Part shown: one piece after another, positions 1-9,320 of the stretch
How the letters are laid out: each line of letters begins with the position of its first letter
Numbering within the stretch: the first letter of the stretch is position 1
Made by a program: the position numbers and the translations under genes
Source of the DNA: Selaginella moellendorffii
Lineage: Eukaryota > Plantae > Lycopodiophyta
Assembly (NCBI RefSeq): GCF_000143415.4
Contig: NW_003314608.1
Span: 1-9,320 of the forward strand
Reading direction: 5' to 3'
Length of the DNA stretch: 9,320 nucleotides
Notes under the pieces: model-generated
What the model saw: only the letters and a program-made list of their open reading frames with translations
What the model was told of the DNA's origin: nothing
The model's database searches: none

Positions 1-147
1 CAGGTCCGACTCTGTTGGTTGGCTAAGGGAATCACACCACATGTTGATTGACATCTGACTGGTCCAGTTTGCTCCCGCTGGGCTCGACCCGAGGGGTAGG
101 GTGTCAAGAGAGCAGGGCTCTCGGGAGAGCTATGGCTCTCAGCTTCC

Positions 148-186
148 GTTCACGAGGGCGTGAACTTGCAGGGAAACGTGGTGGAT
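148..186 (+). promoter_or_regulatory. Hairpin + PPT-like module upstream of LTR-A
   Basis: GTTCACG-AGGG-CGTGAAC perfect stem (148-165), then purine-rich AGGGAAACGTGGTGGAT abutting TGT. Confidence 0.7.
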
Positions 187-380
187 TGTAAGCAACCAAA
201 GGGAACGACTCGAGAGACGATCCATGGGGTTCAAATATAGAGGGAAAGGGCCCATGAATAAGAGTGCACCCCCTTTTCCAATCGGTTAAGGGTCTTGGGA
301 TATTTGGGGTTAAGCGTCCTTGGGTTTGAATAGTACTGGGCTGGGTGACCTCCCGGGAAGTCCAAACTAAGGAGCCTACA
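187..380 (+). mobile_element. LTR-A (Cassandra-like, 5S-containing), copy 1
   Basis: Starts TGTAAGC right after GTGGTGGAT and ends GCCTACA (6/7 terminal inverted repeat), 2 nt before a tRNA-iMet PBS. The 3' end is firm; the 5' end is inferred from the PPT and terminal inverted repeat. Confidence 0.82.
309..363 (+). promoter_or_regulatory. 5S rRNA-derived fragment (Pol III type-1 internal control region: box A, IE, box C) inside LTR; not a full 5S gene
   Basis: GTTAAGCGTCCTTGGGTTTGAATAGTACTGGGCTGGGTGACCTCCCGGGAAGTCC aligns ungapped to about nt 51-105 of plant 5S rRNA as I recall it (GTTAAGCGTGCTTGGGCGAGAGTAGTACTAGGATGGGTGACCTCCCGGGAAGTCC; 48/55). The 5' 50 nt and the 3' end of 5S are absent. 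Confidence 0.93.
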
Positions 381-382
381 TT

Positions 383-394
383 TGGTATCAGAGC
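383..394 (+). promoter_or_regulatory. Primer binding site (tRNA-iMet), PBS-a
   Basis: TGGTATCAGAGC, the canonical complement of the plant initiator tRNA-Met 3' end, 2 nt after ...TACA. Confidence 0.93.
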
Positions 395-2864
395 TGTTCC
401 TTAGTCCAACTTTTATTGGTGCTCAAGTATATCACCACTAGTGTTGGCATCGGAAGGTCCGAGGAGTGGGCCTATCCTTGAGGAGTAGCAAGTCGGGAAG
501 ACATGGCTCTCCATTACAGTTCATGTATAAACTTGTAGACGAGGTGGTGGATAGAAAAGGGCCAATAATGGAACGACTTTGGGATCTTGGGAACAGTGCA
601 AGGTTTTCCTCATTGAGTTGAGGATGTGATCCGGATGAGCATTTGTCTCAGCAAATTGGCTAAGGTTGTTGTGGTAAACAACTAAAGTTGGGATCACGGG
701 AAAGATAGAGACTCCAAAACAATAAAGGAGTCACAAAATTATCCTCATATAGTTGAGGTTGGTGCTCATGAATGTGAGACCAGAGGTAATGACCGTGGGA
801 GGTCAAATACGGAAGAGGACTCAAGTCCTTGAAATGGTAGCCAGGGCTACCTTTAATAAATGCTGGAACAACTCAAGGAGTTGGGGGGTGTACTTAGGGA
901 TGAGTTGGTGTTCTCATCACATGGACAAGTAGTCCTAAGGGGCAAAGGTTGCCCCCAGAGAACAAAATCAAGTGTCGGAGTAACACTTGTGAAAATAGTC
1001 CTTTTGAGTAGGACAGGAATGCAAGAAGTGTATTCTAGTGAGCTAGTGCCTCATAAGTAGGACCTTACGGGTCTGTGGATTAACTAAGTCCAAAACTGTT
1101 GGATGACTCAAGTAGAGTCAACGGATGGTCCTAAAAGGACTGATGGAAGCATTTGGACTGAGGTGTGTTGTACCCCACAAAGGATGGGAGGGGATCATAG
1201 GATCCAAGGATGAGAACAGAGGGTATCTCATCGATGGCAAAATGTGCCATGCTAAAGTTATGGGAAAGGTGTTCCCAGAAGAAAACAACTTTGACATAAA
1301 GTTGTGTGTGACCTCTATGGTGCAGTGCTAACGGATGGTTGGCATGAGAAAGAGCGGTGTTGGTCTTGGCAAAGACTTAGACACGAAGGGGAAATGTCAT
1401 AGAGGTAGGCTCGTGGAGCCGATGGTGTGGAGACACCAAATGTGCCAAGGTGTGATACCTTGAGGCTATGTTGGTGGGTTCATGAGAACCCCTTGCCAAA
1501 GGAATCCCAATGGAAATGGGAATAGCATAGCCTAAGCTGCAGAGCATGCAGTTGGAGTGTGGTGACCCAGATAATGATGGAGGTGTGGAAGCACTAGCAA
1601 TGAGTTGTAGGACTTGACAACTATGAGGCAACTAAGCAAGAGATGCAAAATAACTGGTTAAACGGGTAAAAGGTAGCTACCCAAGACTTCTTAATAGCAT
1701 AGGGAAGTTGGATATACCCTTACGGGGGATAAGTTGCTTGTGTTGCGATATAGTAAGTCAATGTCATAAAAGGAAATACTCATTGTCAAGGAAGCCATCA
1801 TTGGGACACCCAAACACTCTAGAACACCAGAAGGTGGTGTTTGATGTCGCGAGGGCAATGGATAAAGCCCAAGGGACTAAGTCCCTAGCGAATGATGGAT
1901 AGAAGGTGCTATCCAAATGTCCAAGGTTGCGGAGACAGGAGAGGACTGTTTACCCAAGTTGGACAAAGCCAAAAATGGAATTTTGGCAAGGCTAGGGATG
2001 GGCATATAAAGGCCCATAAGCAACAACGTAATCCCAGTGTGTGGGATTATAGGGTGAGCATACCTGGATTGAGGAACCACTCCCTAGGCTATTGGGTAGG
2101 TTCATCCCTAAGAATACTTGCTAAAGCATGATAGAAAGTGCAAAGCTATCCTCCTGGTCTGGAGGAGAATGACCAAAGGAAAGGTGTGAAGCCAAAAAGC
2201 AAGAAGTAAGGGGATAGAACCGAACCGTAGGAATCAAAGGGCATAACCAAGGTTGGTTATGCCAGCTGGGAGTGGAGAATCAAGTGGGGGCTTGAGGGTG
2301 TTGCCGCTAGCAACCGTGATGCCATGGAGAGTCTAAAATATGGAATTGTCCATGTTAGACTATGTGGCATTTGGAAGGCTTGCAAAAAGGGAGGCCTTAG
2401 CAAGCTGAGGGACAGAGTTCCTTCAAGGTTCCCAAAGACGATTCTAGGTAGCTTAGTACCTAGAAAGGCCAAGTGTAAATGGTTCATGGAATGCGCGAAA
2501 TCAGAGTGGCGCAGCAGAAGCGTGGTCTTGAAGCTTGCCATGAGGCAAGGCTATCAAGGTTAGGGAAGTAGTTCTTGAGTGTTCAAAGAGAGGGCTTTGA
2601 ACGAAAGTCGATGGTCAAGGACTTTCACGCTTATGCAGGAACCATGTTACAGTGGTCGGAGGACTTGCCAAGCGAGATTGGCACGTCGGGGGAACAAATA
2701 CCCTAGTTGAAGGTGATAACTTCAAAAAGGGTGGGCCATGGGGCCGAGCATGGAGGAGTCCATGCATGATCACAGACATGTCAAGTGAGAGGACTTGGCA
2801 GTGTGGAGGAACTAGGTTCCTAAGCTGTGATCTGTAGCGCGCTTTAAAAATAATTTGGTGCACC

Positions 2865-2979
2865 GGCGTGGGGAGTCACGCCAGGCATCTTGTGTGATGC
2901 CGTCCGTAGATGCATATACGGAGGTTGGGTTCGAGTCCCGACCCTCTAGTGCTTGGGTTCGAGTCCCAAATCACTAGGG
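2865..2979 (+). other. Five back-to-back hairpins with two T-loop/B-box motifs (tRNA-like structure)
   Basis: Stems at 2865-2882, 2884-2901, 2903-2922, 2923-2943 and 2944-2979; GGTTCGAGTCC at 2928-2938 and 2956-2966. Confidence 0.55.
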
Positions 2980-3000
2980 TGTGGTGATGGTTTGGAATAT

Positions 3001-3270
3001 GAGGACACTCATATTTCGGTGGTCATGGACTCTCAGTGGGGAGACTGGTTTGGGCACACCGCCAAGCGAGGGATGCCTCGGAGTCGTGATGCACGGTTAG
3101 ATTGCTTAGTGTGAAAGCTCGGCATATCTAACTTGAACGCTTTGGTGCGAGTGGCACCAAGGACGTGGTGAGTGAGATGGGGACACCTAATCTCAGTTGC
3201 TATGGACCCTTGGCCGGAAGGGCTGGCTTGGGCGCACCGCCAAGTGTGGGGGATGCCCCCGGGGTCGTAG
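3001..3270 (+). repeat. Diverged direct duplication, offset ~178 bp
   Basis: CTGGTTTGGGCACACCGCCAAGCGAGGGATGCCTCGGAGTCGT (3045-3087) vs CTGGCTTGGGCGCACCGCCAAGTGTGGGGGATGCCCCCGGGGTCGT (3223-3268); upstream GGACAC and ATGGAC words are also shared. Confidence 0.75.
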
Positions 3271-4297
3271 TTAACAAATTAAAGGTCTGGAAGACCTAGT
3301 ACCTATTGGCAAACCTGTTAAGGTGCCGAGGTGAGATCACTAGGTGATCTTGTGGCTAAATAAGGACAAGGTCCTTGTTTGGGTTAAGGAATAAGGTTCC
3401 TAGTTCAAAGTGTTGATTTGAACTATTGATGATGGTGTGGCTTGGTCAAGGTGACCAAGTGGGAAAAGCACCCTAGGGAAATGAGCTATGTCATTGCGAT
3501 GGCATAGTGTGTCCAAGGAAAGTAGTCTCTAAAGAGACCCATGGGAGGGTCACAAAGTTGGGCCGTGGATAGAGCCCACAGCAGAAGATGCTAAAGAGAC
3601 TTACTAGGGGCGAACACCCTAGTCTTGGCAAAGCAGAGCCTTTGCTAAGGAATCACAAGAATACCTCAAGGAGGGAAGTAGAGATTCGATATTGCTTGGT
3701 GCAACAATCAATGGATAGGAGCAAAAGATGAGTGGCCAAGATAGGGCCGTGGAATCCCTTGGAAGGAATCCAAGTGACAAAGTTAGGCGAGGAACACTAA
3801 TGTGTTGGACGCTAACAAATTCCGGAAAAGGAAGTGTGTTTCCAAGGATGAATTCCGAATTGCTCTGATTTGGCGAAAGTGGAAGCTCCAAGGGAGGGAG
3901 CGGTAAGGTAGCCAAATGATAGGGCCATGGACAGCCCTAGCACAAAGTATGATAAATGGAACTTAGTGCCCAAGGTGGCACGAAATAGAAGAGAGGATGA
4001 TGGTGCCCTCAAGTAATGAGCTTCCTAGGATGGGGAAGTGGAGTTGCACAATCTGTGCAATGCAAGGTGTTGGAGACACCTAGGAAATTGACTTCCAAAA
4101 GTCAAAAGAGTAAAAGTTCCAAGGTGCAAACGTTCAATAGATGGAAATTGAGACTACTTGAGAAGGAGTAGCGGGATTGACTTAGAGAAGGGTCTCTAAA
4201 AGGTTTAGCGAGAACTAAACCAATAAAAGGAGAGAACCACTACATGTGGTCCAATTAGTCTCTAAGTTGGAGAGACAACCCCTTTAAAGGATAGGTA

Positions 4298-4432
4298 AGG
4301 CATGGTGAGCCTTTGGTGTCAAACCATTGAGGAATATGCAAAAGGCATGGTGAGCCTTCAATGGCAAACCATTGACGAATATGGAGAAGGCATGGTGAGC
4401 CTTCAATGTCAAACCATTGACAAATATTGGCT
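4298..4432 (+). repeat. 45-bp tandem repeat x3
   Basis: AGGCATGGTGAGCCTT...CAAACCATTGA..AATAT starting at 4298, 4343 and 4388. Confidence 0.92.
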
Positions 4433-4490
4433 AGGTGCCAAGGATGGAAATGGTAACACATGCGGGTGTTACTTTATAAAATGGTTTACC

Positions 4491-4531
4491 GTTCGATGAG
4501 GACATCGAACTTCGTCTATGGGTGGTGGAGT
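4491..4531 (+). promoter_or_regulatory. Second hairpin + PPT-like module
   Basis: GTTCGATG-AGGA-CATCGAAC perfect stem (4491-4510), then GGGTGGTGGAGT abutting TGTGAG. Same layout and same 21-nt hairpin-to-TG spacing as 148-186. Confidence 0.65.
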
Positions 4532-4755
4532 TGTGAGACACAAAATCCCTAGGCCCCAAAGTAGAGCCGGAAAGGGTGCCACGTGGTAGTGGCCGAAGCG
4601 AGAGCCAAACGAGCGTAACACGTTTGGACCAAAAGCTCCGACTTGAAAAGACAAGAGCGGGAGTGGAACTCCCAACGAAGTGCTCGAGGAACGAGCACGA
4701 AGCGAGCAAAAGGCGAGGCTCCAAAAAGGGACCCAAAAGGACCAACACATGACAC

Positions 4756-5210
4756 GTGGGAGTCCGAAGTGGAGTCCGAGATGGACCCGAGATGGAGTCC
4801 AAGATGGAGTCCGAAGTGGAGTCCGAGGTGGACCCGAGATGGACCCGAGTTGGAGTCCGAAGTGGAGTCCGAGATGGACCCGAGATGGAGTCCGAGATGG
4901 AGTCCGAGATGGAGTCCGAGGTGGACCCGAGATGGACCCGAGTTGGAGTCCGAAGTGGAGTCCGAGATGGACCCGAGATGGAGTCCGAGATGGAGTCCGA
5001 GATGGAGTCCGAGATGGAGTCCGAGGTGGACCCGAGATGGACCCGAAATGGAGTCCGAGATGGAGTCCGAGATGGACCCGAGATGGAGTCCGAGATGGAG
5101 TCCGAGATGGACCCGAGATGGACCCAAGATGGAGTCCGAGATGGAGTCCGAGATGGACCCGAGATGGAGTCCGAGATGGAGTCTGAGATGGAGTCCGAGA
5201 TGGAGTCCGA
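4756..5210 (+). repeat. Minisatellite of 12-mer GATGGAGTCCGA and 11-mer GATGGACCCGA in higher-order units
   Basis: Parsed directly: higher-order units at 4756-4848, 4849-4941, 4942-5046, 5047-5127 and partial 5128-5210. Confidence 0.95.
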
Positions 5211-5228
5211 AGTCGAGACCGAGACCGG

Positions 5229-5260
<32 letters not shown>

Positions 5261-5366
5261 TCGGGACCGAGACCGAGACCGAGGCCAAGGCCGAGACCGA
5301 GCCCGAGCCCGAGTCCGAGTCCGAATCCGAGTCCGAGTCCGAGTCCGAGTCCGAGTCCGAGTCCGG
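5211..5366 (+). repeat. Hexamer microsatellite (GNCCGA) x ~26
   Basis: GACCGA run grading through GGCCGA/GCCCGA to a GTCCGA run. Confidence 0.95.
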
Positions 5367-6371
5367 AGCCTGAGAGGGTGAAAGCCCAAAGCATTCGTCT
5401 CCCAGACCCTGGGGGGTTTGGTGAGCTCCAAAAGTATAGTAGGGGGAGGACTGTAGTGGAGCCAGTTTGGCTAGGAAAGGCCAGTTTGGCCCAGGAAGGC
5501 CGGACCCAGTGTTGGGTGATGAGCTGCCCACTGAGAAGTCCAAGACTAGAGTGAACACGGACCGACAAGTGGGGTAGCTTGGTGAAGTGTTCAAGAGCCG
5601 GCTCTAGTTCCCCCGGGAGATCGACTGGCCGATGCTCCCAGTCCAAGTGTGGGTGGCACTACCTACTTGGATACCTGGTGTGGCTCAACGGAACCCGCTC
5701 TAAGCCCATGGCTAGAGCACCCAAGGGCAGAAGGCGAGGAGAGTACCCAGGTGGCTCGTTTAAGGCCACGGTGTTCCGAAATGTTGTCCCAAAGGCCCAG
5801 ACTGTGGAAAGGAAGAGGAGCAGTCCTCTGGGGTAGTGACCAAGGACACAGTCGTGTGGTGAGGAAGTCCCAGAGGACCGTGGGACTTAGTGGTCGGGCC
5901 TGTGGGTCTCGATCCAGTGGCAGTGTTGGCAAACATGGCCAGGGGCAGAAAGGGACTTAGTGGGGACTGACAGAGGGATATTGGGGAAGGCTATTCCCCT
6001 TGTCGATGGGCATCCTAAGGATGCTAAGGAGTGGATCTGAGATGACCACTCACGGATGGTTTGCCTAGTCTTGGAGAGCCAAGACGGTGATGCAAGTGGT
6101 ATTGGACTACCAGTGTGGCAAAGGTGATTGGGCATGGCCTTAGCGTAACGGGCTGCTATGTCGGTGGTACCTTTGAGTGTCAGTCATGGGATCGGACACG
6201 TGGAGCACTTGGACCAAGTGCAAATGTTGAGTGGCATGGATGCCATTCTCGGGGCTAGCAAGTCCCAAGTCCTGGATTGGACTTATGGAGGTTGTGAATG
6301 AGACTCCTCCAAGTGGTCAGAGGTGTGGTTAAGTGACTAAAGTAGAATGGAAAATTTAGTCGCTTACAATT

Positions 6372-6383
6372 TGGTATCGGAGC
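6372..6383 (+). promoter_or_regulatory. Second primer binding site (tRNA-iMet, one G-U wobble), PBS-b
   Basis: TGGTATCGGAGC (11/12 to canonical), 3 nt after the LTR-end-like GCTTACA (6362-6368). Confidence 0.8.
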
Positions 6384-6535
6384 GGTCTCAGGTCCGACTC
6401 TGTTGGTTGGCTAAGGGAATCACACCACATGTTGATTGACATCTGGCTGGTCCAGTTTGCTCCCGCTGGGCTCGACCCGAGGGGTAGGGTGTCAAGAGAG
6501 CAGGGCTCTCGGGAGAGCTATGGCTCTCAGCTTCC

Positions 6536-6574
6536 GTTCACGAGGGCGTGAACTTGCAGGGAAACGTGGTGGAT
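6536..6574 (+). promoter_or_regulatory. Hairpin + PPT-like module upstream of LTR-A copy 2
   Basis: Identical to 148-186. Confidence 0.7.
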
Positions 6575-6768
6575 TGTAAGCAACCAAAGGGAACGACTCG
6601 AGAGACGATCCATGGGGTTCAAATATAGAGGGAAAGGGCCCATGAATAAGAGTGCACCCCCTTTTCCAATCGGTTAAGGGTCTTGGGATATTTGGGGTTA
6701 AGCGTCCTTGGGTTTGAATAGTACTGGGCTGGGTGACCTCCCGGGAAGTCCAAACTAAGGAGCCTACA
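6575..6768 (+). mobile_element. LTR-A (Cassandra-like, 5S-containing), copy 2
   Basis: Identical by eye to 187-380, with the same flanking PPT and PBS. Confidence 0.82.
6697..6751 (+). promoter_or_regulatory. 5S rRNA-derived internal control region fragment, copy 2
   Basis: Identical to 309-363. Confidence 0.93.
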
Positions 6769-6770
6769 TT

Positions 6771-6782
6771 TGGTATCAGAGC
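6771..6782 (+). promoter_or_regulatory. Primer binding site (tRNA-iMet), PBS-a copy 2
   Basis: TGGTATCAGAGC after the second LTR-A. Confidence 0.93.
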
Positions 6783-9320
6783 TGTTCCTTAGTCCAACTT
6801 TTATTGGTGCTCAAGTATATCACCACTAGTGTTGGCATCGGAAGGTCCGAGGAGTGGGCCTATCCTTGAGGAGTAGCAAGTCGGGAAGACATGGCTCTCC
6901 ATTACAGTTCATGTATAAACTTGTAGACGAGGTGGTGGATAGAAAAGGGCCAATAATGGAACGACTTTGGGATCTTGGGAACAGTGCAAGGTTTTCCTCA
7001 TTGAGTTGAGGATGTGATCCGGATGAGCATTTGTCTCAGCAAATTGGCTAAGGTTGTTGTGGTAAACAACTAAAGTTGGGATCACGGGAAAGATAGAGAC
7101 TCCAAAACAATAAAGGAGTCACAAAATTATCCTCATATAGTTGAGGTTGGTGCTCATGAATGTGAGACCAGAGGTAATGACCGTGGGAGGTCAAATACGG
7201 AAGAGGACTCAAGTCCTTGAAATGGTAGCCAGGGCTACCTTTAATAAATGCTGGAACAACTCAAGGAGTTGGGGGGTGTACTTAGGGATGAGTTGGTGTT
7301 CTCATCACATGGACAAGTAGTCCTAAGGGGCAAAGGTTGCCCCCAGAGAACAAAATCAAGTGTCGGAGTAACACTTGTGAAAATAGTCCTTTTGAGTAGG
7401 ACAGGAATGCAAGAAGTGTATTCCAGTGAGCTAGTGCCTCACAAGTAGGACCTTACGGGTCTGTGGATTAACTAAGTCCAAAACTGTTGGATGACTCAAG
7501 TAGAGTCAACGGATGGTCCTAAAAGGACTGATGGAAGCATTTGGACTGAGGTGTGTTGTACCCCACAAAGGATGGGAGGGGATCATAGGATCCAAGGATG
7601 AGAACAGAGGGTATCTCATCGATGGCAAAATGTGCCATGCTAAAGTTATGGGAAAGGTGTTCCCAGAAGAAAACAACTTTGACATAAAGTTGTGTGTGAC
7701 CTCTATGGTGCAGTGCTAACGGATGGTTGGCATGAGAAAGAGCGGTGTTGGTCTTGGCAAAGACTTAAACACGAAGGGGAAATGTCATAGAGGTAGGCTC
7801 GTGGAGCCGATGGTGTGGAGACACCAAATGTGCCAAGGTGTGATACCTTGAGGCTATGTTGGTGGGTTCATGAGAACCCCTTGCCAAAGGAATCCCAATG
7901 GAAATGGGAATAGCATAGCCTAAGCTGCAGAGCATGCAGTTGGAGTGTGGTGACCCAGATAATGATGGAGGTGTGGAAGCACTAGCAATGAGTTGTAGGA
8001 CTTGACAATTACAAGGCAACTAAGCAAGAGGTGCAAAATAACTGGTTAAACGGGTAGAAGGTAGCTACCCAAGACTTCTTAATAGCATAGGGAAGTTGGA
8101 TATACCCTTACGAAGGATAACTTGCTTGTGTTGCGATATAGTAAGTCAATGTCATAAAAGGAAATACTCATTGTCAAGAAAGCCATCATTGGGACACCCG
8201 AACACTCTAGAACACCAGAAGGTGGTGTTTGATGTCGCGAGGGCAATGGATAAAGCCCAAGGGACTAAGTCCCTAGCGAATGATGGATAGAAGGTGCTAT
8301 CCAAATGTCCAAAGTTGCGGAGACAGGAGAGGACTGTTTACCCGAGTTGGACAAAGCCAAAAATGGAATTTTGGCAAGGCTAGTGATGGGCATGTAAAGG
8401 CCCATAAGCAACAACGTAATCCCGGTGTGTGGGATTATAGGGTGAGCATACCTGGATTGAGGAACCACTCCCTAGGCTATTGGGTAGGTTCATCCCTAAG
8501 AATACTTGCTAAAGCATGATAGAAAGTGCAAAGCTATCCTCCTGGTCTGGAGGAGAATGACCAAAGGAAAGGTGTGAAGCCAAAAAGCAAGAAGTAAGGG
8601 GATAGAACCGAACCGTAGGAATCAAAGGGCATAACCAAGGTTGGTTATGCCAGCTGGGAGTGGAGAATCAAGTGGGGGCTTGAGGGTGTTGCCGCTAGCA
8701 ACCGTGATGCCATGGAGAGTCTAAAATATGGAATTGTCCATGTTAGACTATGTGGCATTTGGAAGGCTTGCAAAAAGGGAGGCCTTAGCAAGCTGAGGGA
8801 CAGAGTTCCTTCAAGGTTCCCAAAGACGATTCTAGGTAGCTTAGTACCTAGAAAGGCCAAGTGTAAATGGTTCATGGAATGCGCGAAATCAGAGTGGCGC
8901 AGCAGAAGCGTGGTCTTGAAGCTTGCCATGAGGCAAGGCTATCAAGGTTAGGGAAGTAGTTCCCGAGTGTTCAAGGAGAGGGCTTTGAACGAAAGTCGAT
9001 GGTCAAGGACTTTCACGCTTATGCAGGAACCATGTTACAGTGGTCGGAGGACTTGCCAAGCGAGATTGGCACGTCGGGGGAACAAATACCCTAGTTGAAG
9101 GTGATAACTTCAAAAAGGGTGGGCCATGGGGCCGAGCATGGAGGAGTCCATGCATAATCACAGACTTGTCAAGTGAGAGGACTTGGCAGTGTGGAGGAAC
9201 TAGGTTCCTAAGCTGTGATCTGTAGCGCGCTTTAAAAATAAGTTGGTGCACCGGCGTGGGGAGTCACGCCAGGCATCTTGTGTGATGCCGTCCGTAGATG
9301 CATATACGGAGGTTGGGTTC

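Follow-up and report, generated by a model that had tools for sequence, protein, structure and literature searches.

How a 5S-bearing LTR of ordinary Cassandra size comes to stand on both sides of more than 6 kb of non-coding DNA is the question raised by this locus, a stretch of 9,320 nucleotides referred to below, at its whole length, as the window. An earlier note on this DNA read it as a "giant Cassandra", with 5S-promoter LTRs around a non-coding interior of about 6.2 kb. The answer that we favour, tentatively and with a confidence somewhat short of even, is that the window is a recombinant Cassandra array, a LARD-sized non-autonomous derivative with 5S LTRs.

The window is built on a repeat with a period of 6,388 bp, as the earlier note had recognized. 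Positions 1-2932 recur at 6389-9320, a second, partial copy of the unit on the + strand that emerges from self-comparison at the 6388-bp offset, with 25 mismatches (21 of them transitions), no indels and 99.15% identity. The visible part amounts to 1.46 periods, the repeat runs past both window ends, and neither a repeat end nor flanking host DNA lies inside. To say that the unit was amplified in tandem, as had been proposed, therefore goes beyond these 1.46 units, since the window would look no different if it showed parts of two long LTRs, each of at least 2.9 kb, from one LARD-like element. Along the window the parts follow the order int'-LTR-int-X-int'-LTR-int-X, where int and int' are internal domains and X is a 5.8-kb segment; the distance from the start of one LTR to the end of the next is 6,582 bp, and the interior between the LTRs is 6,194 bp. 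Divergence between the copies is patchy, with 1 mismatch in the first 1035 bp of the overlap and 24 in the other 1897 (Fisher p = 4.6e-4), as expected for conversion or unequal exchange within an array.

The first copy of the Cassandra-type LTR (187-380, + strand; 194 bp, TGTAAG..CCTACA) lies between a PPT at 171-186 (PPT') and a PBS at 383-394, carries the 5S signature inside and has a terminal inverted repeat of 5/6. The borders of this LTR are unreadable from the 6388-bp repeat itself and were fixed independently by the paralogy of the flanking internal domains. TG..CA ends belong to the 194-bp LTR only, X beginning with AG. The second copy (6575-6768, + strand) stands at the 6388-bp offset and is identical to the first, with 0 mismatches. 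While the identity of the LTRs had been rightly noted, it does not date the event as recent amplification or homogenization, given that the overlap has a single mismatch in its first 1035 bp anyway.

The 5S rRNA-derived domain, identified through Rfam RF00001 and the box pattern, occupies 290-377 and again 6678-6765 on the + strand, with box A at 308-319 and box C at 338-350. Both Rfam matches score 30.3 bits (E 0.0047), under the gathering score of 38, and really comprise the 3' half only, 36 model positions of the 5' half being replaced by 4 nt. The published Cassandra signature of box A, 18 nt and box C (Kalendar 2020) is matched at 308-350 and 6696-6738 with 2 mismatches, against 0 matches in 200 shuffles. 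A duplicate resembling box A is present at 283-305 in the LTR. An array of complete 5S rRNA genes (a gene of ~120 nt with a short spacer) does not fit the score under the family threshold and the loss of the 5' half, and the LTR itself was rejected as a structured RNA (z = +1.1).

Published Cassandra PPTs and the initiator-Met (iMet) tRNA PBS provided the reference for the remaining motifs. The PBS, TGGTATCAGAGC, is an exact 12-mer of the published motif on the + strand (383-394, also 6771-6782), 2 nt past the terminal CA of the LTR. On the other side, PPT' (171-186) reads ..GGGAAACGTGGTGGAT, ends in GTGGTGGAT and directly adjoins the TG start at 187; it is similar to published Cassandra PPTs such as GTGGTGGTGTA, GGGGGGTGGAT and AAGGGGGCGAT, a likeness judged by eye and without a statistical model. 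The parse put forward in the earlier note, a 194-bp LTR with an iMet PBS and a PPT, is thus upheld, and its placement in the 5S-LTR (Cassandra) lineage agrees with the box A/box C pair at 18-nt spacing and with the fern-like dimensions.

The stretch from LTR to LTR is composite. It opens (170 nt) and closes (203 nt) with diverged copies of an internal domain of normal Cassandra type (paralogy z = 10; 75% identity over ungapped columns), each with a PBS and a PPT of its own, and X lies between the two. The proposed 6.2-kb interior is non-coding, as stated, but it is not a single domain. The domain int (395-552, + strand), which has the size of a fern Cassandra internal domain, closes with a PPT at 538-552 (GACGAGGTGGTGGAT), and its paralogue int' (6384-6574, + strand) closes with PPT' at 6559-6574, the 3' part of int' being also positions 1-186 of the window. 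A second PBS (PBS', 6372-6383, + strand; TGGTATCGGAGC, 11/12) came from a scan with the iMet PBS motif, which at no more than 1 mismatch gave 3 matches in the window vs 0.04 expected. The alignment of int with int' goes ~26 nt beyond the PPT and then ends, marking a remnant of an LTR start at 553-578 (+ strand) that has GGAACGACT in common with 204-212, and alignment also places a remnant of an LTR end, GCTTACA, at 6362-6368 (+ strand; compare GCCTACA at 374-380). What is left of an LTR at the borders of X is hence ~26 nt of its start and 7 nt of its end, and PBS', the second PPT and both stubs sit exactly at those borders. To judge from this arrangement of the sequence, X occupies the slot of the next Cassandra LTR, and the unit is a Cassandra array with alternate LTRs replaced.

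Most of X is taken up by X1 (581-4740, + strand), a non-coding chain of short hairpins recognized from stem counts, MFE, predicted structure and loop composition. It holds ~150 hairpins with a median length of 20 nt and a 7-bp stem, and perfect stems of at least 6 bp number 57 vs 5.0 +/- 2.5 in shuffles, the same ratio being 1.2-1.9-fold in unrelated controls. The MFE z is about -3, the chain is unbroken across position 2932, and on the + strand the loops are G/A-rich and C-poor. This dense chain of short perfect hairpins with its biased loops is new here. Substitutions between the 1.46 copies compared are not depleted in stems, where 19 of the 25 fall, and the stem transitions keep a G:U pair on the + strand in 13 of 17 cases (13 vs 4, p about 0.02); flanking mismatches lean toward GT over AC (26 vs 12), a difference that is not significant alone. 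The strand-specific features of X share the orientation of the LTR, for which chance expectation is 50%, and the strand evidence that these patterns suggest for X is modest.

Downstream lies a microsatellite (4759-5365) in which the 12-mer GGAGTCCGAGAT occurs ~45 times, in a 93-bp higher-order unit, followed by a 6-mer repeated ~25 times; its ORFs of 168-387 aa are repeat artefacts. It is followed by X2 (5366-6361, + strand), which is non-coding, GC-richer (55-60%) and has fewer hairpins. Several other identities for X were considered and rejected. Apart from the stubs it has no significant similarity to the 194-bp LTR, which speaks against a diverged LTR, and Pfam gave no signal of a decayed gag-pol. 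At 2856-2985, ARAGORN and Rfam found neither a tRNA gene nor a known RNA. A reading that makes X the "real" LTR and the Cassandra block its interior was rejected as well, there being no TG at the start of X and the window still needing two interiors.

Between the LTRs no ORF of more than 103 aa lies outside the microsatellite, and the 20 longest stop-free segments contain no Pfam family, including any gag, RT, integrase, RNase H or protease signal. A LARD-sized unit with no detected coding capacity, as the earlier note described it, is what this amounts to (6,582 bp, which exceeds 4 kb, with no trace of gag/pol), while the same lack of signals leaves its suggested bridge to an autonomous partner unsupported. 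Runs of four T occur on the + strand at 411, 604, 1002 and 1981, with another at 274-277 inside the would-be 5S transcript. The run at 411-414, 31 nt past the LTR end, could act as the terminator of a short 5S-like RNA, and those at 604, 1002 and 1981 would keep Pol III from transcribing the long unit as a whole. The LTR has no canonical TATA[AT]A.

Searches for relatives used the LTR-end/PBS pattern, which gave 3 matches in metagenome contigs (L001-L003), all chance occurrences in bacterial genes, and 0 matches in genome and viral contig collections; none of the three collections contains the window, nor probably its source genome. Five ATG ORFs were absent from the protein collection by exact look-up, and no homologous proteins were found for the 387-aa microsatellite ORF, the 103-aa ORF (5649-5957) or the stop-free frame across the LTR. 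An exhaustive comparison of the 94-aa ORF with protein representatives returned one spurious tandem-repeat protein (P0001) from an unrelated eukaryote assembly (L004), and four 17-26-mers of the window, sought in the full text of the literature, led to a generic plant 5S primer only. In character the sequence resembles plant DNA and not human DNA.

The recombinant-array reading starts from the anatomy, the lack of detectable coding capacity and the hairpin chain with its + strand bias. The unit would consist of one intact fern-type LTR, two old diverged internal domains and the 5.8-kb non-coding X in the slot of the neighbouring LTR, and it most likely arose when X took the place of the middle LTR in a three-LTR Cassandra. 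Its head-to-tail repetition would have come from unequal recombination between intact LTRs, the usual route to LTR-int-LTR-int-LTR. For the long unit the 5S promoter would be a passenger, because Pol III would stop at the T4 runs; RNA of full length would have to come from Pol II or from read-through, on the + strand, and X probably has a past as + strand RNA. That the unit is a local recombination product and not a mobile family is our judgement rather than a result.

The reading of the earlier note, that this is a retrotransposition-competent giant Cassandra or LARD family in which the proteins of a helper copy LTR-PBS-(int-X-int')-PPT-LTR as a single RNA, the array arising from such copies, appears to us rather unlikely. 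All the cis signals that it needs are present, ordered and intact (a TG..CA LTR with a terminal inverted repeat, an exact PBS and a PPT), and a total of ~6.6 kb is within the size range of packaged LTR-element RNAs. X is moreover RNA-like and + strand-specific along its whole length, in LTR orientation; hairpins are enriched in the internal Cassandra domain too; and transcripts of Cassandra arrays reading through LTRs have been reported, which would permit an origin of the composite by template switching. Against mobility stand the lack of a second copy in the collections searched, which probably exclude the source genome, the predicted inability of Pol III to make the RNA from an LTR that has no canonical TATA[AT]A, and the view that TRIMs with Pol III promoters are length-limited. 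A one-off rearrangement would also leave relics of just this kind (PBS', PPT and LTR stubs).

The copies might instead belong to the two LTRs of a single LARD-like element, each LTR at least 2.9 kb long. There would then be no tandem array, the Cassandra block would be a dead passenger in those LTRs, and the true internal region would lie within 2933-6388, with a length of at most 3.5 kb. In plant DNA, direct repeats that are nearly identical and stand a few kb apart are mostly LTR pairs, classical LARDs carry multi-kb LTRs, the repeat passes both window ends and may be longer than its visible part, and 0.85% divergence made up mostly of transitions is what a young LTR pair typically shows. 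We nevertheless think this improbable: iMet PBS-like sites of the unit are confined to the Cassandra block, which has two, nothing further that resembles an LTR edge was recognized in 2933-6388, the hairpin chain is continuous across 2932, and the significantly non-uniform divergence is not predicted by simple LTR ageing. Far less credible still is an assembly artefact, whether through over-extension of a repeat (circular or collapsed) or through chimeric joining of Cassandra and unrelated DNA. Assemblies often yield short stand-alone sequences of 1-2 repeat units, and over its first 1035 bp the overlap is nearly identical, but 25 substitutions with 21 transitions and no indel mark real paralogues rather than read errors or self-overlap, and both Cassandra/X junctions fall in an orderly LTR-slot arrangement.

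If the unit were mobile, 5S-LTR elements would not be held to TRIM size by Pol III, against the length argument for Pol III-promoter TRIMs, and TRIM and LARD, two classical non-autonomous classes, would be joined in one lineage. A bolder and distinctly improbable version has a mobile LARD-sized Cassandra branch that gave up Pol III for transcription by Pol II or by read-through, the ~150 stem-loops with G-rich purine loops in its 4-kb interior serving as multivalent sites for helper Gag/nucleocapsid, a packaging "sponge" that outcompetes the helper for encapsidation. If only a local rearrangement is involved, as in the recombinant-array reading, the locus would be one more case of the known plasticity of Cassandra arrays. 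Mobile or not, the locus has an unusual architecture, 4 kb that consist almost entirely of short perfect hairpins whose G-rich loops are strand-specific, and X1 could be a natural test case for hairpin creation, for example by template-switch mutation, and for the recognition of non-coding retroelement RNAs.

Among known systems, classical LARDs have multi-kb LTRs without 5S. The window resembles LARDs (large retrotransposon derivatives, e.g. Sukkula; Kalendar 2004) in exceeding 4 kb, in its LTR, PBS and PPT, in being non-coding and in an interior predicted to form extensive RNA structure, a likeness drawn from one locus whose LTRs, unlike theirs, are 194 bp, of Pol III type and 5S-bearing. 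Three-LTR tandems and chimeric non-autonomous elements are common (PMC13570524 among the sources). As far as the portions of the sugar beet survey consulted here extend (Mob DNA 2026, PMC13570524), it reports a TRIM-LARD size continuum, three-LTR tandems as the commonest tandem form, and LTRs and interiors reshuffled between families, and these portions describe no 5S-LTR element with a multi-kb interior and no hairpin-chain interior.

The closest known system is Cassandra, a TRIM with 5S-derived LTRs (Kalendar 2008, 2020; Maiwald 2024), especially that of ferns, where published LTRs measure 187-208 and internal regions 190-193, compared with an LTR of 194 bp and internal regions of 172 and 206 bp in the window. 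Box A and box C lie 18 nt apart in both, the iMet PBS and a G/T-rich PPT ending in GAT are shared, as is a tandem LTR-int-LTR organization, and the PBS is 5 nt from the 5S-like end in the window vs 8 nt reported for ferns. Unlike Cassandra, the 5S part of the window has lost its 5' half, is sub-threshold in Rfam and has a T4 run inside the would-be transcript, and each second LTR slot is filled by 5.8 kb of unrelated structured DNA. The 81 published Cassandras have internal regions of 71-309 bp and whole elements of 563-949 bp, so that 6.2 kb from LTR to LTR is about 20 times the published maximum and outside TRIM size, while the embedded int'-LTR-int block keeps the normal dimensions of a Cassandra.

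The earlier note had read this locus as a 'giant Cassandra', in which LTRs carrying a 5S promoter enclose ~6.2 kb of non-coding interior, and the LTR, PBS and PPT that it named do carry the defining features of a Cassandra. The LTR (187-380) is 194 bp long and is bounded by TGTAAG..CCTACA. The published search signature of these elements, box A RGTTAAGYRHGY, 18 nt and box C RRRATRGGTRACY (PMC7215508), is found at 308-350 with one mismatch per box, and none of 200 shuffles matches it. An exact iMet PBS, TGGTATCAGAGC, lies at 383-394, between the LTR and the internal domain and 2 nt past the terminal CA of the LTR, and a PPT, ..GGGAAACGTGGTGGAT, abuts the TG at 187 and is close to PPTs listed for Cassandra (GTGGTGGTGTA in Hordeum, GGGGGGTGGAT in Spartina and AAGGGGGCGAT in ferns; Maiwald 2024, supplementary table 2A). 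The Rfam 5S model scores 30.3 bits (E 0.0047) at 290-377 and again at 6678-6765, short of its gathering score of 38; the similarity is genuine for the 3′ half only, and the 5′ half has 4 nt in place of 36 model positions. The LTR also has two tandem copies of the box A segment from its 5S-like domain, at 283-331 (GGTTAAGGGTC.TTGGG / GGTTAAGCGTCCTTGGG), the box A-like duplicate (283-305) lying upstream of box A.

Between successive intact LTRs the giant Cassandra reading holds; what it missed is that the interior is composite. A third PBS-like site, TGGTATCGGAGC, is present at 6372-6383 (PBS′) with 11 of 12 positions matching, where 0.04 such sites are expected per window, and by alignment 6362-6388 together with 1-212 is paralogous to 373-578. 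The paralogy runs through an LTR end, a PBS, an internal domain of ~160-190 nt, a PPT and ~26 nt of LTR start. Even when the PBS is left out, the two internal domains, int (395-552) and int′ (6384-6574, represented at the start of the window by 1-186), reach an alignment score of 48, where shuffles give 18.9 +/- 2.9 (z = 10), and are 75% identical across ungapped columns. The PPT ..GGTGGTGGAT is common to both paralogous copies, the LTR-end stub at 6362-6368 reads GCTTACA where the intact LTR has GCCTACA (374-380), and the LTR-start stub of ~26 nt (553-578) includes an exact GGAACGACT; beyond these stubs, the other 5.8 kb has no further LTR similarity at either flank. The unit is ordered int′, LTR, PBS, int, stub, X, stub, PBS′, where X is the non-coding segment at 579-6361. 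The 194-bp LTR and X are each preceded by a PPT and followed by a PBS, and the arrangement is that of a Cassandra LTR-int-LTR-int array with X in place of every second LTR. Taking X itself as an LTR is the weaker parse: it starts with AG rather than TG, and two interiors would still be required.

The indels that separate int′ from int (108-165 versus 490-530) make new hairpins in int′ or perfect existing ones (GAGAGC agg GCTCTC and GTTCACG aggg CGTGAAC), the extra int′ bases concerned lying at 108-122 and 148-165. Indels that create or perfect hairpins are the kind of pattern that template-switch mutations leave, so at least some hairpins here may be mutational rather than selected in origin.

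An addition to the original finding is the hairpin chain of X1, the first part of X (about 581-4740; 43-51% GC). X1 holds 57 non-overlapping perfect Watson-Crick stems (6 bp or longer, loops of 3-8 nt) versus 5.0 +/- 2.5 in dinucleotide shuffles, whereas the same script finds an excess of only 1.2-1.9-fold in four unrelated natural loci. Local folding of the 4160 nt (pair span 40) predicts 153 stem-loops, the median one being 20 nt long with 7 pairs. The excess is weaker in the Cassandra block (3 versus 0.8 expected) and in X2 (7 versus 1.4), the third part of X (5366-6361; 55-60% GC), and MFE z has a mean near -3 for either strand across 600-5400 and near -1 in X2 and the Cassandra module. 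The palindromes are a property of the DNA, but the unpaired parts are strand-specific. Stems are symmetric in composition; loops on the + strand are 38.5% G, 31.4% A, 21% T and 9.1% C, and compared with linkers they are richer in purines (0.72 versus 0.63 +/- 0.02) and poorer in C (0.085 versus 0.156 +/- 0.018), and a larger share of them has GG (0.46 versus 0.32 +/- 0.05), the G:C ratio differing at p = 3e-7. Owing to this bias of loops and linkers, the GC skew is constant, at +0.2 to +0.35. Differences between the two copies of the unit fall in predicted stems in 19 of 25 cases, so that substitutions are not depleted there, and of 17 stem transitions 13 keep a G:U pair on the + strand and four give A:C (one-sided p = 0.025). 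Mismatches beside perfect stems are GT/TG in 26 cases versus AC/CA in 12, which is suggestive only. In essence, X looks like DNA with a single-stranded past, in + sense and in the orientation of the LTR.

Three 45-bp tandem units at 4297-4431, 80-100% identical and with two hairpins each, are evidence that local amplification can act on pairs of hairpins. The sole other internal paralogy found is a diverged direct duplication of ~90 bp in X1 (2999-3087 versus 3177-3268; 72% identical). At 2856-2985, three adjacent 6-bp hairpins precede two tandem 28-nt units, each with GGTTCGAGTCC, a motif like a tRNA T-arm or Pol III box B; these 130 nt are predicted to fold as a closed five-hairpin multiloop (z = -4.4), and neither ARAGORN nor Rfam recognises a tRNA or another known RNA in them. 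The region may be a decayed tRNA-derived SINE head.

That the interior is non-coding, as the earlier note proposed, agrees with the absence of any ORF longer than 103 aa outside the microsatellite block. This block (4759-5365), between X1 and X2, consists of GGAGTCCGAGAT ~45x, with a 93-bp higher-order unit, followed by a 6-mer ~25x, and on its two strands produces six spurious ORFs, 168-387 aa long, that overlap one another; these (4431-5646) read through the 12-mer and 6-mer repeats and have no homologues in the protein search. The 20 longest stop-free segments match no Pfam family at E < 0.05, and none comes near a curated cut-off; gag, protease, RT, RNase H and integrase are all missing among them, which leaves the suggested bridge to an autonomous partner unsupported. 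The ORFs of the window are absent from the protein collection, and word-indexed and exhaustive protein searches returned nothing relevant. The only exhaustive-search match, L004 (a locus in GCA_008121235.1, CM017787.1), is an ORF of 545 aa made of tandem repeats, in an assembly from an unrelated eukaryote, and was rejected as a relative because the match stems from repeated weak similarity. Scans at the DNA level across metagenome, prokaryote-genome and viral collections produced no more than three matches, each of them bacterial and due to chance.

The 6388-bp unit is present 1.46 times: 6389-9320 is a second copy of 1-2932, offset by exactly 6388 bp and 99.15% identical, with 25 substitutions, 21 of them transitions, and no indels. 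This transition bias and the lack of indels indicate that the copies are real paralogues rather than read errors or self-overlap, and make an assembly artefact highly improbable. The repeat runs off both ends of the window, which leaves room for another reading, one that we regard as quite unlikely: the copies would be long LTRs, of 2.9 kb or more, that belong to a single LARD-like element and carry a dead Cassandra block. Somewhat less doubtful, though still on the unlikely side, is a truly mobile family of giant Cassandras. Our tentative preference, held with a little short of even confidence, is for a local recombinant array, structurally LARD-like and of unproven mobility. Mismatches are patchy, with one in the first 1035 bp versus 24 in the following 1897 bp (Fisher p = 4.6e-4), which suggests gene conversion or recent exchange over the Cassandra module. 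CpG is depleted (observed/expected 0.56) and TpG raised (1.24), as expected for methylated eukaryotic repeat DNA, and the sequence resembles plant rather than human DNA.

Such a local recombinant array would most likely have begun as a three-LTR Cassandra, the commonest tandem form (PMC7215508; PMC13570524), whose central LTR would have been swapped for X, either at the level of DNA or through a template switch from one co-packaged RNA to another; transcripts that read through Cassandra arrays have been reported (PMC7215508). The 6388-bp repeat would then be the outcome of unequal recombination involving the two intact LTRs, and continuing exchange would fit the patchy identity. The 5S promoter is unable to make a long RNA because T4 runs occur on the + strand at 411, 604, 1002 and 1981, and another lies inside the would-be 5S transcript (274-277). 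Given these Pol III stops and the limit that, as Kojima argues (PMC10886601), Pol III processivity sets on the length of such elements, a genomic RNA of full length would depend on Pol II or on read-through.

By size convention (>4 kb, non-coding) the unit qualifies as a LARD, one known from this window alone. Classical LARDs have multi-kb LTRs without 5S, in contrast to the 194-bp LTR with a 5S part found here. As a Cassandra the unit is oversized, its 6,194-bp interior being ~20x the largest of 81 published (71-309 bp; Maiwald 2024, supplementary table 2A), and the accessible parts of the literature describe no 5S-LTR element whose interior runs to several kb. The module itself shares the dimensions of fern Cassandras (LTR 187-208 bp, internal 190-193 bp, total 565-606 bp; Maiwald 2024, supplementary table 2A), and its PBS lies 5 nt past the 5S part, where ferns have 8 nt (PMC7215508). 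It is these dimensions alone that would suggest a fern or similar source. As described in PMC13570524, non-autonomous LTR elements form a size continuum in which tandems and chimeras are frequent, which makes a recombinant of this type plausible rather than revolutionary.

Follow-up and report, generated by a model that had tools for sequence, protein, structure and literature searches.

Tandem arrays are already known for Cassandra and other TRIM elements. Cassandra forms LTR-ID-LTR-ID arrays and read-through transcripts that span several elements (PMC7215508), Cassandra elements with 3-5 LTRs that transpose have been reported (PMC4079214), and tandemly arranged TRIMs contain up to 21 LTRs (PMC13570524). 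Unequal crossing-over or gene conversion has been described for the Cassandra arrays. Template-switch complexes were presented by Sabot and Schulman (2007; PMC1950507), and the origin of 3-LTR elements was proposed to lie in the reverse transcription of two co-packaged RNAs (PMC1950507). There are also chimeric TRIMs with LTRs from other families, and those of sugar beet have been attributed to template switching or recombination (PMC13570524). The chain of elements considered here has two LTR types, and it is an unusual variant of such arrays.

We found that positions 1-2932 of the window, that is, of the whole stretch of 9,320 nt that was analysed, recur at 6389-9320 as a direct repeat with 99.15% identity (25 substitutions, 21 of them transitions, and 0 indels). 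Because the two copies match without an indel, the period is 6,388 bp, and the window covers 1.46 turns of it. The mismatches between the copies were unevenly distributed, with 1 in 1-1035 versus 24 in 1036-2932 (binomial P 2.7e-4). Two complete sets of LTR-type borders were present in each 6,388-bp unit, in the order LTR-A, PBS-a, ID', X, hairpin/PPT, LTR-B, PBS-b, ID, and then LTR-A again (table 1). Apart from the subdivision of the long internal region into ID' and X, this order of motifs had been proposed in an earlier note on the same DNA, and every motif was recovered where that note had placed it. A complete cis-set (LTR, PBS, PPT, LTR) could be read in either register, from A to A over 6,582 bp and from B to B over 8,225 bp. 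LTRs and internal regions alternated as in multi-LTR arrays, with shared LTRs and a PBS or PPT at every inner border, and the LTRs did not belong to one family, LTR-A and LTR-B being dissimilar. Two further claims of the earlier note were confirmed. Each internal region lay between two different LTRs, none in the window having LTR-A on both sides, and the switches fell exactly at PBS and PPT borders. No TSDs were found at these inner borders, where the 5-nt flanks differ (TGGAT/TTTGG around LTR-A and GGAGT/ATTTG around LTR-B). The chain runs past both ends of the window, and its two LTR-A copies are identical. We give about an even chance to the reading that the window shows a composite LTR-retrotransposon chain without protein genes, arrayed head to tail over at least 1.46 units in a plant host, probably a fern. 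At 1.46 turns a long array, a single duplication, and the two very long LTRs of a giant element look alike.

Table 1. Features of the repeating unit in the window
Feature	Position	Strand	Remarks
Direct repeat, first copy	1..2932	+	Partner 6389-9320; period 6,388 bp
ID, copy clipped by the window start	1..186	+	Equal to 6389-6574 apart from 1 mismatch; PBS-b expected just upstream
LTR-A copy 1, fern-type Cassandra LTR	187..380	+	194 bp; TGTAAG...CCTACA; identical to 6575-6768
ID', second, diverged Cassandra internal domain	381..552	+	From PBS-a to PPT'; decayed hairpin
PBS-a copy 1	383..394	+	TGGTATCAGAGC, 12/12; plant LTR-retrotransposon tRNA-iMet PBS
PPT', fossil border of ID'	541..552	+	GAGGTGGTGGAT, then AGAAAAGG in place of TG
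X, non-coding, purine-rich, hairpin-dense stuffer, 3.9 kb	553..4488	+	No Pfam domain in open pieces; hairpins
Hairpin upstream of LTR-B	4491..4510	+	GTTCGATG-AGGA-CATCGAAC, perfect stem
PPT''	4518..4531	+	ATGGGTGGTGGAGT; abuts TG of LTR-B
LTR-B, LTR-like block, 1,837 bp	4532..6368	+	TGTGAG...CTTACA; once in the window
Microsatellite block in LTR-B	4759..5365	+	TRF: period 12, 44.8 copies; period 6, 25.3 copies
ID, complete canonical Cassandra internal domain	6369..6574	+	206 bp; hairpin 6536-6553, PPT 6559-6574
PBS-b	6372..6383	+	TGGTATCgGAGC, 11/12 match
LTR-A copy 2	6575..6768	+	194 bp; 5S-like part, box pattern, identity to copy 1
ID' second copy and first 2.4 kb of X, clipped by the window end	6769..9320	+	Repeat match
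PBS-a copy 2	6771..6782	+	TGGTATCAGAGC, exact

Judged by its sequence, LTR-A is the LTR of a fern-type Cassandra TRIM. Its part at 290-377, a pol III promoter part derived from 5S, is 5S rRNA-like (Rfam 5S, 30.3 bits, E 0.0047), with a score under the gathering score of 38 and a 32-nt internal deletion in the match. The box A-18 nt-box C pattern, which was taken from PMC7215508 for the 5S-derived part, occurred at 308-350 and 6696-6738 with 2 mismatches (0 expected), and the pattern scan found it in LTR-A only. The PBS starts 5 nt past the 5S part, and in fern Cassandra it lies 8 bp after it (PMC7215508). The sizes of LTR-A (194 bp) and ID (206 bp) fit those of fern Cassandra, whose LTRs measure 187-208 bp and internal domains 190-193 bp (supplement of PMC10853983). 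The Cassandra-sized small partner postulated in the earlier note is thus identified, by 5S part, boxes and sizes, as a fern-type Cassandra. Signs of other short elements were sought as well: no ribozyme family was found in the whole window at E up to 1 in the search for a retrozyme hammerhead, and ARAGORN and Rfam found no tRNA-like sequence of the Helenus type in the LTRs.

The tRNA-iMet PBS motif TGGTATCAGAGC is named in PMC7215508. The spacer before the PBS is TT (2 nt) after LTR-A and ATT between LTR-B and PBS-b, and the other PBS-like sites in the window carry 3 mismatches, which is the chance level. One of these, TTGGTGTCAAACC at 4313, was considered as the site that would make a third internal domain complete and was rejected; it lies inside a 45-bp tandem repeat, and in its middle the region bears no similarity to ID.

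A hairpin and a GGTGGTGGA tract stand ahead of the TGTGAG...CTTACA block (4532-6368), and a perfect hairpin GTTCACG/CGTGAAC is located at 148-165, equal to 6536-6553, ahead of LTR-A. Both hairpins lie 20-21 nt upstream of their TG starts, and the one at 4491-4510 is in homologous position to that at 6536-6553, with both arms altered together. The alignment score of the two hairpin-PPT borders was reached in 3 of 1000 dinucleotide shuffles, and the borders were reciprocal best non-self matches across the whole unit. Since the GGTGGTGGAKTGT motif alone was at chance (10 matches vs 8.5 expected), the evidence for the PPTs consists of their position and their alignment. Folding energies of the hairpins, tried as a sign of function, were unexceptional (z -0.5 to -1.2), and because short hairpins are common throughout the unit, a hairpin alone weighs less than the earlier note assumed.

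A third border of this type was found within the long internal region. ID' (381-552) aligned end to end with ID (6369-6574; z 14.7 and 12.2) at about 65% identity, and nhmmer gave E values of 1e-4 and 5e-4; the chain holds at least three PPT-type borders, one of them fossil. The internal region of about 4.1 kb described before is present, then, but it is composite and opens with a second Cassandra internal domain and this third PPT border. Because ID', with its own decayed hairpin and PPT, opens it, the interior of the supposed large element is not foreign to Cassandra. Given the diverged ID' and the fossil PPT, it is unlikely that two active families formed a clean heterodimer recently. The mismatch in PBS-b and the decay of ID' and PPT' mean that the chain may be dead in part. 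The sequence at 553-676, which follows PPT', was tested alone for likeness to the 5' part of LTR-A, and the match was not significant (z 0.2).

The block at 4532-6368 is LTR-like and, from its sequence features, a candidate LTR, with a single copy in the window. It has TG...CA ends and short inverted termini, PPT'' directly upstream and PBS-b directly downstream, and its termini and those of LTR-A are alike (TGTRAG...CYTACA). Beyond the termini, the similarity between LTR-A and LTR-B was not significant (z 0.9, -0.1, 0.7), and their longest common word, 9 nt, equals the shuffle mean. The last 17 nt and the first 14 nt of LTR-B resemble those of LTR-A and are not significant alone. Neither Rfam nor the box A/box C pattern revealed a 5S remnant in LTR-B, and comparisons of LTR-B and of the first part of X with LTR-A and 5S detected no remnant of either (z 0.9, -0.1, 0.2, 1.0; Rfam blank). 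The idea that LTR-B is an expanded LTR-A is therefore unsupported, there being no significant similarity, 5S remnant or above-chance shared word. No related copy came up in viral, metagenome or genome contigs when these were scanned for exact patterns of the junction between LTR-B and PBS-b, of the 3' interior of LTR-B, and of the 5S-to-PBS stretch of Cassandra; the sole metagenome match (L001) was a bacterial coding sequence and a chance match. Five ATG ORFs had no match in the protein collection, and the longest open pieces in LTR-B and in X matched nothing in word searches.

Like fern-type Cassandra (Kalendar et al. 2008 and 2020; Maiwald et al. 2024), the chain has an LTR close to 200 bp long that includes a 5S part and the box A-18 nt-box C pattern, the tRNA-iMet PBS TGGTATCAGAGC a few nucleotides past the 5S part, and an internal domain of about 190-206 bp that closes in a PPT, without genes. 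Unlike it, the window contains no A-ID-A monomer with like LTRs around a short internal domain; the canonical ID has LTR-B on its 5' side, and LTR-A is followed by the diverged ID' and a 3.9-kb stuffer. With the multi-LTR Cassandra and TRIM arrays (PMC7215508, PMC4079214, PMC13570524), for which read-through transcripts and unit-wise transposition have been proposed, the chain shares the alternation of LTRs and internal regions, inner borders without TSDs, and near-identical units. However, the published arrays have one LTR type and units of about 0.4-0.6 kb, whereas the chain alternates two unrelated LTR-type blocks, of 194 bp and 1,837 bp, in units of 6.4 kb. In the chimeric TRIMs of sugar beet (PMC13570524), LTRs of different families are likewise joined to internal regions at structural borders, but these are described as single copies in a dicot. 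In the present array, which has a fern-type Cassandra context, it is the heterologous pair that repeats as a unit. The 3-LTR template-switch elements (PMC1950507) resemble the chain in that an LTR is common to two internal domains. Their diagnostics are flanking TSDs, highly similar outer LTRs and a single family, and the outer ends of the chain lie outside the window; moreover, the template-switch model needs R homology, which LTR-A and LTR-B do not have. LARDs, compared by description only, resemble the chain in having a long internal domain that is non-coding and a strong self-structure predicted for RNA or DNA, and they are mobilised in trans, as the chain would be; their long LTRs, however, are of one type where the chain has two.

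Several explanations of the two LTR types were weighed against these features. A template switch between co-packaged RNAs of a Cassandra-sized TRIM and a separate large element, giving an A/B heterodimer that now retrotransposes as one unit, is in our judgement rather unlikely. Joints exactly at PBS and PPT borders without TSDs would be expected of it, the primer is common, the hairpin-PPT signals are related, the LTR termini are alike, and template-switch complexes and hybrid TRIMs are documented (PMC1950507, PMC13570524). Yet the large interior, starting with a Cassandra-related domain and a fossil PPT, is not that of an independent family, the chain is old and partly decayed, and strand transfers through R homology cannot join A and B, whose similarity does not exceed the chance level; nor would the duplicated internal regions of the window be expected in one retrotransposed unit. 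A truly two-LTR-type retroelement family, in which replication regenerates the A/B joints, the heterodimer is the unit of selection, and the 3.9-kb stuffer serves as packaging or dimerisation RNA, seems very unlikely. Such a family might depend on plus-strand transfer in trans, in which co-packaged RNAs of the A and B types are linked through their common tRNA-iMet PBS, or else on the amplification and re-insertion of a 6,388-bp circle that holds a single A and a single B.

The B-to-B register could instead represent a LARD-like element of 8,225 bp, bounded by LTR-B, that captured the slice ID-A-ID' of a Cassandra array with LTR-A as passive cargo, which we find doubtful; a B-I-B-I... complex made from it by ordinary unequal recombination between LTR-B copies is doubtful to the same degree. 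The slice is exactly PBS-to-PPT, the long internal domain is non-coding and folds strongly on itself, in agreement with descriptions of LARDs (PMC7215508), and complexes with three or more LTRs from LTR-LTR recombination are common. Against such an element stand the imperfect PBS-b (11/12) beside a PBS-a that is perfect in both copies, the identical LTR-A copies with their 5S promoter boxes kept, and the single visible LTR-B. That an old Cassandra tandem array diverged in place at its LTR slots, by insertion, deletion and replacement, and that a three-slot stretch was then amplified into a satellite-like higher-order repeat and is now immobile, appears quite improbable. Such an array, its borders being ancestral, would need no special joint-forming event, and it would agree with the deep divergence of ID and ID', the fossil PPT', the resemblance of both ends of LTR-B to LTR-A, and a patchy identity that suggests concerted evolution; TRIM arrays have been discussed as seeds of satellite-like repeats (PMC13570524). 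However, LTR-B and the beginning of X carry no detectable trace of LTR-A or 5S. PBS-a, the PPT and LTR-A have also stayed intact, and the hairpin ahead of LTR-B pairs despite changes in both arms, so that these parts look maintained and not decayed. An assembly artefact, by wrap-around of a circular molecule or by mis-joined repeats, would account for a window that ends inside a 2.9-kb terminal direct repeat, but it is extremely improbable: the 25 differences between the copies, with their 21:4 transition bias, uneven spread and absence of indels, indicate evolutionary divergence and neither read error nor an identical wrap-around, and every joint is a biologically meaningful border.

Under the preferred reading of a head-to-tail array of a composite chain, any mobility of this gene-less chain would be in trans. 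Reverse transcriptase and integrase would be supplied by an autonomous partner, and this partner would recognise the similar ends (TGTRAG...CYTACA) together with the tRNA-iMet primer and the hairpin-PPT that A and B have in common. Read-through RNA between LTRs of the same type would be copied as an ordinary element and would take the second LTR type along as cargo. The heterologous joints of A with B at the PBS and PPT borders probably arose once, long ago, and would not be renewed in each generation. The route deemed most likely for them would be that two RNAs packaged together were reverse-transcribed and that a plus-strand strong-stop transfer took place through the PBS common to both. Switching of templates between RNAs packaged together is plausible and has been published (PMC1950507), and the window does not separate it from DNA-level routes. 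At the locus, whole units may have been multiplied as DNA, through unequal crossing-over or through gene conversion, since the divergence is even, in register and indel-free but patchy; this pattern would favour DNA-level over reverse transcription-level multiplication.

If the chain is mobile, it would exemplify how non-autonomous retrotransposons exchange and take up complete LTRs and preserve only their primer site, PPT and integrase-recognised ends, and it would explain the rise of new TRIM and LARD families. If it is a local array only, it would still document, for a fern-type genome, the growth of a Cassandra array to a satellite-like repeat of 6.4 kb. The locus would be misannotated by LTR finders that search for pairs of like LTRs, as a 6.6-kb "Cassandra" or an 8.2-kb LARD, depending on the register.

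In the stuffer X, 23 perfect hairpins have stems at least 7 bp long. Hairpins show a 10- to 15-fold excess in the element. Pfam domains, coding capacity and gag/pol remnants were absent from every open piece. A fourth fossil border at the GTTC...GAAC hairpin at 2581-2602 was considered and was not significant (60/1000 and 629/1000 shuffles). A match to the 5' half of tRNA-iMet at 2502-2523 and B-box-like repeats at 2925-2980 are situated in X, outside LTR-A and LTR-B. The CpG observed/expected ratio in the window was 0.4-0.7, which matches a methylated eukaryote.

The window covered 1.46 turns of a sequence repeated head to tail every 6,388 bp, whole units being duplicated in register. Positions 1-2932 and 6389-9320 shared 99.15% identity, with 25 substitutions (21 transitions) and 0 indels. 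The mismatches between the unit copies were patchy, with 1 in 1-1035 versus 24 in the 1,897 bp that follow (1036-2932; partners at +6388; binomial P = 2.7e-4), which suggests gene conversion or crossover among array members. Considering that the differences between the unit copies are true divergence, neither read error nor circular wrap-around, an assembly artefact is unlikely. CpG was depleted in the window (observed/expected 0.4-0.7), as in a methylated eukaryotic genome. The sequence did not look human: its tRNA-iMet primer site and its 5S fragment were both plant-type, and genes were absent.

As the earlier note had described, each unit carried two sets of LTR cis-signals, to which one fossil border has to be added, and all motifs lay where that note had placed them in the window sequence. 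The matches to TGGTATCAGAGC found by the PBS motif scan, other than those in the table, all had 3 mismatches across the window, which is chance level.

Features of the repeat unit, in order along the forward strand
Feature	Positions	Description
LTR-A	187-380, 6575-6768	194 bp, TGTAAG...CCTACA; both copies identical
PBS-a, primer binding site after LTR-A	383-394, 6771-6782	perfect TGGTATCAGAGC
ID', diverged second internal domain	381-552	roughly 65% identical to ID; ends in the third, fossil PPT border
X, stuffer	553-4488	3.9 kb
LTR-B block	4532-6368	1,837 bp, TGTGAG...CTTACA
PBS-b, primer binding site after LTR-B	6372-6383	TGGTATCAGAGC with 1 mismatch
ID, canonical Cassandra internal domain	6369-6574	

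Each TG start was preceded by a perfect hairpin (GTTC...GAAC, stem 7-8 bp) together with a GGTGGTGGA tract, and the hairpins before LTR-A and LTR-B had inner stem pairs changed on both arms with the pairing kept. The upstream borders of A and B were reciprocal best non-self matches within the entire unit, and their mutual alignment beat 997 of 1000 dinucleotide shuffles. The 5-nt flanks of A, of B and of the A-to-A unit (LTR-A to the next LTR-A) showed no duplication, in agreement with the claim that no TSD-type junction is visible. Because the motifs, the borders and the absence of TSDs check out, we regard the observation as confirmed with three reservations: the LTR-B block occurred only once within the window, the short PPT motif by itself was not above chance there, and the folding energies of the pre-TG hairpins were unremarkable. 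The hairpin-PPT borders are thus upheld by their position and by the A/B border alignment, and not by the motif or the energies.

Judged by its sequence, LTR-A belongs to the fern-type LTRs of Cassandra TRIMs. The Rfam 5S model matched 290-377 and 6678-6765 with 30.3 bits (E = 0.0047), which falls short of the gathering score. The published Cassandra pattern of box A, 18 nt and box C was present in the window only at 308-350 and 6696-6738, with two mismatches. The distance from the 5S part to the start of the PBS was 5 nt; in Cassandra it is 8 bp in ferns versus at least 173 bp in Brassica (Kalendar et al., PMC7215508). LTR-A (194 bp) and the internal domain (206 bp) fit the sizes of fern Cassandras, whose LTRs measure 187-208 bp and whose internal domains measure 190-193 bp (table of Maiwald et al., PMC10853983). 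In the same literature, gymnosperms are without Cassandra.

The region between LTR-A and LTR-B had been read as a plain internal domain of ~4.1 kb, a description that does not hold. Positions 364-552 aligned end to end with 6352-6574 (z 14.7 and 12.2; nhmmer E 1e-4 and 5e-4, the profile being a two-row HMM from two paralogous non-coding stretches searched against the window itself), a stretch that begins with the final 17 nt of the LTR before it and goes on through PBS and internal domain to the decayed hairpin and GGTGGTGGAT. Therefore, LTR-A is followed by a second Cassandra internal domain, ID'. After its fossil PPT border at 552, the sequence begins with AGAAAAGG rather than TG. A candidate LTR-A 5'-like fragment in the ~120 bp past this border was withdrawn, its similarity being not significant when tested alone. 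X contained no notable open reading frame, and the open pieces of both its strands had no Pfam match.

We prefer to read the locus as a Cassandra-type array whose unit combines Cassandra modules with a second LTR-type block, and consider the chances that this is right to be about even. LTR-B had LTR-type borders, and its termini resembled those of A; its interior showed no similarity to LTR-A (z 0.9, -0.1, 0.7), no common words beyond chance, and no 5S remnant by box pattern or Rfam. One third of LTR-B consisted of 12-bp and 6-bp microsatellite. The unit had no coding capacity. The locus may instead be an old Cassandra array that has become satellite-like in behaviour after its LTR slots had diverged where they stood. 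As another alternative, the real element may be the B-to-B register (LTR-B to the next LTR-B), LARD-like and with ID-A-ID' taken in as a piece of a Cassandra array. Both the fossil border and the depth to which ID and ID' have diverged speak against a clean heterodimer formed recently by two active families.

Under the composite-array reading, the A/B joints would have been made in a single old event, in which plus-strand strong-stop DNA of one element landed on another, co-packaged element at its PBS. We consider this transfer the likeliest origin of the joints: unrelated LTRs joined exactly at PBS and PPT are its natural outcome, whereas homologous recombination would hardly yield them. Read-through RNA could serve for copying in trans in either register, A-to-A at 6,582 bp or B-to-B at 8,225 bp. 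At this locus, the units would have been multiplied as DNA, through conversion or unequal crossing-over, and the patchy identity fits this.

Every ingredient of the chain is already published. Cassandra arrays of the form LTR-ID-LTR-ID reach 13 LTRs, with multi-element read-through transcripts (PMC7215508), and about 20% of intact Cassandras in pear carry 3-5 LTRs and apparently transpose in that form (PMC4079214). TRIMs of sugar beet form arrays with as many as 21 LTRs, and now and then chimeras with an extra LTR from another family (PMC13570524), and two elements can fuse by template switching between co-packaged RNAs (PMC1950507). We did not find their combination described, a 6.4-kb array unit in which a Cassandra LTR regularly alternates with an unrelated 1.8-kb LTR-type block in a fern-type context. 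No relatives turned up when viral, metagenome and genome contigs were scanned for patterns, the single match being a bacterial gene; two word searches gave no match, and the ORFs of the window were absent from the protein collection searched.

Within LTR-B, 4759-5365 (~600 bp) is made up of 12-mers of the GGAGTCCGAGAT type and CGAGAC hexamers; this block has a higher-order period of 93 bp and gives rise to long spurious ORFs on both strands. The last 45 nt (6324-6368) can form a hairpin, TGTGGTTAAGTGACTAAA ... TTTAGTCGCTT-ACA, with a box-A-like GGTTAAGTGACT in its 5' arm; its similarity to the 5S part of LTR-A was not significant. Directly upstream of the hairpin preceding LTR-B lie 2.9 copies of a 45-bp unit (4297-4431), the first holding GAGCCTT-TGGTGTCAAACC, a faint echo of the LTR-A end and PBS at chance level (3 PBS mismatches). 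Positions 2502-2523 and 8890-8911 matched, in sense, 21 of 22 nt of the 5' half of eukaryotic initiator tRNA-Met (0 expected by chance), the tRNA to which the PBS is complementary; the string appears in papers on iMet tRNA fragments, and ARAGORN and Rfam detected no full tRNA. Three neighbouring 6-bp hairpins at 2865-2922 are followed by the tRNA B-box-like GGTTCGAGTCCC, repeated twice at 2925-2980; the ensemble resembles a degenerate module of the SINE or long-variable-arm tRNA kind, which neither ARAGORN nor Rfam called. X also contains a tandem duplication of a ~190-bp module (2951-3087 versus 3139-3268, 67% identity). Short perfect hairpins, no two stems alike, crowd X and the whole unit: with loops of 3-8 nt (72% purine), 68 stems of at least 6 bp occurred in the unit versus 7.1 +/- 2.8 in dinucleotide shuffles, 29 versus 1.9 of at least 7 bp, and 10 versus 0.4 of at least 8 bp. 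When segments of 200 nt were folded, z averaged about -3 on both strands. A mutational process could lie behind the hairpin excess, or the RNA of a LARD-like internal domain could be structured in this way.
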